Shown one piece after another: positions 1 through 64,000 of a stretch of DNA of 64,000 bases; positions within the stretch are counted from its first letter, which is position 1, and each line of letters begins with the position of its first letter. Both the position numbers and the translations under genes were made by a program. Source of the DNA: Nanobdellota archaeon (GTDB lineage: Archaea; Nanobdellota; Nanobdellia; Woesearchaeales; JAHIVG01); the NCBI GenBank assembly GCA_018816705.1, contig JAHIVG010000079.1, positions 8,064 to 72,063 on the forward strand. The letters are read 5' to 3'. Under the pieces are notes generated by a model. That model was not told the origin of the DNA. It saw only the letters and a list, made by a program, of their open reading frames with translations, and searched no databases.

Positions 1-588
1 ACCCAAAAGCTTTACCCTTCCAGGCTTGACCTCAAAGATCTCCCCATCCCTCAGCAGGGACTCCAGGATGCTGTCAGCATCAGACATGCCAGCGGCCTTC
101 ACGAGCTCCTGAGAGTCGACACCATCTCCCTTGTCCATGTCCTTGATCAGCTTAAGCAGGGTCTCAGCATTGCCGATGCCTTCCTCAGCAGCTTCCTTCT
201 TGTCCGTCTTGGTCCGGCCCTTCAGCTCCAGCCTTCTCAGCTCCACCCATTTCGTGCTGGCCAAAGGCTTCATTATCTCCGAGGCCAGGAACCGCTCGCC
301 GTTGAACTCTCTCGGGCGGCCGATCACCAACACCGGCGTGCCGACAGCCGGGATGTCCAGGCCCTTCTCGAAGAACCTGAGGGGCAACAGGCCGGTCCCG
401 TCATCAAGCGTGCAGGCGTTCTCTGCCCGGTCGACCACCATGCCGATGACGTTTATCCTCGACACCTTGGTAGCATCACCCAGCAGCAGGTAATTGGGCT
501 CCCAACCCTCTTCCTCGCGGTAGTCAGAAGATAATACGCTGCTGATGTCCAGCTTGACCGCCACGAGGCGGGACTGTGTTGTTGCCAT
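1..588 (-). CDS. OB-fold nucleic-acid-binding protein (RPA-like), partial. The C-terminus runs off the window start.
   Basis: Minus-strand ATG at 586-588; translation MATTQSRLVAVKLDISS...NYLLLGDATKVSRINVIGMVVD...DDGTGLLPLRFF... is OB-fold-like with an acidic/winged-helix-like tail. It sits directly upstream of MCM. Not in the ORF track because it is truncated by the window edge. Confidence 0.45.
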   Translation of the reverse strand, partial: MATTQSRLVAVKLDISSVLSSDYREEEGWEPNYLLLGDATKVSRINVIGMVVDRAENACTLDDGTGLLPLRFFEKGLDIPAVGTPVLVIGRPREFNGERFLASEIMKPLASTKWVELRRLELKGRTKTDKKEAAEEGIGNAETLLKLIKDMDKGDGVDSQELVKAAGMSDADSILESLLRDGEIFEVKPGRVKLLG

Positions 589-596
589 GCATTCAC

Positions 597-2627
597 CTAA
601 ATCTTTGATATGAAACCGTGCCTGGGCTCGAATATGTCGCCTGAGCGCTTGAGCTTCTCCACGGCCTCCTCGACCTTGTCATCAGAGATGCCCTTCTCTG
701 CCGCCATCCTGATCACGTCGTCGATAGGTATGGTCTTGCCGAGCTGTTCCTCCAGCTCAGAGATTATCTCCTTGATCGTCACTATCTTGCCCCGCTCGGT
801 AGCTGGGATGCCAGTGGTTATCCTATCGATGTCTATCTTGCCGGTCTCCGGGTCGATACCTATCTGGGACAGGCAGTAATGCAGCAGTTCAACGCCGCGC
901 TTGGCATCTCTCTTTGTGACTTTGCTGCTCATGCGCATCTTGGCAGCGCCTTCTGAGAGCCTGATCATGGCCTCGAGCTGCCTCGGGCTTATGGGAACTG
1001 CCCTTATCCCCCCCTCCCCAGCGCTCATGTTCCTCATCTTGAGGTAATACTCCTTGATCTCGCTCAAGGCGCCGTCTGTCAAGACAGGATGGATATTCTG
1101 CCTCGCATAAGCGATATACTTCTTTAGGAGTTTAGTGGGTATCTCAGGCTCATCCACATCAGGGTGCTGGTGGAGGTTAAGGATGTGAGAGGCCATCTTC
1201 TCATCCATCTCCACGTCAGGAAGGTCCTTCATGGGAAAGATGAGGTCGAAGCGGTTGATCAGCGTGGGCGGCAGGTCGATCTGGTTGGCGAGTATATCAT
1301 AAGGGTCGAACCTTCCAAGCTTCGGGTTTGCAGCTGCGAGTACCGTAGTCCTTGCGATGAGCGTTGCCTGGATGTTGGCCTTGCTTATGCTGACGGTCTG
1401 CTGCTCCAGGGCCTCGTGCATCGCGGCCCGGTCCTCCGTACCCATCTTGTCGAACTCATCTATGCAGCACACGCCGTTGCTGGCCAAGACCAATGCGCCG
1501 GCCTCGAGGCTCCACCCCTTGAGGAACTCATCCTTGACCACGCTGGCAGTGAGACCTGCCCCACTGACACCCTTGCCGCTAACATACCTCGACTTAGGGG
1601 CAACCAGGTTCATCCGCTTGAGCAGCTGGGACTTGCCCGCCCCAGGATCCCCCACAAGCAGGATGTGCATATCACCCCTGGTTATCATGCCGTCTGCCCG
1701 CACCTTATGCACACCCCCGACGAGCTGGAGAAGCAGGGCCTCCTTGATCTTGCTGAAACCATAGATTGATGGAGCAACGGAATTCACAAGGCGCTGTACA
1801 CACTTCGGGTCTGAAGCTATCTCCTTTATCTGCGCCTCTTCCTCAGATGAGATCTCGATGTTATAGTAGTCCTCTGCAGCGGTCTCAACACAGTTGGCGT
1901 CTATCAACAGATCGAACCGGGTGGACTTGGTACCCCTATGAGAGATTATCGGTACTTCCTTGACCTGACCGGTCAGTATTATCTTGGTGCCCGGGTTGGT
2001 CTTCTTCTCTGACAGCGGCGAGACCAGGTCATTCTTCAAGAAGACATTCATCCTCTTCGGCTGCTCCCCGCCCTCGAGGTCTTCGGGAGCCTCCTCAATG
2101 ACCAATCCCTGAGCATCGACCAGTTCTTTGGAGAGGAGCTTGAACTTGCCCTTCCTGCCGCAGCTGCACCTCGTCGGCTCCTTCCATGATGAGTCGACCT
2201 GTATGATCGGGATGACGTTGCCGCAGCTAGGGCACTCGAACCTGGCATTGGTAACTTGCGGCCTCACCTCGCTCTTCTGCCGGACAACACCCTCAACCGA
2301 AAGGAGCTTATTGATATGGCTGCTCCGGATATTCCTGATGAGGATGGAAGAGGACTGAGGAAGGTTCCTGAACCTGACATGAAAACGTTTTAAGTCAGCA
2401 GGGAGGTCGAACTGCAGCACGGCGAGCTCTGCCGCCTTGAAGGCCTCTTCAGGCTGCTCAAGCAGCTCCTCAGCCAGTCCAGGGTCGAACCTGGACAGTT
2501 CGGAGAAGTCCACCACCAGAAACTTATCCCCCTTCCTCACCTGTTCAAGGAGCTTGGTCTGGTAATAGTTCTCCATGAATTCCTTGAATTTTCCTATCTG
2601 CTCGGTAGCGTCCATCCAGCCCACCAT
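597..2627 (-). CDS. mcm: Minichromosome maintenance helicase MCM
   Basis: 676 aa with a C4 zinc finger (CPSCG...CSCG), Walker A GDPGAGKSQLL, Walker B CIDEFDKM, an arginine finger (SRFDLIF) and a C-terminal winged helix. Confidence 0.95.
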   Translation of the reverse strand: MVGWMDATEQIGKFKEFMENYYQTKLLEQVRKGDKFLVVDFSELSRFDPGLAEELLEQPEEAFKAAELAVLQFDLPADLKRFHVRFRNLPQSSSILIRNIRSSHINKLLSVEGVVRQKSEVRPQVTNARFECPSCGNVIPIIQVDSSWKEPTRCSCGRKGKFKLLSKELVDAQGLVIEEAPEDLEGGEQPKRMNVFLKNDLVSPLSEKKTNPGTKIILTGQVKEVPIISHRGTKSTRFDLLIDANCVETAAEDYYNIEISSEEEAQIKEIASDPKCVQRLVNSVAPSIYGFSKIKEALLLQLVGGVHKVRADGMITRGDMHILLVGDPGAGKSQLLKRMNLVAPKSRYVSGKGVSGAGLTASVVKDEFLKGWSLEAGALVLASNGVCCIDEFDKMGTEDRAAMHEALEQQTVSISKANIQATLIARTTVLAAANPKLGRFDPYDILANQIDLPPTLINRFDLIFPMKDLPDVEMDEKMASHILNLHQHPDVDEPEIPTKLLKKYIAYARQNIHPVLTDGALSEIKEYYLKMRNMSAGEGGIRAVPISPRQLEAMIRLSEGAAKMRMSSKVTKRDAKRGVELLHYCLSQIGIDPETGKIDIDRITTGIPATERGKIVTIKEIISELEEQLGKTIPIDDVIRMAAEKGISDDKVEEAVEKLKRSGDIFEPRHGFISKI

Positions 2628-2686
2628 CTAATGGGATAATCTAATCCTTTAAAAGGGTAATCATGAAAAAACCAAAAATTTTCCGG

Positions 2687-3301
2687 TCACTTCGTAGCTT
2701 TCTTCAGGTTCTCTACGAGCTTGTCCAGCGCCTTATGCACCTCTTCCTCACTCTTGGTGCCGGTGCACACAATCTTCCCGTTGCTGAACAACAGGAACGT
2801 CGCCTTGGCTTCGGGCAGCTTGTATACCAGGCCTGGGAACTGCTCTGGCTCATATTCAGTGTTATCCAGTTTCATGGCCAGCACGTTAAGGTTAAGGGGC
2901 ATGCCCACGCTCCCTGAGGCAACAATGTTCTGGATCTTGATATCAGGCTTAATGGTTATCTTGACGTTTATCTTCTCAAGGCTCTTGATTATCTTCTTAA
3001 TAGACTCCTCGACCTTGTCCATGGATCGCGCGCCCGTGCACACAATCTTACCAGAGCTGAAGATCAAGGCAGAAGTCTTTGGTTCCTTTATCCTTATGAC
3101 CAGGCCTGGGAACTGCTCAGGATTGTACTCTGTGTTGCTGAGCGTCGCCGCCATCTTCTCAAGCGGGATGTCATGCCCGAGTGAAGTACTTACAACAATG
3201 TTAACTACTTGAATCTCCTTCTTCCACACCTTCAAATCCTTCTTCAAATCCTTCTTGGGTCCCTTCTTGGCTACCTTTTTCGGCATGAGTGACACCTCCA
3301 C
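2687..3301 (-). CDS. tbp: TATA-box binding protein, with a Lys-rich N-terminal extension
   Basis: Two direct TBP repeats (NIVASGSVGMPLNLNVLA...QFPGLVYKL / NIVVSTSLGHDIPLEKMA...QFPGLVIRI). The N-terminus is MPKKVAKKGPKKDLKKDLK. Confidence 0.93.
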   Translation of the reverse strand: MEVSLMPKKVAKKGPKKDLKKDLKVWKKEIQVVNIVVSTSLGHDIPLEKMAATLSNTEYNPEQFPGLVIRIKEPKTSALIFSSGKIVCTGARSMDKVEESIKKIIKSLEKINVKITIKPDIKIQNIVASGSVGMPLNLNVLAMKLDNTEYEPEQFPGLVYKLPEAKATFLLFSNGKIVCTGTKSEEEVHKALDKLVENLKKATK

Positions 3302-3391
3302 CCCTTGTTTTTAAATGGAGAAGCATAACTCCTTTATAAATACTTTTATTTTTAAATAGGGGCTTTATAAGCTATATCTTCAAGGATTTCA

Positions 3392-3417
3392 GCCACCTTG
3401 ATTTCCTGTGGAAACCC
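3392..3417 (-). promoter_or_regulatory. ORB-like element 1 (mini-ORB-like dyad TCCACAGGAAA with a weak G-string), read on the minus strand
   Basis: Plus strand reads tttcctgtggaaac at 3402-3415. The minus strand reads TTTCCACAGGAAATCAAGGTGG. Confidence 0.4.
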
Positions 3418-3473
3418 GGTTTCCGCCTTTTCCAAGGCTCTCCAGGGGCAGCAGTATACATAAATCCTCAAAA

Positions 3474-3501
3474 CACACCCCCCTGTTTCCTGTGGAAACC
3501 C
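3474..3501 (-). promoter_or_regulatory. ORB-like element 2 (TCCACAGGAAAC + G-string), read on the minus strand
   Basis: The minus strand reads GTTTCCACAGGAAACAGGGGGGTGTG. This is the dyad TCCA-N2-GGAAAC followed by GGGGGGT, matching the archaeal origin recognition box as I recall it. Confidence 0.5.
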
Positions 3502-3530
3502 TGGAAACATTAATTTTATTAAGCAATACA

Positions 3531-5144
3531 ATGATTTCGGAGCCAATGGCCACCTATTCCCTGTTCGGCAAGCCCATATCCGGCCCATTCACCATACCTT
3601 CAGGCATAGTCATGACCGAGGTGCCGGTCCTTGAGCGGATAGCCAACGAGATACCAGAGATCGGCATCCTCACAACCAAGAGCATCGGGCCAGAGCCCAA
3701 GGAAGGCAACCGCGAGCCGATATTGGCCCAGTATACGCCGTTCTCGTTCATAAACGCTGTGGGCCTGGCAAACCCGGGCTGCAAAGAGTTCGCTGAGAGA
3801 CTTAAGAAAGCGAAGATTCCCAAAGATAAGTTCCTGCTCGCATCAATCTTCGGCAGTACAGAACAGGATATCAAACACGTTGCCGGAACCCTTGTCAGTC
3901 TCGTGGATGGCTTCGAGCTCAACATATCCTGCCCGCATTCCAAGCGCTACGGGCAGGCCTGCGGCCAGGACCCGGAGCTGGTAGAGAAGCTTACCCATAC
4001 AGCTGCTTCCTTCGGAAAACCGGTCGTTGTGAAGATATCACCCAATCTAGACATGGAGACAACCATCAAAGCAGCGCTCGGAGGAGGGGCTCGGGGCTTT
4101 GTAGCCATAAACACCAAAGGCCCAACAGAGTTCAAAGTAGACGGGCACGATGTGCTGAGCAACAAACAAGGCGGGGTGTCAGGCAAAGCCATACTCAACC
4201 TTGGTATAGCCTGCGTGAAGAAGATAAGGCATCTGACAGACAAGCCCATAATCGCCTGCGGCGGAATCTCAACCGCAGAAGACATCAAACGATACAAGAA
4301 AGCCGGCGCAAGCTTCTTCGGCATAGGGTCAGCCCTGGCAGGGATGAATACGTCAGAGATGAAACTGTACTTCAAGGCCCTGAAGGGGGATTTTGAGACA
4401 GGCAGTGATGCTGCGCCAAGACATTTGAAGGAAACCAACATGAAATATGTCAAGTTCAAGATAGCAGAGAGGAGGCAGCTCGCAGACAACCTAATCCTGC
4501 TGAAGCTGGACAAGAACTACGACATCCAGCCCGGCCAGTTCATATTCGCCTGGATACCCGGAAAGGGAGAGAAGCCCTTTGCCATATTCGACGACGAGCC
4601 GGCCACACTGCTGTTCAAGCCGAGAGGGCGGTTCACAGACGAGCTGGCAAAGCTTAATCCAGGAGACCCATTATATATAAGGGGGCCGTACGGCAACCCG
4701 CTCAAGATACGAGGCAAGGCATTACTGGTGGTGGGGGGAACTGCGGTGGCCGCCCTTCACCTGCTCGCCAAAAGGAAACCAGACACGTGCCTGCTGGTGG
4801 GAGGGGAGGACAAGAAGCACCTCTCGTTCCTCAAGGAATTCCCGCTGGCATGCAAGGAAGTCAGCTGTGTCTCCGACGACGGAAGCTACGGCGAGAAAGG
4901 ACTGGTGACAGACATACTCGAGAGGCATATGCTCGCATTCAAGCCAGACATATGCATCAACTGCGGCCCTGAACAGATGCAACAGAAAGCCATCGAGATA
5001 GAGAAGAAGCACATCAAGCCAGAAAACATCCTGTCCTCCATAGAATACCAGACCATGTGCGGCAACGGCATCTGCGGACGGTGCGCAACACCGGCCGGGG
5101 AGAGGAGCTGTGTGGACGGGACGTTCTTCCCTTTGAAACACTAA
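3531..5144 (+). CDS. pyrD: Dihydroorotate dehydrogenase class 1B catalytic domain fused to its electron-transfer subunit (PyrD-PyrK in a single ORF)
   Basis: The N-terminal ~300 aa are a DHODH TIM barrel (GLANPG, NISCPHS, IACGGISTAEDI). The C-terminal ~250 aa are the PyrK FAD/NAD-binding fold with a 2Fe-2S Cys cluster (QTMCGNGICGRCA...SCVDG). The ORF is continuous with no stop between the domains. The ORF track starts at 3408, but a Met at 3531 (MISEPMATYS) fits better. Confidence 0.85.
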   Translation: MISEPMATYSLFGKPISGPFTIPSGIVMTEVPVLERIANEIPEIGILTTKSIGPEPKEGNREPILAQYTPFSFINAVGLANPGCKEFAERLKKAKIPKDKFLLASIFGSTEQDIKHVAGTLVSLVDGFELNISCPHSKRYGQACGQDPELVEKLTHTAASFGKPVVVKISPNLDMETTIKAALGGGARGFVAINTKGPTEFKVDGHDVLSNKQGGVSGKAILNLGIACVKKIRHLTDKPIIACGGISTAEDIKRYKKAGASFFGIGSALAGMNTSEMKLYFKALKGDFETGSDAAPRHLKETNMKYVKFKIAERRQLADNLILLKLDKNYDIQPGQFIFAWIPGKGEKPFAIFDDEPATLLFKPRGRFTDELAKLNPGDPLYIRGPYGNPLKIRGKALLVVGGTAVAALHLLAKRKPDTCLLVGGEDKKHLSFLKEFPLACKEVSCVSDDGSYGEKGLVTDILERHMLAFKPDICINCGPEQMQQKAIEIEKKHIKPENILSSIEYQTMCGNGICGRCATPAGERSCVDGTFFPLKH

Positions 5145-5184
5145 CCAGAAACCTTTAAATAGGCACAGCACAAGAAAGAGTGAT

Positions 5185-6051
5185 ATGATAATCGCGTCGT
5201 TCGAGGAGTCGTCTGACCTGGCCAGGAAGGTGGCACGGCGCGCCAAGTCTTCTTATGTTCAGTTCGGAAAGCATGACTTCCCGGACGGCGAGGGCCTGAT
5301 AAAAATACCTGAGGTCAAGGGAAAGGAGCTGGTTGTTGTCGCGCAGATACACCGCCCGGATGCCAAGGTCATGCCCCTCATTTTCGCCCTGGCCACAGCA
5401 AAAGAGCTTGGGGCCAAGAGCATAACCCTGGTCGCGCCGTACATGCCATACATGCGGCAGGACAAGCGATTCAACCAAGGAGAATGCATCTCCAACATGA
5501 TCTTCGGGCGCTTGCTCTCCAGGTATGCGGACAGGGTAATCACAATAGACCCGCACCTCCACCGCGTACACAGGCTAAGCAAGATATTCCCCACCAAATC
5601 GACAAGGCTTTCTGCAGTGGGAGCGATAGCAGAGTACATCAAGAAGCACCACTCAGACGCTTTCATAGTCGGGCCTGACGCAGAGTCATACCAATGGGCA
5701 AGGAAAGTGGCCAAGCTTTCCGGGACCAAGGCAAGGATACTCCTGAAGAAACGCTATGGCGACAGGAACGTGAAGATATCGGGGTTCAAGGACGGCCTGA
5801 AAGGCAAGACCGCAATACTGGTGGACGACATCATCAGCTCAGGCCACACCATGATGGAGACTGTGAAAGAAGTGAAGAAGCACCGGCCACGAAGCATAAT
5901 CTGCATAGGTGTGCACGGCATATTCTCAGGCAAGGCAGATCTCAAGCTCAAGAGGCTGGGCGCGAAAGTTGTGACGACAAACACAATCCCCCACAAGACA
6001 AACAGGATCGACATCTCGCCAGTGATAGCAGAGGCCCTTAAACATGGTTAG
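5185..6051 (+). CDS. prs: Ribose-phosphate pyrophosphokinase (PRPP synthetase)
   Basis: DPHLH motif, GPDAES, and the PRPP-binding loop ILVDDIISSGHT. Confidence 0.9.
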   Translation: MIIASFEESSDLARKVARRAKSSYVQFGKHDFPDGEGLIKIPEVKGKELVVVAQIHRPDAKVMPLIFALATAKELGAKSITLVAPYMPYMRQDKRFNQGECISNMIFGRLLSRYADRVITIDPHLHRVHRLSKIFPTKSTRLSAVGAIAEYIKKHHSDAFIVGPDAESYQWARKVAKLSGTKARILLKKRYGDRNVKISGFKDGLKGKTAILVDDIISSGHTMMETVKEVKKHRPRSIICIGVHGIFSGKADLKLKRLGAKVVTTNTIPHKTNRIDISPVIAEALKHG

Positions 6052-6793
6052 CCTTCGGGAGCTCGTCAGCTACAGCGATGACCTCCTGAGAGTACGGGAG
6101 ATCGAGGACAAGAGCCTGAACGGCCTCCAGATATCTTCTGACCGGGATGTGAAACAGGCAGCTTTCGCAGTGGACGCCTCTGTCGAGAGCATAGAGTCCG
6201 CGTCGCAGGCAGACATACTATTTGTGCACCACGGCCTTTTCTGGGGCATACCCAAGCCGCTCACAGGCTCACTGTATTTCCGGATAAGGGCCGCAATCAA
6301 GAACGGACTGGCACTATACGCTGCTCACCTACCCCTAGATGCGCATCCGGTGCTGGGGAACAACGCCCAGCTCCTCAAGCTGTTAGGGCTGAAGCAAGCG
6401 GGTGACTTCGGCAGATATGAATCAATCCCCCTGGGCAAGATTGGCACGCTCGAGAAAGCAATACCCTTATCTAAGTTTGTCTCCAAGATCAACTCATCGC
6501 TCGGAACGAGATCAATTGTGGCGCATCACGGGCCGACAACAGTCAAGAGGATCGGAATAATCTCAGGAGATGGCAGCTATGCGCTGGAAGAAGTGAAGCG
6601 GCTCGGTCTGGACGCTCTGCTCACAGGCGAGACGCAGCACATAGCCATACCTGTTGCGAAAGAGCTCGGCCTCAACATAATCTTCGCAGGCCATTACGCC
6701 ACAGAGACCCTCGGCCTGAAAGCATTGGCAGGCCACCTCAAGAAGAAGTTCAAGATATCTACGGCGTTCATCGACCTCCCGACAGGATTATGA
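6044..6793 (+). CDS. Nif3-family dinuclear metal centre protein
   Basis: VHHGLFWG...HLPLDAH...ETQH motifs typical of the NIF3/YqfO family. It overlaps prs by 8 nt. Confidence 0.75.
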   Translation: MVSLRELVSYSDDLLRVREIEDKSLNGLQISSDRDVKQAAFAVDASVESIESASQADILFVHHGLFWGIPKPLTGSLYFRIRAAIKNGLALYAAHLPLDAHPVLGNNAQLLKLLGLKQAGDFGRYESIPLGKIGTLEKAIPLSKFVSKINSSLGTRSIVAHHGPTTVKRIGIISGDGSYALEEVKRLGLDALLTGETQHIAIPVAKELGLNIIFAGHYATETLGLKALAGHLKKKFKISTAFIDLPTGL

Positions 6794-7581
6794 AGTTCGC
6801 AATCATAACCGACATCCATCTGGGTCCGGAAGGCCATCATAAAGGAGTTCTACGAAAGATGAATAAAGATGTAAAAATATATTTGGATAATTTTGTCAAA
6901 GAAATGAACAATAAAATAAAACCCGAATTTGTAGTTGTTCTGGGCGATCTGATTGAACAGGATAACAAAATCAAAGACAAGGAACATATCAATTACATAG
7001 TTCAATTGCTGAAGAAGCTAAGGTGCACTGTTTATTATGTCGCAGGAAATAAAGATTTGAAAAATATCTCTGAAGAGGAACTTTCAAAATTATTCCATCA
7101 AAAGAGCTTATATTACGCATTTGATTCAGGCAGATTTCATTTCATAGTCTTGTTTTCAAAAGTATCTGAAGATAGGACCAGTTGGGTTGAGGGTGAACAA
7201 AAAATATGGCTACAAAAAGAATTGGACACGACCAATAAAAAATGTGTGGTGTTTGTCCATCATGGGTTGGCTGACCAAGACCTAACAGGAAATCCCTGGT
7301 TCGAAGGGATGCCTGAAAACTGCCTCATTGCAAACAGGAAAGATATCAGAAATATTATTTCTACATCAAATAAAGTCATTGCAGTGTTCAACAGCCATCT
7401 GCATTGGGATAAACAGCACATCCATGATGGTGTCCCATATTTTTCAATCCAATCTTTGGTTGAAAATGAAGCTGATAAAGGAATGGCAAGTGAAACACAC
7501 GCAGTAGTCAATATTGTCAACGATAAGGTCGATGTTGAAGTAAAAGGCAATCATCCTAAAAAAATTCTCACATCAATATAA
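6790..7581 (+). CDS. Calcineurin-like metallophosphoesterase
   Basis: DIHLG..., GDL, GNKD, VHHG and NSHLH motifs. It lies in an AT-rich segment. Confidence 0.7.
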   Translation: MKFAIITDIHLGPEGHHKGVLRKMNKDVKIYLDNFVKEMNNKIKPEFVVVLGDLIEQDNKIKDKEHINYIVQLLKKLRCTVYYVAGNKDLKNISEEELSKLFHQKSLYYAFDSGRFHFIVLFSKVSEDRTSWVEGEQKIWLQKELDTTNKKCVVFVHHGLADQDLTGNPWFEGMPENCLIANRKDIRNIISTSNKVIAVFNSHLHWDKQHIHDGVPYFSIQSLVENEADKGMASETHAVVNIVNDKVDVEVKGNHPKKILTSI

Positions 7582-7671
7582 ATAGGCATCCCGTCCGCCA
7601 GCTGCAAAGCGATAAAAAGGAAATTGCCTGCCTTACGATTATGCCTCCTTTTTTCTCAATGAATGGGCAGT

Positions 7672-8088
7672 TTATTTTTCTTCGTCAAATTTTCTAGAAG
7701 CTTCAATCCAATTACCCGATTCTTTAAATTTACATGAATCAATATAAAATGATTTTAATTTTGGTTCAATCATTGCATAAATCGTCTTTGCACCTTTTCG
7801 AAATGCCTCTTTACAAAATTTATCTACTAATTTTGTCCCTATTTTTTGTCCCCTATATTTTAAATCAATTCTCAATTCATGTATCAGGGCTTCATCGTTT
7901 TTAGTCGGCACAATAAAACCAGTGAGGTAACCAACCAAATTGTTATCTATTTCCACAACCAAGAAAATGGCATTCGTATTTTGTATGCAATTAAAAAAAT
8001 CTAATTTGGTCCAATAACTTTCATTTTCTTGTTTAGCAAGCTGAGTACAGTGATTTACATCTTTTATTGAAGCATTTCGAAAAAGCAT
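7672..8088 (-). CDS. GNAT family N-acetyltransferase
   Basis: The acetyl-CoA binding motif R/Q-x-x-G-x-G/A is present as YRGQKIGTKLV. The gene is AT-rich. Confidence 0.65.
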   Translation of the reverse strand: MLFRNASIKDVNHCTQLAKQENESYWTKLDFFNCIQNTNAIFLVVEIDNNLVGYLTGFIVPTKNDEALIHELRIDLKYRGQKIGTKLVDKFCKEAFRKGAKTIYAMIEPKLKSFYIDSCKFKESGNWIEASRKFDEEK

Positions 8089-8147
8089 AATATAATGGGG
8101 AAATTGGCACTATTATAAAGCTTTCTAATTTGGATAAAATATCTATT

Positions 8148-8678
8148 TCATCCCTTAATCCTTTCAACCAACTCACCAATCAAAGCCTTGGAATCAGATT
8201 CGAAGAAGACATTCTCTGCCTGGCCGCCCTTGTCGATCGCCTTCGATATCTGTGGAAGCAGTTCTGTCACAAATCCAGAGCCCTTCAGCACGCCGATGTA
8301 CTTCTCGTCGTCAAAGGCAACTGTGAATTTGTTGAGGGTGCCTGCCATGCCGGCGATTATCACGACAGCGTCGCAGCTCCTCACAAAGATGACGTTGCGA
8401 CCCTTCCAGCCGTGGCCGGTAAAGATTATGCTATCGAATGGCTCAACAGGCATGCCTAGCTCTTTGTGCTTCTCCCTGTTCGGGGCAGGGCTGATGCCAA
8501 TCACCAATCCGTCCTCGCTCCTCGCACCCTTGGCAGCAGCCAACGAAACTCCTGTTGTGGCACCTGTGAGAAGAACAACATCGCGTTTGGCGATTTCTCT
8601 GCCTATCTCGAAAGCCTTAGCCTCAGTCTCTTTTGATGTTTGTCCGGCCGAGCCGCACACACCGATAGAAGGTCTCAT
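8148..8678 (-). CDS. LOG/TIGR00725-type Rossmann-fold protein
   Basis: IGVCGSAG...LLTGATTG...VIGI...DAVVIIAGMAGTL pattern. Confidence 0.5.
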   Translation of the reverse strand: MRPSIGVCGSAGQTSKETEAKAFEIGREIAKRDVVLLTGATTGVSLAAAKGARSEDGLVIGISPAPNREKHKELGMPVEPFDSIIFTGHGWKGRNVIFVRSCDAVVIIAGMAGTLNKFTVAFDDEKYIGVLKGSGFVTELLPQISKAIDKGGQAENVFFESDSKALIGELVERIKG

Positions 8679-8703
8679 AAGCGAAAAGAGGATGAGGGGT
8701 TAT

Positions 8704-9432
8704 TTATTCTTTGCGGAAAGCCAACAGCTGTTCAGCAGCCTTCCTGATGTCCTTGGCGTCGTACAACGCGCGCCCGACGATTGCGTGCCAGTTCTCTCCT
8801 GCGGCAGCAGCTGCGGTGGTGAGCTCACCGCCCTGACTGACCAGTCCAGGCGAATAGAAAGTGGGTGTTATGCCGAGATCGTCAAACAGCTCCCTGTAAT
8901 GGATGATGCGCTCAGGCTTGTTCCCCGGCACCACGAAATCCGTGACACCCAAAGAGGATGCAAGCTTGTATATACGTTCAGGCGCATCATTCGCCAAGAA
9001 ACCACCGTCATTCTGAAGGTAACCCGGGTGGGTCATCTCCCCACCGACGATGACAGGCATCCCAGCCTCTTTAGCATCATTGATCCACTGCTCCTCTGTC
9101 ACAGGCCCTGCCTGGGGAAAGATGATCACAGCGTCGACACCCTCACAGGCCTTGAAAAACTTCTTTCCTGTAGCCGGTATGTCTGTGCCGGCTTTCTGAT
9201 GGTCATATATGATAGGCTTGTCCGTCAGCCCCCTAATGCATTTCACGACCTCCTTCAGGCCGAAGGGCAAGGCCAACTGGAACCCGATCTTGTAGGCGCC
9301 GATGCCTTCTAAGCCATGGGTCTGCTCAACCAGATGCCTCAGCTCGTCGATGCTTGCGAGGTCGCAGGCGGGAATCAGGCTCTGTTTCCCCTTTATGATC
9401 ACGGCTTCCACCCTTTCGGATCCTTGGCCCAT
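8704..9432 (-). CDS. pyrF: Orotidine 5'-phosphate decarboxylase
   Basis: KIGFQL..., DHQKAGTDIPAT and VVGRALYDAKD are OMPDC-like motifs. Confidence 0.85.
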   Translation of the reverse strand: MGQGSERVEAVIIKGKQSLIPACDLASIDELRHLVEQTHGLEGIGAYKIGFQLALPFGLKEVVKCIRGLTDKPIIYDHQKAGTDIPATGKKFFKACEGVDAVIIFPQAGPVTEEQWINDAKEAGMPVIVGGEMTHPGYLQNDGGFLANDAPERIYKLASSLGVTDFVVPGNKPERIIHYRELFDDLGITPTFYSPGLVSQGGELTTAAAAAGENWHAIVGRALYDAKDIRKAAEQLLAFRKE

Positions 9433-10019
9433 GATAAGACAATCCTTTTGTCAGCCTCTTTCATATATCCGGCGGCAATAGCTTCGTCGATGACCTCTTC
9501 GAACCCGGTCAAGTGGTGTAAGGTGATGCCTGCATCCTTGAAGCCGTCAACAGCCTTCTGCATGCCATAGCTGAAGATGGCTACGCAGTGCTCAACCTTG
9601 GCTCCAGCCTCTCTCAGAGCTTCAATCGCAGAGAGTGAGCTGCCGCCTGTTGAGATCAGGTCTTCCACCAGCATGACCTTCTTTCCCTTGGGGGGGATAC
9701 CTTCTATGCGTTTGGCAGCCCCATACTCCTTGGTGGCTTTCCTGACATAGACCATAGGGAGATCCAGTGCTTCTGCAAGCCACGAAGCGAACGGTATGCC
9801 TGCTGATGCTGTCCCAGCTATCACATCTGGCTGGAGTTTATTTTTCTCAACCAGTTCCTTGAAAGCTGAAATGATCCTCTTCCTCTGCTCGGGGTAAGAG
9901 ATGAGAAGCCTGTTGTCAGTATAGATAGGGCTCTTGATACCGGAGACATAGGTGAATGGTTTGTCAGGGCTGAACTTAATCGCCTTGATGTCAAGCAGGA
10001 TCCTTGCGATCTCTTTCAT
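9399..10019 (-). CDS. pyrE: Orotate phosphoribosyltransferase
   Basis: PRPP-binding motif VMLVEDLISTGGS. It overlaps pyrF by 34 nt. Confidence 0.9.
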   Translation of the reverse strand: MKEIARILLDIKAIKFSPDKPFTYVSGIKSPIYTDNRLLISYPEQRKRIISAFKELVEKNKLQPDVIAGTASAGIPFASWLAEALDLPMVYVRKATKEYGAAKRIEGIPPKGKKVMLVEDLISTGGSSLSAIEALREAGAKVEHCVAIFSYGMQKAVDGFKDAGITLHHLTGFEEVIDEAIAAGYMKEADKRIVLSWAKDPKGWKP

Positions 10020-11187
10020 ATTTAACCTCCATTCCTTGTCCGGGGATCATGGCGCCTTCGTCATAGACCAACGTGCCGTTGATTATTGTGTATACAGGCC
10101 ATCCTTTAAGGGTTTTTCCCTCATAGGGTGTCCAGCCGCACTTCGAATGCAGCGTATCTGCTTTGACCTTCCTCTTGAGCTTCAAGTCGACGAGGGTGAG
10201 GTCGCCGTTGCCTACACTGATAGAACCCTTGCCCTGCAGTTTGAAGATCCTGGCAGGATTCTGGCTGCAAAGCCTGACGACGTCATTGAGCTTGAGCCTG
10301 TCTTTGTTGACAGCGTCGAGCAGCAAGGGAAGCATTGTCTCAACGCCTGGAACGCCGTACGGCGGCATGCCTCCCTCTTTGTCCTCGATCGTGTGCGGTG
10401 CATGATCAGAAGCTACGTGGGTAATCAGACCGTTCGAGATTGCCTGCCATAACGCGGCCACATCATCCTTAGGCTTCAAGCGGGGCTTCATCAAGGTGAA
10501 GGGTCCGGTGTCATCATTTTGGCTTAGGAATAGATGGTGGGGGCAGGCCTCGATGCCCAGCGGCGGATCCTTCTGCAGAGCCTGCAGCTCTTGAGCAGTG
10601 CTGACATGGCAAATCGAGACAGGAGTCGATGTCTTATGGGAAAACTCCAGGGCCTTTCTGACATTCTCTCCCTCAGCATGGCAAGTCACGAGCCTGCTTC
10701 TCCTGAAGACCTGCTCCAGGACAGTGTCATCTGTTATTGACAGGCTGCCAGTGCTCTCATCAAGGAAGACCTTGGTCGAGGCTGTGTTTTCAGGGACAAG
10801 CTCGTTCAATGTGTCGGGGGATGATCCGAAGTGGAAACCGAAGTTCACGACCGATCTCTTTGCGAGCCGCCTCTTCTCTTCCAACAGGTCCTTGGTCAAG
10901 GTAGGCGGTCTGTTGTTGGGCATGTCAAGGAATGTGGTCACGCCTCCTGCTGCAGCAGAGCAGCTGCCTGTCACAAAATCCTCCTTCTCAGTCTGGCCAG
11001 GCTCGCGCATGTGGACATGGCAGTCGATGATGCCTGGCAATACATACAATCCTCGGGCATTGATAACCTTGTCAGCAGGAAGCCTCTGCTTGGAGATGCT
11101 CTTTATGACTCCATCTTCTATAAGGAGGTTGGCCTCAGTAATCATGCCTGGGAGGAAGACCTTCCCGTTGAGAATGGCAATATTCAT
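9991..11187 (-). CDS. pyrC: Dihydroorotase
   Basis: Amidohydrolase fold with DCHVHMREPG and the metal ligands HV...DHAPH. Confidence 0.85.
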   Translation of the reverse strand: MNIAILNGKVFLPGMITEANLLIEDGVIKSISKQRLPADKVINARGLYVLPGIIDCHVHMREPGQTEKEDFVTGSCSAAAGGVTTFLDMPNNRPPTLTKDLLEEKRRLAKRSVVNFGFHFGSSPDTLNELVPENTASTKVFLDESTGSLSITDDTVLEQVFRRSRLVTCHAEGENVRKALEFSHKTSTPVSICHVSTAQELQALQKDPPLGIEACPHHLFLSQNDDTGPFTLMKPRLKPKDDVAALWQAISNGLITHVASDHAPHTIEDKEGGMPPYGVPGVETMLPLLLDAVNKDRLKLNDVVRLCSQNPARIFKLQGKGSISVGNGDLTLVDLKLKRKVKADTLHSKCGWTPYEGKTLKGWPVYTIINGTLVYDEGAMIPGQGMEVKYERDRKDPA

Positions 11188-12620
<1,433 letters not shown>

Positions 12621-12726
12621 TCAATGAACATTCAGGCCTGACGACACCTTTTTAACGATTACCATTCTATAATGATACTAAAAGTTTTAATAGACTGTAA
12701 CTGTTGATTCACCTGGTGGTGAGGGA

Positions 12727-13470
12727 ATGTTTGGTTTCTTCAAGAAAGATAAGAATAAGGATGTCGGCCCGTTCGGTGAGTTAGACGCACCGCCAGCGCC
12801 GCCGCCCATCATGGAAGGGTACAAATCGGTCAGTATACAGCCACCACCCCAGTACGCTCCACCTCACCCGATGTCAGCAAAGGAGATGGGATTGCCCCTG
12901 CCTGATGCCGGTGCAGGCCCTGAAAAGCCCATGCTGCCTGATTTCATGGACGACAAGCCGATGGACCTGCACATACCAGAGCCTCAGAAAGCAGCAGCGC
13001 CATTCCATGAACTGCCTAGGCCGCCTGGACACGCGCATCCAGTACCCATACATCCGCCTCCCCATCCTCCGCCGCACCCGCCTCCCCATCCTAGAGCGAT
13101 GCGACACACAACGCATCTCCCACCGGTCCATGAGCTGCACAGAGAGGCTGAGCACTTTGATAACATATTGGACCAGCTCCCCCATATTCCTCCGGTACCA
13201 GAACCAGTCATGCCAGGTCCCCCGATGCCATACTTCGGGGGAAGGATTAGGCATGAAGGAGACATATTCGTGAATGTGAAAGAATACCGAAACATACTTG
13301 AGCACCTAACCGGCATGAAGTCAGGGCTGAAGGCATTCGACGAGACGGTGTTCCATTATGCTGAGCGACAGTCAAAAGAAGAGAACGAGCTGACAAAACT
13401 GCGAAGGGTCTTCGAAGACCTGCAACGAAAGTTTTTGCTCGCAGACAGCAAGCTGTTCGAATCAGGGTGA
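12727..13470 (+). CDS. Hypothetical protein: a Pro/His-rich N-terminal region (HPPPHPPPHPPPHP) followed by a coiled-coil C-terminal domain
   Basis: The C-terminal domain DIFVNVKEYRNILEHLTG...KLFE is paralogous to the next two ORFs. Confidence 0.5.
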   Translation: MFGFFKKDKNKDVGPFGELDAPPAPPPIMEGYKSVSIQPPPQYAPPHPMSAKEMGLPLPDAGAGPEKPMLPDFMDDKPMDLHIPEPQKAAAPFHELPRPPGHAHPVPIHPPPHPPPHPPPHPRAMRHTTHLPPVHELHREAEHFDNILDQLPHIPPVPEPVMPGPPMPYFGGRIRHEGDIFVNVKEYRNILEHLTGMKSGLKAFDETVFHYAERQSKEENELTKLRRVFEDLQRKFLLADSKLFESG

Positions 13471-13718
13471 TACCTATGAGAGAAGAGCATAAAGATGTTG
13501 CTCCGATTTTCGTGAAAATTGACGAGTACAAGGAGATTATTGAAATCATCAACTCGATCAAGGGCAAACTGGACGAAGGGAGAGCCACCATAAAGAAGAT
13601 AGAAGAGCTAAAATCGCACGAGGAAGCAGAGCTCGACCAGTGGCGGAACGAACTAGATGAAGTCCAGAGGAAGATGAGCTTCATCGACAAGACCTTGTTC
13701 GAGCCAGAAGGGTTATAG
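13467..13718 (+). CDS. Hypothetical coiled-coil protein, paralog 2 of the trio
   Basis: PIFVKIDEYKEIIEIINSIKGKL...TLFEPE. Its start overlaps the upstream stop (ATGA). Confidence 0.45.
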   Translation: MIPMREEHKDVAPIFVKIDEYKEIIEIINSIKGKLDEGRATIKKIEELKSHEEAELDQWRNELDEVQRKMSFIDKTLFEPEGL

Positions 13719-13719
13719 A

Positions 13720-14139
13720 ATGGAAAAGGACGAAGCAATATTCATCGGCGTCAGGGACCCAGTGGAGCTGAGGAAGGACATACTGGAGTCATCAAAAGCT
13801 GTGGTGACTTCCTTGAAGGCCTTCCAAGAACGCAAACGCATCCACGAAGAGAAGCTGACAGAGATGGCGAAGCTGAAGGGGGTGGGGAAAGAGCTCCAGA
13901 GGCTCACAGCCCAGCTGAGGATACACCTCCCCACGGCCAAGCTCTCATCGATAATTGAGCAGAAGCGAAAGATTGAATCCTTGCTGCCCCATGAGCAGCC
14001 GAAGCCGGTCAAGAAGCCCGTGAAGAAAGTGGACAGGCCGAAACCAAGACCTGCGCAGCCCACGAAGCCGAAGTCAGAGCTCGACAAGCTCGAAATCGAG
14101 CTCACAGATATCGAGAGCAAGCTCCGCGGATTGAGATAG
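13720..14139 (+). CDS. Hypothetical coiled-coil protein, paralog 3, with a Lys/Pro-rich C-terminus
   Basis: AIFIGVRDPVELRKDILESSKAV..., then a KPVKKPVKK tail. It starts 2 nt after the upstream stop. Confidence 0.45.
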   Translation: MEKDEAIFIGVRDPVELRKDILESSKAVVTSLKAFQERKRIHEEKLTEMAKLKGVGKELQRLTAQLRIHLPTAKLSSIIEQKRKIESLLPHEQPKPVKKPVKKVDRPKPRPAQPTKPKSELDKLEIELTDIESKLRGLR

Positions 14140-14232
14140 TTCTATCGATAACCCTTATAGATAATGGCCCATACGGAATCTCATGTAAGAATTTATATAT
14201 AGGTGAGATATGTCCATTTCAAGGGTGGGAAA

Positions 14233-14862
14233 ATGAAAACGGAAATAATCCCGGCAATAATCGCCACAAACCAGGAAGAGCTGGACGAAAGGATAGAGAA
14301 AGTATCAGGCCATGCCGAAAAAGTGCAGCTCGACATCATGGACGGCAAGTTCGTCCAGAACACCTCGCTCTACTTCGACTTCAAGCTGCCTCAAGGACCA
14401 GTGTATGAAGCACACCTCATGGTCGAGCAGCCAGAGGAATGGATAGAGCAGAACTGGGAGAAGGCTGACGTCTTCATCTTCCACTACGAGAGCTGCAAGG
14501 ATGCGCGGGCAGCGATATCACTCATCAAGTCCAAAGGGAAGAAGGCAGGGCTGGCGATAAACCCCGAGACACCTGTTGAGGAGATCGAACAATACCTGTC
14601 AGAACTGGACCAGGTGCTCGTCATGACCGTAAACCCCGGATTCTACGGCAGCCCCTTCCTGCCAGAGACCCTGGACAAGGTGAGGCAGCTCAGGAAGCTG
14701 AATCCAGAGATGGACATTGAAGTAGATGGGGGCATCGCCTTAGAAACGGCAAAAGATGCGTATGAAGCCGGGGCGAACCTGCTTGTGTGCGGCTCATACA
14801 TCCAGAAGAGTGATTCGCCAGGCAATGCGATAAAATACCTCAAAGGCTTGACAGGAGGATGA
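14233..14862 (+). CDS. rpe: Ribulose-phosphate 3-epimerase
   Basis: LDIMDGKFV, HLMV, MTVNPGFYG and VDGG motifs. The likely start is MKTEIIP at 14233. Confidence 0.72.
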   Translation: MKTEIIPAIIATNQEELDERIEKVSGHAEKVQLDIMDGKFVQNTSLYFDFKLPQGPVYEAHLMVEQPEEWIEQNWEKADVFIFHYESCKDARAAISLIKSKGKKAGLAINPETPVEEIEQYLSELDQVLVMTVNPGFYGSPFLPETLDKVRQLRKLNPEMDIEVDGGIALETAKDAYEAGANLLVCGSYIQKSDSPGNAIKYLKGLTGG

Positions 14863-15764
14863 ACGTGTACGACACGATCATAATCGGAGCAGGCATCTCA
14901 GGCCTGACTGCAGCCATGTACGCAGCGCGAAAGCGCATGAAGTTCGAGATCCTGTCAAATAATTTCGGCGGGCAGTTCAACATCAGCGGAGAGGTCCTGA
15001 ACTACCCTGGCATTGTCAAGACGACCGGCTTGGAGTTCTCATCAGTCATGGAGAAGCAGATGGAGTTCAACGATGTAAAGGTCAAGACAGAGATCGTGAA
15101 AAAGCTGGAGAAAATGGGCAGTAACTTCAAGGTCACATCTGACAAGGGAAGCTATGAGACACAGACAGTCATAATCTGCACGGGCTCGAACGCCCGCAAA
15201 TTGGGCGTGCCAGGCGAGCAGAGGCTGGCGAACAAGGGTGTTACCTACTGCTCAATATGCGACGGCCCTGTCTTCTCGGGAATGGACGTTGCGATAATCG
15301 GCGGCGGAGATGCTGGGCTGGAAGCAGTGGACTTCATGAAAGACCTGGCGGAAAAAATCTATCTGGTCGTCAGAGGAAAGGAATTCACGGCCCACGAATA
15401 CCTCCAGGAAAAAGTCAAGAGCAACCCGAAAGTAGAAGTGTTGTACAACACGGAGACCAAAGAGATACTCGGAGACAAGTTCGTCAACGGCCTGAGATAC
15501 GAGCAGGACGGCGAGGAGAAGACCCTGAGCGTGAAAGGCGTGATAATCGAGATAGGCAGGGTAGCGAACACAGGCATTTTCAAAGGCACGGTCCCGCTGG
15601 ACGAGGATGGCCATATCATGATCGACTGCCAGGCGAAGACTCCGGTCCCCGGGATATTCGCTGCAGGAGACTGCGCCTCTGGTCATGAATACCAATATGT
15701 CATCTCCGCAGGGCAGGGCTGCATGGCCTTGATAAAAGCAGCGAGGCATCTGGCTTCAAAATGA
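14859..15764 (+). CDS. trxB: Thioredoxin-disulfide reductase
   Basis: FAD-binding GAGISG, redox CSICDG, a second GGGDAG and the C-terminal FAAGD. Confidence 0.85.
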   Translation: MNVYDTIIIGAGISGLTAAMYAARKRMKFEILSNNFGGQFNISGEVLNYPGIVKTTGLEFSSVMEKQMEFNDVKVKTEIVKKLEKMGSNFKVTSDKGSYETQTVIICTGSNARKLGVPGEQRLANKGVTYCSICDGPVFSGMDVAIIGGGDAGLEAVDFMKDLAEKIYLVVRGKEFTAHEYLQEKVKSNPKVEVLYNTETKEILGDKFVNGLRYEQDGEEKTLSVKGVIIEIGRVANTGIFKGTVPLDEDGHIMIDCQAKTPVPGIFAAGDCASGHEYQYVISAGQGCMALIKAARHLASK

Positions 15765-15810
15765 TCAATACCAAATCTTTAAAAACTCTCAGAATTCTCT
15801 TATGGCTATT

Positions 15811-16006
15811 GCGGGGGTAGCGAAGTGGTCAAAACCTGTATAGGTGACCAGACGCGCTGGACTCAAGACGAGTGCTGAGCTGGGAAGAAAACCTTCCTGG
15901 CGATGACTTGCGTGATATCCAGTCCCTTAGTGGGTTCAGGGGTTCGACTCTTGGCGCCCGGAGCGGCAAGGCTCCGAACGTCAGTGAGAAAGTCCCTTCC
16001 CCCGCA
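15811..16006 (+). tRNA. tRNA-Leu(CAA), apparently interrupted by three introns (D-arm, anticodon loop 37/38, T-loop)
   Basis: Manual fold:
- The acceptor GCGGGGG (15811-15817) pairs with CCCCCGC (15999-16005), followed by discriminator A.
- D arm GCG-AAGTGGTCAAAA-[18 nt insert 15835-15852]-CGC.
- Anticodon stem CTGGA/TCCAG around loop CTCAAGA (anticodon CAA at 15864-15866), with a ~48 nt insert.
- Long variable arm CCC-TTAGT-GGG.
- T stem AGGGG/CCCTT around loop TTCGACT, with a ~44 nt insert.
- A TATA-like tttaaaaa lies ~30 nt upstream. Confidence 0.5.
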
Positions 16007-16020
16007 GTTTCCTTTCTGAT

Positions 16021-16335
16021 TCATAGAACAACTGAGATGATGCTCCCATAATACTCCTGAGTCCTTGCAGCAAGATAAGGCATATCCTCTGAAGGATGTT
16101 GCCTAGAAATTTCTTGGACTTCATCTATTGCATCAAAGAGGCAAGTGATGTCGTTGGGATCAATGGGGACATTCTGCCTATGGAAATCTGCGACGTGCTC
16201 TGCCATGAGAGCCAGACCGGGCGAATCCGACCTGACGCATTGATAGGACGTAATTAAAGGACTGCAATGCTCATGAACATTTATACCTACCTTGCTGGCA
16301 ATCTCCATTACGACGGCTTGATCCATTATCATCAC
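16021..16335 (-). CDS. Hypothetical protein with a His/Cys-rich N-terminal segment (possibly AhpD-like)
   Basis: 104 aa; the motif HEHCSPLITSYQC is the only recognisable feature. Confidence 0.3.
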   Translation of the reverse strand: MMIMDQAVVMEIASKVGINVHEHCSPLITSYQCVRSDSPGLALMAEHVADFHRQNVPIDPNDITCLFDAIDEVQEISRQHPSEDMPYLAARTQEYYGSIISVVL

Positions 16336-16435
16336 CCCAAGCGGGGGTATTTGAGGATATTATTTATTCTTTTCGGTTATAAAAGAAGGCTAATAGGATA
16401 AGTAATCTCCTCTGCTTGTGGGTCCCCCTCATCAT

Positions 16436-17362
16436 TCAAAGCGCAATCCTGCCAGGCCGGTAGGTCGTGGCCCGTTTCCAACTACTCTCAACAGCTTTCC
16501 GCAGATCCATGTCATTCTCAAGAATTTCATGCAATGGCACGGTCAGCTGTATCCTTCCAGTTGATGCCTCTGCCTTTGGGGTGAAGCCAGGTTTACCTAT
16601 CTTGATGACAAGATCAACAACATCTGAGACGCGTGCGCGACCTTTGGATTCATAAGCATCCCAATACATAACCCTGGATTCCATGTGCTGGTATCTCTCT
16701 AAATCTGATTCATCCTCCAATAAGCAGGTATACAAGCTTCTTGCAGTGCCTGCATTCGGATCATTTGAAGATGGGGATATTGACCTGCCTGCGTGCCTGT
16801 TCCAATCAAGCCCGAGATGAACTGATCTTGGGAAGGCCATCATTGTCCCGGGCGGGAGGTCTGGATACGCAATAGAGAGGTCGACAATCTTGCAATCCCC
16901 CTCCTGAATCGATGTGACATATATCAATCCAGTGGGTGATCCATCAGGGTTCTGTGAATATAATAGGTCTGGAAGCCCATCAGAACCAGGTACGTTACCA
17001 CCTTCCCCTCCCATGATGAAGTCATTCTTTTGTGTGGCGAGAAGATTGTTATCCTGCATCAATCTAAGGAGCACCCGTCCCACATTTTTCCTTGTAGGCT
17101 CATATCCGAACTCATCACAAAGCCGTTCAGCGATAGAAGTATAATTATCACCTGGGCGGATAGCAATCGAATAACCAAATCTGCTCATATAGCCACCAGG
17201 TGTCAGTTGGTGAGGTCCATTGATCTCTCCGGGTGTCCCAAAGACGATCTCATGCGGAATTGTATAGCCTCCCTCTGTCTGAATAATCGCCTGGGCAGCG
17301 GAAGGAACCGTCAAAGCAGCTGTAGTAGTTAAACCAATGATAAGACCTGTTTTTTTATCCAT
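16436..17362 (-). CDS. Secreted protein with an N-terminal signal/TM segment and a LysM-like motif
   Basis: N-terminus KKTGLIIGLTTTAALTVPSAAQA. The LysM-like stretch is YSIAIRPGDNYTSIAERL. Confidence 0.4.
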   Translation of the reverse strand: MDKKTGLIIGLTTTAALTVPSAAQAIIQTEGGYTIPHEIVFGTPGEINGPHQLTPGGYMSRFGYSIAIRPGDNYTSIAERLCDEFGYEPTRKNVGRVLLRLMQDNNLLATQKNDFIMGGEGGNVPGSDGLPDLLYSQNPDGSPTGLIYVTSIQEGDCKIVDLSIAYPDLPPGTMMAFPRSVHLGLDWNRHAGRSISPSSNDPNAGTARSLYTCLLEDESDLERYQHMESRVMYWDAYESKGRARVSDVVDLVIKIGKPGFTPKAEASTGRIQLTVPLHEILENDMDLRKAVESSWKRATTYRPGRIAL

Positions 17363-17475
17363 CTTATATCACCCAAGATGGGGTAATCATTATCTTCTAT
17401 TTATATTTTTTCTCTGAAGTGGTTAAATTCCCTTTATCTATTATATCCCATCTCGGTCAAGGTCCTTCCCAGCAT

Positions 17476-18090
17476 TCATCTAACTGCCGAGAGGATATCC
17501 TCGGCGACAGAAGGGTAATCGTCGAGGCCGATGGATTCGGTGTCGATTATAGTATGGGTCAGCTTGAGGATGTCATCTATCTCGAAGTGCTCGTTCGTTC
17601 TCCTGACCTGCTCCTCCAGATGAGGCCTGTCTTCGGGATCCATGCCCTTATGGTCCCGCATCCTTCGCTCGACCTGGGTGTCGAAGGAGCAGTCGAGCCC
17701 GACGATGTAGAGGCCTTTCTCCTTGAGATAGCTGACGTTCGATGCCTTGGAGATGTTGTCGATGACGTTCCTTGCATTGTCCTTGCGCGCAGCCAGGGCT
17801 ATCTCAGCCATTATGGTGCCGCCGTAAGCTTCGATTATCCTCTGGCCGATGTCGTCCATCTCTTCGCGATGAAATTCTCCGATCTCTTCAGGAGGATTGG
17901 TGACAGCAGCCAGGAATCCGGGTTTTGGCATTGCGAGAAGGTCGGGATGAGTATCCAGCAGGGAAAGAGGTGAATAAGCAGTGTATAAGGCCATGGGAAC
18001 ATAGTTTATGCCAGCGTCCTGGTTCCTCATGGCAATCGCCAGTGAGGTCTTGCCAGCGCCCATTCCGCCAATAAGTAGGATGTCTCTCAT
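17476..18090 (-). CDS. P-loop NTPase / nucleotide kinase-like protein
   Basis: Walker A LLIGGMGAGKTSLA near the N-terminus; ~200 aa kinase-sized. Confidence 0.5.
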   Translation of the reverse strand: MRDILLIGGMGAGKTSLAIAMRNQDAGINYVPMALYTAYSPLSLLDTHPDLLAMPKPGFLAAVTNPPEEIGEFHREEMDDIGQRIIEAYGGTIMAEIALAARKDNARNVIDNISKASNVSYLKEKGLYIVGLDCSFDTQVERRMRDHKGMDPEDRPHLEEQVRRTNEHFEIDDILKLTHTIIDTESIGLDDYPSVAEDILSAVR

Positions 18091-18137
18091 CAGGCGAGGG
18101 AATCAGGTGCGGTTTAATAATTTTGTCAGAATGAACT

Positions 18138-19003
18138 CTAGTTCACAGAATGCTCATAATATCCCCTGTACATGGATGAAGGGGTCTGCATCAAGACGTA
18201 ATCTGGATGAGTGGCGAGCAGGTGGTAGACGAGCATGTCGCTCATCGCATCGACGTCGTTTGTGAAGGCAGCATAAACATTATCATACGGGCCTTCCTGC
18301 TGCTCCAAGTAGAGCTTCTGGCCGTCAGCCAGCTCGTAAGACACCCTTTTCTCCAGCCCGTCGTAACCCTTGGATTTTTCTGTGCTCAATACTCCTTCAG
18401 GCAAAGCGTAAATATCCCTCCTCTCAGGATCTTTTGCGTCCTGGACAACAAGATAGGCCACCTTCTCTTCTATGCCTGACGGCGTATACAGCCGCTTGTT
18501 CTCTGGTTTCTCATGAGGATCATATCTAATCGCAGAGGGAGACTTTCCGTCCTTTCCGTACATCTGATATCTCCCCTCATATTTTTGCAGGGCTGGATCC
18601 TTCTTCTTGTCCTTGGGCTGAGCATAGCTCATCAGCGCAGCGACCGGATCAAGGGAGTCTGAGACATCCTTCCTTTCCTCCTGGCCCTGTTTCGGACCAG
18701 CATCACCACCCATCTCTTTCATCATCTCGAAGACGCGTGTGTTCTCCGAGTATAGCGACGAGTCCTCCTTCTCGACAGGACTCTTTTGCGGGCCGATTAT
18801 GGGTGAGCTGTGGGTTGCGAGCCAGGGCTGAGCGATCAGAAGGGCTTTCCAAGAGTTGGGTCTCGGAGCGTTCTCAGTGCCTCGATCATTCATCGGCTTC
18901 TGCCTGTCCTGTCTGAGACTCTTTTGAGTAAGAAGACCATTCAGTCCTTGGTAGCCCTGCTGCTGTCCAGGACTGTAGCTAGTATCATATGTGCTAATCA
19001 TAC
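18138..19003 (-). CDS. Hypothetical hydrophilic protein
   Basis: The ORF track runs to 19133, but that extension overlaps the repeat element. A start at MISTYD (about 19003) is more plausible. Charged and Lys-rich; no recognised motif. Confidence 0.4.
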
Positions 19004-19093
19004 GAATTACCACTGAATAGGGGTATTTAAAGCTTTCGGTATGATTGGCTCTGTCCTGAGTGTCAATTTGCCTTCCTCGCTTGCAGGCAGATT

Positions 19094-19179
19094 CTCTTTT
19101 CCCGCCCTGCCACGCAAAGTGAGCAAAGCTCACTTGCGCCCAAGACTCCGTCTTTGGGGGGCGAGGCGGGAAAAGAGAG
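19094..19179. repeat. Hairpin repeat element, family X, copy A
   Basis: The outer stem ctcttttcccgcc / ggcgggaaaagag encloses the inner hairpin aAGTGAGC-aaa-GCTCACTt, followed by conserved caagactccgtctt. It is closely similar to 56804-56890. Confidence 0.6.
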
Positions 19180-19253
19180 CAAGCAACATTCAGCGCGACC
19201 GAGTCGCCAGACTTAGGACAGAGCCGGTTGTATATATAAACGCTTATCTGCCG

Positions 19254-19373
19254 GCCGCGTAGAAATCCTGGTTCTTTTTGATCCTCGCGAAAGTCAACAT
19301 GGTCACGCTCATATAAAAATCAGTCGCGTAACCGGATCAAAAAGAATCTCATTCTATCGGATTTCTACGCGGC
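19254..19373. repeat. Inverted-repeat element, family Y, copy A
   Basis: A perfect 15-bp terminal inverted repeat GCCGCGTAGAAATCC / GGATTTCTACGCGGC. An inner inverted repeat TGGTTCTTTTTGATCC / GGATCAAAAAGAA. A related copy lies at 47966-48096. Confidence 0.6.
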
Positions 19374-20765
19374 CTATCTGCCCAGAAGGGTATCCCTCTT
19401 CTGATAGCAGGCATCGACGAAGGATGCTAGCTTGGGCATCATCTGCGGCTCGGGAGCGTCTGAGAATGCCAGGTCAACATACGGCAGTATCTTGTCAGCA
19501 GCTGAGCCAGCCCTCTCGCGTGCGTTCCTAATCAATGCTTGAGATACAGACGTGGCAACAGTCTCATGCATGCACTGCCAGGGCCCGACATGGCATATGC
19601 CGCTGATTGCGGCATCGCCCACAGGCCGGAAATGGCCCTCGATGAAGAGGTAAGTCGTGCCGACAGTGATCGGAGACTCACCCTCAATGGCGGTGTGGAA
19701 TATGCCTCGGTCCTCGGCTTTCTTCGAATAGTCGTAAGCGTCATGTATCTCCCTGCCCCTGAGAAGATCCTCGAAAGGCATCCAGAGAATGTCCTTCTGC
19801 TTGTTCATGTACCATCTATTGATACCCTTCTTGAAAACATCAATCAGCGAGGACGGATGCCTAAGGCTCATGGCCTGCTTCGCATCCTGGTAGTTCCAGC
19901 TGTTGACATAAAGGAACCATTCGGCTGTGGATGCGACAAGTGTCTCCAAAGGCCTGCTGAAAGAGCCCTCCAACAGCTTAGAGATATAGTGGTTGGCTCC
20001 CGGATGGAGCCTCATGAAGAATTCGCCGTTCACAAGAGCTATCGGGAACCGTCGGGAGCGGTCAAAGTCCACCTTTGACATCTCGGCAGCAGCAGTGTAC
20101 ATCGCGTCCTCAAGGCCGTGGCCGCCAGACCTGATCTCATCGCACAGATGACCGAGAAGCTCCTTGTACTTGAGCTCTCCGGCCGTGTTCCCGACTTCAG
20201 GCTTTTTCTCGTAAGGCCTGATCCTCAGCAGGGCATTATATAATATGTCCAGGGCGAAGATGCTCTTGAAAGCCAGCTTGACAAGATCGTCTCTCTGATC
20301 AGGAGGCAGGTCCAACTCAGAATAGTTGGTCTTGCCAGAAGGGCTGACAATAGGCACCCCCTCATACCCGTTGCTGTCGAGGATGAGCCTCATAACCTGT
20401 GTGTACTGCCCCTGCCTGCACGGACCCTCGGCAGTGGGCTGGAACAAGGCAAGCTCGTCCTGGCCATGCTTCTCTGATTTCTTCTCCAGCCAGGCCAGGG
20501 CATCACCTATCAGGATGCGGAAGGGCTCGCAGGTCTGGGTTATGACATTCTTCTCCGCAAGCCCGTAAGTGTGCTCGGTGCAGGTCTCTTCCATGACCTC
20601 AGCAGGGATGCCGACACCTTGCAAAGCGGCTGCAAGGCCGTAAGAGCTGTCACCTGAGTAAGGTATGCCCCACGTGCGCTCGTTGAGGTTGTCAGGCATA
20701 GGCCTTGAAGTGTCATACTTCTTATCGAGCCGCGCCTGCAAGCCGGATGAGTCTTCGGGTTTCAT
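19374..20765 (-). CDS. 2-hydroxyacyl-CoA dehydratase-like (HgdB/DUF2229-type) protein, partner of the upstream ATPase fusion
   Basis: 463 aa. It overlaps the upstream gene by 4 nt. In clostridial 'CoA-substrate-specific enzyme activase' proteins this domain is fused to the ATPase modules. Confidence 0.65.
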   Translation of the reverse strand: MKPEDSSGLQARLDKKYDTSRPMPDNLNERTWGIPYSGDSSYGLAAALQGVGIPAEVMEETCTEHTYGLAEKNVITQTCEPFRILIGDALAWLEKKSEKHGQDELALFQPTAEGPCRQGQYTQVMRLILDSNGYEGVPIVSPSGKTNYSELDLPPDQRDDLVKLAFKSIFALDILYNALLRIRPYEKKPEVGNTAGELKYKELLGHLCDEIRSGGHGLEDAMYTAAAEMSKVDFDRSRRFPIALVNGEFFMRLHPGANHYISKLLEGSFSRPLETLVASTAEWFLYVNSWNYQDAKQAMSLRHPSSLIDVFKKGINRWYMNKQKDILWMPFEDLLRGREIHDAYDYSKKAEDRGIFHTAIEGESPITVGTTYLFIEGHFRPVGDAAISGICHVGPWQCMHETVATSVSQALIRNARERAGSAADKILPYVDLAFSDAPEPQMMPKLASFVDACYQKRDTLLGR

Positions 20766-23700
20766 GCCAGTCCCAACCTCTCCTTGACGACCTCGTTGTT
20801 AGCCAGGATCCTGGTGCCGTACTGTGCGTTAGAGCTGTGGCCGTCTGTCTGCAGCTCAAAGAAGGGTTTGTCCGCAGTATCGAATATCCTAGCAAGATGG
20901 TAAAAGAGGAACGAGTCAGGACCGCAGGCATAGTTGGTCATCAAGACCGGGAACAGCCTCGGGTGCTCTGCGACAAACAAGGCGTCCTGGATTATCCGCC
21001 TGCCCTGCTGCCAAAACATATTCTGGACAATGTCAGTGATGTCTATCTCTCCCGTGTCAAAAAAATAAGCAGGCATGAACTCCAGGCCACGCTGGGAGAA
21101 CAAGGAGCCTGTCTCAGCAGATGCCTTGGGGTCGAAGATAGTGTAGCCGCGGCCGATGCCAACGAAAGCATAAGTGTCCTTGTTCTCAATATCCTCGAGG
21201 AACGATTCACCTATCCAGTGCGTCCTGCGGTTGAAGCCCTCCTGCGCGACCTCTGCCAGGCCTAACGCGTCCTTTACCTGCCGTTTGGAGAAACGCCTGC
21301 CATACACCCTCCTGAGGTCAGCGTAGAACCGATCAACGAGAGTGTTGTTGGGATCGTCGAAGCGGATTATGGGCATGAGACTGTCGTTCTCCAAGGAAAG
21401 GTTGGCAGAGATGTTGTAATTGATAGATGCTGAGTATGGGCAGCTCTTCAAGCGCTCTGGGGAAGAGCCGTTCTCGAGCTGGGTGCCGATGAAGCTGGGA
21501 AGAAGCAACTTGAAATCCTCTCCCTCCAATGCCTCTTTGAGGTATGCAGCATGGCCATGCGCCAGCTTTGCAGGAAAACAGTTCTCGGAGTGGGAGTGCT
21601 TGAAGCCCAACTTGACGATATCATCCATGCTCTCAGGCGAGACCTTAACATCGAAGCCGAGATGATTATAGAAAGCAGCGAAGAAGACTGCCTGCTCGTT
21701 GAAGAAGAACATCGACCTAGGTATGGCCACCACGCCGTTCGAGGATGGCTGGTCGAGCGGGATAGAAAGTGCAGATACGCTGCCCTCCAGCTGCTCAAGA
21801 TAGACCTTTGTGTAATCCTTTGTCTGCCCCCTTGCAGTGAAATCAGTCGCTCCCTTAGGGCATAAGCCGCCGGCATAGACCCGGTCATCACCTATCTTAT
21901 ACTCATCGAGGTAGCAATCCCTCTTGCCGCAGGTATCCTCTCCCAAGAGTGAGCTGCAGTTGCCGCTGCTCCTGTTGAAATCCATATCGATCAGGCCGAA
22001 GCCGCGGAAGGCGCTCTCCAAGGTCTTTCCTTCTTCCTCAGCCTTATCAAGCCTCTGCTTAACTGCGACAGCAGAACCTATGGCCCCCATGACCTCGCGG
22101 TGAGGCAATGCGTGGATACTCTTGCCTGTGAGCTGTGCCAGCATGGCCAGAGCTGCCTTGCCGAGGAAGGGTCCTCCCTGGGCAGAGCAGTACTCTCCGA
22201 GGTTCTCGTTGCCGACAAACTTTGTCACGTATCCACCGATAGCAGCGTAAATCATCCCAGCAGCGAGCTCCTGCTTGGTGAGGCCCATAGAAGCGAGGTC
22301 AGCAATGCCGGCCTCGCTGAAGACAGCGCAGGTGCTGTCGACATAAGGCACTCTTCCTGCTTTTAAGGCCTCATCCTGAAGGGAACCCTTCACATCCAGG
22401 CCATAACTCATTGCAAGATTCTCCAGGGTCTGGCCCGTGCCCGCAAAGCAGGCGAGGTTCATCTTGGCAGACCTCACCAGCCCGTCCTTGTCAAGGCGTG
22501 TGAACTTGGCATCCTGCCCTCCGAGCTCGAAGATTGTGTCAACCGGAACACCAGTCTCATACTGGAACAGGCGGCACCCGTTCTTGTGGCATGTTATCTC
22601 ATCCTTAAGCACATCGCTCCTGTCCCTCTTTGAGACATCTGTAAATAGGATTTCGTAGAGCCCGGCGCTCGAGCCGGTGAAGCCGGTACCTCTCACTGAA
22701 CCGATAAGGTTGCCCATGGCATCCACTATGCCCTGCAGGAGCTCTTTGCCCGCCTTCTCAGGATCGCCTTCGGTATGGATGTACTTCTTGTAATACATCG
22801 TCTGCACATTATCAGCGTCAACGACAACCACTTTGGAAGTGGTGGAGCCGCCGTCAAAGCCCAGGATGACATCAACCTTGTGGTCAGGCAGCACAAGCGG
22901 CTTCTCTTCGTAGAGGACGACGTTGTCAAGAGAAAGCGGCGGGCCGTAGGCAATCTTCTCTCTTTGTTTCTCAGCCAAAGAGTAAATCCTCTTGGAATCA
23001 AGATGTCTAAGCCTATCCGCATGCTCGAGGCCGAGCAAGGCTGCACCGATCGCACCCACCCCGATGGAGTTCTCTTCCCAATAGATGTTTTCGGAAGGCA
23101 TTCCAATAATCTTTCCGATCTCAGAGATGATATGTGCATTGGCAGCCACCCCTCCGGTCCCCATTGCCTTTGCATCAGGATTGAGCGTCCTGGCCCGGAT
23201 GACATCACCGACATAGTTCATGGCGATGCGTCCTTCCATGGCGCTGAGGATGTCGGGTATCCTGTAGCCGGCGTTCTGCTTGTGGATCATGTCAGAAGTA
23301 ATAATCACGCCGCAGCGGCCGCCTATCTCGAGGTCCTGAGTCGAGGAACCGACGACCTGGGCAGCGTGGCCAATCACGAGACGCATCTGCTCCTCCAACT
23401 GCTCCCTGTCAGTGCCTTCAACTGGGAACAGGTGGCTGAAGTACCTCTTGTACTGCTTGGCCAGAAGGATGCCTGAGCCCCCGCCGCACTTGGTGCCGGT
23501 CTCATAGACCACGACACCGATGTCAGGGTCGACCTCAAAGAAGTAAGGGTCGCGCGCGCCGATGTGGAATATATACTTGATATCAGGTGCGAGATGCTGA
23601 GCCCCCCGGGGAATGGTCTGCGTGTCATAGGCGAAAAATGTGTCGTTGGCCTCAGCAGCCAGCCTGCCGCCGATGCCTGTGAATGAGACCCCCTCGAGGC

Positions 23701-23940
23701 CGTAGGACATCTTGACCCTGTCGTGGATATCCATTGTAAGGCTGTGCGGTGAGCCGAAATGCGAGAATGAAGATGATTCGACGATGCTGCCTGAAAGGTC
23801 CAAGACAGCAGCGTGCACACTAGCAGAGCCGATGTCTAACCCTAGCACGACTTCGTCTATCGACAAATGACAACACTCCCGATAAAGCGCAATGACGGCC
23901 TTCTTTAAAAGTTTTCCCTTAAGAATGATGAACAAACACA
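20762..23940 (-). CDS. Fusion of two BadF/BadG/BcrA/BcrD-type (HgdC-like) ATPase modules with a dehydratase-like C-terminal domain
   Basis: Two ASKHA-fold segments (LGLDIGSASVHAAV... and ILGFDGGSTTSKVVV...) are followed by a ~400 aa C-terminal domain. The ORF track starts at 24034. A start at 23940 (MCLFIIL) is preferred, with GAGGT 4 nt upstream. Confidence 0.7.
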
Positions 23941-24118
23941 TAACCTCTGTTGAAAATGACCTGGCCCGGATCGCGCCAGGCCCACCAATAATTGAAACCC
24001 CCATTTCACTGTCCCACCAAATGCACCCACCCACCCTGCATGACGTTGTGCTTGTCGAGACATTTCAAGAGCACGAGAGCTGAAAGCCCCTATGCCATAA
24101 TCGCAGAGAGAAATAATT

Positions 24119-25501
24119 TTGGAGACCCCATACAAACATTTAAAAGCACTGGACCTCAGTTGTCCAGGCATGGCAGAAATCATCACCCTGGGCGGATACA
24201 ATGAGGTAGGCAAGAACCTGACAGCAGTCAAGGTGGGAAAGCAGGTCGTGATATTCGACATGGGCCTGCACCTGGAGAACTACATAAGGGTGGCCGAGGA
24301 CGAAGACATCATAAACCTCAAGGCCAAGATGCTCATCGACGAAGGTGCGGTACCGGACATAGACCAACTGGGAGAATGGAAAAAGCAGGCAGGCTACATA
24401 ATCCCAACACACGCGCACCTCGACCATATAGGAGCCATACCATTCCTCGGAAACCAGTTCAAGGCCAACCTCATATTCACGCCGTACAGCGCAGCAGTGC
24501 TGAACGCGAACATCAAGAACGAGGGCATGAAGCTCAGCAACAAGCAGACCATACTGAACGTGAACGGCAGCATCCCTCTCAAGGACGGCCTGAGGCTGGA
24601 GTTCATAAACGTCACGCACAGCACGCCGCAGACAGTGATGGCGGCGCTGCACACACCAGAAGGCGTGATACTCTACGCGAACGATTTCAAGTTCGACATG
24701 TACCCTACTTTGGGCAAGAAGCCCAACTTCAAGCGCCTCGAAGAGCTAGGCAAGGAAGGGGTGCTGGCACTGATATGCGATTCAACCTACGCGAATTATG
24801 CCCAGAAGACACCGTCAGAATCAGTTGCCAAAGAGATGCTGAGAGATGTCATGATAGGCACGCAGACAAAGGGAAAATGCATAATCGTGACGACCTTCTC
24901 CAGCCATCTGGCGAGGCTGAAATCCATAATCGAATTCGGGAAGAAGCTCAACAGGAGGATAGTCTTCCTCGGACGGTCACTTGCCAAGTATTCTCTCGCC
25001 GGGGAAGACATCGGTATAGTCAACTTCTCCAAGGAAGCAGAGATCGTCAAGTACAGCAGCAAGATAAAACGGAAGCTGAAGACTGTGATGGCAGATGGCA
25101 AGGAAAAATACATGCTGGTGGTCACTGGTCATCAAGGAGAACCAAAGGCGACCCTGTCAAAGATGGCCTCAGGAGAGCTCGGGTTCAGGTTCGACAAGGA
25201 AGACCACGTAATATTCTCATGCAAGACCATCCCATCTAAGACCAATATCGAGAACAGGACAAGGCTCGAGAACGAACTGAAGGACTTCGACGTCAGGCTC
25301 TTTACAGATATACACGTGAGCGGCCACGCGGCAAGAGAGGATCTCAGGGACCTGATTCACCTGGTGAAGCCGAAACATATCATACCTGCGCACGGCGAGA
25401 GGAACATGACCCTCGGCCTGATCAACCTGGCAGAGACATTAGGATATTCAAAGGGGGAGACAGCGCATCATATGAAGAACGGTGGCAGGCTAAGGCTCTG
25501 A
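24119..25501 (+). CDS. rnj: Ribonuclease J (beta-CASP metallo-beta-lactamase RNase)
   Basis: THAHLDHIG metal motif, a beta-CASP domain and the C-terminal HVSGHA...PAHGE. Confidence 0.85.
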   Translation: METPYKHLKALDLSCPGMAEIITLGGYNEVGKNLTAVKVGKQVVIFDMGLHLENYIRVAEDEDIINLKAKMLIDEGAVPDIDQLGEWKKQAGYIIPTHAHLDHIGAIPFLGNQFKANLIFTPYSAAVLNANIKNEGMKLSNKQTILNVNGSIPLKDGLRLEFINVTHSTPQTVMAALHTPEGVILYANDFKFDMYPTLGKKPNFKRLEELGKEGVLALICDSTYANYAQKTPSESVAKEMLRDVMIGTQTKGKCIIVTTFSSHLARLKSIIEFGKKLNRRIVFLGRSLAKYSLAGEDIGIVNFSKEAEIVKYSSKIKRKLKTVMADGKEKYMLVVTGHQGEPKATLSKMASGELGFRFDKEDHVIFSCKTIPSKTNIENRTRLENELKDFDVRLFTDIHVSGHAAREDLRDLIHLVKPKHIIPAHGERNMTLGLINLAETLGYSKGETAHHMKNGGRLRL

Positions 25502-26734
25502 ACCTTTTGACTTTTCTGCTTCTAGAATGCGTCCAATGGCCAAGATGTAAGCAGCAGTCCTAAAATCAGTGTCATGCGTCATTGCCATGCTGCTCACAGA
25601 CTTGAAGGCTGACTTCATGGTCTTGTCAAGCTCTTCGGTGATCTTCTCCTCGCTCCAGGATTTTCCAAGCTTGTTCTGCTTCCACTCAAAATATGACACG
25701 GTCACGCCGCCGGCATTGGCCAGCACGTCAGGAAGTATGATCACTCCGGCTTTCGAGAGGATCCTGTCTGCCTCGGGGCTCGTCGGACCATTGGCGAGCT
25801 CGAGAACGACCTTGGCCTTGATCCCCGAGGCGTTCTTCCCTGTGATGACATCAGCCAAGGCAGCAGGAACGAGAACATCGACATCGAGCTCCAATAGATA
25901 CTCATTGGATATGCTTTCGGCGTCAAATGTTGTTACCGTGCCCTTCTCCTTCTCACGGATAACCGCACCGATGTCAAGGCCGGCCTTGTTATATATACCT
26001 CCTTTGGAATCAGATACAGCCACGACCTTGCAGCCCCAGCTGTCCAGGATCTTCGCCATGTTCTGGCCGGCATTGCCGAAGCCCTGCACAGCGACCGAAG
26101 CATCCTTCATCGTAAGCTTCTTCTCAGCCATCAGCTCCCGCAGCACCATGGCACCGCCTAATGCAGTCGAGACATCCCTCACCAAGGAACCTCCATTCTT
26201 GAGGGACTTGCCTGTTATCACAGCAGGAGAACTCGTCTTGGTGATCTTCTCGTACTCGTCGCGCATCCAGTCCATGACCTGGCTAGTGGTGTAGACATCA
26301 GGAGCAGGGATGTCGACGTCCGGGCCGAGGAACTGGTGCATGGCCCTCATGAAGCCCCTGCTGATGCGCTCAATCTCGCCATGGGAGAGCTCCTTGGGGT
26401 TTATCACCACGCCTCCCTTGCCGCCGCCGAAAGGAATATCGACCACAGCGCACTTTATGGCCATCCAGAAGGCCAAGGCCTTGACCTCACCCATGTTCAC
26501 ATGGTGGTGGAAGCGGATGCCGCCCTTGTAAGGGCCGCGGGCGTTGTTGAACTGCACCCTATAAGCCGTAATCACCCTCTTGCTGTTGTCATCCATCTCC
26601 AGGGGGAAAGAGACCTGGATCACCCTGTTAGGGGTGTGGATCAGCTCCTTCTCAAAGGGGCTCAGCTTCATGATGCCAGAAACCTTGTTGACATAGCTTG
26701 TGACGTTATCGAAAATCTCGCTCATAGCAGACAC
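25490..26734 (-). CDS. gdhA: Glutamate dehydrogenase
   Basis: GGGKGG and GFGNAG Rossmann motifs with a typical GDH N-terminal domain. Confidence 0.93.
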   Translation of the reverse strand: MSAMSEIFDNVTSYVNKVSGIMKLSPFEKELIHTPNRVIQVSFPLEMDDNSKRVITAYRVQFNNARGPYKGGIRFHHHVNMGEVKALAFWMAIKCAVVDIPFGGGKGGVVINPKELSHGEIERISRGFMRAMHQFLGPDVDIPAPDVYTTSQVMDWMRDEYEKITKTSSPAVITGKSLKNGGSLVRDVSTALGGAMVLRELMAEKKLTMKDASVAVQGFGNAGQNMAKILDSWGCKVVAVSDSKGGIYNKAGLDIGAVIREKEKGTVTTFDAESISNEYLLELDVDVLVPAALADVITGKNASGIKAKVVLELANGPTSPEADRILSKAGVIILPDVLANAGGVTVSYFEWKQNKLGKSWSEEKITEELDKTMKSAFKSVSSMAMTHDTDFRTAAYILAIGRILEAEKSKGSEP

Positions 26735-26810
26735 CTGGCGCTGTGATTGACCAGGTATTTAAATAATTTTAGCCAAAACATTTTTAAATGCTCATAGGTG
26801 TACTCACTGC

Positions 26811-27983
26811 ATGAAAATGGAAGGATGCAGGAAGGATTTTCCTATCCTGAAAGACGGCAAGCTGATCTATTTTGATAATGCTTGCATGACCCTGAAGCCT
26901 AAGCAGGTGATAGACGCAGTCACGGGCTATTATACTGAATACAGCGCGTGCGGAGATAGGGCACATCACAGGCTCGGCAAGAGGGTGACAGAAGAAGTGG
27001 CCAAAAGCCGGAACACCCTGAGGAAATTCATCAATGCCCGCAAGGACGAGGATATCATATTCACGAAAAACGCGACCGAAGCCATCAACCTGGTGGCGAA
27101 CGGCCTCGGTCTAAATAGAAGTGACAAGGTCCTGACAACAGACAGGGAGCACAACTCCAACCTGCTGCCATGGCAGCGCTGCAAAGCGAAGCATGAGGTC
27201 TTCAATGTCGAGGACGAGATTGACCTGGACAGCTTCGAGGAGCAGGCCCAGGGTACAAGGCTGGTATCTTTCCCCCACATATGCAACATGGACGGAATGG
27301 TCCTCCCTGTCAAGGACATGATCAAGAGGGCGCACAAGCAGGGTGCTCTTGTGCTGGTCGATGCAGCACAGTCGGTCCCTCATACCGAGGTGGACGTGCG
27401 CAGCCTGGACGCTGACTTCATCGCCTTTTCAGGCCACAAGATGTGCGGCCCTACCGGCACTGGCGTGCTTTATGGCAAGAAAGAGCTGCTCGAAGGGCTC
27501 AGTCCGCTGCTGCTCGGAGGGGACACGGTCCTGGACTCAACCTATGAAAGCTACACCCTCGCAGGATTGCCTTCGAGACTAGAGGCAGGGCTGCAGAACT
27601 ACGCAGGGATAATCGGATTCGGGCAGGCTGCTGCCTACCTCAAGAAGATCGGCCTCTCGAAGATCGAGAAGCACGAGACAGCCCTTAACCAGCAGCTGAA
27701 GCGAGGGATCAAGAGCATAAAGAATGTCAGGCTGCTGGGACCGGAGAATTCATCAGGCATCACAGGCTTCATGGCAGAAGGCATCGATCCTCACAACATA
27801 GCCATGCTATTGGACCAGACAGCCAACATCATGGTGAGATCAGGCCAGCACTGCGTGCACAGCTGGTTCAACAGCCGAGGCCTGCCAGGATCAGTCAGGG
27901 CCTCACTCTACTTATACAACACAGCCGAAGAAGTTGAAACCTTTATAAACCAGCTCTCCAAAGTACTGTCCAAGATAAGCTAA
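26811..27983 (+). CDS. Cysteine desulfurase (class V aminotransferase, SufS/CsdA-like)
   Basis: PLP-Lys SGHKMCGPTGTG and the catalytic Cys region RSGQHC. Confidence 0.85.
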   Translation: MKMEGCRKDFPILKDGKLIYFDNACMTLKPKQVIDAVTGYYTEYSACGDRAHHRLGKRVTEEVAKSRNTLRKFINARKDEDIIFTKNATEAINLVANGLGLNRSDKVLTTDREHNSNLLPWQRCKAKHEVFNVEDEIDLDSFEEQAQGTRLVSFPHICNMDGMVLPVKDMIKRAHKQGALVLVDAAQSVPHTEVDVRSLDADFIAFSGHKMCGPTGTGVLYGKKELLEGLSPLLLGGDTVLDSTYESYTLAGLPSRLEAGLQNYAGIIGFGQAAAYLKKIGLSKIEKHETALNQQLKRGIKSIKNVRLLGPENSSGITGFMAEGIDPHNIAMLLDQTANIMVRSGQHCVHSWFNSRGLPGSVRASLYLYNTAEEVETFINQLSKVLSKIS

Positions 27984-27995
27984 AAGAGGCCCACA

Positions 27996-29207
27996 ATGCA
28001 GGACATAGCAACCCTCGTCATATTGATCGTGCTCTCGGCATTCTTCTCCAGCGCAGAGACCGCCCTGATATCGCTGAGCAGCCACAAGATAAGAGCGCTG
28101 CTGAAACAGAAAAAATTCGGGGCATTGTCGCTGTACAGGATAAGGAAGCACCCCAGACGGCTGGTCATCACCATCCTCATAGGCAATAACGTAGTCAATG
28201 TCTGGGCGTCAGCACTGGCGAGCCTAATGGCAATATCCCATTTCGGCTCAAAAGGCCTGGGCATAGCGACCGGCGTCATGACCTTCATACTGCTTCTCTT
28301 CGGAGAGATAACCCCTAAGAGCATAGCAATAACATATGCTGCGACCTATGGCAGATACATATCAAGGATAATCGAGCTGCTGACATGGGTACTATACCCA
28401 TTTGTGAGGGCCTTCGAATGGTTCACCAACATAATAGCCAAGACCCAGAAGCAGCCGATGACCGAAGAGGAGTTCCTCAGCGTCATCGAAGCAGGGGAGA
28501 AGGACAAGGTCATCGAGAAGATAGAAAAGGAATTCATCGAGGGCGTGCTCGAATTCAACGACATAAGGGTCAGGCAGGTGATGACCCCCCGGGCGAAGAT
28601 GTTCTCCCTCGACGGCGATCTCAACCTTTCAAAGTGCATCAAGCAGATACAGCGAAGAAGGTATTCCCGCACACCTGTGATCGAAAGATCAACAGACAAC
28701 ATAATCGGTGTGGTGCTGCTCAAGGATGCGTTCTCAGCCTACGTGAACGGGAAGGACCCGAAGCTCAGGGACATAGCGATCAAGCCGCTGTTCGTCTCGG
28801 GTGAGCGGATCATCTCAGACCTCTTCCACGAGATGCAGAAGAAGCACAGGCACCTGGCTGTGGTGATAGACGAGTTCGGCGGCACAGCAGGAATAGTCAC
28901 GCTGGAAGACCTGATGGAAGAGATATTGGGGGAGATACGCGACGAGGGTGAGAAACCGCCGCAGAAGATCTGGCGCGAGAGCAAGAAGTCCATTGTCGTC
29001 ATGGGCGGAGTGGAGATAGAGGAAGTCAACGAGTTCTTCAAGACCAAGATACCCCCTGGAAGGTACATGACCATAAACGGCTTCCTGGTGCAAGAGTTCA
29101 AGAGGGTGCCGAGAAAAGGACGGAAGCTGAAGATAGCAGACCTGATGTTCACGATATTGGAAGCCACGTCAAAGCAGATCCTCAAGGTCAGGATCGAGAA
29201 GCCCTGA
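27996..29207 (+). CDS. CNNM/CorC-family transporter (DUF21 + CBS pair + CorC_HlyC)
   Basis: N-terminal 4TM DUF21 and tandem CBS domains. The C-terminus reads EILGEIRDE. Confidence 0.85.
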   Translation: MQDIATLVILIVLSAFFSSAETALISLSSHKIRALLKQKKFGALSLYRIRKHPRRLVITILIGNNVVNVWASALASLMAISHFGSKGLGIATGVMTFILLLFGEITPKSIAITYAATYGRYISRIIELLTWVLYPFVRAFEWFTNIIAKTQKQPMTEEEFLSVIEAGEKDKVIEKIEKEFIEGVLEFNDIRVRQVMTPRAKMFSLDGDLNLSKCIKQIQRRRYSRTPVIERSTDNIIGVVLLKDAFSAYVNGKDPKLRDIAIKPLFVSGERIISDLFHEMQKKHRHLAVVIDEFGGTAGIVTLEDLMEEILGEIRDEGEKPPQKIWRESKKSIVVMGGVEIEEVNEFFKTKIPPGRYMTINGFLVQEFKRVPRKGRKLKIADLMFTILEATSKQILKVRIEKP

Positions 29208-29793
29208 GCCACTTCCTGACATGGATCATCAAGTATATCGCAATCACGGCCAGGACAATCATGTCCAGAGGCCTGCTGTATTCTGTGATGAGGTGCCAGT
29301 GCTCGGCGAGCCTGAAACCGACGTATAACAAGAAGGTGTTCCATATCGTCGCCCCGATGGCAGTGTAGAATACGAATCTCTTGAGGTCCATCCTGGCAAT
29401 GCCTGCCGGGATAGAGATGAGGTGGCGCACAACAGGGATGAATCGGGCAGTGAAGATCGTGATGCTGCCATATTTCTTGAAGAAGCGCTCGGTCCACTTC
29501 AGGTGGCCCTCGTCCAAGAAGAGGTACTTGCCCACCTTCCTCACGATCGGATAGCCACCGACATAGCCCATGTAGTACCCGATCAGGGAGCCGACGACGC
29601 TTGCCAGGCCCGAGATTATCGCTGCTGTCCAGAAATCGAACCTCCCCTGGGTAACAAGATAACCTGCGAAGGGCATTACCGCTTCGCTGGGTATGGGTGC
29701 TATCATAGACTCCAGGACCATGAGCACGAATATCCCGATGTAGCCTATCTTATCGATGAACAGGGTTATGTACTCGACGAGGAACTCTATCAT
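29188..29793 (-). CDS. DedA/SNARE-associated family membrane protein
   Basis: DedA signature LE......P.P...G...G and the TM topology. Confidence 0.75.
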   Translation of the reverse strand: MIEFLVEYITLFIDKIGYIGIFVLMVLESMIAPIPSEAVMPFAGYLVTQGRFDFWTAAIISGLASVVGSLIGYYMGYVGGYPIVRKVGKYLFLDEGHLKWTERFFKKYGSITIFTARFIPVVRHLISIPAGIARMDLKRFVFYTAIGATIWNTFLLYVGFRLAEHWHLITEYSRPLDMIVLAVIAIYLMIHVRKWLRASRS

Positions 29794-29828
29794 GCAGGCA
29801 GGGCGAGGAGAGAATTATTTAAAGCTTG

Positions 29829-30407
29829 TCATTCCTTAATAAAGTACCACGACGGGAAATCCTTCTCCTTGGTGATGTAGAGCCTCTGCTCATGTTTCTT
29901 CGAGAACTCGTCCACAGCACTCTTCACTCCGAACAGGCCTTCAGGGAGCTTGCCGTCCACATAATCGTGCCCGGCGAAAAGCCCGCCCTTCCTGAGCTTG
30001 GGCCACCACTGCCCCATATCCCCCTTACAGCCCTCGTAGGTGTGATTGGCATCGATGTAGATGAAATCAAGGCTGTCATCCTCAAAGCGCTTGATGGCTT
30101 CCTGGGAGAGCGTCCTCAGGATTTTGCTCCTCCTGCCGAACATCATCAGCTTCAGCCGGGTGCGCAAGTAGGCGATGTGGTGCCTGTGTTGGGGCAGGTT
30201 TGATATGTCATCATAGTCCTTCTTCTTGAAGGCCTTCCAGGAGTCGATAGAGTACAACCGGCTCAGGCTTGAGCCTGCCAGGAGCCTCTCTGAGTAGAAA
30301 CCGCTCTGCACGCCGATCTCAACGCCCTTCCCGGTCAGGCCGAGCCTCTTTGCCAGGGCAGGCAGCCCGTCCCGGTGTGTTATCTGCAAATCCATGGCAA
30401 GCGGCAA
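29829..30407 (-). CDS. Class I SAM-dependent methyltransferase (TylF/MycF-like O-methyltransferase fold)
   Basis: GVEIGVQSG... and DFIYIDANHTYEG...GHDY motifs. Confidence 0.65.
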   Translation of the reverse strand: MPLAMDLQITHRDGLPALAKRLGLTGKGVEIGVQSGFYSERLLAGSSLSRLYSIDSWKAFKKKDYDDISNLPQHRHHIAYLRTRLKLMMFGRRSKILRTLSQEAIKRFEDDSLDFIYIDANHTYEGCKGDMGQWWPKLRKGGLFAGHDYVDGKLPEGLFGVKSAVDEFSKKHEQRLYITKEKDFPSWYFIKE

Positions 30408-30464
30408 TCTTTGTCCGTATAAATAACTGTCGCTTTGAGAGGGTAATGTTATAATTATAATCTC

Positions 30465-30633
30465 GGCAACAACAATACTGGCAGCGCGACGGTCAAATGC
30501 GACGCATTTGCTCTACTCGTCAGACCGGAACCCAGAACTTCGTAACTGGCACAGTCACTACCTACGGTCGTTCGGCGGTCAAATAAGAGATTTAACAACC
30601 CGGTCTGCCTCGCCGCGCGCCATTGTTGTTGCC
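30465..30633. ncRNA. Candidate structured RNA / conserved hairpin element, family Z, copy 1
   Basis: Closing stem ggcaacaacaat (30465-30476) / attgttgttgcc (30622-30633). Nested hairpins caaatgcg-a-cgcatttg and cagaccgg...ccggtctg. A second copy with compensatory changes lies at 60613-60716 on the opposite strand. The transcribed strand is unknown. Confidence 0.4.
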
Positions 30634-30684
30634 TACTAGCTAGGTGCCATAAGCCTTATAAACAACTGTTGATTTTTACCAGGA

Positions 30685-32508
30685 ATGGAACCAGAAAACA
30701 CTCACAAGATGGTGCCGGACACTTCTGTATTGGTCGATGCCGCGGTATCAAAGAAGATAAGCAAGGGCGATATCGCCCCGGAAGAGATCATCATCCACGA
30801 AGCGGTCATCGCAGAGCTGGAGCACATGGCCAATGAGAACAAGGCCATAGGCTTCTTAGGCCTGGACGAGATCGGAAGGATAAAGGAGCTCTCAGAAGAG
30901 AAAGGCTTCAAGATACGCTTCGGCGGCAGGAGACCGACGCTGAGAGAGGTCAGGGAATCATCCTTAGGTGAGATAGACGCCCTGATACGCGACCTCGCCT
31001 TCGACGAGAGCGCAACACTGATCACAGCAGACAAGGTCCAGGCAAAGGTGGCCAAGACAAAGGGCATCCCCGTACTGTTCATCGAGCAAAGCCAGACAAA
31101 GAAGAAGCTGGAGCTGGACAAATACTTCGACAAGACCACGATGTCAGTGCACCTCAGGGAGAACGTGCCCCCATACGCGAAGAAAGGCGTTCCGGGCAGC
31201 TGGCAGTTCGTCAAGGTAAAAGATGATTTGCTCAAGCAGGAAGAGATACAGGACATATCCAGGGAGATAATCGAGGAAGCCGGTCACCGCCGTGACGGAT
31301 TCATAGAGATAGAACGGCCAGGCAGCACGATCGCCCAGTTAGGAAGCTATAGGATAACCATCACAAGGCCGCCGTTCAGCGACGGATGGGAGATAACGGC
31401 TGTGAGGCCGGTCAAGAGGATGGGACTCAGCGATTACAAGCTGAGCGAGAAATTGCAGGCAAGGATAAGCGAACAGGCAGAGGGAGTGCTGATAGCAGGC
31501 TCTCCAGGGCACGGCAAGAGCACATTCGCCCAGGCGCTCGCAGAGTTCTACGCATCGAAAGGGAGGATTGTCAAGACGATCGAGGCCCCGAGAGACCTGG
31601 TGCTGCCGGAGACAATCACCCAGTATGCGATAAGCCACGGCACGCAGGAAGAGATACACGACATACTGCTGCTCTGCAGGCCAGACTACACCCTGTTCGA
31701 CGAGATGCGCAACACGAACGATTTCAGGCTCTTTGCAGACCTCAGGCTGTCAGGCATAGGCCTGGCAGGTGTGGTGCACGCGACGAATCCCATCGACGCG
31801 ATCCAGAGGTTCGTCGGCAGGATCGAGCTCGGCGTGATACCCCAAGTGATAGACACTGTGATATTCATAAAGAATGGGGCAGTGGACAAGGTCCTGGCCC
31901 TGAAAATGATGGTCAAGGTACCGTCAGGCATGACAGAAGCCGATCTCGCAAGGCCGGTAGTCGTCGTGAACGACTTTGAGACCGACCGCCTGGAGTTCGA
32001 GCTGTACAGCTACGGTGAAGAGACCGTCGTCGTCCCAGTGGGAAAAGATGAAGGGGCTAGCAGCCCAGCAAAGACACTGGCCTCAAAGACAATCGCGGAT
32101 GAACTGCACAAGCACGTGGAGCACGTCGAGGTCGAGATGGTCAGCGACCACAAATGCATAGTACGGGTGCCGGAGCACAGGATAGCCAAGATAATCGGCC
32201 GTGGCGGAGAGAACATAACACAGCTTGAGAGGAAGCTCGGCATAAGGATAGACGTGCAGCCCCTGGAGGAAGAGAAGGGCGGGCAGACAGTGCAGCCCGT
32301 CGAGACAAATGTATCGAAGAAATTCATCCTCTTCAACCTGGGAGGCAAGTACAGCAACCGGGACGTGCACATATTCATCGACAACGACTTTGTGCTCACG
32401 GCCAAGGCAGGCAAGACAGGGCTGATAAGGATCAAGCGCAACAACAAGATGGGGCAAGTCCTCACAGAAGCCATCAACACGAAAGAAAGGCTGGAGTTCA
32501 GGCTGTAA
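30685..32508 (+). CDS. PIN-domain / PilT-type ATPase / KH-domain protein (PINA-like)
   Basis: N-terminal PIN domain, central ATPase with Walker A GSPGHGKST, C-terminal KH domain (IAKIIGRGGENITQLERKLG). Confidence 0.75.
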   Translation: MEPENTHKMVPDTSVLVDAAVSKKISKGDIAPEEIIIHEAVIAELEHMANENKAIGFLGLDEIGRIKELSEEKGFKIRFGGRRPTLREVRESSLGEIDALIRDLAFDESATLITADKVQAKVAKTKGIPVLFIEQSQTKKKLELDKYFDKTTMSVHLRENVPPYAKKGVPGSWQFVKVKDDLLKQEEIQDISREIIEEAGHRRDGFIEIERPGSTIAQLGSYRITITRPPFSDGWEITAVRPVKRMGLSDYKLSEKLQARISEQAEGVLIAGSPGHGKSTFAQALAEFYASKGRIVKTIEAPRDLVLPETITQYAISHGTQEEIHDILLLCRPDYTLFDEMRNTNDFRLFADLRLSGIGLAGVVHATNPIDAIQRFVGRIELGVIPQVIDTVIFIKNGAVDKVLALKMMVKVPSGMTEADLARPVVVVNDFETDRLEFELYSYGEETVVVPVGKDEGASSPAKTLASKTIADELHKHVEHVEVEMVSDHKCIVRVPEHRIAKIIGRGGENITQLERKLGIRIDVQPLEEEKGGQTVQPVETNVSKKFILFNLGGKYSNRDVHIFIDNDFVLTAKAGKTGLIRIKRNNKMGQVLTEAINTKERLEFRL

Positions 32509-32758
32509 ATAAGAGATAAGTAAAAAAGAAGCAAGAAGGTGACTGTTTCTAACGTTTATAAATGAAGCTTGCGATGATTTATTAACAGAGTGAGCTGGGG
32601 CAGAATGGCATAACAAAGCGGACTCTCCAGTTCGGTTGCGAGAAAAACCGGTATTTAGTTGTCAAACCTGGCACATGTCACCTAAGACATATCCCAAGCC
32701 ACGCTCCGCCAAGACACGAGCCTCATATACGATTAATCGTATTCAGGGGGTTCCATAA

Positions 32759-32962
32759 CTAATGGGCTAAGGCTTTTTCACGTAATTTTTTTAACTTTGA
32801 AATCGGCACCTCAATGAAGAAAGACCCGGAATGGCCGCACCTGTTGCACACATATGTTTGTGGCAAAATGCCTATCTGTTGCAGCGCGTCCCTGTCCTGA
32901 GACACATCAGGTGACTTACACTTTGGACAAACCCTGACATATTTTTCTTTCTTCCCAAACAT
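32759..32962 (-). CDS. Small zinc-ribbon protein
   Basis: 67 aa with CPKC...CNRC. Confidence 0.4.
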   Translation of the reverse strand: MFGKKEKYVRVCPKCKSPDVSQDRDALQQIGILPQTYVCNRCGHSGSFFIEVPISKLKKLREKALAH

Positions 32963-33035
32963 GAATATGCTTCACTATTCTCAATATATAAACCTTTACA
33001 ATAGTTTTTTAAACCTAAAGTTCTCTCTCTCACAC

Positions 33036-34316
33036 ATGCTCGACATAAGATTGTTCAGGGAGGATCCTGATAAGGTAAGGAAGGACCTCATGAAGCGCAA
33101 GGACAAGGGGAAGCTGGGGTGGGTAGATAAGATAATCGGCCTTGACAAGGAGGGGAGGAAGGTCCAGCAGGACGTTGACAAGCTCAGGCATGAGCGCAAC
33201 GAGGTCTCGAAGAAGATAAACGAGCTGAAGAAGAAGGATAAGGACCCGAAGAAGGAGCTGGTGCGGGCGAAGGAGATTCCGGCAGAGCTGAAGGCCCTGG
33301 AAGAGAAACAGCAGGCCTTGTCATCAGACATCACATATTTCCTCATGCGCATCCCGAACATCATGCACCCTTCGGTGCCTGTGGGAGACGATGACACGCA
33401 GAACGAGGTCATAAGGAGCTGGGGCATGCCCAAGAAGCCTCATCCAGGAATGCTCAGCCACGGTGAATTCGCAGAGAAGCTCGGAGCGGACTTCGAGAGG
33501 AGCGCAAAGATAGCAGGCACAGGATTCTACTTCCTGAAAGGCAACTTAGCCCTGCTGAACCAGGCCCTGATATGGTTTGCCACACAGCACATGGTCAAGA
33601 AGGGATACACATACGTAGAGCCTCCCCTGATGATGCGCAAAGACTTCTACAAGGGCGTCACAGACCTGGAGGACTTCAAGAAGGTCATGTACAAGGTGGA
33701 AGGGGAGGACGGATACCTAATAGCCACGTCAGAGCACCCGCTTGTGGGGATGTATGCCAACGAGACCCTGGATGAAAAGCAGCTGCCGATGAAGATGTGC
33801 GGGTACTCCATGTGCTTCAGGCGGGAGATAGGCAGCCATGGCGTCGACACCAAGGGGTTATTCAGGACGCACCAGTTCAACAAGGTCGAGCAGGTCGTCA
33901 TAAGCAGGCCAGAGGAATCATGGGAGCTGCACGAAGAGCTGCAGAGGAACGCGGAGGAGGTCTATGAGCAGCTGGAGCTGCCGTACAGGGTCGTGAACGT
34001 CTGCACAGGCGACCTCGGCATAGTCGCGAGCAAGAAATATGACATAGAGGTCTGGATGCCGAAACAGGAAAAATATCGAGAGGTCGGCTCCTGCTCGAAC
34101 TGCACAGAATACCAAGCGAGAAGGCTGGGCATAAAGTATAAGGAGAAGGAGGAGAAGAGGTTTGTGCACACGCTGAACAACACTGTCATCGCCACGTCAA
34201 GGGTGCTGGTGGCAATCCTCGAGAACTTCCAGAATGAGGACGGCACGCTGACCATCCCAGAGCCGTTGAGGCCTCTGATGGGCGGCATGAATAAGATCAA
34301 GCCGGAAAATCACTGA
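33036..34316 (+). CDS. serS: Seryl-tRNA synthetase
   Basis: Start MLDIRLFREDPD, an N-terminal coiled coil and class II motifs (FRRE, GSHG..., TLNNT). The ORF track starts at 32961; the internal Met at 33036 is preferred. Confidence 0.9.
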   Translation: MLDIRLFREDPDKVRKDLMKRKDKGKLGWVDKIIGLDKEGRKVQQDVDKLRHERNEVSKKINELKKKDKDPKKELVRAKEIPAELKALEEKQQALSSDITYFLMRIPNIMHPSVPVGDDDTQNEVIRSWGMPKKPHPGMLSHGEFAEKLGADFERSAKIAGTGFYFLKGNLALLNQALIWFATQHMVKKGYTYVEPPLMMRKDFYKGVTDLEDFKKVMYKVEGEDGYLIATSEHPLVGMYANETLDEKQLPMKMCGYSMCFRREIGSHGVDTKGLFRTHQFNKVEQVVISRPEESWELHEELQRNAEEVYEQLELPYRVVNVCTGDLGIVASKKYDIEVWMPKQEKYREVGSCSNCTEYQARRLGIKYKEKEEKRFVHTLNNTVIATSRVLVAILENFQNEDGTLTIPEPLRPLMGGMNKIKPENH

Positions 34317-34362
34317 TTCTATCTGCATAACACATATAAATAATAGTGGCATCACCAGATGC

Positions 34363-35433
34363 ATGGCACTGTTCAAGGATATTCTCGGCGCGGAAGAGAC
34401 ACTGTTCAAGAATCCTGTCGCGTTGGATCCGGACTTCATGCCCAAAGAGATACCCTATAGGGAGAACGAGCAGCACTATATCGCAGACTGCATCAAACCG
34501 CTGTTCAAGAAGAGGAACGGCCGCAACCTCATCGTCACAGGCGCGCCAGGCATAGGCAAGACAGCAGCGTGCAAGCACATCCTGCAGGACCTGGAAAAGG
34601 AGACAGACGAGATATACACTATCTACGTCAACTGCTGGAACAAGAACACCACGTACAAGATAATACTAGAACTCTGCGAGGCCTTAGGCTACAGGTTCAC
34701 ACAGAACAAGAAGACAGAGGAGCTCTTCGGGATAGTCAAGGGCATGCTGAACAAGAAGAGTGCAGTGCTGGTCTTCGACGAGATAGACAAGATGGAAGAG
34801 TTCGACTTCCTATACACATTCGTCGAGGAGATATACAGGAAGACCGTGGTGATGATCACCAACTACAAGGAATGGATCACTGATCTTGACCAGAGGATAA
34901 AGTCAAGGCTGATCCCCGACACGCTGGAGTTCAAACCGTACAAGCCAGGAGAGATAAGAGGCATACTCGAACAGAGGATGAAGGCAGCATTCTTCGACGG
35001 GATCTGGCAGGGAGAGGCATTTGACATCGTCGTCGAGAAGACGGCAGAGACGGGCGACGTCAGGACAGGACTGTTCCTGATGCGGGAGGCCGGAAGCGCA
35101 GCCGAGGAAGAGAGCAAGCGCAGCATAACAATCGAGCATGTCAAGAAGGCAACGTCGAGGATGCAGGGCTTCAGCATAAAGAAGGACTCTGAGCTGGAGG
35201 AGAGCACAAAGGAGATACTCGAGCTAGTCAAGAGCAACCCTGACATGCGCATCGGCGAGCTCTTCAAGAGATACCAGAAGGACGGAGGGGCCCTTACGTA
35301 CAAGAGCTTCCAGAGAAGGATACAGAAGCTGGCAGAGAACAAGTTCATATCGGTCAAGAAGCTCATGGGCGGCAAGGACGGCACGACCACGATCGTGAAG
35401 CCCTTCGAGCACAAGAAGCTGACGGAGTTCTAA
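34363..35433 (+). CDS. orc1: Orc1/Cdc6 replication initiator
   Basis: AAA+ fold with Walker A GAPGIGKTA, Walker B VLVFDEIDKM and a C-terminal winged helix. Confidence 0.92.
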   Translation: MALFKDILGAEETLFKNPVALDPDFMPKEIPYRENEQHYIADCIKPLFKKRNGRNLIVTGAPGIGKTAACKHILQDLEKETDEIYTIYVNCWNKNTTYKIILELCEALGYRFTQNKKTEELFGIVKGMLNKKSAVLVFDEIDKMEEFDFLYTFVEEIYRKTVVMITNYKEWITDLDQRIKSRLIPDTLEFKPYKPGEIRGILEQRMKAAFFDGIWQGEAFDIVVEKTAETGDVRTGLFLMREAGSAAEEESKRSITIEHVKKATSRMQGFSIKKDSELEESTKEILELVKSNPDMRIGELFKRYQKDGGALTYKSFQRRIQKLAENKFISVKKLMGGKDGTTTIVKPFEHKKLTEF

Positions 35434-36761
35434 TCATATACCCTTCTAACTTCAGGGAATGACTCAGGCCATAGCTTGTCTCTCTTCTCAGGGTCAGCCA
35501 TGATCTGCTGCTCAAGCTCCTCAACAAGGACCATGAGCTCATCCTCAATAGGGCGGACCTTTTTTAAGTAACTATACCCACCATAACGGATAATCACATT
35601 CTTGGCAAGAGCTTTCTTGAGATAGGTCGCTAGGGGATTGTTCCATATCCTCCTTTTCGAGCGGGCAATGTTCCTAATCATCCCCGCAAGCCTTTTATGC
35701 CCGAACCTGTCGAGCACTTCAAAGTCTATTATCGGCTTATACCACCTGTTCTCTTCATAGAAATAACGGTCAATGCCACGGATGAGTTCTTCGGTCAAGA
35801 AATCGCCCTGGTGACGGATAGCCTCCTCAATGGGAAGCTCCTTGATGATCTTCAGGAATTGGATGTAATTCATCTCACCATCATCCCCGTTGTTATTGGC
35901 CTTCGAGCCTATCAATCCTTCGTAATCAACCCCGCGAATCATCGGGATGCCTAATCCTGCCTTAATATTCTCAAGATAGGTGACAGGGTTATCACCCGGA
36001 GCAAGAGTGTAAACACGGCCGACGTCACCAGAATGGCTATCGGATCCAGCTACCAAAGGCTTGTCATGAAGAAGTGCGAGCTCGAGGGGAAACATATTCT
36101 TATTTTGTATGGTGCTCGGTGCGCCACAGAGCTCAATCAAGTCGACCCTGTCAGCATAATCTATCAGGCGCCTGTGGTCAACCTTTTTCTCATCAATATC
36201 TTTCACCTCACAACCCCCTGCATGTGCAAGCACTGTCGTAAGCTTATGCTCACGGGCATACTTAGTGAAATCGTCAATAGATGAGGAAGCCCTTTTCAAT
36301 TCTTCTTCATGATTTTCCAGGACCTGGACCAGTCGGTCAAGCGGCCATCTGTTCTCGTAAGCCTCTAAGATCTCATGGGGTTTGAGCGCAAGAACATGGA
36401 TTTCAAAACCGATTCTCGGGTCATTTATGGAATATTCGGCGTTGGGGATGATTCTTGGCCAATGCTTGCGCCCCAATGCCGCAAGAAGTTTTCTGATTCC
36501 CATCCTGTTATGGTCACTTTTGGTGAAATAACTCATCTGGCGGCCGTCAATTGCCCTGTAGTACTGTGTGGGTGCAGTTCTGTCCCCTAGCCGAGGTATG
36601 TCTGATGAATCAGGGGATGTATGCAGGTGCAAATCAACAGCCTCTACAGGCTGGAAAGGCTCTTCTGGCCTATACCTTGCCTCGTACCTGAATGCGCGAT
36701 CGGGCAGATCGAATTCCACAGCCAGCCCATTGTTAGGATTTTCCTTCATATATCCAGACAC
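35430..36761 (-). CDS. PHP-domain metal-dependent phosphoesterase
   Basis: VDLHLHTSPDSSD and AGSDSHS motifs. Confidence 0.65.
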   Translation of the reverse strand: MSGYMKENPNNGLAVEFDLPDRAFRYEARYRPEEPFQPVEAVDLHLHTSPDSSDIPRLGDRTAPTQYYRAIDGRQMSYFTKSDHNRMGIRKLLAALGRKHWPRIIPNAEYSINDPRIGFEIHVLALKPHEILEAYENRWPLDRLVQVLENHEEELKRASSSIDDFTKYAREHKLTTVLAHAGGCEVKDIDEKKVDHRRLIDYADRVDLIELCGAPSTIQNKNMFPLELALLHDKPLVAGSDSHSGDVGRVYTLAPGDNPVTYLENIKAGLGIPMIRGVDYEGLIGSKANNNGDDGEMNYIQFLKIIKELPIEEAIRHQGDFLTEELIRGIDRYFYEENRWYKPIIDFEVLDRFGHKRLAGMIRNIARSKRRIWNNPLATYLKKALAKNVIIRYGGYSYLKKVRPIEDELMVLVEELEQQIMADPEKRDKLWPESFPEVRRVYD

Positions 36762-36816
36762 CTGTCACCACTTTAAAAAGGTTTAGAAAATCATTTAAAA
36801 GGCAAAATCTGGTGCC

Positions 36817-37326
36817 ATGAGTATGCCGACTGCAGTGACACATGTGCTGCTGACAATCATCGCTGTAGACCTATATCGCGATTACTTCTACAAGCACAAG
36901 AAGGTCATAACCCTGCATATGGTGTTCCTCGGGGGAGTGTTCGGGCTCATACCAGACATAGACATACCCATCTATTGGCTGCTCAAGAACGTCTTCGGGA
37001 TATCTGTGGGATTCTTCCACCGGACATATACACATACCTTCCTCATACCGCTGGCATTGCTGCTCTTCGCTGTCCTGTTCCACAAGAGGCACAAGCTTTC
37101 CATAATGCTTGGCATAGCATCATTCGCAGTCAGCTTCCACATAATACTGGACCTGGTGCTGATGGGTTACGTGGCACCGTTCTGGCCGCTATCAGACATC
37201 ACGGTCGGCCTCGGACTGCTGGACAGGTTGGCCTGGCCCGCGCTGATGGAGGGCATAGACGCGATACTCTTGCTAGGATGGCTCTGGCATGAGGAGAAGA
37301 AGCACAGGATAACTGATTTTATTTGA
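36817..37326 (+). CDS. Membrane-bound metal-dependent hydrolase (DUF457/YbcI-like)
   Basis: HRTYTH motif and 4-5 TM segments. Confidence 0.5.
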   Translation: MSMPTAVTHVLLTIIAVDLYRDYFYKHKKVITLHMVFLGGVFGLIPDIDIPIYWLLKNVFGISVGFFHRTYTHTFLIPLALLLFAVLFHKRHKLSIMLGIASFAVSFHIILDLVLMGYVAPFWPLSDITVGLGLLDRLAWPALMEGIDAILLLGWLWHEEKKHRITDFI

Positions 37327-37470
37327 AAATCTCGCCAAAGAAATTTTCTTTGGGTTAAATACTACACCCCTTTAGGGCGAAATTTTCAATTCCAAAAACT
37401 CGCCTATAAGTGCAAGGAGAGTAATACACCGACCTTGAGGTCGGTGGTAGCTCCGAGAGGCGAGTTTTTG

Positions 37471-38145
37471 TTATCTGACAACAGTCCCTTTGAACGGCTT
37501 GTTGTGCAGGGCTGACCTGAAGGATACGAGGTCGTTGCCGTTGATAATATTGAGCTGAAGGCCTGCTTTCTTCGCGTCCTTGACAGCGATGGGGTCGAAG
37601 GGCATGTCCAGCCTGGGCCTCCATTCTGTACCGACCAGGGCCTGGAGGCCATCCCAAGAAAGCTCCTTCAAGGGCTTGGCATCCTTGTGCCCCCTCGGAT
37701 CCTTGTCATAAACATAATCGACGTTGGTGAGGTTGATAAGGGTTTTTGCCTTGAAATGCTTCGCAAGGATCACAGCGTCCATGTCAGAGGAGAAGCCGGG
37801 CTTCCAGCCTGAAGCGACAATCACAGGCCTGTCTGTCTTCGGGACTCTTGTGGGGTCCTTCACGACATCATCATATGCGATCCTGCCAAATATCGATCTG
37901 AGGAGATGGGCATTCAGCTTTGTGCAGGCGATCCCGATCAGGTCAAAATCCTCGTCGCTGATATCAGCTATCTTCTTGGCAGCCTGGTTGTACATGAAGT
38001 TTATCTTACCGCCGCCGGTCACGATGACAGCCTTATTTCCATCCTTTACGAAGTCCTCGATGATCCTCTTGAACTTCTTCAGGTATTCGACCTTGACTTC
38101 CTTGTCGAAGACGAACTTCCCCGAGAGCGAAATTATAGCAGTCAT
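37471..38145 (-). CDS. Amino-acid-kinase-fold protein, possibly archaeal UMP kinase (PyrH)
   Basis: Start MTAIISLSGKF, then AVIVTGGGK and IVASGWKPGFSSD. Its start ATG overlaps the stop of the upstream ORF (ATGA). Confidence 0.55.
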   Translation of the reverse strand: MTAIISLSGKFVFDKEVKVEYLKKFKRIIEDFVKDGNKAVIVTGGGKINFMYNQAAKKIADISDEDFDLIGIACTKLNAHLLRSIFGRIAYDDVVKDPTRVPKTDRPVIVASGWKPGFSSDMDAVILAKHFKAKTLINLTNVDYVYDKDPRGHKDAKPLKELSWDGLQALVGTEWRPRLDMPFDPIAVKDAKKAGLQLNIINGNDLVSFRSALHNKPFKGTVVR

Positions 38146-38492
38146 GATGAGAACCCTATGAAAGCCACGCCGATGATTATTATGGCTATGCCTGCCCATT
38201 TCCAGGTGTTCATCCTCTCCTTCAGGAACCACATGGAGAAGAAGCTCACCCAGATGTAAGTGGTGGCCACTAGCGGATAGAGCACCGAGAGCTCACCGTA
38301 TTTGAGTGCTGGGATGAAGATGAGGGTGGAGATGCCGTACAAGGCCACAGCAATGATGAGGTGGGAGTTGCGCATCAGCTTGCGCAGGTTGAAGGTGAAG
38401 CTGGCAGAGGCCTTCTTCATGAGGACGGATGCGTAAGCGCCCATCACGCACGCGCCCAGGGTCGCGATTATGGAAAATATCGAGGTCGTCAT
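38142..38492 (-). CDS. 4-TM EamA/DMT-superfamily half-transporter
   Basis: 116 aa, 4 TM; the C-terminus reads GELSVLYP...W.WAG. It is a paralog of the next gene. Confidence 0.55.
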   Translation of the reverse strand: MTTSIFSIIATLGACVMGAYASVLMKKASASFTFNLRKLMRNSHLIIAVALYGISTLIFIPALKYGELSVLYPLVATTYIWVSFFSMWFLKERMNTWKWAGIAIIIIGVAFIGFSS

Positions 38493-38848
38493 CTTTTGCT
38501 ACCTATGCCTATGCTGGTGACACCGAGTATTATGAGACCCACGCCGGCCCATTTCCATGTGCCGACGGCCTCGCGGAAGATTGTTGCAGAGAGTATGGAC
38601 ACCCAGACATAGCTGGTAGCCACGAAAGGATACAATACCGATAGCTCGCCGCCCTTCAGAGCGATGAGCAGCAACGCTGCGCTGGCAAGATAGACGAATG
38701 CTCCGATGATTATCCAGTAGTTGGTGAGGATGGTCATCATGTCAGACCAGATTATCTTGTCCGCACCGAGCTTGTAGAGGACCTGGCCGGTGGAGGTGAG
38801 CACAGTCGCCAGCAGGATGACCCCTATGGCCCATAGCTTGGTTGCCAT
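38489..38848 (-). CDS. 4-TM EamA/DMT-superfamily half-transporter, paired
   Basis: A 119 aa paralog; it overlaps the neighbouring gene by 4 nt. Confidence 0.55.
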   Translation of the reverse strand: MATKLWAIGVILLATVLTSTGQVLYKLGADKIIWSDMMTILTNYWIIIGAFVYLASAALLLIALKGGELSVLYPFVATSYVWVSILSATIFREAVGTWKWAGVGLIILGVTSIGIGSKR

Positions 38849-38916
38849 GGCATTTCCAGAACCCAGTTCGGTTTAAAAACCTTTCTCTAATCCCTAACAG
38901 ACACTCATCAGAGCCT

Positions 38917-40644
38917 CTAATCCCTCAACAGCTTCTCAATGATCGAAGCGAAGGCAGGCCTTGTTATTAGCACACCGATAGTAACACCGAGGATCGTCGT
39001 GATCGCAAACCCTTTCAGCAGGCCAGCTCCAGCCCTCATAAGGGGCAGCATGGCAACCACAGTCGCGACGTATGCAGCGATAATTATGAAGAAAGCGCGC
39101 TTGATCCTCTCGCGCAAGCCCACGAACATCTTAGATTTCTGGCCGCGGAGCAGCTCGTCGGTGATGATGATCTGGTCATCCACCCCGGTGCCGAGAGCGA
39201 CGATGATCCCTGCGATGGCAGCCAGGTCTATGTTCCAGCCGATCAGGGAAGCAAGGCCGAGTATGAGGAAGATCTCAGAAGCCATCGTCACCATTATCGT
39301 GACTGCGATCTGCGGCTTGCGGTAGCGGATGAGGATTATCAAGGCCACGGCCACGATAGACAAGGCAGCGATGAACAAGGCATTCAAGAGGAATTCCTCG
39401 CCGAGAATGGGTGAGATCGCATCAGATTTGACGACGTCAAGCTTCACCGGGAGGCTGCCTGTAATGAGGATGGTCTGCAGCCTTTTCATCTCCCTGAGCG
39501 AATTGGTTATTGCCTCCTGCTGGCTGGAGCCAGAAGAGCTGCCTGATATGGCTATCTCAGTCGTCGACGAACCCTTCAGGTCTGCGCCTATCCTCAAAGA
39601 ATCGACGAGCTGGTCGTCGAGGAAGAAATTGATGTTCTCAGACAGGTAATCGCCGTCCTGCTCGGTGATGACCTCGAGATCCTGGGTCGCGGCAGCCTGC
39701 CTCTCGCCGGCTTCAGGAGTCATGCTCACAGAGAAGCGGAACCGGCAGAACCAGTCCTGGCCTGAGCGGTCGCAGCCGCGCTGAGGGTCGATTCCCGCGC
39801 ACTCAGCAGACCTACATACATAGGTTATGTCATCCCCTCCCTTGAACACGGTCTGGTTAATGATCTTGGCCTCGAACTTGCCCTGCTTGGCCATCAGCTC
39901 CCTTACCTCTTCCTCGTTGGCCCCGGCGATCTCGACCATGATATACTGGTTGCCGGAGAGGTCAGAGGCCTCCCTTACCACCACGTCTGTCAAGCCAAAA
40001 ACGTTGAGGCGCTGCTTGAGGTTGTCCAGGATGGTCTCCAAGTCCTTGGCAGAGACCTGTTCCCTGGGAGCCAGCATGACCCTCGTGCCCCCTTGGAGAT
40101 CAAGGCCCCGCTTTATGTTCGAGGTCGGGGCAAGGCTCACGCGCAGCCCTATGTCCTCTGTGCCGATCACCTCTTCCAGCACCTTAGGCACGGTGACGGT
40201 CTTGTTGAATGGGACCTGTTCAGTTATTATAGAGCCATTTTCAAGGGTGGTGTTGACAAGACGGTAGTCCGTAACTACCTTCTCCTCGGTCTCATTCAGC
40301 TGAGTCCTCCTTATCAAGGGTTTAGTGGTTATGCGATAGATGCTCTTCGATGTCTTGAGGGCGAAAGTGCTCTCCGGAGGTAGGTTATCGACGAAGGAAC
40401 TGTATTCCTCGACCGTGTTCACAGGCCGGTTGTTTATGGCCAAGACGAGCTCGCGGCTGCGCGGAGCGGTATTCACGGTGGGGCTCTCGATGCCTGCGAT
40501 GGCAGCAGAGCTGTTAATCGCCACGCCCGCAATGGAAAGCCCTTTAGGATCAAAGGTGGGGTTGATGGCGAAAATGGACAGCACCAGCGCTATCAAGAAT
40601 ATTATTACCCTCACATTCACGAATATCGCTCTAGTCCTTGACAT
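38917..40644 (-). CDS. secD: Protein-export membrane protein SecD
   Basis: Large periplasmic domain plus a C-terminal 6TM SecD/SecF core. Confidence 0.8.
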   Translation of the reverse strand: MSRTRAIFVNVRVIIFLIALVLSIFAINPTFDPKGLSIAGVAINSSAAIAGIESPTVNTAPRSRELVLAINNRPVNTVEEYSSFVDNLPPESTFALKTSKSIYRITTKPLIRRTQLNETEEKVVTDYRLVNTTLENGSIITEQVPFNKTVTVPKVLEEVIGTEDIGLRVSLAPTSNIKRGLDLQGGTRVMLAPREQVSAKDLETILDNLKQRLNVFGLTDVVVREASDLSGNQYIMVEIAGANEEEVRELMAKQGKFEAKIINQTVFKGGDDITYVCRSAECAGIDPQRGCDRSGQDWFCRFRFSVSMTPEAGERQAAATQDLEVITEQDGDYLSENINFFLDDQLVDSLRIGADLKGSSTTEIAISGSSSGSSQQEAITNSLREMKRLQTILITGSLPVKLDVVKSDAISPILGEEFLLNALFIAALSIVAVALIILIRYRKPQIAVTIMVTMASEIFLILGLASLIGWNIDLAAIAGIIVALGTGVDDQIIITDELLRGQKSKMFVGLRERIKRAFFIIIAAYVATVVAMLPLMRAGAGLLKGFAITTILGVTIGVLITRPAFASIIEKLLRD

Positions 40645-41584
40645 TTTTCTCGAGGTACCAACGCAGTATCCCTGCGTTCTGCAGCCATGTGTTGATTATG
40701 TCGAACAGCAGCCCGACGAAGAGTATGATGAATATCTGCCTGAGCACAGTGGACTGGCTGAAGATGAGCCCGATGGATATCGCCACCAGGGAAGTGATGG
40801 ACATGGTGAGACCTGTCTTCAACGCGCCGACGGTCCGGTCATACACCGTGCCTTCCTTGCGCCTCAGCACCCGCGTGGTAAGCAGTATGTCCGTGTCGAC
40901 AGAATATCCGATAAGCATGAGGAAAGCCGCTATGCCGGCAGTGGAGAGCTTGATGCCGAACAGTTGGGTGAAGGCGAAGGTACAGACGATATCTGAAAAC
41001 GCTGCAAGGATGACAAAAAGCGAGGGCACAAGATTGCGGAAGGTCACAAAGACGACGATGGCCATCAGCACGAAAGCGATGACTATGGCCAGGCCTGTCT
41101 CCTTGAAGAAGGAAGCTCCCAGTGCAGAGCCCATGACCTCGATGCTGTAATCGTCCTTGTTCAGCTCTCCCACTTTCTCCTGCGCAGCGCTGAAGAGAGT
41201 ATCCTCCTCGATGTCCGCGGCCTCTATTATGAAGCCGCCTGATATCTTCCTCATGGTGTAATCTGATCCAGGGAAGCGCTCCTTGAAGAAAGCCTCGACC
41301 TCATCGAAGCCTGTATCTGTCATGACCGTGAGGGATATGCCTCCCTTGAGGGAGATGTCCTTCTTGATCCATTCCCCTGTAACGAGGAAGTTGGCGACGA
41401 TTATCCCCCCTGATATGAAGAGGAGCGCCAGTGTGATTATCATGAGGTGCTTGTACTTGTGCTCATAGAGGTCACGGAAGAATCCGCGGGATACCCTCTT
41501 AGGCTCTGGGGCTGGCGCTGGCCCAGACTCTTCCTTGAGCTTCTGCCTCATCAGGAGCCTCTTCCTTCGCGAACGCTTGCCCAT
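40631..41584 (-). CDS. secF: Protein-export membrane protein SecF
   Basis: 317 aa with the SecF TM core. It overlaps secD by 14 nt. Confidence 0.8.
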   Translation of the reverse strand: MGKRSRRKRLLMRQKLKEESGPAPAPEPKRVSRGFFRDLYEHKYKHLMIITLALLFISGGIIVANFLVTGEWIKKDISLKGGISLTVMTDTGFDEVEAFFKERFPGSDYTMRKISGGFIIEAADIEEDTLFSAAQEKVGELNKDDYSIEVMGSALGASFFKETGLAIVIAFVLMAIVVFVTFRNLVPSLFVILAAFSDIVCTFAFTQLFGIKLSTAGIAAFLMLIGYSVDTDILLTTRVLRRKEGTVYDRTVGALKTGLTMSITSLVAISIGLIFSQSTVLRQIFIILFVGLLFDIINTWLQNAGILRWYLEKNVKD

Positions 41585-41649
41585 TTATAAACACTGGAAA
41601 CTGAGGAGCTAGTCGGCCTTTAAAAATGTTGCGATGATATGATTTATAA

Positions 41650-42369
41650 ATGATGGTTACGGGTAAAAGGAACATGGTAGAAGAAGGTGACAGCGAGGCA
41701 GATGGCGCTGGAGATGAAGAGGAAGGCGAAGAGGAAGGTAAAAGGAAGCTGCCTCTCAGGATCATCCTCATACTGGCCTTGGTCATCATAGCAGCAATCA
41801 TCAAGGTCCCTGTCGTGACGGAAGAGACCTATACCATCTCCATCCCGGTGAACATAACCATGATGGCCGTCGAGCAGAGAGACATCGAGGTCAAGGACTG
41901 CTTCACAAGGAACTATTCCTGGTCTTATAGATGGGACGGATGGGACCAGGAGAAGGACAACAAGGTCTCACCCAGGTTCTGGCTGAAGAACGACCAGAAC
42001 ATGAGCGGGATGTTTGAGGTGCAGTTCGCGTTCATCGATGACAGCCTGTACAAGTACGAAAACTATGCCAACCGCGAAGTTACGACCATCCCATTCGGCC
42101 AAGCAGCCATGATAAGCGACCGGATCCTCATCAACGTGAACCCCAACGAGGAACGCCTGGTCACGATACCGACGACCAGGAGGCACAGCGACGGCATATA
42201 CTGGACGTACGCCGATGTCATGCCCCCAAACTATAACCTATGCATCCCCAGGCTGGAGAAGAGGAACCACACAGTCATGATAAACACCACCCAATATGTG
42301 TCAAGAGATGCCACAAACTCCAGCGTCAGCTGGGTCTACTGGTGGAAAAGGCTGACGCAGCCCGGATGA
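41650..42369 (+). CDS. Hypothetical single-pass membrane protein with an acidic N-terminus
   Basis: TM segment LRIILILALVIIAAIIKV followed by a Trp-rich extracellular domain. Confidence 0.35.
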   Translation: MMVTGKRNMVEEGDSEADGAGDEEEGEEEGKRKLPLRIILILALVIIAAIIKVPVVTEETYTISIPVNITMMAVEQRDIEVKDCFTRNYSWSYRWDGWDQEKDNKVSPRFWLKNDQNMSGMFEVQFAFIDDSLYKYENYANREVTTIPFGQAAMISDRILINVNPNEERLVTIPTTRRHSDGIYWTYADVMPPNYNLCIPRLEKRNHTVMINTTQYVSRDATNSSVSWVYWWKRLTQPG

Positions 42370-44050
42370 AGCCGTCATACAACGGATGGGACGACAGGGG
42401 CTTGGAAGTGAACTCCGGGTGGAACTGCGTACCGATGAAGAACGGATGGTCCTTCAGCTCAAGAATCTGCATTATCTGCTGGTCCGGGGCCTTGCCTGAG
42501 AACACAAGGCCATGCTTCTCCAACGTCTCGATATAAGGGGGATTGCACTCATACCTGTGCCTGAAGCGTTCCCTCACCGAAAGTCTCTTCCCGTAGAGCT
42601 CCCAGGCCCGGGTATCCTTGATTATCTCGACGTCGTGACCCCCTAGTCTCATGTTGCCGCCCAAAGACTTCAGGTCGGCCTGTCCGGGCAGGATGGCTAT
42701 CACAGGATGCTTGCAATCAGCTTCTACCTCAATGGTGTTCGCGCCCTCCAGACCGCATACGTTCCTGGCATACTCGACGACTGCCATCTGGAAACCCAGG
42801 CATAAGCCCAAGTAAGGCATCTTATTCTCCCTCGCATATCTTATGCAGCTGATCTTGCCCTCAGTGCCTCTCTTTCCGAAGCCACCAGGCACGATTATGC
42901 CTGAAAGGCCCTTCATGGCATCCTCTATAGGGATCTTATTGCTTTCTATGTCAGTGGTCTCGATCCACCTTATCTTGACCTTGGTCCTGCAATGTGCGCC
43001 GGCATGCTCTAAAGCCTTGATGATGCTGGCATAGCTGTCCCTGAGCCAAGTGTACTTGCCTGTTATGCCGATGGTTATCTCGCCCTCAGGGTTGAGGATG
43101 TTCTGCACCAGCTCCTCCCATCTCTTGATAGAGCCCTTCTTGATGCGGTGCTTGAGCCCGAGGATATCTATCACAGCCTCGTCCAGCTTGGCCTCTTTCA
43201 TTGAGAGCGGGATGAGGTAGATGCTCTTCACGTCATGGGAGCTGAAGACCCTGTTGAAAGGCACATTGGAGAAGACCGAGATCTTCTCCCTCACCTTCTC
43301 CGAGGCGGGATTCTCGCACCTGCACGCGATTATATGCGGCTGGATGCCGGCAGTAAGCAGGTTCTTGATGCCGAGCTGAGCGGCCTTGCTCTTCTGCTCG
43401 CCCAGGAAACCGGGCTCGAGTATATATGTCAAGGTGACGAAACAGACATTGTCAGGGCCCTCCTCATAGCTAAGCTCACGCATGGCCTCGAGATAGTAAG
43501 AGTTCTCGATGTCACCCACGGTGCCGCCGATCTCCACCAGCACGATATCCGCCTTCTTCCTCAATGCCAGGGATCTCAGGACGCGCTTGATCTCACCTGT
43601 CACGTGAGGCACGAACTGGACGTCCCTGCCGAGGTATTTTCCCTTGCGCTCCTTGTCGAGGATACGGGTGAACAGCCGTCCGGCTGTCATGAAATTATCT
43701 TTGCTCAAATCAAGGTTCAGGAAGCGCTCATAAGTGCCCAGGTCCATGTCGCATTCCAGGCCGTCATCTAAGACAAAAACCTCGCCGTGCCGGAAAGGGT
43801 TCAAAGTGCCGGAGTCGACGTTGAGGTAGCCCTCAAGCTTGATCGGGGCGATGGTGAGGCCCTTGGCCTGGAGAAGCTGGGCCAAGCTCGAGTTGAAGAT
43901 GCCCTTGCCCAATCCGGACATCACGGTGCCGGTGGTTATGATGTACTTTGTCTTCCCAGGGCTGTAACCTTCGGGTATATCGACAAAAAACTCGTGCTCA
44001 TCCGACTTCTTGGCTATCTTAGAGAATATACTCAAGCTCCCACCCCACAA
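42326..44050 (-). CDS. pyrG: CTP synthase
   Basis: N-terminal synthetase domain (KYIITTGTVMSGLGKG) and a C-terminal glutamine amidotransferase domain (GLCLGFQ, HPEF). The true start is probably downstream of 44050. Confidence 0.9.
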   Translation of the reverse strand: MWGGSLSIFSKIAKKSDEHEFFVDIPEGYSPGKTKYIITTGTVMSGLGKGIFNSSLAQLLQAKGLTIAPIKLEGYLNVDSGTLNPFRHGEVFVLDDGLECDMDLGTYERFLNLDLSKDNFMTAGRLFTRILDKERKGKYLGRDVQFVPHVTGEIKRVLRSLALRKKADIVLVEIGGTVGDIENSYYLEAMRELSYEEGPDNVCFVTLTYILEPGFLGEQKSKAAQLGIKNLLTAGIQPHIIACRCENPASEKVREKISVFSNVPFNRVFSSHDVKSIYLIPLSMKEAKLDEAVIDILGLKHRIKKGSIKRWEELVQNILNPEGEITIGITGKYTWLRDSYASIIKALEHAGAHCRTKVKIRWIETTDIESNKIPIEDAMKGLSGIIVPGGFGKRGTEGKISCIRYARENKMPYLGLCLGFQMAVVEYARNVCGLEGANTIEVEADCKHPVIAILPGQADLKSLGGNMRLGGHDVEIIKDTRAWELYGKRLSVRERFRHRYECNPPYIETLEKHGLVFSGKAPDQQIMQILELKDHPFFIGTQFHPEFTSKPLSSHPLYDGFIRAASAFSTSRPS

Positions 44051-44127
44051 GGAATACTAGTTGCATTAGAAAGGATTGAAGAGGGGGATATTTAAGCTTT
44101 ACGGAATCCGATAATATAAGGACCTAG

Positions 44128-44694
44128 TCAAAATATCGTCTGCAAGAGCCCTGAATAGACCTGAAAGCCGTCAAACAGCGGAATCGGAAGCATGTTGAAG
44201 ATGAAGAGGAACATGTTTATCCTCTTGGTCAGGATTACGTAATGCATGTGCTTGGCCGTCACGAGGTTCTTCCTCTCCACAAGGATCATGGCCAGCCAGA
44301 TGAGGAGGTTCACTGCAGGGCCGGCGAAAGCTATAATAGAGAATGCCAGCGGGGAGCCTACACCTCTTATCGTCACGTAAGCAGGCACGAAGAAGATGAA
44401 GCCGAAGTTCATGAGCTTGAGGATGGCTCCCAAACCGAGCCAGAGATAGGCTGCCTGGAAGGTGGCCTGCATGCCGTAGGCCGTGGCCACGAACTTATGG
44501 CCGAACTCGTGCAGGATGACAGCAGGAGCAGTCAGGGCGACAGCGTACCAGAAGTTCCCCTTCCGATAAGCGCCGTGCATCAAGGCCTTCAATGGGTCTG
44601 TGTATTGCCTGGGCCTGACGAACACGTCCTTGAAGATGAAGCCCAGGAACAGGCACATTATCGCGATGTCAATGATCTCGTACAGGCTGAGCAT
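44128..44694 (-). CDS. Membrane zinc metalloprotease, M50/site-2-protease-like
   Basis: HExxH as ILHEFGHK, and LFDG. Confidence 0.55.
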   Translation of the reverse strand: MLSLYEIIDIAIMCLFLGFIFKDVFVRPRQYTDPLKALMHGAYRKGNFWYAVALTAPAVILHEFGHKFVATAYGMQATFQAAYLWLGLGAILKLMNFGFIFFVPAYVTIRGVGSPLAFSIIAFAGPAVNLLIWLAMILVERKNLVTAKHMHYVILTKRINMFLFIFNMLPIPLFDGFQVYSGLLQTIF

Positions 44695-44751
44695 GGCTTG
44701 ATTCTAGCCTTGGGTGTATAAATAGTTTTTGATTGAATGATAAGAAGGAGC

Positions 44752-45213
44752 TTATTCCACTAATATCTCACTCATATTTATCTTAGCAGAATAACATGTA
44801 GGGGAACATCCCTTGCCATTAGGCTGGAACTTCCTATATGAGAGTGGATAGTCATCAAGCTCGTAAATAATTACTGATTCTTCGTCTTGGCAAGATTCTC
44901 TATTCTTGATGGTGAATGATAATCCTTTAGGTTTATCTTTGATATCAGAGCCGCCAAGATCAAATGAAATCAGGTTGTAATCAACAGTTCTGAGCACGTG
45001 AATGTTCTGGCTTTGTTGATCAGCACATCCGTCATAGCTACCCAAGCTTGAATCAATCATCAACTTCTCAGGCAATCTTTCAGGAAATAATATTGAAATC
45101 TGATCTGAGCAGCCTATATCAGTACACATTAGAGGCGGATCGAATGAATCACAGGCACTTAAAGAGATTGTTATAAAGAGTAAAATTGAGTAAAAAGTGA
45201 TCTTTCTTTTCAT
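44752..45213 (-). CDS. Hypothetical secreted/lipoprotein-like protein
   Basis: Signal with a lipobox-like LSAC; AT-rich and Cys-rich. Confidence 0.35.
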   Translation of the reverse strand: MKRKITFYSILLFITISLSACDSFDPPLMCTDIGCSDQISILFPERLPEKLMIDSSLGSYDGCADQQSQNIHVLRTVDYNLISFDLGGSDIKDKPKGLSFTIKNRESCQDEESVIIYELDDYPLSYRKFQPNGKGCSPTCYSAKINMSEILVE

Positions 45214-45311
45214 GTCTCTTTCCTCAGCGAATACTGAGACATATTTATTTATATAATTTTCCTATTAAGAGTGCCGCAAAACATAAAAACATCCCGGGAC
45301 TGCTCGGGTGC

Positions 45312-45662
45312 ATGACAGAACTCATCGCCTGCCTGTCGACCGGGAAAGGAACATGGGCAGAGGTATCCAAGCTGATAGCCGCAGAAGAATGGGATAACGT
45401 ATTCCTGATCACGAACGAGTTCGGCCAGCAGAAATTCAGCGCAAAGGCAGACTTTATACTCATAAGCGACAGGATGCCGATGAAGCAGCTCGTCAGCACC
45501 ATCCACAGCCAGCTGCAGAACAAGGTAAGAGGCACAGAAGTGGCCATCAACCTGAGCTCAGGCACAGGAAAGGAACACATGGCCATCCTCTCAGCGATAC
45601 TGAAGCTTGGGGTCGGGATAAGGCTGGTAGACATAGGGCTAAGAGGGGTCATCGAGGTCTGA
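45312..45662 (+). CDS. Hypothetical protein
   Basis: 116 aa with no recognised motif; codon usage is consistent with coding. Confidence 0.3.
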   Translation: MTELIACLSTGKGTWAEVSKLIAAEEWDNVFLITNEFGQQKFSAKADFILISDRMPMKQLVSTIHSQLQNKVRGTEVAINLSSGTGKEHMAILSAILKLGVGIRLVDIGLRGVIEV

Positions 45663-46236
45663 CGCTGAGATAGATACGATAGCCTGAACGCTTGGCGACT
45701 TCTTCCACATTCCCAAAATTCTCCTCCATCCTCTTCTTCAGGTCCTTGCCGCCTTTTTGATGGCGGGCCACGAGCTGGAAACTTCCTCCAGGATTGAGAT
45801 GGTCAATAGATTGGTCGATCATGCTGAAGCAGAGCTTCTTGCCAGCGCTCTGGGGTGGGTTGCAGAGTATGGCATCAAACCTGGGCAGGCCATTGTACAG
45901 ATCCCCCCACTTAACCGAGACATTCTTGACATGGTTCATCTTCGCATTCATCTTGGAGCACGCAATGGCTCGCCTGTTGATGTCAGTCAGGGTGAAGCCC
46001 AGCTTCGGATGATGCTTGGCCAGGGATATTCCTATAGCGCCGTAGCCGCAGCCTAGGTCCAGTATCAAGCCCTGTTCCGGCAGCACAGCCTTGTCGATCA
46101 GCAGGCTGCTGCCAGGGTCGACGCGCCTATGGGAGAATATTCCAGGTGCGACAATGAACTTCAGGCCAGGTAGCGTCCCTTGTATCTCAGAATACTTTAT
46201 CTTGCTGTCCTGGTGCTCAGAAAAATAGTGTGGCAT
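45649..46236 (-). CDS. Class I SAM-dependent methyltransferase (methyltransferase small domain, RsmC-like)
   Basis: LDLGCGYG and CNPPQ motifs. The likely start is MPHYF at 46236. Confidence 0.6.
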   Translation of the reverse strand: MPHYFSEHQDSKIKYSEIQGTLPGLKFIVAPGIFSHRRVDPGSSLLIDKAVLPEQGLILDLGCGYGAIGISLAKHHPKLGFTLTDINRRAIACSKMNAKMNHVKNVSVKWGDLYNGLPRFDAILCNPPQSAGKKLCFSMIDQSIDHLNPGGSFQLVARHQKGGKDLKKRMEENFGNVEEVAKRSGYRIYLSVRPR

Positions 46237-46240
46237 AGCG

Positions 46241-46462
46241 CTATTTCTTGAACTTGTACTCATAAACCTTTCGCTTCCCTGCCTTCTTGGACTCAAGCTT
46301 GGTGATCCTGAAAAGGACCTGCTTTGATTCGCGGAGGCGCTTGAGGGAGGTGGTCACAGAGCCGATAGAAGCCTTTAGTCCCTTGGCAATCTCCTTGGAG
46401 ATGAACCACTTCCTCTTGTTCTTCCGAAGATAGCTATAGACGTCCTGCTGTCCCATGGACAT
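46241..46462 (-). CDS. Small winged-helix DNA-binding protein
   Basis: 73 aa, basic, HTH-like. Confidence 0.45.
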   Translation of the reverse strand: MSMGQQDVYSYLRKNKRKWFISKEIAKGLKASIGSVTTSLKRLRESKQVLFRITKLESKKAGKRKVYEYKFKK

Positions 46463-46497
46463 TTATAAACAGTCAGGGGTAAATAAACCTTTCGTTT

Positions 46498-47193
46498 TTA
46501 AGGCTCCATCAGGCCGTAAATCACCAGCAGGAACCGGTCAGCAGCCCTTACCAGGTCCCATTCGTCGCCCTCGATTATAGCGCACTGGTCCTCGACAGTC
46601 ACACTGGGCTTGTCAGCGGTGCGCACATAGAAGACAGAGCCGTTGAGGTCACAGGAGCCTATTGCAACGCCTTCGCATGCAGGGTCGATGTCGCTGGTGC
46701 AGGCAGGCTTAGGCGCGATGAGGAAGACCTGGGCCAAAGTCACGCCTATCTCGGTAGAAGCGAGGGTGATGAAGCCCATCTTGGGGTCGTCAGGGTCGAA
46801 GGTGAAATAAAAATCTTCTGACTCACCGAAGGTGTTGTTTCTCCTTATCATCGGGACATCAATGACCTCCCTCGGGCCGTAGTGGAGCGGGATGCTGAAC
46901 AAGTTCTCCCCTTTCTTGATGGTCACGAACCAGGTGTTGCCGACGTTGACGAAGCTGTTGCCGTTCCATATATAGCCCTGTTCCTCGTCCAACTCACCCT
47001 GATAGTTCAGCTGGTGCAGCTCATCTAGGGTGAGGGGCCTTTCATCGTCCTTCGTCAACGAGAACAGCAAGAAGACAGACACGAAGACCGCCAAGACGAT
47101 CACGATGGAGATGGCGAGGTGTTTCCAGCTCCTTTTTTCTTGTAGCTTCTCTCTCTCTTCCAGTCCCTTTTCCTCAGGCTCCTCATTCTCCAT
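46498..47193 (-). CDS. Membrane-anchored hypothetical protein, paralog A
   Basis: Single N-terminal TM. The C-terminal domain is paralogous to 47183-47764 (VTVEDQCAIIEG / VTIDDDCIAISG). Confidence 0.45.
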   Translation of the reverse strand: MENEEPEEKGLEEREKLQEKRSWKHLAISIVIVLAVFVSVFLLFSLTKDDERPLTLDELHQLNYQGELDEEQGYIWNGNSFVNVGNTWFVTIKKGENLFSIPLHYGPREVIDVPMIRRNNTFGESEDFYFTFDPDDPKMGFITLASTEIGVTLAQVFLIAPKPACTSDIDPACEGVAIGSCDLNGSVFYVRTADKPSVTVEDQCAIIEGDEWDLVRAADRFLLVIYGLMEP

Positions 47194-47764
47194 CGAGGAT
47201 ACCTGCCAGGCTGTACATCAGCCTATCCTTTGCGAGAAGGAGGCCATCTTCAGAACCTGAGATGGCGATGCAGTCATCGTCGATGGTGACAGAACTCTCA
47301 TTGGAAGGCAGGAGCATGATGACAGGCACATATTCGGTGGCGTTGAGGCAGCTGATCACAGGAAGGTCATACCTATCGTCCTCCAGGGCGATCCCGGAAG
47401 CTACGAAGACTGAGAACAGCTCTGGCATCTCCTGGCTTAGCTCGAAGCGCACCAGGTCAAACACGGGATCCTCAGAAGGCTCGAAAGACACCAGGATCAT
47501 CCTTGAGCCAAATATCTTATCCTTGGCAGCAGTGTCAAAGGTGACGTTCTCAGCCAGCTCAGGGGTATGGTAGAACCTGAACTGCTTACCATCTATGCTG
47601 GTGTAAAATGCATCTTCCCTGGCAGTGAACTTGTATTTCCCATACTTGAAGTCCGAGCCCTCATCAGGAGCGAGGAACCCTGCCAGGCTAGTGACCATTA
47701 TGAACACCATGAACAGGGTCATATACAGGGCCATCCTTGATGATTTCTTGGTTTTCTTGACCAT
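47183..47764 (-). CDS. Membrane-anchored hypothetical protein, paralog B
   Basis: Single N-terminal TM; related to the neighbour; 11-nt overlap. Confidence 0.45.
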   Translation of the reverse strand: MVKKTKKSSRMALYMTLFMVFIMVTSLAGFLAPDEGSDFKYGKYKFTAREDAFYTSIDGKQFRFYHTPELAENVTFDTAAKDKIFGSRMILVSFEPSEDPVFDLVRFELSQEMPELFSVFVASGIALEDDRYDLPVISCLNATEYVPVIMLLPSNESSVTIDDDCIAISGSEDGLLLAKDRLMYSLAGILDGE

Positions 47765-47965
47765 ATCAACCAGGGGAGGTGAAGGGTTTATATATTTTTC
47801 TTCGGTAGTCTAGGTTCAAGAGCCTCGGCCCGCACAATACTCTTCAAGTGTATATGGCCCCTTTTACTGTCCTCCCGAGCCCCCACCCCCATACAGTCCG
47901 CCTCTGAGGCCGACAAGTTGAGGCAGTCGTGTCGAGCCTTCATCACTTGGCCGGCAAGAAAAACC

Positions 47966-48096
47966 GGCTTAGTAGAAAGTCTGGTTCTTTTTGATCCTTT
48001 ACCATAAGAACAGATAGTTATCTGTCTAATCTAACATAGACCTTAGTAATGGAAAGGATCAAAAAGAAATTTCCATTATCGACTTTTTACTAAGCC
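47966..48096. repeat. Inverted-repeat element, family Y, copy B
   Basis: ggcttagtagaaagtc-tggttctttttgatcc ... ggatcaaaaagaa-atttccattatc-gactttttactaagcc. The ~58-nt spacer contains the palindrome CAGATAgtTATCTG. Confidence 0.55.
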
Positions 48097-48121
48097 TGAA
48101 AAACCGAAACATACTCATTTC

Positions 48122-48227
48122 ATCCGTAGCTTCGATTTCTTGAAGAAATCGAAACATTTAAACAGCGAAAACCTGCGGTTTTTGGGTTTAAATGTCCCGA
48201 AAATGGAACATTTTCGAAACATTTAAA
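48122..48227. promoter_or_regulatory. Operator-like palindromes and direct repeats upstream of the wHTH regulator/ABC operon
   Basis: A perfect 21-bp palindrome TCGATTTCTTGAAGAAATCGA (48122-48142). The palindrome CGAAAATGgaaCATTTTCG (48198-48216). The direct repeat TCGAAACATTTAAA, twice. Confidence 0.45.
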
Positions 48228-48266
48228 TACTTCAAAATTCACTAAATTTATAAAATTGTAAAAATT

Positions 48267-48758
48267 GTGAAGATGGTAAAGATGCAGGCATTCGAAAAGG
48301 AATTCATCGACTTCTTCGTAGGTGTGTTCAGGGGCTTCGGCATGGACTCATTGAGCGCGAAACTGGTAGCCATACTATACATGGAGCCGGAAGAGGTCTC
48401 CATGGAGGATTTGGCGAAGAAGACCGGCTACTGCCTGGCCTCTGTCTCGAACAAGCTGCGCTTCCTGGAGAGCGTGGGGCAGATACAGCGCAGGAAACAC
48501 CCGGGCACCAAGAAGGTGTATTATTACATGCACAAGGACATAGCGAGGGTGCTGAAAGGGAAACTGGAGAAGAGCAGGCAGTCATGCATAGGGCCCATGA
48601 AAGAGGTCCTGCCCCGCATCATAGGGAAATACAGGAACGCGAAGATGGGCCCTAAGGAGAAGGCGAAGATGGCCATAATCAACGACTATTACCGGCAGGT
48701 CACCAAGATCGAGAAGATGATGGAGAAGATGATGGACTATCTGGAGAACCTATCATGA
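48267..48758 (+). CDS. Winged-helix transcriptional regulator (MarR/GbsR-like)
   Basis: HTH region MEDLAKKTGYCLASVSNKLRFLE; first gene of the ABC operon. Confidence 0.5.
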   Translation: MKMVKMQAFEKEFIDFFVGVFRGFGMDSLSAKLVAILYMEPEEVSMEDLAKKTGYCLASVSNKLRFLESVGQIQRRKHPGTKKVYYYMHKDIARVLKGKLEKSRQSCIGPMKEVLPRIIGKYRNAKMGPKEKAKMAIINDYYRQVTKIEKMMEKMMDYLENLS

Positions 48759-49441
48759 AAGGCCCAGTAATCGAGCTGCGGAATGTCTGGAAGACCTACA
48801 CCATGGGAGCGGTCAAGGTCAACGCCCTATGTGGGCTCAGCCTCCAGGTCTTCAAAGGGGAGTTCCTCGCGGTCATGGGGCCAAGCGGCTCCGGCAAGTC
48901 TACAGCAATGAACATGATCGGCGTCCTGGACATACCCACCAAGGGCACCGTCAGCCTGGAGGGCAAGAACATATCCGAGTACGGCGAGAGCAAGCTCGCC
49001 CAGATAAGGGGGAAGAAGATAGGCTTCATATTCCAGCAGTTCAACCTGATAAACACGCTCTCAGCCAAGGAGAACGTCATGCTGCCCATGATATTCCAGG
49101 GCACAAGCAAGGCAGTGAGGCAGAAGCGGGCAGAAGAGCTGCTCACCCTGGTCGAGCTGGGGGATAGGATGAACCACAAGCCCACAGAGCTCAGCGGCGG
49201 CCAGCAGCAGAGGGTCGCGATAGCGAGGTCATTGGTGAATGACCCGGAAGTCGTGCTCGCAGACGAGCCGACAGGCAACCTTGACTCAGCCACAGGGCAG
49301 AACGTGTTGGACTTCCTGAAAAAGCTCCATAAGGAAGAGAATAAGACAATAGTCATGGTCACCCACGACCCAGGCCTCGCGAAGAGGGCGCAGAGGGTCG
49401 AATATCTCATGGATGGCAAGATCACGAAGCGAGGTGGATAA
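48755..49441 (+). CDS. ABC transporter ATP-binding protein (MacB/LolD-type)
   Basis: GPSGSGKST, LSGGQQQRVAIARSL and VLADEPTGNLD. Confidence 0.9.
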   Translation: MKGPVIELRNVWKTYTMGAVKVNALCGLSLQVFKGEFLAVMGPSGSGKSTAMNMIGVLDIPTKGTVSLEGKNISEYGESKLAQIRGKKIGFIFQQFNLINTLSAKENVMLPMIFQGTSKAVRQKRAEELLTLVELGDRMNHKPTELSGGQQQRVAIARSLVNDPEVVLADEPTGNLDSATGQNVLDFLKKLHKEENKTIVMVTHDPGLAKRAQRVEYLMDGKITKRGG

Positions 49442-49442
49442 T

Positions 49443-50696
49443 ATGAAGACAACATGGATGATCGGAATTATGGCAATCTTGATGATACCAATAGTGCTGG
49501 CAGACGCACTTGACAACGACCTGGAAGCAGTCTTGCTGAACCAGGACCCTGACCCGGTGGAACCGAACCGGTACGTGGATGTCAGGTGGAGAGTGAACAA
49601 CCAGGGACTGAGCGAAGCGCGTAATATAGAGGTCGAGCTCGTCCCCCAATACCCTTTCACCATCGAGCGGGGGGATGATTCCATAAAGTCCATAGGGACG
49701 CTGCTGGCCAGGCAGATAGACGAGTACGGAGTGATCGTCAAGTTCAGGCTAAGAGTGGACGCGAACGCGGTGCACGGCACCAACCAGGTAAAGCTCCGCT
49801 ACAGGATAGACGGAAGCAGCTGGACAGACTTCGACGAATATGAGCTGAGCGTGAGGAGCCGCGACCCGATACTCTCGATAGAGGACGTCAAGATGATTCC
49901 GCAGAGCGTGGAGCCCGGAAGGATGGCGACAATCTCCTTCAAGCTGAACAACATGGCAGACGTCATGTTAAGGAACCTCAAGATCACCCTGGACATCAAG
50001 AGGAGGCTGACAACGGCGACATCGGTGACATACGAGGAGATGCCGATAACACCCCTAGACTCGACCAACGAAAAGATACTCAGAGATCTGCTCCCGGGAA
50101 AGGAATCCGAGATAACGTTCCAGTTCCTGGCAGACCCTGACGCCGACCCTGGTGTTTACAAGCTCCCAATAACCCTCACATACTCAGATGACTTCGGCAG
50201 GAACTACACCCGGAACTACTACACCAGCCTGATCATCAAGGGCGTACCCCAGATTGTCGTGCATCTCGACGACTCTGACGAGCTCGCGCCGGGCAAGAGA
50301 GGCACTGCAGTCGTGAAGTTCATCAACAAGGGCCTGCACGAGGTCAAGTTCCTCGATATCAAGGTGGAAGACGGCGAGGATTATGCACTACTCTCGGCCG
50401 GGGAGGTATACATCGGCAACATAGACTCGGATGATTATGAGACCCTCGAGCTAGACCTCTACGTCAAGCAAGGTGCAGAGAAGATCACAGTACCGTTGTC
50501 ACTGACCTTCAACGACGGGAACAACCAGCAGTACGAGATGAGCAAGGACATAGAGATAAGCCTGTACAGCGACGAGGAGATGAAGGACCTCGGACTGCAG
50601 GAGAAGAGCAACGGAGCAGGCCTGATCATAGTGATAGTGGTCGTGGTGATAGGTATCGTGATCTACTTGCTCATCAGGCGCAGAAAGAAATCATGA
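49443..50696 (+). CDS. Secreted surface protein with a C-terminal TM anchor (COG1361/S-layer-domain-like)
   Basis: N-terminal signal (MKTTWMIGIMAILMIPIVLA), repeated beta-rich domains, and a C-terminal TM + RRRKKS. Confidence 0.5.
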   Translation: MKTTWMIGIMAILMIPIVLADALDNDLEAVLLNQDPDPVEPNRYVDVRWRVNNQGLSEARNIEVELVPQYPFTIERGDDSIKSIGTLLARQIDEYGVIVKFRLRVDANAVHGTNQVKLRYRIDGSSWTDFDEYELSVRSRDPILSIEDVKMIPQSVEPGRMATISFKLNNMADVMLRNLKITLDIKRRLTTATSVTYEEMPITPLDSTNEKILRDLLPGKESEITFQFLADPDADPGVYKLPITLTYSDDFGRNYTRNYYTSLIIKGVPQIVVHLDDSDELAPGKRGTAVVKFINKGLHEVKFLDIKVEDGEDYALLSAGEVYIGNIDSDDYETLELDLYVKQGAEKITVPLSLTFNDGNNQQYEMSKDIEISLYSDEEMKDLGLQEKSNGAGLIIVIVVVVIGIVIYLLIRRRKKS

Positions 50697-51916
50697 TCCT
50701 TGACTATTTTTCTTTTTCTCTTCACGGGCTGAGGCAGCGCAAGCTGCGCTCATGGCTTACCATGATAGGCATATTCATAGGGATAGCGGCCGTAGTGTCA
50801 CTGATAGGCCTAGGGGAAGGGCTACGGCTGGCCATAATATCACAGTTCGGCTTCCTCGGCAGCGACGTGCTCAGCGTGCAGGCCAAGGGCCTCGGATATG
50901 CGGGGCCGCCGGGCACGGCTGTCACAAACCCCCTCACGGACGACCTGGCAGCGAAGATACAAAAGATACCTGGGGTGGAGGCGGCCATCAACAGGTACAT
51001 CAGGACAGGCACCATGGAATTCAACGACAAGCAGCAGATAGGCTGGGCCATGTCAGTGTCCTCAGGCGAAAACAGGAAGCTGATGGAGACGATGCTCAAC
51101 CTGAAGGCGGAACAGGGAAGGCTGTTGAAGGACGGTGATGGTAGGAAAGTCCTTCTCGGCAAGGATTTCAATGAGGAAGCCATGTTCGGGAAGCCGATCA
51201 GGGCCGGCGACAGGGTCCTCATAAGCGGCATCAAGTACGAAGTCGTGGGGATACTCGAGAAGAAAGGGAGCTTCCTGATAGATGGAGGGGTATTCATCAA
51301 CGAAGAGCCCCTGCTGCAGGATTTCGGCGACACAGGTGAGGTCAACATCATCGGGGTCAAGGTGAGGGACCCTGACCGCATCGACCAGGTGAAGGAGGAC
51401 ATCGAGAAGCTCCTCCGGCGCGAGCGCAAGGTGAAGGTGGGGGAGGAGGACTTCGAGGTGCAGAGCCCACAGCAGACGCTGGAAGCCCTGAACTCAGCGC
51501 TGTTCGCGGTCCAGCTGTTCGTCTACATAATAGCGGGCATATCTCTGATCGTCGGCGGCATAGGCATATCCAACACGATGTACACCGCCGTGCTCGAGAG
51601 GACGAAGGAGATAGGCATACAGAAAGCGATAGGCGCGAAGAACTCCATGATATTTGCCATATTCGCGATAGAGTCAGGCATGCTCGGCATGGTGGGCGGC
51701 ATAGTGGGCATTGCAATCGGCGCAGGCCTGGCCTACGGAGGGGCCTTCTTCATGAGGAGGGCGCTGGGAGCTGGGATATTCCAAGCAAGCGTCGGGCCAG
51801 GCTTGGTGTTAGGGGCGCTGTTCTTCTCTTTCATCATCGGAATGGTGGCAGGCCTGCTGCCTGCCTACGCGGCATCGAAGATGCAGCCAGTGGATGCGTT
51901 GAGGTTCGCAAAATGA
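50693..51916 (+). CDS. ABC transporter permease, FtsX/MacB family
   Basis: N-terminal TM, large extracytoplasmic domain and 3 C-terminal TMs. Confidence 0.8.
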   Translation: MILDYFSFSLHGLRQRKLRSWLTMIGIFIGIAAVVSLIGLGEGLRLAIISQFGFLGSDVLSVQAKGLGYAGPPGTAVTNPLTDDLAAKIQKIPGVEAAINRYIRTGTMEFNDKQQIGWAMSVSSGENRKLMETMLNLKAEQGRLLKDGDGRKVLLGKDFNEEAMFGKPIRAGDRVLISGIKYEVVGILEKKGSFLIDGGVFINEEPLLQDFGDTGEVNIIGVKVRDPDRIDQVKEDIEKLLRRERKVKVGEEDFEVQSPQQTLEALNSALFAVQLFVYIIAGISLIVGGIGISNTMYTAVLERTKEIGIQKAIGAKNSMIFAIFAIESGMLGMVGGIVGIAIGAGLAYGGAFFMRRALGAGIFQASVGPGLVLGALFFSFIIGMVAGLLPAYAASKMQPVDALRFAK

Positions 51917-53124
51917 AAGGGGCCACAATTACATGGGCGCTGAAGAACATCCTCCACAGGAAGATGAGGAGCTCGCTCACGGTCCTGTCCATACTCATAG
52001 GTGTGATGGCGATTTTCGCCTTAGTGAGCTTCGGCCTGGGCATAAAGAACTACATGGACGTCCTGGCAGAGGACATGGGCATAGACAAGCTCTTCATACA
52101 GGCCAAGGGCGCCGGAGCCCCAGGCACGGACGAGAGTTTCTACCTCTCAGAAGGGGACATCAATTTCGTGCGGAAGATCAAGGGGGTCTCTGATGTAGCA
52201 GCCTTCTATGTGAAGGTGGCCGAGATCACACAGGGGAAAGAGACCAAGTACGCCTTCGCCATGGGATATGACCCGGCAGACACAAAACTGGTGGAAGAGG
52301 CCCTGACGGTGGATATCGAGAAAGGGCGCCAGCTCAAGAAGGGCGACGTGAAGAAGGTGCTGCTGGGCTACAACTACCAGTTCGAGAACAAGTACTTCAA
52401 GAAGGAGATAAGCATCGGCGACAAGATAGAGATAAACGGTGAGAAGTTAGAGGTGATCGGCTTCTACGGCCAGGTCGGCAACGCGCAGGACGACTCCAAC
52501 ATCTACATGACTCTCGAAGGCATGGAGTCCATATTCGACGACATCACGGGCAAGTACGGATGGGGCCTGATCAGGGCGGACAAGAACGAGGATCCCGAGG
52601 CCCTGGCCGACAAGATCCAGGAGAAGCTCAGGAAGTACAAGGGCCAGGAGGAGGGCAAGGAGGACTTCTACGTCCAGACCTTTGCGGACGCCCTCGCCAC
52701 CTTCAGCAACATCATTGGCATACTCAACACAATACTGTATGTGATCGCTCTCATCTCGCTAATAGTGGCTTTCGTCAACATCATGAACGTGATGTACACC
52801 GCCGTGATTGAGAGGACAAAAGAGATAGGCATACTGAAGGCGGTAGGGGCGAAGAACGGGGACATCTTCACCATATTTGTATTCGAATCAGGCTTCCTCG
52901 GCATGCTCGGCGGCGCCGCGGGTATACTGTTCGGCTGGGCCATCGCCAGCTTGGGGGGGCTGATAGCCTCTTCTGCAGGCTACCCCCTTCTCACCCCGAT
53001 ATTCCCCTGGTACCTGATAGCGGGCTGCTTAGCCTTCGCATTCTTCGTTGGCGCCCTCGCAGGGTTCCTGCCCGCGCTGCAGGCGTCGAAGCAGAACGTG
53101 GCTGATGCACTGAGGTATGAATGA
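51913..53124 (+). CDS. ABC transporter permease, FtsX/MacB family (second copy)
   Basis: A paralog of the upstream permease, overlapping it by 4 nt. Confidence 0.8.
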   Translation: MKGATITWALKNILHRKMRSSLTVLSILIGVMAIFALVSFGLGIKNYMDVLAEDMGIDKLFIQAKGAGAPGTDESFYLSEGDINFVRKIKGVSDVAAFYVKVAEITQGKETKYAFAMGYDPADTKLVEEALTVDIEKGRQLKKGDVKKVLLGYNYQFENKYFKKEISIGDKIEINGEKLEVIGFYGQVGNAQDDSNIYMTLEGMESIFDDITGKYGWGLIRADKNEDPEALADKIQEKLRKYKGQEEGKEDFYVQTFADALATFSNIIGILNTILYVIALISLIVAFVNIMNVMYTAVIERTKEIGILKAVGAKNGDIFTIFVFESGFLGMLGGAAGILFGWAIASLGGLIASSAGYPLLTPIFPWYLIAGCLAFAFFVGALAGFLPALQASKQNVADALRYE

Positions 53125-53175
53125 CAATCCTTTAAATGCAAACATATAAAAATATCCAGGGGCAGGATTGAAGGC

Positions 53176-53607
53176 ATGGAGGCAAAAATCGGCATCATAG
53201 GGGTATTGAGCGCAATCATGCTTCTGGTCATCACCGGATCATACGCATACCATCACCTCGAAGGCTGGAGCTACGTGGACTCGGCCTATTTCTCAATCAC
53301 CACAATGACAACCATCGGCTACGGAGACCTCCACCCCACGAACGACAAGTCAAAGATGTTCACCATGGGATACGCCCTGGTGGGGGTGGGCATAATGCTG
53401 TATGCGCTTTCCATACTGGCAAGCCATTATATGAAGAACCATTATGTCGTCCTGGAAAGGAGGCTGTTCGACACGACAAGCATGGTCGGCAGGAGGGTCG
53501 AGAATCTCACATTGAAAGGCCTCAAGAAGATCGGCAGGAAAGAGAAGAAAGAGGAAATCTTCATCCCTATCACAAGGAAGCATTTCATGATGAAAAAGAA
53601 AAAATAA
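53176..53607 (+). CDS. Two-TM potassium channel
   Basis: Selectivity filter TTIGYGD between two TM helices. Confidence 0.8.
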   Translation: MEAKIGIIGVLSAIMLLVITGSYAYHHLEGWSYVDSAYFSITTMTTIGYGDLHPTNDKSKMFTMGYALVGVGIMLYALSILASHYMKNHYVVLERRLFDTTSMVGRRVENLTLKGLKKIGRKEKKEEIFIPITRKHFMMKKKK

Positions 53608-53611
53608 TGCA

Positions 53612-53776
53612 CTATTTTCTTCCGACGCTGCTCAGCATGTAGACACCGAACAGCATAAGGACCACGCTCCACATGTTGATTCTGAAGAACTCCCAATAGC
53701 CGAGGTCTTTCAGAATGTAGAACAGCCCGAATATTAGTACTATGATTCCGAACCAAACCGGAGACTTACAACCCAT
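53612..53776 (-). CDS. Small two-TM membrane protein (54 aa), tentative
   Basis: Minus-strand ATG about 53776; MGCKSPVWFGIIVLIFGLFYIL...MLSSVGRK. Below the ORF-track length cutoff. Confidence 0.25.
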   Translation of the reverse strand: MGCKSPVWFGIIVLIFGLFYILKDLGYWEFFRINMWSVVLMLFGVYMLSSVGRK

Positions 53777-53972
53777 TTTTTCACCCCATTGAATTTATGG
53801 AGCATTGGAGAGTGATAATGTATATAAATCTTTTGTTTTCGGGCGGTTAAGAAAGCCAGGGATTCTCCCAGTATTTTGACTTAACCCCCATCTTTCTGCT
53901 ATTGCGCTGCCCCCACCCTGTAGAAGGTTGCCTTAGTAGAAATTTGTGCAGAGGCAATAGGGCTGAAGCCAA

Positions 53973-54956
53973 TCATGTCCTTTTTTTCATCCTGGCCAGA
54001 TACCTGTCGAGCCGGACCTTGACGTCTTCTTTCAATATGTCTGGTATAAGGTCAAGGGAGATATTGCCAGGGAGCCTTGTCATTGATCCAAGAAATTCTC
54101 TTCCAGCAAGATTCGCCTGCTCTTCTATAGTCTGGGCTTCCTTTCCTCCGAAGAGCCTTATCGCAGGGAACTTGCTGATCGAGTTCGCGCCGGCCATGAA
54201 GAAGAGCGATATGGCATCCACCCTGTCAGCCCATATGCCCGCTTGGATGTCTATCTTAGGGAAGGCGATCCTTGTCCTGGCAATCCACTCAGCCTGATAC
54301 TCAGCCAGAGGAGGTAGTACATGCTCAAATACAGTGCCTTTCTGCGGGTTCAGTCCGTAGATGTGGATCTTCGAGATATCATGCTCCTTGATGAAGCTCT
54401 TCAGGAGCGGGAAATCATCCATGGTCTCGCCGAGGCCGAGGATGATTGTCATGCCCTTCTGCAGCCCCTCTGCCTGGTCGAATATCTTTAGGAATGGCTC
54501 GACCGGTTTGCTGGGGCAGACATCAGCGTGGACCTTCGGGTTGACGGTCTCTATCGAGGCGACGACGCCCTTCGCATAAGGCCTGAGATCTTCAATGAGA
54601 ATCTTCGGCAGCGGCCCCGCGTTTATCCATAGCCTCTCCTGGGCAGCTTCGGAAAGGGCCTTGACAAGCTTGACAAAATCTGTCTGGGTGTAGGCATCCT
54701 TACCGCCTGAGAGGAAACCTATCCTCCAGCCCAGCTTCTTGCAGAGCAGGACTTCGGCGAGCAGCGAAGAGAGCGATCTCCTCGCAGTCGGCTTCGCCTT
54801 GCCCTTCTGCGTGCTCATATAACAGTACTTGCAATCTGCAGTGCCGCAGTACCAGGAGAAGAACAACGCGCGCTCGAACCAGGTCGTAGCTGGGAAATTC
54901 TCAAGGAAGACCTTGTGTGCCTTATCGACGATGCCTGTCATGGAAGCCGGATACAA
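53973..54956 (-). CDS. Fe-S / radical-SAM-like TIM-barrel protein with a non-canonical CX4CX2C motif
   Basis: The cysteine cluster is WYCGTADCKYCYMS. Confidence 0.45.
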   Translation of the reverse strand: MYPASMTGIVDKAHKVFLENFPATTWFERALFFSWYCGTADCKYCYMSTQKGKAKPTARRSLSSLLAEVLLCKKLGWRIGFLSGGKDAYTQTDFVKLVKALSEAAQERLWINAGPLPKILIEDLRPYAKGVVASIETVNPKVHADVCPSKPVEPFLKIFDQAEGLQKGMTIILGLGETMDDFPLLKSFIKEHDISKIHIYGLNPQKGTVFEHVLPPLAEYQAEWIARTRIAFPKIDIQAGIWADRVDAISLFFMAGANSISKFPAIRLFGGKEAQTIEEQANLAGREFLGSMTRLPGNISLDLIPDILKEDVKVRLDRYLARMKKRT

Positions 54957-55014
54957 AGAGCATTATATAAAGATGATGGGAAGATTTATAATGACATAGT
55001 GCGGAAGGACAGCT

Positions 55015-56247
55015 ATGAAAAAAGGGGCGCACCAGGTGGACTGGGCGATGAGCATGTTCATCTTCCTGCTATACCTGATCTGGTTCTTCATCATGGTGCA
55101 GCCTGTCCTCAAGCCGATGAAGGACATAAACACGCTCATGTCCTTGGTCGAGGAGGGCATCGACGAGGAAGTGCTATGGGAGGTGCAGCGGGCCCCGCTC
55201 ATCATACAGACAAACAGCACCGAGGACTACGTGCCCATCCGAGTCAGCACGAAGAACTGGACCCAGGTATCGTTCTGGCCTTCCACATACATAGCCATCG
55301 ACGAGGGCGAGCTCGTATTCATGGGCAACATCTCGCCAGGCAGGACCTACTGGCTGTACAACAGCAACACCTCTTATGCTGTCCCGGATCCGGTGCCATG
55401 GGTGATAGCCGATTCCACATCGGCCACAGCCCCGCCGACAAAGCTCAGAGCCATATTCAACAGCTCACTGGTGTCGAGGCTGGAATACAACGGGACGAAG
55501 CTGCTGTCCTTCAACATATACATCAACGACGTCGAGTTGCCCCGCACGACCACGGAGACGAACTTCACCAAGATATACGCCAAGTACAAGCTGGTCCAGC
55601 AGGGCTTCAACATAAGCAGCTACATCTACCAACAGAGGAGCGAACTCTGGATGAGCTTCCATTACGGGACCCCGATTGAGATGACAATGACAACGGCCTT
55701 ATCAGACTATACCAACTACTACACCAACAACCTGTACGCGGGCAGGCTGAACTACACAAGCCAGACATGCACCAATTATTCTGCAAACACCATAGACATC
55801 TATTCAGAGACCGGCCTGCAGTTCCTCTTCGACAGGTCAGTCAACATGTCGCTGTGCGCCCACAACAGCTCGACGCTGAGGATGAACATAAGCATGTTCA
55901 ACGTCACAGAGATGCGTATAGTGCTGCACGAGGGGGATTACACCCATATGAAAGCGGGGCTGTACAATCACACAGCCATCCTCGGGGCTGCGGAGACCAT
56001 AACCGGCGCCAAATGGAGCAACCTGATCGGCCTGAACAACACAGACCATTGGACCCTGAAGCAGCGCTGGTCAGTCCCCACAGAGAGGGATTTCTCGTTC
56101 TCGGTAAGGAACTCAAGCCACACCTCCGTCGATCATTCCATCGTCACTCCGCCGAAGGTGGACATACACGCAATCACAAAACCATTGCTGATCGTGGACG
56201 AGTACGCAAGGACCAACAGCACGCAGCTGGTCATAAGGGTGTGGTAG
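55015..56247 (+). CDS. Extracellular protein, membrane-anchored and densely N-glycosylation-sequon-rich, with an MKKGA N-terminus
   Basis: N-terminal MKKGA + hydrophobic segment; more than 15 N-x-S/T sequons. Confidence 0.4.
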   Translation: MKKGAHQVDWAMSMFIFLLYLIWFFIMVQPVLKPMKDINTLMSLVEEGIDEEVLWEVQRAPLIIQTNSTEDYVPIRVSTKNWTQVSFWPSTYIAIDEGELVFMGNISPGRTYWLYNSNTSYAVPDPVPWVIADSTSATAPPTKLRAIFNSSLVSRLEYNGTKLLSFNIYINDVELPRTTTETNFTKIYAKYKLVQQGFNISSYIYQQRSELWMSFHYGTPIEMTMTTALSDYTNYYTNNLYAGRLNYTSQTCTNYSANTIDIYSETGLQFLFDRSVNMSLCAHNSSTLRMNISMFNVTEMRIVLHEGDYTHMKAGLYNHTAILGAAETITGAKWSNLIGLNNTDHWTLKQRWSVPTERDFSFSVRNSSHTSVDHSIVTPPKVDIHAITKPLLIVDEYARTNSTQLVIRVW

Positions 56248-56619
56248 ATGAAGAAAGGGTTCATCAGGACACTCGAAGCCTTCATAGCAGGAGGCATAAG
56301 CTTCATGGTGCTGTTCTACATAATCCAGGCCAACACCCCGGCAGAGACAAGGAGGGATATTACACCCATCCTCGGGAACATGTTGCATGACGACGGCTTC
56401 AGGCTGTGCGCAGCCAACGAGAACACGACCTGCATATCTGAGCTCATCTCCCCGCTGATGGGGCCGGCAAGGGACCACATCATCAACATCACTTCCGATG
56501 CATCCCAAGCGCCGGCAGGGCTGCCCGACAAGCGGGTGGATGTGGAGACCCTGTACATATCAGGCAACGGCACGTCCTACGACCCTAAGATAGTCCGGCT
56601 GTACAGCTGGGTGAGATGA
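56248..56619 (+). CDS. Type IV pilin-like protein with a class III signal peptide
   Basis: MKKG|FIRTLEAFIAGGISFMVLFYII: a KG|F cleavage-like site with Glu at about +6, followed by a hydrophobic helix. Confidence 0.45.
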   Translation: MKKGFIRTLEAFIAGGISFMVLFYIIQANTPAETRRDITPILGNMLHDDGFRLCAANENTTCISELISPLMGPARDHIINITSDASQAPAGLPDKRVDVETLYISGNGTSYDPKIVRLYSWVR

Positions 56620-56803
56620 ACCGGTCGCTTATCATTTCTATTATACATGTCCCCTCGTTGACCATCCAGACCCCCACTCTCTAAAACTGGTACTTTGGCC
56701 CCGTTTCGCTTCACCACCACTTCCCCCACCCCCATGTAAGTTGCCTTAGAAATTTAATCCAAACAATATCCTTTTTCGTTCCTTTACAGGTCGCTGCCCT
56801 CAC

Positions 56804-56890
56804 TCTTTTTTCCCCGCCTCGGCACACAGAGTGAGCGAAGCTCACTTGTGCGCAAGACTCCGTCTTAGCGCGCGGGGCGGAGGAAAAAAG
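56804..56890. repeat. Hairpin repeat element, family X, copy B
   Basis: ctcttttttccccgcc...AGTGAGC-gaa-GCTCACTtgtgcgcaagactccgtctt...ggcggaggaaaaaag. It shows compensatory differences from copy A. Confidence 0.6.
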
Positions 56891-56984
56891 ACCCGACATC
56901 AGTTGGGCGCGACCTGGAGGAGGCTATTTCATCAGAGTCCGCTGGAGCAAAAGATATTTAAACACACGAATCTGATGAGGTGGC

Positions 56985-57260
56985 ATGAGGATAGAAGTCG
57001 ACACGAAAAAAGACACGAAAGAGGAGATATCGGAACTCATCGGATTCTTACATAGGCTGAGAGACATGTCGAGCGCGGAGAGATCCACCATCAGCGAAGA
57101 TGACAGCCAGGATGACAGCGAAGGCATCACTGAGATGGCCGGCATGGCCGCAGCCAGGGACCTGTTCGGCAACCAGATAGAGGAAGATGATGAAAAGCCA
57201 CCCGAGGTCAGGTCAGACAAGGACGAGGAAGCACCGGACGTCGAGATAGTACAATATTGA
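56985..57260 (+). CDS. Small acidic hypothetical protein
   Basis: 91 aa, Asp/Glu-rich. Confidence 0.3.
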   Translation: MRIEVDTKKDTKEEISELIGFLHRLRDMSSAERSTISEDDSQDDSEGITEMAGMAAARDLFGNQIEEDDEKPPEVRSDKDEEAPDVEIVQY

Positions 57261-57332
57261 GGTCAATATGGCTGAAGATAACCTTATTTTTTTGCCGCAA
57301 GACTTATAAAGCAACCCCCATCCACTTCTTGC

Positions 57333-57734
57333 ATGAAATTCAAGTTTTTCGACCACACTGCGGACATCAAGTTCCAAGCCTACGGAAGCAGTAAGGAAGA
57401 GGCTTTCAAGAACGCAGCCCTCGCCCTGACAGAGTTTATCATAGAAGAAGATATCAAAGCAGTGCAGGAGAAGACCATAGAAGTGGAAGGGATGGATGAG
57501 AAGCAGCTGCTGTACAGCTGGCTTGAACAGTTCCTCATCCTGCTGGACACGGAAGGTTTCCTGCTCTCAACAATAGAAGAGCTCAAGATAGACGGCAATA
57601 AGCTCAAGGCCAAGGTCAAAGGAGACTCGGCCGAGAACTACAAGCTCACAGGAGACGCGAAGGCAATAACGTATCATGACATGGAGATAACCCATGATGA
57701 CGGATGGATGGTTCAGGTGGTGATTGACATATGA
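57333..57734 (+). CDS. Archease
   Basis: Start MKFKFFDHTADIKFQAYG. It is encoded immediately upstream of rtcB with a 4-nt overlap. Confidence 0.9.
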   Translation: MKFKFFDHTADIKFQAYGSSKEEAFKNAALALTEFIIEEDIKAVQEKTIEVEGMDEKQLLYSWLEQFLILLDTEGFLLSTIEELKIDGNKLKAKVKGDSAENYKLTGDAKAITYHDMEITHDDGWMVQVVIDI

Positions 57735-59143
57735 AAATGATCTCAGAGAATGTATGGGAGATCCCCAGAGAAGGCAAGATGAGAGTCCCAGCACGGATAT
57801 TCGCATCAGACATACTCATGGAGAAGATAAAGGCAGACAAGTCCTTGCTGCAGGTCAAGAATGTTGCGGCACTGCCAGGCATCCAGAAATTCTCATTGGC
57901 CATGCCGGACGCGCACCAAGGATACGGATTCAGCATCGGCGGGGTAGCCGCATTCGACATGGATGAAGGCATAATCTCACCTGGCGGAGTCGGCTACGAC
58001 ATAAACTGCTCTGTACGGCTCTTGAGGACAGACATGATGGAGGATGACATCTCATCCAAGAGGAAACAGCTGCTGGAGGAGCTATCAAAAGAGGTGCCGG
58101 CAGGAGTCGGGCGGAGCTCCAAGATGAGGCTGTCAAGGGAAGAACTGGACGAAGTGCTCTCGACCGGGGCCAAGTGGGCAGTGAAGAAAGGCTATGGAAC
58201 AGTAAAGGACCTGAAGCACATCGAAGAAGGAGGAAGCATGCAAGGCAGACCGGACAAGGTCTCCGACCTTGCCAAGAAACGAGGCATGCCCCAAATAGGC
58301 ACGCTCGGAGCCGGAAACCACTTCCTCGAGATGCAGAAAGTCGACAAGATATTCATGCCAGAGGTAGCAGAGAGGTTCGGTATCACCAAGCCAGGACAGG
58401 TCATGGTCATGATACACTGCGGTTCTAGGGGGTTGGGCCACCAGGTGGCATCAGACTACATCAGGGCCATGGAGAACAAGTTCGGTATCTCCCATCTTCC
58501 TGACAGGGAGCTAATCAACGCCCCGATAAGCTCAGAGCTTGGCCAGGACTACTATCACGCCATGTCTGCTGCAGCGAACTTCGGCTTCGCCAACAAGCAG
58601 ATGATAACCCACTGGGTAAGACAGTGCTTCGACAAGGTCTTCGGCAGCAACGAGAACATGGACACAGTGTATGAGGTCTGCCACAACATCGCCAAGATGG
58701 AACAGCACATGATTGATGGCGAAAAGAAGAAGCTCTGCGTGCACCGCAAGGGAGCCACAAGATCATTCGGCCCGGGAAAGGAAGAGGTGCCCGAAGACTA
58801 TCGGGATCTGGGACAGCCAGTCATAATCCCAGGCAGCATGGGCACTGCATCATATTTATTGGTGGGCACGAAGAAAGCCGAAGAGATATCTTTCGGGTCG
58901 ACTGCACACGGAGCCGGGCGGGTCGCGTCCCGTTCTGAGGCTCTTCGGACAGTAAGGGGCGAGCAGGTCAAGAAAGAGCTCAAACAGAAAGGCATAGAAG
59001 TGTGGGGGCACTCATCCAAAGGCCTGGCAGAGGAAGCACCCCAGTTCTACAAGGACGTGGACGAGGTCGTCCGCGTGTCTGACGCATTAGGCATAGGAAA
59101 GATGGTGGCGAGAGTAGTTCCGTTAGCGGTGTTGAAGGGCTAA
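57731..59143 (+). CDS. rtcB: tRNA-splicing ligase RtcB
   Basis: Metal ligands and the catalytic His region (GAGNHFLE, HCGSRGLGHQV, TAHGAGR). Confidence 0.95.
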   Translation: MKMISENVWEIPREGKMRVPARIFASDILMEKIKADKSLLQVKNVAALPGIQKFSLAMPDAHQGYGFSIGGVAAFDMDEGIISPGGVGYDINCSVRLLRTDMMEDDISSKRKQLLEELSKEVPAGVGRSSKMRLSREELDEVLSTGAKWAVKKGYGTVKDLKHIEEGGSMQGRPDKVSDLAKKRGMPQIGTLGAGNHFLEMQKVDKIFMPEVAERFGITKPGQVMVMIHCGSRGLGHQVASDYIRAMENKFGISHLPDRELINAPISSELGQDYYHAMSAAANFGFANKQMITHWVRQCFDKVFGSNENMDTVYEVCHNIAKMEQHMIDGEKKKLCVHRKGATRSFGPGKEEVPEDYRDLGQPVIIPGSMGTASYLLVGTKKAEEISFGSTAHGAGRVASRSEALRTVRGEQVKKELKQKGIEVWGHSSKGLAEEAPQFYKDVDEVVRVSDALGIGKMVARVVPLAVLKG

Positions 59144-59181
59144 CGAAAATATTATAAACCAATAGCCTTAAAATCATAGTT

Positions 59182-59718
59182 ATGAAGACAAGAACCTCTT
59201 ATCTGTCAATTCTTAAATTATCCTTCGACATTATCAAATTACGTAAGCAGGCAGTAAAAAATTTAATAGCTGATAGCACAGCGACAGGGACTGGTATAGT
59301 AACAATGATTCTGGCCTCAATATTTTCTATCATCGGGGCAGGAAGTATTTATTATAATGGTCCAATATTCGCTGCAGTAATAATCACCCATCTATTAACT
59401 TACTTAATTGGCGTGTCGCTGAACCATGTATTTGCGGGATTGCTTAAAGGGAAAGGTAGATGGATATTCTTATTCCGTGCATATACCAATTGTTCTGTCA
59501 TATATTGGTTTGGGATAATCCCCTATATTGGAAAATATATTGGTTTTATCGCATCTCTCTGGATGATTATTGTCAGCGTATTCCTTATCGAACGGATTTA
59601 CGGATTATCCCGAGGAATGGCTATTTTGGCATTCGTTTTACCAATTATCATTATTTCTATAATTATTATGATGCTCGGCGCATTAGCTTTCATAATAGGA
59701 TTCTCGGGATTATTATAA
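59182..59718 (+). CDS. Multi-pass membrane protein (Yip1-like)
   Basis: 5 TM segments; AT-rich. Confidence 0.4.
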   Translation: MKTRTSYLSILKLSFDIIKLRKQAVKNLIADSTATGTGIVTMILASIFSIIGAGSIYYNGPIFAAVIITHLLTYLIGVSLNHVFAGLLKGKGRWIFLFRAYTNCSVIYWFGIIPYIGKYIGFIASLWMIIVSVFLIERIYGLSRGMAILAFVLPIIIISIIIMMLGALAFIIGFSGLL

Positions 59719-60315
59719 ATTGATTATCTTCCCCTGCTTGCCGACGTTGATGACCCTGGTCTTGCCGATCTTTTCCTCTAATCCTTCAGCCTCATGCACG
59801 TGAGAGCAGAGCAGGATGTCCGGCTTGAAGGTGTCGATGGCCTTCCTTATCCCCTTGCTGCCGGGGATGAATGTCGAGAACTTCTCCATGGTGCTGTCAG
59901 AAGGATGTACATGCGTGACCATGATCTTCTTCTTCACGCCCTTGAGATGCTTGTAGCCATCCTGGAGCACCTTGAAAAGCTCCTCCTCTGACAATTGGAA
60001 CAGGCCGATGTTGGCTCCGCCTGCACCGAAGAAGCCGATGTCCTTGTACCTTATCGAGTAGCCGTGCAGGTTTGTAGCGCCGTAGACCTCTGCGAGGAAA
60101 TCTGTCGTGGCAAAGGTCTCATGGTTGCCGGGTATTATGACCACTTTCTTGCCGAGCTTGACGAAAGGGCCTATTATGCCTTGAGGGTTCTCATCTGATT
60201 CGACGATGTCTCCAGTGAGGATGACCAGGTCTACATTCTCCTTCTTGGCCCTCTCAGCCAGCTTCTTCGCAAGGCCGCGGTCGCCGTGCAGGTCTCCCGA
60301 TGCGAGGATTTTCAT
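59713..60315 (-). CDS. Metallophosphoesterase (YfcE/MJ0936-like)
   Basis: DLHGD, GDIV, GNHE and HVH motifs. Confidence 0.8.
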   Translation of the reverse strand: MKILASGDLHGDRGLAKKLAERAKKENVDLVILTGDIVESDENPQGIIGPFVKLGKKVVIIPGNHETFATTDFLAEVYGATNLHGYSIRYKDIGFFGAGGANIGLFQLSEEELFKVLQDGYKHLKGVKKKIMVTHVHPSDSTMEKFSTFIPGSKGIRKAIDTFKPDILLCSHVHEAEGLEEKIGKTRVINVGKQGKIINL

Positions 60316-60345
60316 TTTATTAAACCCAATTTATATTGAAAGATA

Positions 60346-60436
60346 GGCAGCAACCGAGAATTGAACTCGGTCCTGGAGCTCACTGCAGCAACATGCCGCC
60401 ACAGGCTCCCATGCTAACCATTACACCATTGCCGCC
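60346..60436 (-). tRNA. tRNA-His(GTG) with an anticodon-loop intron and an encoded G-1
   Basis: Minus-strand fold:
- G-1, then acceptor GCGGCAA / TTGCTGC with one G-U pair.
- Anticodon stem GGAGC/GCTCC around loop CTGTGG|A (anticodon GTG), with an ~18-nt insert.
- T arm CCGAG-TTCAATT-CTCGG, and discriminator C.
- A TATA-like ctttataag lies ~30 nt upstream. Confidence 0.6.
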
Positions 60437-60612
60437 ACAAGGGAAAGTATTGGCTTTCTGCTTATAAAGGTTACCAAAACAGAAGTAAGAAAATTGTTAT
60501 AATACTGAAAATCCAGCCACCCATGGCACGGACGGCCTCTTCCTGCGGAAGAGTCCTATTCGGCTTCGGCTACGCCTTGCCTCATCCGGCCTTGGCTGGA
60601 TTTTCGGAACTC

Positions 60613-60716
60613 GGTAACAACATTGGCGCGCGGCGAGGCGGGGGATGCCCATCCGGGGTGCCGAGTAGGACAAATTGGTACAATTTGGCCGTCGCGCTGC
60701 CAGTAATGTTGTTACC
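60613..60716. ncRNA. Candidate structured RNA / conserved hairpin element, family Z, copy 2 (opposite orientation)
   Basis: Closing stem ggtaacaacatt / aatgttgttacc. Inner hairpin caaattg-ta-caatttg. The conserved cctcgccgcgcgcc block is present. Confidence 0.4.
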
Positions 60717-60735
60717 TAACTAAGAAATTATTTAA

Positions 60736-61215
60736 TTAATTCTCAAACCAATACCTGACCATGTAAGGCAGGAGGAAGCCCACCACGAAGAGCATGGCGG
60801 GGATCAGGGCATTCTGTGGCTGGACGAAAGGGAGGAACTGCCTAAGCCAGTTGGAAAGCACGCCGACGAGCGAGAGCTTCACCACAGCCAACAGAGGAAG
60901 CACGATAAGGGCGATAGCATGATGCCTCCGGCTGAGGTGCTGCATGCCGAACACTACATGCTCGAAGACGAAGCCGAACACCAGACCGACGAACAGCATC
61001 ACAATAGAGACAAGGAGGGGTGGGGTTATGAGCATGACCGGCAAGAAGAATACGGAGATCAAGAGGATGAACACGGCGAGGATAAAGAAAGTCAGCCAAA
61101 ACCAGGTTATCTCCTGGCTGCGGTGCTTTTTCTTGTACTTGGAGATTATCTTCTCGGTGTGATCAATCTCTTTCTGGGTCCAACCCTTATCATGAAGCCT
61201 TTTCATCCATACCAA
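60736..61215 (-). CDS. Hypothetical membrane protein
   Basis: 159 aa with 4 TM segments. Confidence 0.4.
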   Translation of the reverse strand: MVWMKRLHDKGWTQKEIDHTEKIISKYKKKHRSQEITWFWLTFFILAVFILLISVFFLPVMLITPPLLVSIVMLFVGLVFGFVFEHVVFGMQHLSRRHHAIALIVLPLLAVVKLSLVGVLSNWLRQFLPFVQPQNALIPAMLFVVGFLLPYMVRYWFEN

Positions 61216-61963
61216 AACGTTTCAGTATACCTTTAAAGATCTGCCTCTCGTCCCTGGGCTCGCCTATCAGGTCCTTGGCAAGCTTCTTGATCGCGATAGA
61301 GGCCTTGCTGCTCGGATGCGAGTAGACCACGGGATGCTTGATGTGCAGCGCCTTCCTCACATTGGGGTCATCCGGGATAACAGCGATGACCTTCGCCTCA
61401 AGCAGGGTCTCGATGTTCTTCACAGCCATCTCGGATTCTTCATCCCTCACCTTGTTCACTACCACCCCTAAGATCCGTATGCCACGCCCTCGGGCGTACT
61501 TGACTATCCTCAAGGCGTCGGTGACCGCAGCGAGGTCAGGGTTCGTGACAACGATTATCTCGTCAGCGCTCTTCAGGACAGTCAAGGCTTCCTTGCCGAA
61601 GCCGGGGCTGGAATCGAAGATGATGACCTCGCCCATGCCCATCATCTCAGGCTTGAGGCGTTCAAAGCCGGAAAGGTCCACTTCCTCGATGTCCTTCATG
61701 GAGATGCTGGCAGGGATGATCTTCAGCCCGGACTGGTGCAGGAACACGACTTCGTTGATCCTCTTCTTGCCCTGCAGGACATGGTGCAGGTGATGCTTTG
61801 GTGAAGGTGCCCCGAGGTGGAGGCCGATATGCGGCCCAGAGAAGCTCCCGTCAACCACGATCACTTCGCGGCCCATGAGGGTGAGCGCTGTTCCCAGGTT
61901 CAAGGCTATGGTGGTCTTGCCCGTGCCGCCCTTGCCGGAAGTGATGACAAGGAACTTAGTCAT
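61190..61963 (-). CDS. MinD/ParA-family ATPase
   Basis: Deviant Walker A SGKGGTGKTT. The likely start is MTKFLVIT at 61963. Confidence 0.8.
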   Translation of the reverse strand: MTKFLVITSGKGGTGKTTIALNLGTALTLMGREVIVVDGSFSGPHIGLHLGAPSPKHHLHHVLQGKKRINEVVFLHQSGLKIIPASISMKDIEEVDLSGFERLKPEMMGMGEVIIFDSSPGFGKEALTVLKSADEIIVVTNPDLAAVTDALRIVKYARGRGIRILGVVVNKVRDEESEMAVKNIETLLEAKVIAVIPDDPNVRKALHIKHPVVYSHPSSKASIAIKKLAKDLIGEPRDERQIFKGILKRFGMDEKAS

Positions 61964-62411
61964 CGAGTATCGACTCCACATGTGTGAGGAATTCCTTAAG
62001 CATGGTGTAATACCCATGGATGAGGTCTATGTCCACCTTGACGATCTGGCCGTCATCAAGGGTGGCGGTCATGGTCACATGCCGCCTGAACTCGTTGCTC
62101 CTGGTGTAGGTGGACTTGCTCAGCTTCCTCAGCAGGATATAAAGGTCAAGGTGCTTGAACATCTCAAGATCGTCCTTGAAGGAATTCTTGAGCAGCTCGC
62201 AGCGCAGCATGGGGGCGGGAGGAATCTCGAATATCTTGCCCTGTTCCTTCAGCTTCTGGAGGAAGCCCTCGATGAGGTGGTCATAGAAAGATATCATGCG
62301 GCCGAATATGTTGGGGAAGATGTCCACAGTGCGTGAATATTTCAAGGTAACGTAGATCAAGTGGTCGATCCGCTTGAAGTCCTCTTTTGCATCATCTAAA
62401 TATTCGCTCAT
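61956..62411 (-). CDS. Hypothetical protein, paralog 1 of the pair upstream of the MinD-like gene
   Basis: 151 aa; the shared N-terminal motif is DFKRIDHLIYVTLKYS. Confidence 0.4.
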   Translation of the reverse strand: MSEYLDDAKEDFKRIDHLIYVTLKYSRTVDIFPNIFGRMISFYDHLIEGFLQKLKEQGKIFEIPPAPMLRCELLKNSFKDDLEMFKHLDLYILLRKLSKSTYTRSNEFRRHVTMTATLDDGQIVKVDIDLIHGYYTMLKEFLTHVESILDD

Positions 62412-62970
62412 GCTTGCCTACAATATGTTTCATTTCGCCTATAAATAGCTTTGCTTTGGAGAGGTGGTCCTTCAGCTGGTCCTTGGAGATCGAACTCAGC
62501 CTGTAGTTGTCAGAGCATATCACGAACTTGTCCTTCCGCGTGAATTCCATAGGCGAGGTCTTATGCATCTCCACAACATCATTTATCTTCCTTATGAGCT
62601 GGATGTACTCCGGGGTTATGTCGTAACGCCTCGTCGCCCTGGCCTCGAATAGCTCGAGCTGGGAGCCGAAGTCCTGCGGATAGGCCGGTATGCGCTTGAA
62701 AATGAGCTCATGGCTGAGTATGGACATGACTGCCAATTTCAGCCCTTTGTGTATGTTCAGCAAGACCGACAAAAGTATCTTGGTGTCCTGGACCAAGGGG
62801 TAAGTCACGGTCAGCATGTGGTCTGCGATAAAGAGTGCTTTCTCTGCTTCATCACGGTATCTCTGGAAGTCCTCCATCCCGGAGGCATTAAGGAATCGAG
62901 GTTTATAAAGTTTTGGCCGATTTCGGGCGGGTGAAGTCAATTTGCTACATGTCCCCCACACCCTGTCCAC
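62392..62970 (-). CDS. Hypothetical protein, paralog 2
   Basis: 192 aa; motif DFQRY...DHMLTVTYPLV. It overlaps the next gene. Confidence 0.4.
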   Translation of the reverse strand: MDRVWGTCSKLTSPARNRPKLYKPRFLNASGMEDFQRYRDEAEKALFIADHMLTVTYPLVQDTKILLSVLLNIHKGLKLAVMSILSHELIFKRIPAYPQDFGSQLELFEARATRRYDITPEYIQLIRKINDVVEMHKTSPMEFTRKDKFVICSDNYRLSSISKDQLKDHLSKAKLFIGEMKHIVGKHERIFR

Positions 62971-63150
62971 CCAATCCCCCGCCCTCCCTCAAGTAGTCTG
63001 CCTTTGAAGCTTGCATGTTGAGGCGCTAGTTTTCCCCCTTCAGCTTCCTCCCAAGGCCCACCCACCTCCATGCTTATTGCTTTGGAGGATGTCTTGAGGC
63101 AATAGCAGAACAAGCGGTCTAAGTCAAGATAATTTATACCTATGTAAGAA

Positions 63151-63489
63151 CTAGCCCTGAAGCTTGAGAATGGCCTCTGCGAGGTCTCCGTTGGCGTCCG
63201 TGATGGCCTGCTCTGCCTCTTCCTTTGAGCAATTCGCTTGTTCAGCGACCGTAGCGATGTCGTCATCGCTTATGTTCGGAGTGGTGTCAAAAGACCGCTC
63301 GATCGGAGTGCCTATGATCTGGAAGGTCTCCTGTCCCATCATGTTCACCTTGGCGACCTGGGGGGAGTCAAAGTAGATCTCCTTATCAGGTGTGCGGATG
63401 ATGACTTCGGTGGCCTCGACATCCTGCTGCTGGATGCCCATGCGCTTCATGGCCTGCTGCATCTTCCTCGGGTTCATGCCGGGGATCAT
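63151..63489 (-). CDS. nac: Nascent polypeptide-associated complex protein (NAC alpha-like)
   Basis: NAC domain (MNPRKMQQAMKRMGI...VIIRTPDKEIYF) and a C-terminal UBA-like helix bundle. The start ATG overlaps the Sec61beta stop. Confidence 0.85.
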   Translation of the reverse strand: MIPGMNPRKMQQAMKRMGIQQQDVEATEVIIRTPDKEIYFDSPQVAKVNMMGQETFQIIGTPIERSFDTTPNISDDDIATVAEQANCSKEEAEQAITDANGDLAEAILKLQG

Positions 63490-63662
63490 AAGCCGATCCA
63501 CCCCGCACCGTACTGATGGAGGATGAGAATGAGGATGATGACAACGACGATGAGGATTATGATGTGCTGGGGCTGGAACTTAATCTTTGATTTGTAATCG
63601 TCAAAGTAGCGGACTAGGCCTCCCATGCCGCTCGGCATCTGGATCTTGTCTGGTTTTGCCAT
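63486..63662 (-). CDS. Preprotein translocase subunit Sec61beta (archaeal SecG)
   Basis: 58 aa, MAKPDKIQMPSGMGGLVRYFDDYKSKIKFQPQHIIILIVVVIILILILHQ, with the Sec-beta motif GLVRYFDD plus a C-terminal TM. A TATA ttttatttataaaa lies ~25 nt upstream. Not in the ORF track. Confidence 0.7.
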   Translation of the reverse strand: MAKPDKIQMPSGMGGLVRYFDDYKSKIKFQPQHIIILIVVVIILILILHQYGAGWIGL

Positions 63663-63695
63663 GGTTCAGGTGAATGATGTTTTATTTATAAAAGT

Positions 63696-63977
63696 TGTGG
63701 GGAGTGCATAAGCCATCTTCTGTATTCTGCAACATTCGACTAAGCGCTTAAAGCTTGCACCGGCCAGGGCTCGCCGTTTCACCGCCATCTGGGGAACGTC
63801 TGCTGCGCAGCCCAGTCGCCTAGGTGTGCTGGAGCGTCATCCTTGGCCCAGAAGCGTTCGTTTCTGTGCGGTTGCCTCCCCTTTCGAGGACCCGTAGGGT
63901 GGCCTTTCGCGGTGGATGGACTTTCCTCAGCTACCAGGCTTCTCAGCCCGGTTACCGGCAGTTGCATGCACCCCCAC
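63696..63977 (-). ncRNA. rnpB: RNase P RNA
   Basis: The minus strand carries: P1 GTGGGGGTGC...GCACtCCCCAC; P4 5' strand GAGGAAAGTCC; ACAGAAA; GGCGGTGAAACGGCG (the CR-IV-like GGTGAAA); and ACAGAAGATGGCTTAT (the CR-V-like ...GGCUUA). A TATA TTTAAATA lies ~25 nt upstream. Confidence 0.75.
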
Positions 63978-64000
63978 GAGAAGGAGTATTTAAATGGGGT

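Follow-up and report, generated by a model that had tools for sequence, protein, structure and literature searches.

The window analysed here is a 64-kb stretch of a metagenome-assembled genome from an uncultivated member of the Woesearchaeales (DPANN), and it carries two ORB-type boxes upstream of the TBP gene on the minus strand. TBP (199 aa, 2687..3286, minus strand; Pfam TBP, E 2e-64; exact product on record) is transcribed away from the boxes. The gene for the MCM helicase (672 aa, 597..2615, minus strand) lies 71 nt downstream of TBP, and this pair is kept in 77 of the 80 loci compared. The gap between TBP and MCM contains a T-run and a TATA-like TTTTAAAG, and thus MCM may have its own promoter. 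After MCM follows a conserved gene for a 196-aa protein (1..588, minus strand, with its stop codon just beyond the window edge), which is possibly RPA32-like (OB fold and RPA_C). An earlier note on this DNA had named MCM and an OB-fold/RPA-like protein as the upstream genes. MCM was confirmed, but the gene beyond it gave only sub-threshold Pfam matches (OB-fold, E 0.024; RPA_C, E 0.075); the orthologue in locus L094 matched the OB-fold at E 8e-6. The divergent neighbour of the boxes is pyrD (dihydroorotate dehydrogenase, 537 aa, 3531..5144, plus strand).

The 14-mer GTTTCCACAGGAAA occurs twice on the minus strand, 84 bp apart (3476-3499 and 3392-3415), and a G-string follows each copy. ORB-A (3476..3499, minus strand; GTTTCCACAGGAAAC-A-GGGGGGTG) is TBP-distal and adjoins pyrD. 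It consists of a GTTTCC/GGAAAC dyad and then a G-string on the TBP side, and its exact minus-strand string is GTTTCCACAGGAAACAGGGGGGT at 3477-3499, or a 24-mer ending in G when read from 3476 to 3499. ORB-B (3392..3415, minus strand; GTTTCCACAGGAAAT-CAA-GGTGGC) is TBP-proximal and has the same orientation, its start being 84 bp from that of ORB-A; the exact string is (G)TTTCCACAGGAAATCAAGGTGG at 3393-3415. The two boxes had been placed at 3474-3501 and 3392-3417, and the second had been called the weaker copy. The boxes are real, with their positions corrected to 3477-3499 and 3393-3415, while the dyad 14-mer is identical in both and the only difference is the interrupted G-string (GGTGG) of ORB-B. 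ORB-A scored 31.0 bits with a position weight matrix (PWM), among the highest of 75 matches, and ORB-B scored 30.5 bits. The G-strings, GGGGGG and GGTGG, start 1-3 nt after GGAAAY. No further copy of the 14-mer was present in the 64 kb, even when 2 mismatches were allowed, and the composite pattern TTTCCACAGGAAAYNNNGGKG matched twice in the window and not once in 100 dinucleotide-preserving shuffles. A PWM scan of the window found no inverted partner of at least 10 bits except the palindromic re-read. The caveat that both copies share one orientation was apt; they are direct repeats without an inverted partner.

The AT-rich stretch reported next to the boxes was also found, with 82.5% A+T over 40 bp from 3319. 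It belongs to the top 0.05-0.15% of windows, and about 15 comparable stretches occur in the 64 kb. Over 80 bp near ORB-B the A+T content is 75% (top 0.15% of the window), and this stretch is composed of TATA boxes. A weak third ORB-like match (TTCTCCATTTAAAAACAAGGGGTG, 3299..3322, minus strand, 12.6 bits) overlaps both a TATA-like box and, ahead of the TBP ATG, the Shine-Dalgarno-like GGGGTGGAGGTG. It was not kept as an ORB in relatives and is probably promoter or leader sequence. An Rfam scan of 3000-3800 returned no credible RNA family.

Judged by their sequence, the two elements are predicted ORB-type boxes that are near-perfect. They fit the euryarchaeal ORB consensus GTTCCAGTGGAAAC-AAA-GGGGG (PMC1868953), and by manual count they agree with its 13-nt core TTCCAGTGGAAAC at 11 of 13 positions, with only the central 2 nt differing. 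They also match the Pyrococcus ORB1-3 sequences. The G-string columns +17 to +20, which were not seeded, were 76-81% G in 38 instances (51% at +19, where A is the alternative). Together with the occurrence of the same motif at the inverted-ORB/DUE origins of relatives, these results bear out the earlier reading of the dyad and G-string as genuine ORB architecture. At a threshold of at least 17 bits, the PWM gave 75 matches in 1.04 Mb, where 0.6 were expected; the locus sample behind these numbers was centred on TBP, cdc6, and the Orc1 paralogue and is not genome-wide. Fifty-nine of the matches lie no more than 560 nt upstream of TBP on the TBP strand, 5 are directly upstream of MCM, 9 are in cdc6 origin regions, and 1 is elsewhere. 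Among the matches upstream of TBP, 59 of 60 are on the TBP strand. Counted by locus, 46 of 80 relatives have the motif upstream of TBP and oriented like it, and in 51 of 80 loci the boxes go with TBP or MCM. About 12 relatives also have a direct ORB pair with a spacing of 83-86 bp. DNA patterns specific enough for a scan of metagenomes (at least 33 bits) matched only 3-10 of the known ORB loci, and looser patterns would give thousands of chance matches. Searches of the literature turned up no account of ORBs in Woesearchaeota or DPANN.

The boxes are in register with the TBP promoter. A conserved promoter element, TTTAAAAATAAAAGTATTTATAAA (3333..3356, minus strand), contains two TATA-like boxes, and its start is 58 nt downstream of that of ORB-B. 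This element was present with at most 6 mismatches in 59 of 80 loci. In 20 loci the element lies 44 nt from the ORB and in 14 loci 58 nt, together 34 of 43 loci, and this register held across genomes of 32-61% GC. In 16 loci the promoter element was kept without an ORB, and in some lineages the boxes are thus dispensable. Furthermore, a sub-clade (L020, L021, L043, L051, L064) has a single ORB upstream of MCM, with its G-string abutting the MCM TATA sequence TATATAAC. In L051 genes are inserted between TBP and MCM, and the ORB stays with MCM. Position and orientation relative to the core promoter are thus fixed across species, as they are for a promoter-linked operator.

The earlier note had placed orc1 31 kb away. 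A gene of this family is indeed there (34363..35433, plus strand), but it encodes a divergent Orc1/Cdc6 paralogue of 356 aa, in whose wing the basic motif GRYGRT has become GGxEGxTT and is lost. Neither intergenic space nor ORBs were found around this gene in the window, no ORBs were found near it in five orthologous loci, and a metagenome scan with the paralogue returned only two loci, neither with an ORB. The canonical cdc6 of the same genome lies about 8 kb outside the window and about 11.5 kb from the boxes, on the side opposite to the paralogue (L089:19501-20676). It is of the 402-aa type, is full length including the winged helix, and is an Orc1-1 orthologue (2qby_A, E 2e-108; 2v1u_A, E 3e-97) adjoining the PolD genes DP1 and DP2. 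The order TBP, MCM, RPA-like, then DP2, DP1, cdc6 forms a conserved replication island.

As only 2 nt separate the contig end from the cdc6 start, the oriC of this genome is unassembled, and its existence was inferred from relatives. In four of them (L034, L090, L093, L094) an ORB on the minus strand, a DUE, and an ORB on the plus strand lie upstream of cdc6, with the dyads facing the DUE. In these canonical origins 100-180 bp are almost wholly A+T, even where the genome has 58-61% GC. The TBP boxes and the cdc6-upstream origin share one contig in three cases (L001/L090, L075/L091, L094). No ORBs were found in the dp1 genes of Woesearchaeales. The chromosomal oriC is most likely about 11.5 kb from the boxes, upstream of the cdc6-DP1-DP2 (PolD) operon and just past the contig end.

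Strand asymmetry was followed with the orientation-averaged A/T measure at fourfold sites (AT4), the only measure that behaved consistently. With crude gene calls and few kilobases on each side, the tests have low power, and they draw on phylogenetically related genomes and four origin loci. At the cdc6 origins AT4 shifted by +0.14, +0.25, +0.18, and +0.15, positive in 4 of 4 loci, and at the TBP boxes the shift pooled over 46 loci was -0.016 (CI -0.085 to 0.053). Within the window the asymmetry was uniform over 64 kb with no flip at 3.4 kb, and MCM, to the left of the boxes, had the same T-over-A coding bias as the minus-strand genes to the right. Partial evidence on strand asymmetry, a kind of check that the earlier note had proposed, points to the cdc6 site and not to the TBP boxes. 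GC4 showed a small shift with the wrong sign for an origin. Regressions of GC3 and GC skew that included a global coding-strand term either lacked significance or were confounded by codon bias specific to the genome, and the cumulative GC skew over 64 kb, which follows gene orientation, was set aside. Gene orientation showed no divergence at the boxes (upstream genes 37 minus and 35 plus). No inverted partner was found within 6 kb on either side of the TBP boxes in any of the 46 loci, and inverted ORBs flanking an AT-rich element were present only at the cdc6-upstream sites of relatives. Adjacency to an initiator gene, which is usual and not obligatory for oriC, was also absent, the canonical cdc6 being 11.5 kb and the paralogue 31 kb away from the boxes.

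The boxes can be compared with the ORBs of archaeal oriC, such as Sulfolobus oriC1, Pyrococcus oriC, and Aeropyrum ori1, which are bound by Orc1-1/Cdc6-1. They have the same TTCCA-NN-GGAAA dyad and then a one-sided G-string, and the window genome also encodes the cognate Orc1-1 orthologue. In Pyrococcus ORB1/2 the G-string is about 8 nt from the dyad, compared with 3-4 nt here. Unlike the oriC ORBs, the window boxes lie away from the likely origin, form direct repeats with neither an inverted partner nor a long DUE, and are locked to a promoter element.

Since the likely oriC is about 11.5 kb away, the boxes look like an initiator-controlled switch and not an origin. The explanation that we favour, and to which we give about an even chance, is that the two elements are high-affinity Orc1-1-type initiator boxes outside the origin and make up, together with the TBP promoter, one conserved module. 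This would run from ORB-A through about 60 bp to ORB-B, with the G-strings toward TBP, and then over exactly 44 or 58 nt (58 here) to the promoter element (TTTAAAAAyAAAAGTATTTATAAA) and TBP, with MCM and the RPA32-like gene after TBP. The initiator that licenses oriC would also occupy the TBP boxes, and its occupancy would tune TBP transcription. In the sub-clade where the box abuts the MCM TATA, the initiator may tune MCM directly. The level or nucleotide state of the initiator would in this way be coupled to the supply of the helicase and a basal transcription factor, as with DnaA boxes in bacterial promoters. Both Orc1 binding and any effect on transcription are predictions from motif and position. 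The T-run and the separate TATA-like box within the TBP-MCM gap make it uncertain whether MCM is controlled through the TBP promoter. Two observations fit this explanation poorly. The boxes are 45-130 bp upstream of the TATA element, farther than typical archaeal activator or repressor sites, and the 14 nt between the two spacing classes do not make up a whole number of helical turns.

Bacterial DnaA boxes are also found outside oriC, in the dnaA and nrdAB promoters and in datA. There, initiator sites in replication-gene promoters or titration loci link initiator status to expression; as the protein and the motif are unrelated, the analogy is functional only. The Sulfolobales paralogue Orc1-2 recognises a short ANTTTC-type motif in damage-response promoters, whereas the window sites are full ORBs, identical to origin ORBs. 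Orc1-2 is a DNA-damage transcription regulator (PMC6061795, PMC9738581) and sets a precedent for an Orc1/Cdc6-family protein at promoters, but it is a non-initiator paralogue, unlike the Orc1-1 type proposed here.

Replication control in DPANN is essentially unstudied, and complete Nanobdellota genomes are just rotated to ORC1/Cdc6 by convention. The present analysis places the likely oriC of Woesearchaeales upstream of an Orc1-1-type cdc6-PolD operon, as in Thermococcales, and describes a second, highly conserved set of full-strength predicted initiator boxes that is tied to the TBP promoter, or to the MCM promoter in one sub-clade. If the initiator regulates TBP or MCM, this would be an archaeal counterpart of gene control through DnaA boxes by a primary initiator. 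Origin licensing would then be tied to how much helicase and basal factor is supplied in organisms with minimal genomes.

It is also possible, if on the unlikely side, that the ORBs upstream of TBP take part in replication initiation as a satellite or secondary element. They could be a weak or dormant second origin, with the AT-rich TBP promoter as the unwinding element, or a distal ORB cluster in looping contact with oriC, 11.5 kb off. Their scores of 31.0 and 30.5 bits equal or exceed those of the cdc6-upstream ORBs at the relatives' canonical origins (14-30 bits), the AT-rich stretch adjoins ORB-B, and the boxes lie inside the conserved replication island. Moreover, a second ORB cluster inside dp1 of Thermococcales, for which such looping has been proposed, is bound by Cdc6 in vivo in Pyrococcus outside oriC proper (Matsunaga et al. 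2007, PMC1904270). That cluster is likewise a conserved set of ORBs outside oriC proper within a replication gene island, but it is in coding sequence and shares one 5-kb region with oriC and cdc6, whereas the window boxes are intergenic, 11.5 kb away, and in register with the TBP promoter. This spacing is quantised, which an origin does not require, and there is no asymmetry shift at the TBP site. Both ORBs have one orientation and no inverted partner, and their dyads face away from the AT-rich stretch, while those of the relatives' canonical origins face toward the DUE. In the closest relative (L001) ORB-B is degenerate (12.5 bits), and the stretch equivalent to the AT-rich one, read from the sequence, is only about 60% A+T. 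A further possibility is doubtful, in which the ORB pair and the TBP promoter element would be a transcription-coupled auxiliary initiation or MCM-loading site working with oriC 11.5 kb away, for example by Orc1-mediated looping across the replication island. The helicase gene would then lie beside a dedicated loading site, and TBP at the double TATA would help to open the DNA.

The boxes could instead be the operator of another, non-Orc1 transcription factor that recognises a TTCC-N3-GGAA dyad. The palindromic core is typical of dimeric regulators, and the register and orientation are fixed to the TBP and MCM promoters. However, the asymmetric G-string at a fixed, conserved distance is a hallmark of the Orc1 ISM contact, and the identical composite motif flanks the DUE upstream of cdc6 in the four relatives with inverted ORBs, so that a separate factor is unnecessary. 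We consider this operator improbable.

Highly improbable is the proposal of the earlier note that the intergenic region is the primary chromosomal origin. The match to the ORB consensus, the adjacent AT-rich stretch, the adjoining MCM gene, transcription that diverges from the site, and the lack of an ORB or intergenic space beside the orc1 paralogue, both in the window and in five relatives, had all spoken for it. Against it, the canonical cdc6-PolD cluster is 11.5 kb off in the same genome, upstream of that cluster relatives show a textbook origin, with both sites on shared contigs, the asymmetry is continuous across the site with a pooled shift of zero and shifts at the cdc6 origins only, the flanking genes do not diverge in orientation, and the ORBs are direct repeats locked to a promoter. 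An intergenic origin beside a TBP gene is known in Haloferax volcanii, where ori-pHV3 lies between the TBP gene and orc6 and has 793 bp, two DUEs, and proven ARS activity (PMC1868953). The window has similar ORB-like repeats beside TBP, but it lacks a region of 793 bp, two DUEs, and an adjacent orc gene. Automated origin finders should be used with caution, as a high-scoring ORB pair beside MCM is not necessarily an origin and assemblies tend to break at the real one.

An operator of the pyrimidine genes, which the earlier note gave as its alternative, is hardly credible. In its favour, about 10 nt separate the end of ORB-A from a TATA-like box ahead of pyrD (ttaattttattaag, 3509-3523, just past ORB-A), and the pyr genes (pyrD and the nearby pyrBICEF cluster) lie together at 3.5-12.5 kb. 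Against it, there is no box near the pyrB operon, and in 46 loci whose upstream genes are unrelated the boxes hold the same position and orientation with respect to TBP. Among the 80 loci, only the window and L001 have pyrD as the upstream neighbour, which rules out a conserved function of this kind. A lineage-specific side effect of the boxes on pyrD may exist all the same.

Smaller repeats accompany the boxes. Read from the sequence, putative extra half-sites (CCG GTTTCC GCC TTTTCC, 3416..3434, plus strand) with a 9-nt period lie beside ORB-B. An additional GGAAAC is at 3503-3508 beside ORB-A, and several relatives have an extra TTTCCA half-site upstream.

The 244-bp intergenic region between TBP (2687-3286, minus strand) and pyrD (3531-5144, plus strand), both assigned by Pfam, contains GTTTCCACAGGAAA twice on the minus strand. 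The two origin recognition boxes, ORB-A (3476-3499, minus strand, GTTTCCACAGGAAACAGGGGGGTG) and ORB-B (3392-3415, minus strand, GTTTCCACAGGAAATCAAGGTGGC), each consist of a dyad followed by a G-string, and their starts are 84 bp apart. No further match to the 14-mer was found in the 64 kb with two mismatches allowed, and the composite dyad-plus-G pattern matched twice in the window versus 0 times in 100 shuffles. The ORB-like dyads and G-strings that the earlier note read in this gap are thus both present, and so is the AT-rich stretch it placed beside them, which adjoins ORB-B but has others like it elsewhere in the window.

TBP relatives placed the window among Woesearchaeales/Nanoarchaeota (DPANN) MAGs, and the TBP-MCM pair was kept in 77 of the 80 TBP loci compared. 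A motif was built from 38 instances of a dyad seed regex. In its unseeded columns a G-string (G 0.76-0.81) appeared whose distance from the dyad is fixed at 3-4 nt, and this combination is, by its sequence, the anatomy of archaeal ORBs. The euryarchaeal consensus is GTTCCAGTGGAAAC-AAA-GGGGG (PMC1868953), and the Pyrococcus ORB1-3 sequences are given in PMC1904270. At 17 bits or above, the derived matrix matched 75 times in 1.04 Mb of locus sequence, where block shuffles predict 0.6. Of these matches, 59 are on the TBP strand and no more than 560 nt upstream of TBP, and one more is a palindromic re-read; the rest are directly upstream of MCM (5), in cdc6-origin regions (9) or elsewhere (1), in a locus sample centered on TBP, cdc6 and the Orc1/Cdc6 paralog, with collection scans covering TBP relatives and the paralog. 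Since the matrix derives from sites upstream of TBP, origin ORBs may score too low. At least one box was found upstream of TBP in 46 of the 80 loci, and a direct pair spaced by 83-86 bp, as in the window, in about a dozen. The boxes are very probably genuine ORBs. The only strong match outside TBP, MCM or cdc6 contexts was an inverted pair of ORB-like sites (16.6 and 19.6 bits, ~70 bp apart; L092:5258-5353) in or beside an HTH_40 gene of an AR20-like genome, ~4.7 kb from the cdc6 origin.

The proximal box is followed downstream by a strikingly conserved element, TTTAAAAACAAAAGTATTTATAAA (3333-3356, minus strand). The box stands exactly 44 nt from the element in 20 loci and exactly 58 nt from it in 14; the window falls in the 58-nt class, and this spacing holds in genomes of 32-61% GC. 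The element occurs without any box in 16 loci. In a sub-clade of five loci (L020, L021, L043, L051 and L064), the TBP-upstream box is absent and a single box lies upstream of MCM instead, with its G-string abutting TATATAAC. In L051 the box remains with MCM despite genes inserted between TBP and MCM. We consider the chances about even that the boxes are extra-origin initiator boxes in a module with the TBP promoter (the MCM promoter in the sub-clade), through which an Orc1-1-type initiator would bind and modulate TBP or, in that sub-clade, MCM expression. The main rival, a satellite role of the boxes in initiation, has a precedent in the Thermococcales dp1 ORB cluster; set beside the fixed promoter spacing, it is possible and clearly less probable. 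The boxes could also be an operator for a different transcription factor, which their place upstream of TBP would allow and which, given their ORB anatomy, we regard as unlikely. No description of a TBP- or MCM-linked ORB arrangement was found in the searchable literature; in the one large study of Nanobdellota genomes, ORC1/Cdc6 simply serves as the point to which genomes are rotated.

Several observations concern the promoters themselves. TBP's own promoter carries TTTAAAAACAAAAGTATTTATAAA, an almost invariant 24-nt double-TATA element, in the window and at the orthologous positions of L001-L080. Genomes of ~32% to 43% GC share an identical copy, and the window (52% GC) and the closest relative, L001 (59% GC), differ from it by only 1-4 nt; this near-invariance hints at autoregulation by TBP or at a further bound factor. 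The TBP-MCM gap of the window contains a T-run and a TTTTAAAG box, so that a separate promoter for MCM is possible. Where a single box lies at -235 (the clade of L012, L013, L023, L026 etc.), the long TBP leader includes a conserved GGGGGTGTTTTAGGGCTTAtTCAG segment roughly 120 to 60 nt before the TBP start, which could be either a small upstream ORF or an RNA element of the leader.

The exact TBP and MCM products led to a contig of the same genome (L089), which matches the window without a difference over 13,286 nt and reaches 8,063 nt beyond its start. The gene order is pyrD, ORB-A and ORB-B, TBP, MCM (Pfam-confirmed in the window), RPA32-like, SpoIIM, eIF5/2B, DUF424 and acylphosphatase, followed on the opposite strand by DP2, DP1 and a 391-aa (5'-truncated) ORC1-type protein with a Cdc6 winged-helix domain. 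This order is kept in most of the 80 loci. The product of this canonical cdc6 has full-length matches to 2qby_A (E 2e-108) and 2v1u_A (E 3e-97), and by homology it is an Orc1-1 ortholog. The contig stops 2 nt from the cdc6 start, and the NCBI copy is likewise annotated as partial. The gene immediately after MCM (window 1-588, minus strand; L094:17715-18383 in a relative) is conserved; its ~200-aa product gave OB-fold and RPA_C matches below threshold and is possibly an RPA32-like partner encoded with MCM.

Textbook origins were found upstream of canonical cdc6 in relatives. L093 has ORB(-) of 28.8 bits, ~100 bp of A+T and ORB(+) of 30.1 bits, and L094, from a 61% GC genome, has ORB(-) of 16.0 bits, a DUE and ORB(+) of 25.0 bits. 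Weaker versions are present in L091 and L092, and L034 has a three-ORB origin beside the same TrmB gene. In the closest relative (L090), the contig ends within a nearly pure A+T stretch of ~100 nt; an ORB(+) of 28.5 bits comes next, 55 nt before cdc6. The cdc6 origin and a TBP-upstream box lie on one contig, ~11 kb apart, in L001/L090, L075/L091 and L094. Placed from these relatives' sequences, the chromosomal origin is most likely upstream of canonical cdc6, beyond the window's left edge. Two independent assemblies (L089:19501-20678, ~8 kb left of the window start, and L090:1-200) stop exactly at the canonical cdc6 5' end or the upstream DUE. Among database Cdc6 entries of this family, many lie at contig ends and carry a partial annotation, and it seems that short-read assemblies break at the real origin region.

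At fourfold-degenerate sites the strand asymmetry of the window is very strong and uniform. Over all 64 kb and in both gene orientations, the plus strand is A-rich and, on average, G-rich, and the A/T asymmetry (AT4) reaches +0.41 in plus genes and +0.25 in minus genes. Left of the boxes, MCM and a short plus-strand ORF (137-493, an ORF call) share the polarity of the right-hand genes, and therefore there is no flip at 3.4 kb. When the 46 loci with boxes were pooled, AT4, averaged over gene orientations, shifted by -0.016 (95% CI -0.085 to 0.053) across the boxes. Across the cdc6-upstream site, the four loci that have both flanks gave shifts of +0.14, +0.25, +0.18 and +0.15, the A-rich strand being the leading strand there; since gene calls are approximate, flanks short and the genomes related, these tests are supporting, not decisive. 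GC-based versions of the tests were uninformative or confounded. The window's polarity agrees with a one-sided position relative to an origin beyond the left edge, and suggests a genome with a single dominant origin in which one replichore contains all of the window. The boxes have the sequence of origin elements, as the earlier note's candidate origin proposed, but with no flip in the window and the relatives' origins upstream of cdc6, a primary chromosomal origin at the boxes is very improbable. The other reading of that note, an operator for the pyrimidine genes, was dropped as barely credible because, beyond the window, pyrD is the upstream neighbor of TBP only in L001 among the 80 loci. 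The pyrD gene is annotated as 537 aa; in the 578-aa ORF tested, the DHO dehydrogenase domain stops near residue 310, and the C-terminal ~230 residues had no Pfam match.

A low-GC island at 6800-8200 (~42% vs 52% overall) contains several stretches of 75-79% A+T over the end of a metallophosphoesterase gene and the next intergenic region. The Orc1/Cdc6-like AAA+ protein identified by Pfam at 34363-35433 is a divergent paralog, 27% identical to the canonical Orc1-1 ortholog. The profile still aligns to its winged helix, in which the wing motif GRYGRT is changed to GGxEGxTT. No ORB was found near the paralog in the window or in five relatives. With 1,589 proteins at E <= 1e-30, the 356-aa paralog is widespread among Woesearchaeota, where it is annotated just as 'AAA family ATPase', and its neighbors are tightly packed, with serS upstream.

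Follow-up and report, generated by a model that had tools for sequence, protein, structure and literature searches.

The genes g1, g2 and g3 of a Nanobdellota archaeon form a conserved operon built around a domain without a named family, a model in Pfam or NCBIfam or a structural relative. The operon may encode three subunits of a single peripheral-membrane coiled-coil scaffold specific to the Woesearchaeota/Nanoarchaeota lineage (DPANN), a reading put forward here tentatively. The genes lie in a 64,000-nucleotide stretch of contig JAHIVG010000079.1, hereafter the window (Table 1), and the original prediction of three consecutive same-strand open reading frames (12727-14139, +) proved correct.

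The operon and its conservation

The gene immediately upstream of g2 is of the g1 type in 73 of 82 non-redundant Woesearchaeota/Nanoarchaeota loci, and the one immediately downstream is of the g3 type in about 75 of them; the intergenic gaps have a median of 6 nt. Gene order is fixed in about 90% of the sampled species, and with about 75 of the 82 independent genomes sharing it, the arrangement goes far beyond chance, in keeping with the compact operon of related helical proteins that had been proposed. The genome scan for the family used an 11-sequence alignment as query. An exhaustive search with the g2 profile yielded 3,147 cluster representatives (50% identity), among which all named ones are "hypothetical" and from Woesearchaeota or Nanoarchaeota; the long g1 architecture was present in 37 of the best 150 of these 3,147 matches. 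The g3 family forms a single cluster of 80 members, 74 of them in the alignment. No relatives were found in IMG/VR, and a viral origin was rejected.

The predicted ATGA overlap of stops and starts is absent. The g1 stop codon (TGA, 13468-13470) is separated by 5 nt from the g2 ATG at 13476, and the g2 stop codon (TAG, 13716-13718) by 1 nt from the g3 ATG at 13720. An alternative GTG start of g2 at 13467 would overlap the g1 stop as GTGA; the ATG at 13476, which follows an SD-like GGGTGAT, gives an 80-aa protein 100% identical to one in the public databases (P0001). Upstream, pyrB (OTCace_N/OTCace), as had been noted, and pyrI (PyrI/PyrI_C) are divergent, and this adjacency, seen in the close relatives L002 and L005 only and not in most loci, is incidental. 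Candidate TATA-like and SD-like elements can be read ahead of g1 (Table 1); the promoter/terminator scan relies on a bacterial-type model and is uninformative for archaeal DNA.

Table 1. Positions of the operon, its sequence features and its surroundings in the window.
Feature	Position	Strand	Description
pyrB/g1 intergenic region	12555..12726	.	divergent; read from sequence
TATA-like element TTTTAATA	12685-12692		candidate, in pyrB/g1 intergenic region; read from sequence
SD-like element GGTGGTGAGGG	12715-12725		candidate, ahead of g1; read from sequence
g1	12727..13470	+	247 aa; N-terminal motif, Pro-rich spacer, C-terminal strand-plus-helix module; ORF list
g1 N-terminal motif MFGFFKKDKNK	12727..12759	+	hydrophobic, then polybasic
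g1 spacer	12760..13260	+	Pro-rich, low complexity
LDAPPAPPP in g1 spacer	12781-12807	+	semi-conserved
His/Pro tract HPPPHPPPHPPPHP	13051-13092		g1 residues 109-122
g1 C-terminal module DIFVNVKEY...KLFESG	13261..13467	+	short strand, then long heptad helix; BLASTP, hhalign, periodicity
g2	13476..13718	+	80 aa; module alone; acidic, pI 4.85, net charge -7
g3	13720..14139	+	139 aa; basic, pI 9.9, net charge +11
g3 core AIFIGVRDP...RIHLP	13735..13932	+	strand and 56-residue helix ending at conserved LP; basic
g3 linker	13990..14073	+	disordered, Lys/Pro-rich; pLDDT <50, residues 92-113
KPVKKPVKK in g3 linker	14002-14028		residues 95-103
g3 C-terminal helix SELDKLEIELTDIESKLRGLR	14074..14136	+	three heptads; AF2 helix 120-138; conserved
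RNase J	24170-25501		about 10 kb from operon; sole conserved neighbour remaining in window

Relationship of the three proteins

The original prediction described three paralogs sharing a domain of the form IFV(N/K)(V/I)(K/D)EY...LFE. This is secure for the C-terminal ~70 aa of g1 and for g2, which align without gaps over 69 aa in BLASTP (35% identity, E=3e-12) and reach 99.8% in a family-profile hhalign comparison (E=8.6e-28); on these alignments the two are clear paralogs. For g3, which lacks the LFE ending, the relationship is weak. BLASTP gave E=5e-5 against the g1 C-terminus and no significant match to g2, while hhalign scored the g3 core at 72% against the g1 C-terminus (E=3.5e-5) and 5.7% against the g2 profile, bearing in mind that coiled-coil composition can inflate such scores. 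The g2 HMM also matches the g3 proteins of three loci (L017, L068 and L079) at about 1e-4, and g3 is probably a diverged relative of the other two.

The g1/g2-type module has a constant length and the motif [PV]-[IVL]-F-V-K-[IV]-[DE]-x-Y-K ... L-K-x-x-E-D-x-E-[LF]-x-x-W ... D-K-T-L-F-E, and occurs either as a stand-alone protein of ~75 aa or as the C-terminus of a Pro-rich protein. With E=3.1e-32 for g2 and E=3.5e-9 for g1 against the family HMM, both window proteins belong by sequence to this new family, characterised by a strand and an eight-heptad helix. The window g3, which aligns full-length with 73 orthologues and lies directly downstream of g2, likewise belongs to a second new family, the g3 type. 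In each of the three proteins a short strand leads into a heptad-periodic helix of ~57 residues. AF2 predicts long helices with a 3-4 hydrophobic periodicity in g2 and g3, in agreement with the coiled-coil character originally proposed; monomer models of coiled coils are to be interpreted with caution. The g2 model is a single helix (residues 15-75, 61 residues, pLDDT 86.5) and that of g3 contains helices at residues 14-69, 75-88 and 120-138.

Architecture of g1 and comparison with membrane anchors

Of 106 long forms, 82 carry the g1 N-terminal motif, whose consensus is M-G-[FLW]-[LF]-x-[LF]-[LF]-K-K-K; no transmembrane segments were found in g1. The helical hydrophobic moment of the motif (0.27) is no higher than that of shuffled sequences (0.32), so membrane binding is suggested for g1 by hydrophobic and basic composition and not by amphipathicity. 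The motif could instead be a protein-binding peptide. The spacer behind it has a median Pro fraction of 0.17 across the family, and g1 proteins, of up to 416 aa, are acidic overall; the window protein is 19% Pro in total. A motif of the L[DE][IV]PP[AP]P type occurs within the first 60 aa in 46 of 106 long forms, and L[DE]IPPAPP and [DE]LP[SE]FP are conserved short linear motifs of g1. The His/Pro tract pointed out in the original prediction is present, but neither the closest orthologues (L006, L005 and L002) nor the other retrieved homologues carry it, and TRF detected no repeat in the region at the DNA level. Metal binding by the tract was rejected, since it is private to this genome, where it is a lineage-specific peculiarity of the rapidly evolving Pro-rich spacer and no functional hallmark.

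The layout of g1 recalls that of SepF, CdpC and Noc, whose membrane anchoring has been shown by experiment, and that of PopZ. SepF consists of a membrane-binding N-terminal helix (1-12), a flexible linker and a C-terminal core for interaction or oligomerisation (PMC8178401), an order paralleled in g1 by its putative membrane-binding motif, its linker and its C-terminal module. In contrast to the alpha/beta core of SepF, g1 ends in a single long heptad helix; its spacer is also much longer and Pro-rich, and it has two dedicated partner genes. CdpC (HVO_0399), a haloarchaeal FtsZ1 anchor of the DUF7093 type, combines an N-terminal membrane-binding element with a disordered linker that is long and evolves fast and with a binding domain conserved at the C-terminus, and the zinc fingers in both terminal domains are indispensable (10.64898/2026.07.16.738847). 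Both proteins are archaeal and alike in layout, but g1 has no zinc-finger pattern and no sequence similarity to CdpC. In PopZ, the polar organiser of Caulobacter, a short helix at the N-terminus precedes an acidic, disordered region rich in Pro (23-29%), and the scaffold is built by a helical oligomerisation domain at the C-terminus (PMC9512792). PopZ too resembles g1 in layout; the median Pro content of the g1 spacer is 17%. The N-terminus of PopZ, however, is not polybasic and serves to bind client proteins, and PopZ is bacterial, self-assembles from one gene and has no homology to g1.

Given this three-part architecture, it might be asked whether g1 is a SepF-, CdpC- or ZipA-like divisome anchor or regulator whose C-terminal module, acting with g2 and g3, would bind FtsZ filaments and arrange them. 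DPANN archaea use both FtsZ and SepF (PMC8178401), and a CdpB-like PRC-barrel protein is encoded about 4.8 kb away in 10 loci. Against this, the likeness of g1 to SepF and CdpC does not extend to sequence or fold, and g1 has no Pfam match. The SepF profile (PF04472) matched none of g1-g3; the g1 module aligns gap-free with g2, itself a predicted single helix where SepF has the alpha/beta core that binds the C-terminal domain of FtsZ; and the Cys count of g1 proteins has a median of 0, with CxxC...[HC] in none of them. No FtsZ-type signature lies within 8 kb of the operon in the 82 loci, and an FtsZ anchor is probably already present in these organisms because SepF generally co-occurs with FtsZ in archaea. 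The polycationic arms of g3 would also be left unexplained, and a divisome anchor is an unlikely identity for g1.

Charge and conserved segments of g2 and g3

Net charge is negative in 68 of 69 g2 family members (98.6%; median -6), positive in the cores of 97% of 74 g3 members (median +5) and about -1 in the g1 module across the family. This acid/base complementarity between g2 and the g3 core, kept across the family, lends support to a g1/g2/g3 heterotrimer, which is plausible.

The g3 core has the consensus FFVGxxDPxExRRxxLESxK...LP, and the positions at least 90% conserved in g3 are L22, K45, L52, L66, P71, L124, E125, L128, E132 and L135. Between core and terminal helix lies a linker of variable length and sequence. 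The KPVKKPVKK segment, described at first as a basic tail, is internal to this disordered linker and is encoded by a 12-nt tandem repeat (2.2 copies, TRF). In one lineage (orthologue L023) a canonical C2H2 zinc finger is inserted in the linker, the one inserted domain observed. Lys-rich N-terminal extensions with a net charge of at least +4 occur in 19 of 69 g3 members, for example +23 in L011. The g3 C-terminal helix (consensus ELxKLExELxxIExKLxxL, with several columns at least 90% conserved) resembles the C-terminal half of g2.

As g1, g2 and g3 are all mostly helical, they could also be three independent homo-oligomeric coiled coils, either cytoskeletal or filament-forming, like coiled-coil-rich or intermediate-filament-like proteins, or prefoldin-like chaperones, that are co-transcribed without forming one hetero-complex. 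The generic coiled-coil matches to crescentin, tropomyosin and prefoldin that accompany this idea are weak (E about 0.2-1), and the helices, at only about eight heptads, are short for filament formers. Prefoldin gave no Pfam or NCBIfam match, its PDB entry 1fxk_C was reached only at E=1.1, and the AF2 models have no central beta-hairpin. Homomers are further disfavoured by the acid/base split between g2 and g3 and by the adjacency of the three genes, which is almost always kept, and we regard independent assemblies as improbable.

Gene neighbourhood

Beyond the operon itself, conservation falls away: no other neighbour is kept in more than 48 of the 82 loci, and the one that reaches this figure is missing from this window. 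Some of the loci share genes for ScpB, PCNA, GyrA, an LTD-domain protein, RNase J and the PRC-barrel protein. These genes are on the other strand or at kilobase distances and are missing from the window and its close relatives, RNase J in the window excepted; the neighbourhood could be plain synteny within one order.

RNase J is the commonest same-strand downstream neighbour (40 of 82 loci). Its retention in the window and the Lys-rich arms of g3 would suit an RNA- or ribosome-associated factor, in which polycationic g3 binds RNA and the complex places RNA processing or translation at the membrane. However, RNase J is 1-11 kb distant and never adjacent, no RNA-binding domain was recognised in the proteins, and the C2H2 finger inserted in L023 belongs to a class more often DNA-binding, which makes such a role very unlikely.

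Database searches and rejected identities

Scans of g1-g3 against Pfam, NCBIfam, PADLOC and PHROGs returned sub-threshold coiled-coil noise only (CEP63, OVT1, ERM_helical, LmuB and similar). Pfam scans of individual members (74 g3 and 69 g2, E<=1) gave no meaningful recurrent family, the commonest matches being NPV_P10, MtrG, Med9 and AATF-Che1. Sequence-profile searches of the PDB reached E 0.058-0.076 at best (tubulin chaperone A and a designed spike mimic), and the suggested Foldseek check of both AF2 models (g2 and g3) against the PDB produced no match at E<=0.001, as expected for single helices. No description of the g1-g2-g3 family was found in the literature. Profiles for prefoldin, ESCRT-III/Snf7 and PspA, the well-characterised families named beforehand as possible homes, were all unmatched, and since no profile assigned the proteins to such a family, the view that they lack a named one stands.

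The MtrG profile (PF04210) shows local similarity to g2 residues 11-34 in 23 of 69 g2 members (best E=2.8e-4), covering the strand and helix start that resemble the N-terminal region of MtrG. The window g2 scores 11.8 bits against a curated cut-off of 27, and the genomic context is unrelated. MtrG also has a C-terminal transmembrane helix, whereas g2 has none. With scores so far under the cut-off, the similarity was judged chance or compositional.

An ESCRT-III/PspA-like membrane-remodelling set, in which a MIM1-like C-terminal helix of g3 would recruit an MIT-domain ATPase of the Vps4/CdvC kind, is suggested by the JGI label "CdvB (Snf7/Vps24/ESCRT-III family)" on a g2 orthologue (P0007) and by two motifs read from the alignments, MxxLFGKKK at the g1 N-terminus and LxxIExKLxxL[K/R] in the g3 helix. 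Eukaryotic ESCRT-III N-termini resemble the former and the MIM1 spacing consensus the latter, but that spacing fits any heptad helix. The label stands beside "TOPRIM nuclease" and "SlyX" on other members, and these were set aside as inconsistent generic coiled-coil annotations. Snf7 (PF03357) matched none of g1, g2 and g3 at E<=1, PspA_IM30 (PF04012; PspA/Vipp1) left them unmatched as well, and neither is among the 25 most recurrent families for the 74 g3 or 69 g2 members (E<=1). AF2 gives single uninterrupted helices (g2 15-75, g3 14-69) in place of the alpha1-alpha2 hairpin; the g1 module follows a disordered region of 100-300 aa; and no AAA Walker-A signature was detected in the window or the 82 loci, nor any AAA-type signature within 8 kb in those loci. 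The introduction of one account lists Cdv proteins for three of the four archaeal superphyla, naming Euryarchaeota and Asgard and not DPANN (PMC8970359). With no Snf7 match and no helical hairpin, ESCRT-III membership was rejected, and the remodelling set is hardly credible.

A possible membrane-associated scaffold

In the coiled-coil scaffold tentatively favoured here, each protein would contribute the same building block, a strand of 5-6 residues and a helix of about eight heptads. The blocks would zip in register: the helix of g2, always acidic, would pair with the core helix of g3, almost always basic, and that of g1, close to neutral, would join as the third. Through its hydrophobic-plus-polylysine N-terminus and long, flexible Pro-rich spacer, g1 would tether the bundle to the cytoplasmic face of the membrane. 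The Lys-rich disordered arms of g3 would bind a polyanion, most likely nucleic acid, and the g3 terminal helix may dock on a neighbouring bundle, linking complexes into a network. With co-assembly, membrane binding, nucleic-acid binding and network formation all putative, the cellular role would most likely be that of a cell-cycle scaffold coupling nucleoid or division machinery to the membrane.

Support for the scaffold comes from the operon unit (adjacency in 73-75 of 82 loci, median 6-nt spacer) and from the constant-length module, gap-free between g1 and g2, with single long AF2 helices of 61 residues in g2 and 56 in g3. The g1 N-terminal motif (82 of 106) and the layout common to SepF, CdpC and Noc point the same way, as do the charge complementarity kept across the family, the Lys-rich extensions of g3, the C2H2 insertion in L023 and the likeness of the g3 terminal helix to g2. 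The presence of ScpB, PCNA, GyrA and PRC-barrel genes nearby in many genomes is weak evidence. Lys-rich segments of the g3 kind can equally well bind RNA or acidic lipids in place of DNA.

A functional analogy may be drawn with Noc, the nucleoid-occlusion protein of Bacillus, in which a weak N-terminal membrane-binding motif is combined with a DNA-binding part, so that oligomerised Noc recruits DNA to the membrane (PMC4331003). Whereas Noc, a CTPase of the ParB family that has a specific DNA site, is a single protein, in the archaeal triad membrane binding and a presumed DNA binding would be split between g1 and g3, joined by the coiled coil. Taken to its furthest, the triad would be a DPANN-specific cell-cycle machine, an acid-base heterotrimer that tethers the nucleoid (g3 arms) to the membrane (g1 N-terminus), polymerises via the g3 terminal helix and replaces Noc-, PopZ- or MinD-type organisers in very small episymbiotic archaea. 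This extended version is speculative and, on balance, doubtful.

Significance for Woesearchaeota and their relatives

Woesearchaeota and their relatives are abundant, uncultivated archaea with reduced genomes, and their cell biology is almost unknown. The operon described here ranks with the more consistently conserved of the lineage's "hypothetical" gene sets, and the family merits a domain definition even without a function, as thousands of "hypothetical proteins" could then be grouped. If the triad is a membrane-tethered nucleoid or division scaffold, it would show how DPANN cells organise themselves in space in the absence of the adaptors known from bacteria or haloarchaea, and it would also add a naturally occurring three-gene acid/base coiled-coil system.

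Gene organisation and kinship

Coordinates of the three tandem coiled-coil genes (g1, g2 and g3, together the triad) and of other genes discussed are collected in the table below. An overlap of stop and start codons as ATGA had been proposed for the triad. None occurs: the ATG of g2 at 13476 is the start of a 100% identical 80-aa public database protein (P0001) and follows an SD-like GGGTGAT, so that the spacers are 5 nt (g1-g2) and 1 nt (g2-g3). An in-frame GTG at 13467 offers an alternative g2 start overlapping the g1 stop as GTGA. Upstream of g1 and g3, too, there are SD-like purine runs (GGTGGTGAGGG and AGAAGGGT, respectively). The source is a DPANN MAG, listed at NCBI as "Nanoarchaeota archaeon".

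Positions of the triad and of other genes in the window
Feature	Position	Strand	Description
g1	12727-13470	same as g2, g3	ORF, 247 aa
g2	13476-13718	same as g1, g3	ORF, 80 aa
g3	13720-14139	same as g1, g2	ORF, 139 aa
MCM helicase	597-2627	-	at flank of wider region
Dihydroorotate dehydrogenase ORF	3531-5144	+	537 aa; domain on residues 8-270 only
Four ORFs after the fusion below	19374-20765, 18138-19001, 17476-18090, 16436-17362	-	no Pfam match at E<=1e-4
BcrAD_BadFG/DUF2229 fusion	20762-24004	-	1,080 aa; BcrAD_BadFG ATPase repeats + DUF2229 (CoA-enzyme activase type)
RNase J-type nuclease	24170-25501	+	beta-CASP; at flank of wider region
PIN protein	30685-32508	+	607 aa; PIN domain, T2SSE-like ATPase region, KH domains

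From their sequences, the C-terminal ~70 residues of g1 and g2 are clearly paralogous, aligning gap-free with 35% identity over 69 residues (BLASTP, E=3e-12) and scoring 99.8% (E=8.6e-28) in hhalign of the family profiles. For g3, where coiled-coil composition inflates the scores, BLASTP gave E=5e-5 against the g1 C-terminus and no significant match to g2, the g2 HMM matched g3 in three other genomes (~1e-4), and hhalign of the g3 core reached 72% against the g1 C-terminus and only 5.7% against g2. The proposal of three paralogs therefore holds for the g1 C-terminus and g2, with g3 a probable diverged relative.

Column profiles of the shared module (a short strand followed by a long heptad helix) show unbroken 3-4 hydrophobic spacing save for one conserved charged break in the middle, namely KxxEDKEFEKW in g1, LKxxEDxEL in g2 and FKxxRxEK in g3. 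The AF2 model of g2 is a single helix over residues 15-75 (pLDDT 86.5), preceded by a PIFVKID segment. That of g3 has a helix at 14-69, a short helix at 75-88, disorder at 89-119 and a terminal helix at 120-138. Inspection of the g1, g2 and g3 sequences found no transmembrane or signal-peptide stretch.

Distribution and conservation

Profile searching, run exhaustively over 1.84 billion cluster representatives, returned 3,147 matches at E<=1e-3 and 920 at E<=1e-10, in two architectures: stand-alone proteins of ~75 aa, and proteins of 100-390 aa that carry the module at their very C-terminal end. All named matches are from Woesearchaeota/Nanoarchaeota and are called "hypothetical" or bear generic coiled-coil labels that are inconsistent. 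Among GTDB species representatives, 132 relatives were confirmed by a scan, and the 80 loci retained all belong to Woesearchaeota, Nanoarchaeota, Nanobdellota or unnamed archaeal MAGs, the title "uncultured Methanosarcinales" on some being taken to be a placeholder. No relatives were found in viral contigs (IMG/VR). Of 82 non-redundant loci, 73 have a g1-type gene immediately 5' of g2 and ~75 a g3-type gene immediately 3' of it, with a median spacer of 6 nt at both junctions and spacers of <=20 nt at 67 of 73 and 67 of 75, respectively. The gene set of the original prediction is real and more general than the single sequence could reveal.

Several of its details are either inaccurate or confined to this genome. 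The HPPP tract (g1 residues 109-122), singled out as notable, is missing in the nearest orthologues and all other retrieved members. In the spacer it is just the richness in Pro that is conserved (family median 17%), and the tract is one local version of that spacer. KPVKKPVKK, described as a basic tail of g3, lies in its linker, and g3 ends in an almost invariant terminal helix, ELxKLExELxxIExKLxxL. A 12-nt tandem repeat encodes this linker segment (2.2 copies, consensus GAAGCCCGTCAA, 14001-14027), which points to slippage-driven variation in linker length. Adjacency to pyrB was also counted among such details; pyrB (OTCace_N/OTCace) and pyrI do lie upstream of g1 and divergent from it, and a ribulose-phosphate 3-epimerase and a thioredoxin-reductase-like flavoprotein lie 3' of the triad.

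Across the family, the g1-type proteins with a C-terminal module after a Pro-rich spacer (long forms) begin with M-G-[FLW]-[LF]-x-[LF]-[LF]-K-K-K in 82 of 106 cases, followed by an L[DE][IV]PP[AP]P-type motif in 46 of 106 and often accompanied by [DE]LP[SE]FP. The g1 module is near-neutral, g2 is acidic (net negative in 98.6% of members, median -6) and the g3 core is basic (net positive in 97%, median +5). The Lys-rich extensions and linkers of g3 vary in length and reach a net charge of +23 (locus L011); in one lineage, L023, the basic linker of the g3 orthologue (L023:8245-8757(+)) contains a canonical C2H2 zinc finger, FKCDRCDKEFKSRQSLTKHHKLH.

Gene neighbourhood

Recurrent neighbours of the triad are ScpB (45 loci), RNase J (40), PCNA (36), GyrA (18) and a PRC-barrel protein (10). 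None is adjacent, many are on the opposite strand, and only RNase J is kept in the window, ~10 kb downstream; the neighbourhood is a suggestive but weak guide to function. A conserved block divergent from the triad in 45-48 of 82 Woesearchaeota loci (for example L031:2625-3458(-), L055:2762-3361(-) and L054:5437-7317(-)) encodes a surface protein of ~626 aa that bears a lamin-tail domain (LTD), a 199-aa protein and ScpB. The 199-aa protein has a wHTH-like C-terminal end and no Pfam match, and, adjoining ScpB, might be a divergent kleisin (ScpA). The 96-aa PRC-barrel protein (PF05239, 22.1 bits; cut-off 21.2), at L030:12548-12835(-) and nine other loci, lies ~4.8 kb downstream of the triad and resembles the archaeal division proteins CdpB1/2. 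[quoted passage not shown]

Relation to known families and possible function

In line with the original prediction, which matched the domain to no named family, no such family accommodates these proteins: Pfam, NCBIfam, PADLOC and PHROGs gave no above-threshold match for g1, g2 or g3, and PDB sequence profiles and Foldseek gave none. Sub-threshold matches to the N-terminal region of MtrG (PF04210) occur in 23 of 69 members of the g2 family alignment (best E=2.8e-4). They fall on residues 11-34 of the window g2, and no other weak match is as position-specific; the similarity is probably compositional.

The genes are strictly co-linear, their modules are of equal length and the split between acidic g2 and basic g3 is conserved, all of which argues that the modules would come together in one hetero-oligomeric coiled coil; independent coiled-coil proteins are a rival reading. 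The g1 layout, with a short hydrophobic-basic N-terminus, a long disordered spacer and a C-terminal assembly module, is like that of the proven anchors/organisers SepF (PMC8178401), CdpC (10.64898/2026.07.16.738847) and PopZ (PMC9512792), and its N-terminal motif resembles that of Noc (PMC4331003). A divisome anchor is another rival reading of the triad. Since the helical hydrophobic moment of the N-terminal motif is not above that of shuffles, its putative membrane binding is suggested by hydrophobic-plus-polybasic composition and analogy. The polycationic arms of g3, with the zinc-finger insertion, suggest that g3 may bind nucleic acid through them; an RNA-associated factor is a further rival. 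Given the likeness of the g3 terminal helix to half of the g1/g2 module, this helix might dock onto bundles, possibly joining complexes. An ESCRT-III-like set was the remaining rival; when all members of the g2 and g3 alignments were scanned at E<=1, only scattered coiled-coil noise appeared, with no recurrence of Snf7, PspA or prefoldin.

With no model, no structure and no description found in literature searches, the family is new, and architecturally it is a variation on the anchor-spacer-assembly scaffolds already known. The favoured reading, put forward tentatively as a predicted function, is that g1, g2 and g3 may form a membrane-tethered coiled-coil scaffold.

Follow-up and report, generated by a model that had tools for sequence, protein, structure and literature searches.

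The 196-nt segment at 15811-16006, read on the forward strand of the 64-kb stretch of archaeal DNA analysed here (the window), is a tRNA-Leu(CAA) gene in which four exons are separated by three introns, situated in the D loop, at the canonical 37/38 position and in the T loop. It is likely to be a genuine and functional gene of a DPANN-type archaeon, with all three introns being of the bulge-helix-bulge (BHB) type and removed by protein enzymes. An earlier note on this DNA had proposed a tRNA-Leu(CAA) with a long variable arm and three introns at these sites, and this identification agrees with the structure of uninterrupted relatives. The perfect pairing of the acceptor ends to which that note pointed (GCGGGGG/CCCCCGC, 7 bp) is likewise plain in the sequence, the 3' strand being followed by the discriminator A73 at 16006, with no CCA encoded at the 3' end of the gene. 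Unconstrained MFE folding of the raw 196 nt recovers the acceptor, D, anticodon, variable-arm and T stems, along with an extra hairpin on each of the D, anticodon and T loops. The MFE is -91.4 kcal/mol as against a mean of -70.0 kcal/mol for shuffled sequences (z = -4.49), and none of the 200 shuffles is as stable.

Upon removal of the three inserts the remaining sequence is called by ARAGORN as tRNA-Leu(caa). This spliced product is 84 nt long (22 + 16 + 32 + 14; GCGGGGGUAGCGAAGUGGUCAAACGCGCUGGACUCAAGAUCCAGUCCCUUAGUGGGUUCAGGGGUUCGACUCCCUUCCCCCGCA) and retains U8, A14, G18G19, A21, U33, G37, G53UUCGA58, C61 and A73, with every exon stem intact, a 3-bp D stem and a 7-nt anticodon loop bearing CAA at positions 34-36. 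Its variable region of 15 nt (UCCCUUAGUGGGUUC) includes a 3-bp stem, and the arm is nearly identical to that of related tRNA-Leu genes. In the raw DNA ARAGORN makes no tRNA call at 15811-16006, be it on the whole window or on the locus with and without the intron options, and Rfam does not report the locus either at the gathering threshold or at E <= 10 over 15700-16100. The ARAGORN check envisaged by the earlier note was thus positive for the spliced form and negative for the raw locus; the silence of both tools on the latter is a limit of the tools and not counter-evidence to the gene. The locus is confirmed as a real tRNA-Leu(CAA) gene, far from a chance resemblance. A decoder of UUG codons is needed in this genome, given that UUG accounts for 60 of the 486 Leu codons in ten ORFs.

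The exon-intron borders (Table 1) were defined by a MAFFT alignment of the raw locus with seven metagenomic tRNA-Leu genes (five of them uninterrupted) out of the 22 that share exon 1. The uninterrupted genes show gaps of 19 nt after GGTCAA, 49 nt after CTCAAG and 44 nt after TTCGAC, and in this alignment the four exons match them in order and almost base for base. The insert in the D loop, previously put at 18 nt, is therefore corrected to 19 nt by the alignment together with BHB scoring, and by the same evidence the insert at 37/38, whose site was rightly placed, measures 49 and not ~48 nt; the ~44 nt estimated for the T loop hold exactly in the alignment. For intron 2 the register 15869-15917 is equivalent in that it yields an identical spliced product. 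This 38/39 register was set aside as an equivalent description only, since its central helix reaches 3/4 pairs at the cost of the register of the outer and inner helices. A covariance model built solely from 11 uninterrupted relatives (R1) recovers the exons of the locus in pieces only, with a match at 15896-15962 that spans exon 3 (20.9 bits, E = 6.7e-5) and another of 6.3 bits that comprises exon 1, a 20-nt insertion and exon 2. Other kinds of interruption were also considered. Self-splicing group I or II introns are of at least 200 nt with a ribozyme core, whereas the inserts are only 19, 49 and 44 nt, and no intron family is recovered by Rfam at E <= 10 over 15700-16100. A split or permuted tRNA gene was rejected in view of the four exons being colinear on one strand within 196 nt and behind a single promoter-like box.

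Table 1. Coordinates in the window of the tRNA-Leu(CAA) gene, its parts and flanking elements, and of the genes for tRNA processing
Feature	Positions	Strand	Description	Evidence
tRNA-Leu(CAA) gene	15811-16006	+	196 nt; four exons and three introns	
TATA-box-like element	15777-15785	+	CTTTAAAAA; 26-34 nt upstream of mature 5' end	Sequence reading
Exon 1	15811-15832	+	22 nt; acceptor 5' strand, U8, D-stem 5' strand, D loop to A21	
Intron 1	15833-15851	+	19 nt; D arm, ~21/22	Alignment and relaxed BHB
Exon 2	15852-15867	+	16 nt; D-stem 3' strand, G26, anticodon-stem 5' strand, C32-G37 with CAA	Alignment
Intron 2	15868-15916	+	49 nt; canonical 37/38	Alignment
Variable hairpin in intron 2	15879-15901	+	9 bp	Comparison of L001 with the window
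Exon 3	15917-15948	+	32 nt; A38, anticodon-stem 3' strand, variable arm, T-stem 5' strand, U54-C59	Alignment
Intron 3	15949-15992	+	44 nt; T loop, 59/60	Alignment
Decoy 3' half-site in intron 3	15975-15981	+	CGAA-CG^U	BHB scoring
Exon 4	15993-16006	+	14 nt; U60, T-stem 3' strand, acceptor 3' strand, A73	Alignment and sequence
T-rich tract	16008-16017	+	TTTCCTTTCT; just past the 3' end	Sequence reading
Archease gene (RtcB cofactor)	57333-57734	+		Pfam PF01951, E = 1.1e-37
RtcB tRNA-splicing ligase gene	57731-59143	+		Pfam PF01139, E = 1.1e-167
tRNA-His(GUG) gene	60346-60435 (intron 60381-60398)	-	18-nt intron at 37/38	Textbook hBHBh' motif
Archaeal RNase P RNA	63700-63975	-	Pre-tRNA 5' maturation	Rfam RF00373, 155.9 bits, E = 3e-44

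The relatives used above were recovered by scanning JGI metagenome contigs with a 20-mer from exon 1 (15813-15832, GGGGGTAGCGAAGTGGTCAA), which gave 24 loci, 22 of them archaeal tRNA-Leu genes. Most of these genes begin with the same 22 nt as exon 1, the three that differ doing so at position 2 only, and the D arm is uninterrupted in every case, reading either GGTCAAACGC or GGTCAAACGT. A D-loop intron is thus absent from the whole set of 22, in which no gene is interrupted three times either. Several do possess introns at other sites. The tRNA-Leu(CAA) genes of L052, the closest relative, and L056 differ in their spliced form from the 84-mer of the window at ~5 positions and carry an intron of 26 nt at 37/38, with a central helix of 4/4 pairs in L052. 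The tRNA-Leu(CAA) of L067 has a 20-nt intron in the anticodon arm and a 54-nt intron at 59/60 with a perfect BHB, while L068 and L074 have a 48-nt intron in the anticodon stem, with a central helix of 4/4 in L068.

The splice junctions were scored with a BHB geometry comprising an outer helix, a 4-bp central helix, 3-nt bulges cut after the second base (marked ^) and an inner helix, which was validated on the 18-nt intron of the tRNA-His gene of the same window (outer helix 5, central helix 4/4, inner helix 4). A strict scan of the locus with this motif recovers the D-arm intron only. Its central helix (GGUC with GACC) has 4/4 pairs with pair probabilities of ~1.0, flanked by the bulges AA^A and AG^A and an inner helix of 4 bp (ACCU with AGGU); it has no contiguous outer helix and hence belongs to the relaxed HBh' type of BHB. 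Intron 2 has an outer helix of 6 bp, an inner helix of 5 bp and the 3-nt bulges AG^A and AU^A, which together give the canonical spacing, with a central helix (CUCA with CGUG) of 2/4 pairs (C-G, U.U, C-G, A.C). In the case of intron 3 the outer helix is the 5-bp T stem, the bulges are AC^U and AG^U, the central helix (UUCG with AGAA) has 3/4 pairs with G57.A as the mismatch, and the inner helix consists of 1 bp followed by 6 bp past a 1-nt bulge. A 3/4 match at the T-loop junction is close to the chance expectation (roughly 0.15). Relative to the MFE, the conformers that would form the BHBs cost 6.6 kcal/mol more for intron 2 and 6.8 kcal/mol more for intron 3, and their pairs have probabilities of ~0.01. 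The expectation that a BHB can be drawn at each junction is therefore borne out in part only: the D-arm intron has a good relaxed BHB, and the introns at 37/38 and 59/60 have the geometry but weak central helices. On account of these weak helices, and of 3/4 being near chance, it is the alignment and not the motif that defines the borders of introns 2 and 3.

Intron 3 also contains a second potential 3' half-site, CGAA-CG^U, which pairs 4/4 with the UUCG at positions 54-57, or 5 bp counting G53-C15979, and has no outer helix. This decoy precedes the productive T-loop site by 12 nt, and its use would leave a T loop of 19 nt. It resembles, as CCGAACG^U, the sequence in which the intron of L067 truly ends (CCGAAUG^U), and it could have been left behind by an insertion or duplication of 12 nt. 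Two further sequence relationships within the locus are compatible with chance. The segment 15863-15873 (UCAA-GAC-GAGU, anticodon loop and start of intron 2) can pair with 15947-15954 (ACUC-UUGG, A58-C59 and start of intron 3) so as to enclose the 5' splice site of intron 2 in a perfect helix-bulge-helix, for which the chance is estimated at ~0.07 and the ensemble probability is 0.0. An 8-nt direct repeat (AGTCCCTT) occurs at 15921-15928, at the junction of the anticodon stem and the variable arm, and again at 15991-15998, where intron 3 meets exon 4; ~0.6 repeats of this length are expected by chance in the region.

The locus is present in three independent assemblies, namely the window, L001 (Logan SRR6514274, 3953-4148) and L076 (ENA ERZ27247128, 3857-4052). 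L076 departs from the window only at 15837, in intron 1, and at 18587. Over 6.9 kb L001 has 13 differences from the window, 12 of which fall in introns 1 and 2 (15837, 15875, nine between 15881 and 15897, and 15913) and none in the exons. The absence of exon substitutions says little on purifying selection, because the assemblies are almost identical outside the introns. Intron 2 stands out with 11 substitutions in 39 nt (15875-15913) as against ~1 in the other 6.8 kb. Nine of these are in its 9-bp hairpin, all nine pairs of which are kept in both alleles: there are two double and two single pair-preserving changes (G-C to A-U, G-C to U.G, U.G to C-G and A-U to G.U) and three changes in the loop. 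That all six stem substitutions preserve pairing has a likelihood of roughly 0.02 by chance, and the clustered hairpin changes argue for selection on the structure of the transcript. As for the clustering itself, either a small patch of recombination or very fast evolution of the intron is possible.

The tRNA-Leu(CAA) gene occupies nearly all of a 256-nt gap between convergent genes, and none of the ORFs overlapping it reaches 60 aa, all of them being shorter. The TATA-box-like element upstream of it probably acts as promoter; TTTAAAA or TTTATAA boxes are found ~23-37 nt upstream of the tRNA-His gene of the window and of many related tRNA-Leu genes (L052, L055, L057, L067, L072). Judging from its composition, the T-rich tract just past the 3' end is a possible archaeal terminator at which transcription might end.

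With regard to the enzymes of tRNA splicing, the earlier note had placed the splicing endonuclease as well as RtcB and archease in the window. The latter two are indeed encoded there, recovered by Pfam in adjacent genes in which the start of RtcB overlaps the archease stop by 4 nt, while the endonuclease part of the claim is not supported: no EndA domain was found in the 64-kb window by Pfam in the 66 ORFs of at least 70 aa, nor by NCBIfam in 10 ORFs lacking a Pfam match, and a motif regular expression also came up empty. The window further encodes an archaeal RNase P RNA and the tRNA-His(GUG) gene mentioned above. That gene was itself missed by ARAGORN and by the Rfam run at the gathering threshold, and was recovered in the E-value mode of Rfam with 47.6 bits (gathering score 29). 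The textbook intron of this gene implies the existence of an EndA gene outside the window.

The window encodes an archaeal TBP, MCM, Cdc6 and NAC in addition to archease and the archaeal RNase P RNA. A synteny search with the thioredoxin-reductase-like gene upstream of the locus gave 50 loci, with DPANN MAGs being nearest; the closest relatives of its product, at 58-72% identity, come from MAGs labelled Woesearchaeota, Nanoarchaeota, Altiarchaeota and 'uncultured archaeon'. We read the host as a DPANN-type archaeon, a placement that is not rigorous. The tRNA-Leu gene was found downstream of the thioredoxin-reductase-like gene in none of the 50 synteny loci, and synteny thus yields no orthologues of it.

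The retrieved contigs also include several other disrupted or duplicated tRNA sequences. In L023, one of the synteny loci and from a related MAG, a 208-nt tRNA-Ser(CGA) gene at 4583-4790 (- strand) carries a 94-nt D-loop intron and a 30-nt intron at 59/60, both with perfect BHBs. The same contig has a 117-nt tRNA(CAU) gene with a 44-nt intron at 3662-3778 (+ strand), directly downstream of the TrxR gene, and a second copy of the 3' half of this tRNA(CAU) lies ~130 nt further on (around 3886-3908). Extra tRNA 3' halves 50-200 nt beyond intact genes also occur in L036, a Nanohaloarchaea MAG (~2143-2380 on the - strand and 3699-4105 on the + strand), and in the groundwater contig L072 (downstream of 1415); across these two contigs they belong to tRNAs for Gly, Arg and Leu. 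By analogy, they are reminiscent of the att-site duplications left by integrated elements. Scans of viral contigs gave matches limited to the tRNA-Leu(CAA) of another archaeon, with a different D arm and the same T arm and acceptor 3' end, on four IMG/VR contigs (L077-L080). On three of these contigs the gene is at or close to an end, on L079 it is internal, and the copy in L078 is partial. These positions suggest that in some archaea tRNA-Leu(CAA) serves as a target of integration.

The structure and borders of the gene, the conserved exons, the structure-preserving variation of intron 2 and the presence of RtcB, archease and RNase P RNA are established by the results above, whereas how the gene is transcribed, where its transcript is cut and in which order it is spliced are inferred. 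In the pathway that we envisage, the TATA-like promoter ~30 nt upstream would give rise to a single precursor of ~200 nt, whose ends would be trimmed by RNase P and a 3' nuclease. The splicing endonuclease, encoded elsewhere in the genome, would cut the six exon-intron junctions, and RtcB would join the four exons with the help of archease, both being encoded in the window, into the 84-nt tRNA. Following addition of CCA, this tRNA would read UUG codons. Several observations count against such a functional gene: EndA was not detected in the 64-kb window; the central helices of introns 2 and 3 have 2/4 and 3/4 pairs as against 4/4 in relatives, with the BHB conformers being disfavoured; and the 3' half-site proposed to be used is preceded, at a distance of 12 nt, by CGAA-CG^U, which is the better of the two. 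A bolder reading, which we consider rather improbable, is that the EndA of this lineage accepts largely mismatched central helices (2/4 and 3/4) and ignores the decoy; this would mean an unusually relaxed or tRNA-body-guided selection of splice sites in a DPANN archaeon. Separately, and at the same low probability, the hairpin of intron 2, which evolves fast and keeps its structure within an otherwise clonal population, would fit an excised intron with a role or a selective pressure of its own. Such an intron might persist as a stable circular RNA, or be targeted by recombination or involved in conflict with mobile elements.

Alternatively, the same features might be those of a decaying tRNA-Leu(CAA), in which the BHBs at 37/38 and 59/60 have been damaged by mutation and by a 12-nt insertion near the 3' junction of the T loop. 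Its transcript would be mis-spliced, and UUG would be read by tRNA-Leu(UAA) or by another copy. The central helices that are perfect in L052, L067, L068 and L023 and degenerate here, the ancestral-looking half-site CCGAACG^U 12 nt upstream of the exon, which has its counterpart in L067, and the unfavourable energy of the BHB conformers all fit decay. It is harder to reconcile with the integrity of all conserved tRNA positions and exon stems, the kept promoter-like box, the retention of the gene in three assemblies and the exact canonical spacing of outer helix, bulges and inner helix at the 37/38 junction. Moreover, the six pairing-preserving substitutions in the hairpin of intron 2, improbable by chance, argue for continuing selection on the transcript, and the decay of the gene is on the whole unlikely.

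The gene might also be functional and processed in a non-standard manner. Intron 3 could be removed in two steps, with CGAA-CG^U being used first and the 12-nt remnant later, or splicing could be ordered or assisted by pairing across introns. The perfect 4/4 half-site within intron 3 (5 bp with G53) would serve the two-step route, for which there is a precedent in archaeal tRNAs with closely spaced introns that are removed iteratively (PMC8450103), and the helix-bulge-helix that the start of intron 3 can form at the 5' splice site of intron 2 would serve the cross-intron route. Yet, the intermediate expected after a first step folds into no better BHB, its T arm being a CUC/GAG triloop hairpin; the cross-intron pairing has the chance and ensemble values given above; and the same arrangement is absent from all relatives. 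Such processing is accordingly highly doubtful. A last alternative, that the locus is not a tRNA gene and reflects a chance resemblance, another structured RNA or an intergenic repeat, could appeal to the silence of ARAGORN and of the Rfam tRNA model on the raw sequence. It is effectively refuted by the relatives, the alignment and the call on the spliced product: the exons match uninterrupted tRNA-Leu genes in order and nearly throughout, the full cloverleaf folds with z = -4.5, and R1 matches the exons.

The reading as a functional tRNA-Leu(CAA) gene with three BHB-type introns can be placed among other disrupted tRNA genes. Within the window, the tRNA-His(GUG) gene belongs to the same genome and would have the same need of EndA and RtcB, and differs in having a single 18-nt intron with a textbook motif. 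Exon 1 is identical in L052, L056 and L067; L052 further shares the anticodon stem and the intron at 37/38, and L067 the intron at 59/60, while the tRNA-Ser(CGA) of L023 has the combination of D-loop and 59/60 introns. In these genes the introns number one or two and their central helices are perfect (4/4), whereas the gene of the window has introns at all three sites, two of them with degenerate BHBs. With respect to DPANN lineages more generally, Kaneta et al. 2018 (PMC5829648) describe a raised level of tRNA gene disruption, predict disrupted genes that had escaped detection, and link the disrupted genes to EndA variants with an L3 loop. The present locus is similar to the cases in that study in being a disrupted tRNA gene in the same superphylum, a comparison made with its general statements.

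Since genes of this kind escape both ARAGORN and the Rfam tRNA model, tRNAs that seem to be missing from DPANN genomes can be artefacts of annotation and need not have been truly lost. For work on the specificity of DPANN splicing endonucleases and on the evolution of tRNA introns within populations, concrete substrates are offered by the degenerate BHBs and by the hypervariable hairpin, which preserves its structure. The closest known parallel is provided by archaeal tRNA genes with up to three introns, which occur chiefly in Thermoproteales such as Pyrobaculum calidifontis (Sugahara et al. 2008, as relayed in PMC4033280 and PMC8450103). According to these accounts, the locus resembles the Thermoproteales genes in having three introns in one tRNA gene, in the use of D-arm, T-arm and 37/38 sites, in a relaxed BHB, in the processing by EndA and RtcB that is proposed here, and in being overlooked by standard tRNA finders. 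Unlike in Thermoproteales, the host is DPANN-type with 52% G+C and not a hyperthermophilic crenarchaeon, and two of the central helices are mismatched. Transposition of introns, which is described in Thermoproteales, has left no sign here: blastn-short searches against the window and all retrieved loci found no copies of the three introns elsewhere. What is unusual about the locus is confined to the imperfect pairing of two central helices, the decoy site and an intron hairpin that is hypervariable yet keeps its structure. Three endonuclease-type introns per gene, the most extreme interruption known for a tRNA and documented mainly in Thermoproteales before, are also present in DPANN; the layout itself is already known from other archaea, and this gene of a DPANN-type genome equals the highest number of introns published so far.

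What the first reader, a model, noticed from the sequence alone, without database searches (positions are those of the whole stretch)
19094..19179. Family X hairpin element, two to three copies with compensatory base changes
Copies at 19094-19179 and 56804-56890 share this architecture: an outer ~13-bp stem (CTCTTTTCCCGCC / GGCGGGAAAAGAG), an inner hairpin AGTGAGC-(a/g)aa-GCTCACT, and a conserved single-stranded caagactccgtctt.

Between copies, the outer stem changes its T-run length from 4 to 6 with a matching A-run change. The inner-stem extension changes cgc/gcg to cac/gtg. Pairing is maintained in both cases.

A degenerate third copy (47821-47965, CAAGTG...CACTTG) has a large insert. Structure-preserving variation argues for a functional RNA, or a cruciform, rather than neutral repeat decay.
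Basis: seen in the sequence. Interest (0 to 1): 0.65.

Follow-up and report, generated by a model that had tools for sequence, protein, structure and literature searches.

The report
Foldback cassette of an archaeal MITE
The flagged hairpin is the folded centre of a small mobile DNA repeat (a MITE-type element) that has spread within one Woesearchaeota genome; its base-pair-preserving changes are real, but it is a lineage-specific repeat, not a conserved RNA gene.

Summary
Two of the three claimed copies are real: 19094-19179 and 56804-56890. Both fold as a three-way junction: a long outer stem plus two small bulged hairpins. The "single-stranded" caagactccgtctt is itself the second hairpin. 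The third copy (47821-47965) is not a copy.

The host is a Woesearchaeota/Nanoarchaeota MAG. Five more copies lie on three other contigs from the same samples. None was found in about 0.7 Mb from roughly 45 other Woesearchaeota loci, in 185,579 species genomes, or in Rfam.

Copy 1 is the core of a 179-bp element (19047-19225) with 15-bp terminal inverted repeats (GGCTCTGTCCTGAGT) and a decayed 9-bp target-site duplication. A sister copy has a perfect 9/9 duplication, and a related species has the unoccupied site.

The cassette also occurs alone (copy 2), in both orientations inside the shell, and as a 45-nt module inside longer hairpin arrays.

Pairing is strictly kept (126 of 126 cells; 5 pairs changed on both sides). 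However, a second MITE family in the window shows the same compensatory pattern in its terminal repeats, so this does not prove an RNA.

Verdict: a new member of a known kind (MITE/foldback repeat); an RNA or terminator role is possible but unshown.

The parts
19038..19046 (.). Left 9-bp flank GGTATGATT: decayed target-site duplication of the copy-1 element.
   Evidence: It matches the right flank at 5 of 9 positions. Across the four TIR-bounded copies the flanks match at 27 of 36 positions, against a null mean of 8.7 and a maximum of 20 in 200,000 trials.
19047..19061 (.). Left terminal inverted repeat GGCTCTGTCCTGAGT.
   Evidence: Inverted repeat I12, 15 nt and 93% complementary. The same termini bound three further copies on L002 and L003.
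19062..19093 (.). Arm A: the spacer between the terminal repeat and the cassette.
   Evidence: 81-85% identical to arm A of L002 and L003a. In L002 it lies on the other side of the cassette.
19094..19179 (+). Cassette copy 1 (the finding). Outer stem 19094-19106 / 19165-19177; hairpin H1 19113-19138; hairpin H2 19140-19157. The three helices form a three-way junction.
   Evidence: MFE -56 kcal/mol, z = -7.7. Covariance model score 105.9 bits. Segment boundaries.
19180..19210 (.). Arm B.
   Evidence: 73-81% identical to arm B of the other TIR-bounded copies.
19211..19225 (.). Right terminal inverted repeat ACTTAGGACAGAGCC.
19226..19234 (.). Right 9-bp flank GGTTGTATA: decayed target-site duplication.
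56804..56890 (+). Cassette copy 2, a solo copy. Outer stem 56804-56818 / 56876-56890 (T6/A6 with one extra A); H1 56825-56850; H2 56852-56869. It has no TIR arms and no recognisable duplication.
   Evidence: Covariance model score 90.6 bits. Its flanks are no more similar to arms A or B than shuffles are. Fold z = -6.8. No model match in the 21-kb locus of the closest relative, whose syntenic intergenic region is 160 bp shorter.

Best explanation
The flagged 86-nt hairpin is the central foldback cassette of a lineage-specific family of small non-coding mobile repeats in a Woesearchaeota (DPANN) genome.

In its full form the element is a MITE:
- 15-bp terminal inverted repeats (GGCTCTGTCCTGAGT);
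- two arms of about 32 nt;
- a cassette closed by a 13-16-bp T-run/A-run stem that encloses small bulged hairpins.

Shown here: it inserts into intergenic DNA with a 9-bp target-site duplication.

Inferred: a DDE transposase supplied in trans moves it. The 9-bp duplication and the GGCTnTGT termini resemble the IS903 group of the IS5 family.

The cassette is a modular passenger:
- it occurs in either orientation inside the shell;
- it occurs alone, as in copy 2;
- its 45-nt two-hairpin module also occurs inside longer arrays of similar hairpins.

Pairing is strictly maintained. Either a folded single strand is needed for the cassette's propagation or stability, or palindromes are repaired arm against arm (template-switch correction of quasi-palindromes, known from bacteria). 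Which of these applies is not shown.

The copies may secondarily act on neighbouring genes. The T-run is met first from either direction, and oligo-T is an archaeal termination signal. That role is an idea only.
For: Family and range:
- Seven cassette copies: window copies 1 and 2, L002, three on L003, and L004. L002 comes from the same three samples as the window; L003 and L004 come from the same JGI metagenome as L002.
- No copy in 658 kb covering 41 other Woesearchaeota RtcB loci, in the rest of the contig, or in L053-L060.
- No copy in 185,579 species genomes or in IMG/VR, searched by exact inner pattern.
- No match to phage or plasmid records.

MITE anatomy:
- The same terminal repeats bound four copies of 178-361 bp.
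- The 9-bp flanks match at 9/9, 7/9, 6/9 and 5/9 positions. That is 27 of 36, and 0 of 200,000 random placements reach it.

Unoccupied site:
- In the related species GCA_043812875.1 the same gene pair (sigma70_r4-like gene, RDD gene) is conserved. Its single 'ATGACCacaacTTATAAAAA' aligns by eye with the 'TAATGGACCgcaacATATATAAA' that follows the L002 insertion. There is no element.
- For copy 2, the closest relative (RtcB 76% identical) keeps the gene order, has an intergenic region 160 bp shorter, and gives no model match.

Modularity:
- The arms are swapped relative to the cassette in L002 compared with w1 and L003a.
- Solo copies lack the arms.
- Module identity cuts across contexts: w1 and L004 share 44/45 positions, L002 and L003b share 44/45.
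- In L003x the apex of H1 is replaced, GTGAGC/GCTCAC becoming GAAATC/GATTTC, inside otherwise identical flanks.

Other support:
- IS903B read on plasmid Rts1: 18-bp terminal repeat GGCTTTGTTGAATAAATC and a 9-bp duplication.
- A second MITE family sits in the same window, and a short-read contig breaks inside it.
- A published census reports a Woesearchaea genome among the MITE-densest archaea (PMC11602168).
Against: - No transposase with matching ends was found. None is among the Pfam hits of the window genes or in the gene lists of the loci. Only about 140 kb of this genome could be read.
- The IS903 resemblance is weak: 7 of the first 9 bases, and 9 of 18 overall.
- The solo cassettes have neither terminal-repeat arms nor a duplication. 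Classical DDE transposition therefore does not explain them.
- Internal sequence is not needed by DDE transposases. The strict conservation of internal hairpins and of their extrahelical bases in all seven copies therefore points to some extra constraint, which could be an RNA function.
- The two one-sided changes in the module both give G.U on the same strand. That is what a transcribed or folded strand would predict.
Confidence: 0.75

Rival explanations
1. The cassette is a structured non-coding RNA, either an sRNA or a cis-acting element. It would be read from the strand CRCAAAGTGAGC... and would have been spread by, or captured into, the MITE shell. The hairpins and their bulged bases would be protein- or RNA-recognition features.
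For: - 100% pairing with 5 pairs changed on both sides, and variable loops (AAA, GAA, GTA, ATA) over invariant stems.
- Both one-sided changes are G.U on the same strand.
- Extrahelical A and T are kept in every copy.
- The two solo copies lie in the sense orientation between co-directional genes, with TATA-like motifs about 45-55 nt upstream (read by eye).
Against: - No Rfam family matches, even at E up to 10.
- No model match at the syntenic locus in the closest relative or in any other Woesearchaeota locus.
- Orientation relative to neighbouring genes and to the shell is mixed.
- Copy 1 is antisense to both of its neighbours.
- The same compensatory pattern occurs in MITE terminal repeats, which need no RNA.
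- The covariation represents few independent events: three haplotypes plus one apex swap.
Confidence: 0.12
2. The cassette, or its 45-nt module, moves as a folded single DNA strand. This would be like bacterial REP/REPIN elements or IS200/IS605 ends, recognised by an HUH (Y1) transposase, with the TIR-bounded MITE only one of its landing places.
For: - Solo copies lack both terminal-repeat arms and a duplication.
- The module is found in unrelated contexts at 44/45 identity.
- Hairpins nest inside hairpins in L003x and L004.
- Extrahelical bases are conserved, as in hairpins recognised as single-stranded DNA.
Against: - No HUH or RAYT gene was seen in any sequence held.
- The many distinct hairpin sequences argue against a single recognition site.
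- This mechanism is not documented for archaeal repeats of this type, as far as I know.
Confidence: 0.1
3. The copies are kept because they serve the host as bidirectional transcription stops or insulators. On either strand the cassette begins with CTCTTTT(TT)CC, so RNA polymerase meets an oligo-T run first from both sides.
For: - T4 to T6 runs sit on the 5' arm of both strands.
- Solo copy L003b starts a few nt after a stop codon, and copy 2 lies 185 nt after one, both between co-directional genes.
- The second MITE family carries a T5 run and sits exactly on a stop codon.
- Oligo-T termination in archaea is established knowledge, cited here from memory.
Against: - Other copies sit in divergent promoter regions (L002, L003a), where no stop is needed.
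- T4 is short for an archaeal terminator.
- No 3'-end data are available.
Confidence: 0.1
4. Chance similarity, or a neutrally decaying duplicate.
For: None beyond the small number of copies.
Against: - The exact 14-mer and 17-mer are shared only by the two copies.
- Model scores of 90-106 bits.
- All variable stem positions remain paired.
Confidence: 0.01

Closest known systems
Prokaryotic MITEs (for example Correia elements of Neisseria and the SM MITEs of Sulfolobus; both from memory)
   Same: Short, non-coding and multi-copy. Intergenic location, terminal inverted repeats, target-site duplication, a strong foldback, and restriction to a narrow lineage.
   Different: The interior is not simply the two ends of an insertion sequence. 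It is a cassette of small bulged hairpins that is found inverted, alone, and expanded to about ten hairpins. No parent insertion sequence has been identified.
IS903 / IS5-family DDE insertion sequences
   Same: A 9-bp target-site duplication and termini beginning GGCTnTGT. IS903B was read here on plasmid Rts1.
   Different: Only 9 of 18 terminal bases agree. No transposase gene was found. IS903 is bacterial, and an archaeal relative is only presumed.
Mosaic palindromic repeats of bacteria: BIME/REP and REPIN of enterobacteria and Pseudomonas, and BOX elements of Streptococcus pneumoniae (from memory)
   Same: Modular build from short palindromic units in variable number and orientation. Strong secondary structure. 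Units are shared between different mosaics.
   Different: Those are bacterial, have no 15-bp terminal repeats with a 9-bp duplication, and (for REP) are tied to RAYT genes. Here the mosaic sits inside a MITE shell in an archaeon.

Membership tests
MITE | Short (below about 500 bp), with no coding capacity of its own | tested here: met
   The four TIR-bounded copies are 178-361 bp. Only mechanical ORFs cross them.
MITE | Terminal inverted repeats | tested here: met
   GGCTCTGTCCTGAGT / ACTTAGGACAGAGCC, 15 nt and 93% complementary in the window. The same ends occur on three more copies. Not met by solo copy 2.
MITE | Target-site duplication of fixed length | tested here: met
   9 bp, matching at 9/9, 7/9, 6/9 and 5/9 positions. 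The total of 27/36 is reached by 0 of 200,000 random placements.
MITE | Several copies per genome and presence/absence between relatives | tested here: met
   Seven cassette copies, four of them TIR-bounded. Unoccupied site in GCA_043812875.1. No model match at the syntenic site of copy 2 in GCA_043806015.1.
MITE | A parent insertion sequence with the same ends that encodes the transposase | not testable with these tools
   None in the roughly 140 kb of this genome that could be read.
IS5 family, IS903 group (as source of the transposase) | 9-bp duplication and termini starting GGC | tested here: met
   IS903B on Rts1 has the terminal repeat GGCTTTGTTGAATAAATC and the duplication CGTTGTGTC. 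The element here has GGCTCTGTCCTGAGTGTC with a 9-bp duplication. Similarity is weak, at 9/18.
IS5 family, IS903 group (as source of the transposase) | DDE transposase of the family present in the genome | not tested
   No candidate gene is available to test.
Any described RNA family (Rfam 15) | Match to a curated covariance model | tested here: not met
   Only sub-threshold microRNA-type noise at E 0.1-6. The whole-window scan found only RNase P.
Conserved ncRNA gene | Conservation at syntenic positions in related species | tested here: not met
   No model match at either syntenic locus or in 41 other Woesearchaeota loci.
REP/REPIN (RAYT-dependent) | Palindromic units associated with a RAYT (Y1 HUH) gene; no terminal repeats or duplication | tested here: inconclusive
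   The solo cassettes fit the 'no terminal repeat, no duplication' part. No RAYT-like gene was seen in the sequence held, and the genome is incomplete.
Bacterial-type intrinsic terminator | G+C-rich hairpin followed by a T-run | tested here: not met
   The T-run precedes the stem and the A-run follows it, on both strands.

The most novel reading that the evidence does not exclude
The 45-nt two-hairpin module, and the cassette built on it, is an independently propagating unit selected for its structure. It would move between genomic contexts by a hairpin-directed route that is not DDE transposition, or it would be a new structured RNA hitch-hiking on MITEs. On this reading the MITE shell is only one of its vehicles.

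That would give a REPIN-like or RNA-based repeat system in a DPANN archaeon, with conserved extrahelical bases as recognition marks.
Probability: 0.12. Interest if true: 0.6.

Novelty: new member of a known kind. Interest (0 to 1): 0.3.

Why it matters
It settles what the hairpin is: a genome-specific mobile repeat, not a missed RNA gene. Annotation pipelines and RNA-discovery screens should therefore mask it.

It also gives a worked caution. Perfect compensatory change in an inverted repeat is not evidence for RNA when the repeat is mobile. The terminal repeats of a second MITE family in the same window show exactly the same pattern.

Three smaller points of interest:
- Reduced DPANN genomes still carry active-looking MITEs, one of which sits exactly on a stop codon and regenerates it.
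- The modular, invertible hairpin cassette has no explained mode of spread.
- These repeats break short-read assemblies of such genomes.

Tried and rejected
- **Rfam.** Searched at gathering score and at E up to 10 on both copies; nothing was found.
- **ARAGORN.** No tRNA-like call.
- **Third copy (47821-47965).** Rejected.
- **Collection scans with the inner pattern.** Species genomes gave 0 hits. IMG/VR gave 0 hits.
- **Collection scans with the outer-stem and terminal-repeat patterns in IMG/VR.** One chance hit and 0 hits.
- **Phage and plasmid records.** No match.
- **Homologues of copy 1's neighbour (463 aa).** They sit on bacterial-looking contigs at 50% identity, so no syntenic comparison was possible for copy 1.
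- **Extending the contig beyond the window.** No further copies.
- **Testing whether the solo copies are decayed TIR-bounded copies.** Their flanks are no more similar to the arms than shuffles are, so this was rejected.
- **Duplications flanking the solo cassettes.** None seen by eye.
- **Transposase in the window.** None among the Pfam hits.
- **Literature on the samples (3300014656, SRR6514274).** Nothing found.
- **Strand of the fold.** Both strands fold well. Only two G.U cells favour one strand, which is not enough to decide.

Full report
**What is at the coordinates**

The two main copies are real. 19094-19179 and 56804-56890 share 84% identity over 58 nt. The 14-mer CAAGACTCCGTCTT and the 17-mer AGTGAGCRAAGCTCACT occur exactly only at these two places in the 64-kb window.

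Each copy folds, on either strand, far better than dinucleotide shuffles: z = -7.7 and -6.8 on the + strand, -6.5 and -4.6 on the - strand. The predicted structure is a three-way junction with three helices:
- an outer stem of 13-16 bp, with a T-run on the 5' arm and an A-run on the 3' arm;
- hairpin H1: CRC-AA-a-GTGAGC, a 3-nt loop, then GCTCAC-TT-GYG, with one extrahelical A;
- hairpin H2: SC-AAGAC-TCC-GTCTT-t-GS, with one extrahelical base.

The claimed third copy at 47821-47965 is not related. With the model's filters off, nothing above 2.3 bits lies inside it. It also folds like a shuffle, z = -0.37.

**Whose genome this is**

The window carries an archaeal RNase P RNA. Its RtcB is closest to Woesearchaeota/Nanoarchaeota MAGs, at 58-72% identity among species representatives. 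The exact proteins are on record as 'Nanoarchaeota archaeon', on an 81.5-kb contig.

No Rfam family matches either copy, even at E up to 10.

**More copies, all from the same place**

An exact-pattern scan for the two inner hairpins found nothing in 185,579 species genomes and nothing in IMG/VR. It found four places on three contigs of JGI metagenome 3300014656.

L002's contig comes from the same three samples as the window: SRR6514274, ERZ27247128 and 3300014656. L003 and L004 come from the same JGI metagenome. They are most likely other contigs of the same genome or population. They share only the element with the window at DNA level.

A covariance model built from five copies added a divergent copy on L003 (1494-1854, here 'L003x') and confirmed L004. 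It found nothing elsewhere:
- 658 kb searched, including 41 other Woesearchaeota RtcB loci;
- the parts of the contig outside the window;
- loci L053-L060.

Phage and plasmid collections give no match either.

**The larger unit is a MITE**

Copy 1 and three of the other copies are bounded by the same inverted termini, GGCTCTGTCCTGA... / ...TCAGGACAGAGCC. In the window these lie at 19047-19061 and 19211-19225. The units measure 179, 178, 230 and 361 bp.

The nine bases outside the termini are direct repeats:

| Copy | Left flank | Right flank | Matches |
|---|---|---|---|
| L002 | TAATGGACC | TAATGGACC | 9/9 |
| L003x | GATGTATAA | GGTGTATAT | 7/9 |
| L003a | TGCGCAACC | TGCATGACC | 6/9 |
| w1 (window) | GGTATGATT | GGTTGTATA | 5/9 |

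The total is 27 of 36. Random placements at the same spacing give a mean of 8.7 and never more than 20 in 200,000 trials.

For L002 an unoccupied site exists. In the related species GCA_043812875.1 the same gene pair is conserved (a small sigma70_r4-like gene, then an RDD gene). Its promoter-proximal sequence 'ATGACCacaacTTATAAAAA' corresponds, by eye, to 'TAATGGACCgcaacATATATAAA' after the L002 insertion. The element and one copy of the 9-mer are missing.

Terminal repeats, a fixed-length duplication, multiple copies and an unoccupied site are the defining features of a MITE.

The 9-bp duplication and the GGCTnTGT termini recall IS903. I read IS903B on plasmid Rts1 as a check. It is 1057 bp, with terminal repeat GGCTTTGTTGAATAAATC and duplication CGTTGTGTC. 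The resemblance is only 9 of 18 bases, so it is a lead and not an assignment. No transposase is present in any sequence I could read (and the gene lists).

**The cassette behaves as a module**

- *Orientation.* In w1 and L003a the order is arm A, cassette, arm B. In L002 the arms are exchanged relative to the cassette. By the module's orientation, L003x matches L002.
- *Solo copies.* Copy 2 of the window and L003b have the complete cassette, with a T6/A6 stem. Their flanks resemble arms A and B no more than shuffles do, and I see no duplication by eye.
- *Arrays.* In L004 the 45-nt H1-H2 module sits without the outer stem inside a chain of similar 7-bp, 3-nt-loop hairpins. L003x carries about ten such hairpins between the same outer stem and termini.
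- *Identity cuts across contexts.* w1 and L004 agree at 44/45 positions, and L002 and L003b at 44/45, whereas w1 and w2 agree at only 38/45.
- *Apex swap.* In L003x the apex of H1 is GAAATC/GATTTC instead of GTGAGC/GCTCAC, within otherwise identical flanks.

How the module moves between these contexts is not explained by DDE transposition. It remains open.

**Compensatory change: real, but not diagnostic**

On the seven modules all 126 pair cells are standard pairs. Five pairs changed on both sides, and 0 of 500 shuffles reach the observed pairing or covariation score. Sliding the partners destroys the signal.

Loops vary (AAA, GAA, GTA, ATA; TCC, TTC) while stems do not. The two one-sided changes both give G.U on the same strand. 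The extrahelical bases are kept in all copies.

This argues for a constraint on a folded strand. Three things limit the inference:
- The changes amount to few events: three haplotypes and one apex swap.
- Palindromes can be corrected arm against arm by template switching. This is established for quasi-palindromes in bacteria (cited from memory).
- The window holds an internal control, a second and unrelated MITE family ('Y').

Family Y has two copies:
- Y1 at 19253-19374, with perfect 16-bp termini and a perfect 8-bp duplication TATCTGCC.
- Y2 at 47966-48096, with the duplication GAAAAACC offset by 1 nt.

Between Y1 and Y2, 5 of the 16 terminal-repeat positions differ, each on both arms. Terminal repeats co-vary because both ends must fit one transposase, with no RNA involved.

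**Conservation test for copy 2**

The closest relative with RtcB (76% identity; GCA_043806015.1) keeps the gene order: 413 aa, 121 aa, intergenic region, 96 aa, archease, RtcB. Its intergenic region is 206 bp against 366 bp in the window. There is no model match in the 21 kb around it. The intergenic regions are too diverged to define an exact unoccupied site, but the cassette is not a conserved feature of this locus.

**Position relative to genes**

Copies lie in intergenic DNA of every kind:
- between co-directional genes (w1, w2, L003b);
- between convergent gene ends (L003x);
- in divergent promoter regions (L002, L003a).

Orientation relative to neighbours is mixed. TATA-like motifs next to several copies are explained by neighbouring leaderless genes and by insertion into AT-rich promoter DNA (read).

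On either strand the cassette begins with CTCTTTT(TT)CC. A polymerase coming from either side therefore meets an oligo-T run first. A terminator or insulator role is conceivable but untested.

**Verdict**

The interpretation needs changing: this is the foldback core of a lineage-specific MITE-type repeat, not a conserved RNA gene.

A published census already lists a Woesearchaea genome among the most MITE-dense archaeal genomes (PMC11602168). The kind of element is therefore known, although this family and its modular, invertible hairpin cassette do not appear to have been described.

I rate it a new member of a known kind, of modest interest. The residual open question is how the cassette itself spreads and whether its folded strand is RNA.

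Noticed in passing
window 19245-19382 and 47958-48105: A second, unrelated MITE family ('Y') with the same Y-shaped design.
- Y1 (19253-19374): perfect 16-bp termini GGCCGCGTAGAAATCC and a perfect 8-bp duplication TATCTGCC. It is inserted in the stop codon of gene 19374-20765(-). The old end GR-TAA is left at 19244-19252, and a new TAG is made from the duplication plus the first base of the element.
Source calls: 88-92, 108, 115, 120, 123.
   Followed up: yes
window 60346-60435 (-): An intron-containing tRNA gene (Rfam tRNA, 47.6 bits, with a 21-nt insert after the anticodon stem). ARAGORN missed it, and so did the whole-window Rfam scan at gathering score. It lies 1.2 kb from the archease-RtcB (tRNA ligase) pair. 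Source calls: 4, 6, 96, 97.
   Followed up: partly
window 60496-60727: Two adjacent strongly folded non-coding stretches next to the tRNA.
- 60507-60605, closed by GAAAATCCAGCCA/TGGCTGGATTTTC, z about -4.6.
- 60602-60727, closed by a 23-nt inverted repeat.
Neither matches any Rfam family. Nature unknown. Source calls: 92, 94, 96, 113.
   Followed up: partly
window 48105-48230: Further hairpins (TTCGATTTCT-tga-AGAAATCGAA and CGAAAATG-gaa-CATTTTCG) and a direct repeat TCGAAACATTTAAA occurring twice, in the same 500-bp intergenic region as Y2 (z about -5.2). The AGAAATC/GATTTCT arms resemble a hairpin module of L003x and L004. Source calls: 36, 38, 113.
   Followed up: no
L004 155-465: The hairpin array (about 186-432) lies between two copies of the last ten codons plus the stop of the VWA-domain gene 433-1404(-). 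Both 155-187(-) and 433-465(-) translate to LINTKYRTVP*. They are 27/33 identical, and every difference is synonymous or stop-to-stop. This looks like an att-type duplication of a gene end rather than a transposase-made duplication. Source calls: 32, 119, 122.
   Followed up: partly
L056 4585-4700 and L059 4030-4140: Three copies of the palindrome (A)TACTTAC-ryt-GTAAGTA(T) lie upstream of a small sigma70_r4-like gene. They are conserved in number and sequence between two species. They are probably operator sites. Source calls: 36, 67, 68.
   Followed up: no
window 19374-24034: The gene pair next to copy 1 (a 1090-aa BcrAD_BadFG + DUF2229 protein and a 463-aa protein with no Pfam domain) has its nearest homologues (about 50% identity, same gene order) on contigs carrying LpxC and FabA, which are bacterial genes. 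This is a possible transfer into the archaeon. Source calls: 25, 41, 59, 60.
   Followed up: partly
L062 (Logan SRR6514274_816949) against window 19374: A short-read contig of the same sample ends 28 nt after the stop of the 463-aa gene, which is inside MITE Y1. This is a repeat-induced assembly break. Source call: 103.
   Followed up: no
window 63700-63975 (-): Archaeal RNase P RNA, 155.9 bits. Source call: 4.
   Followed up: no
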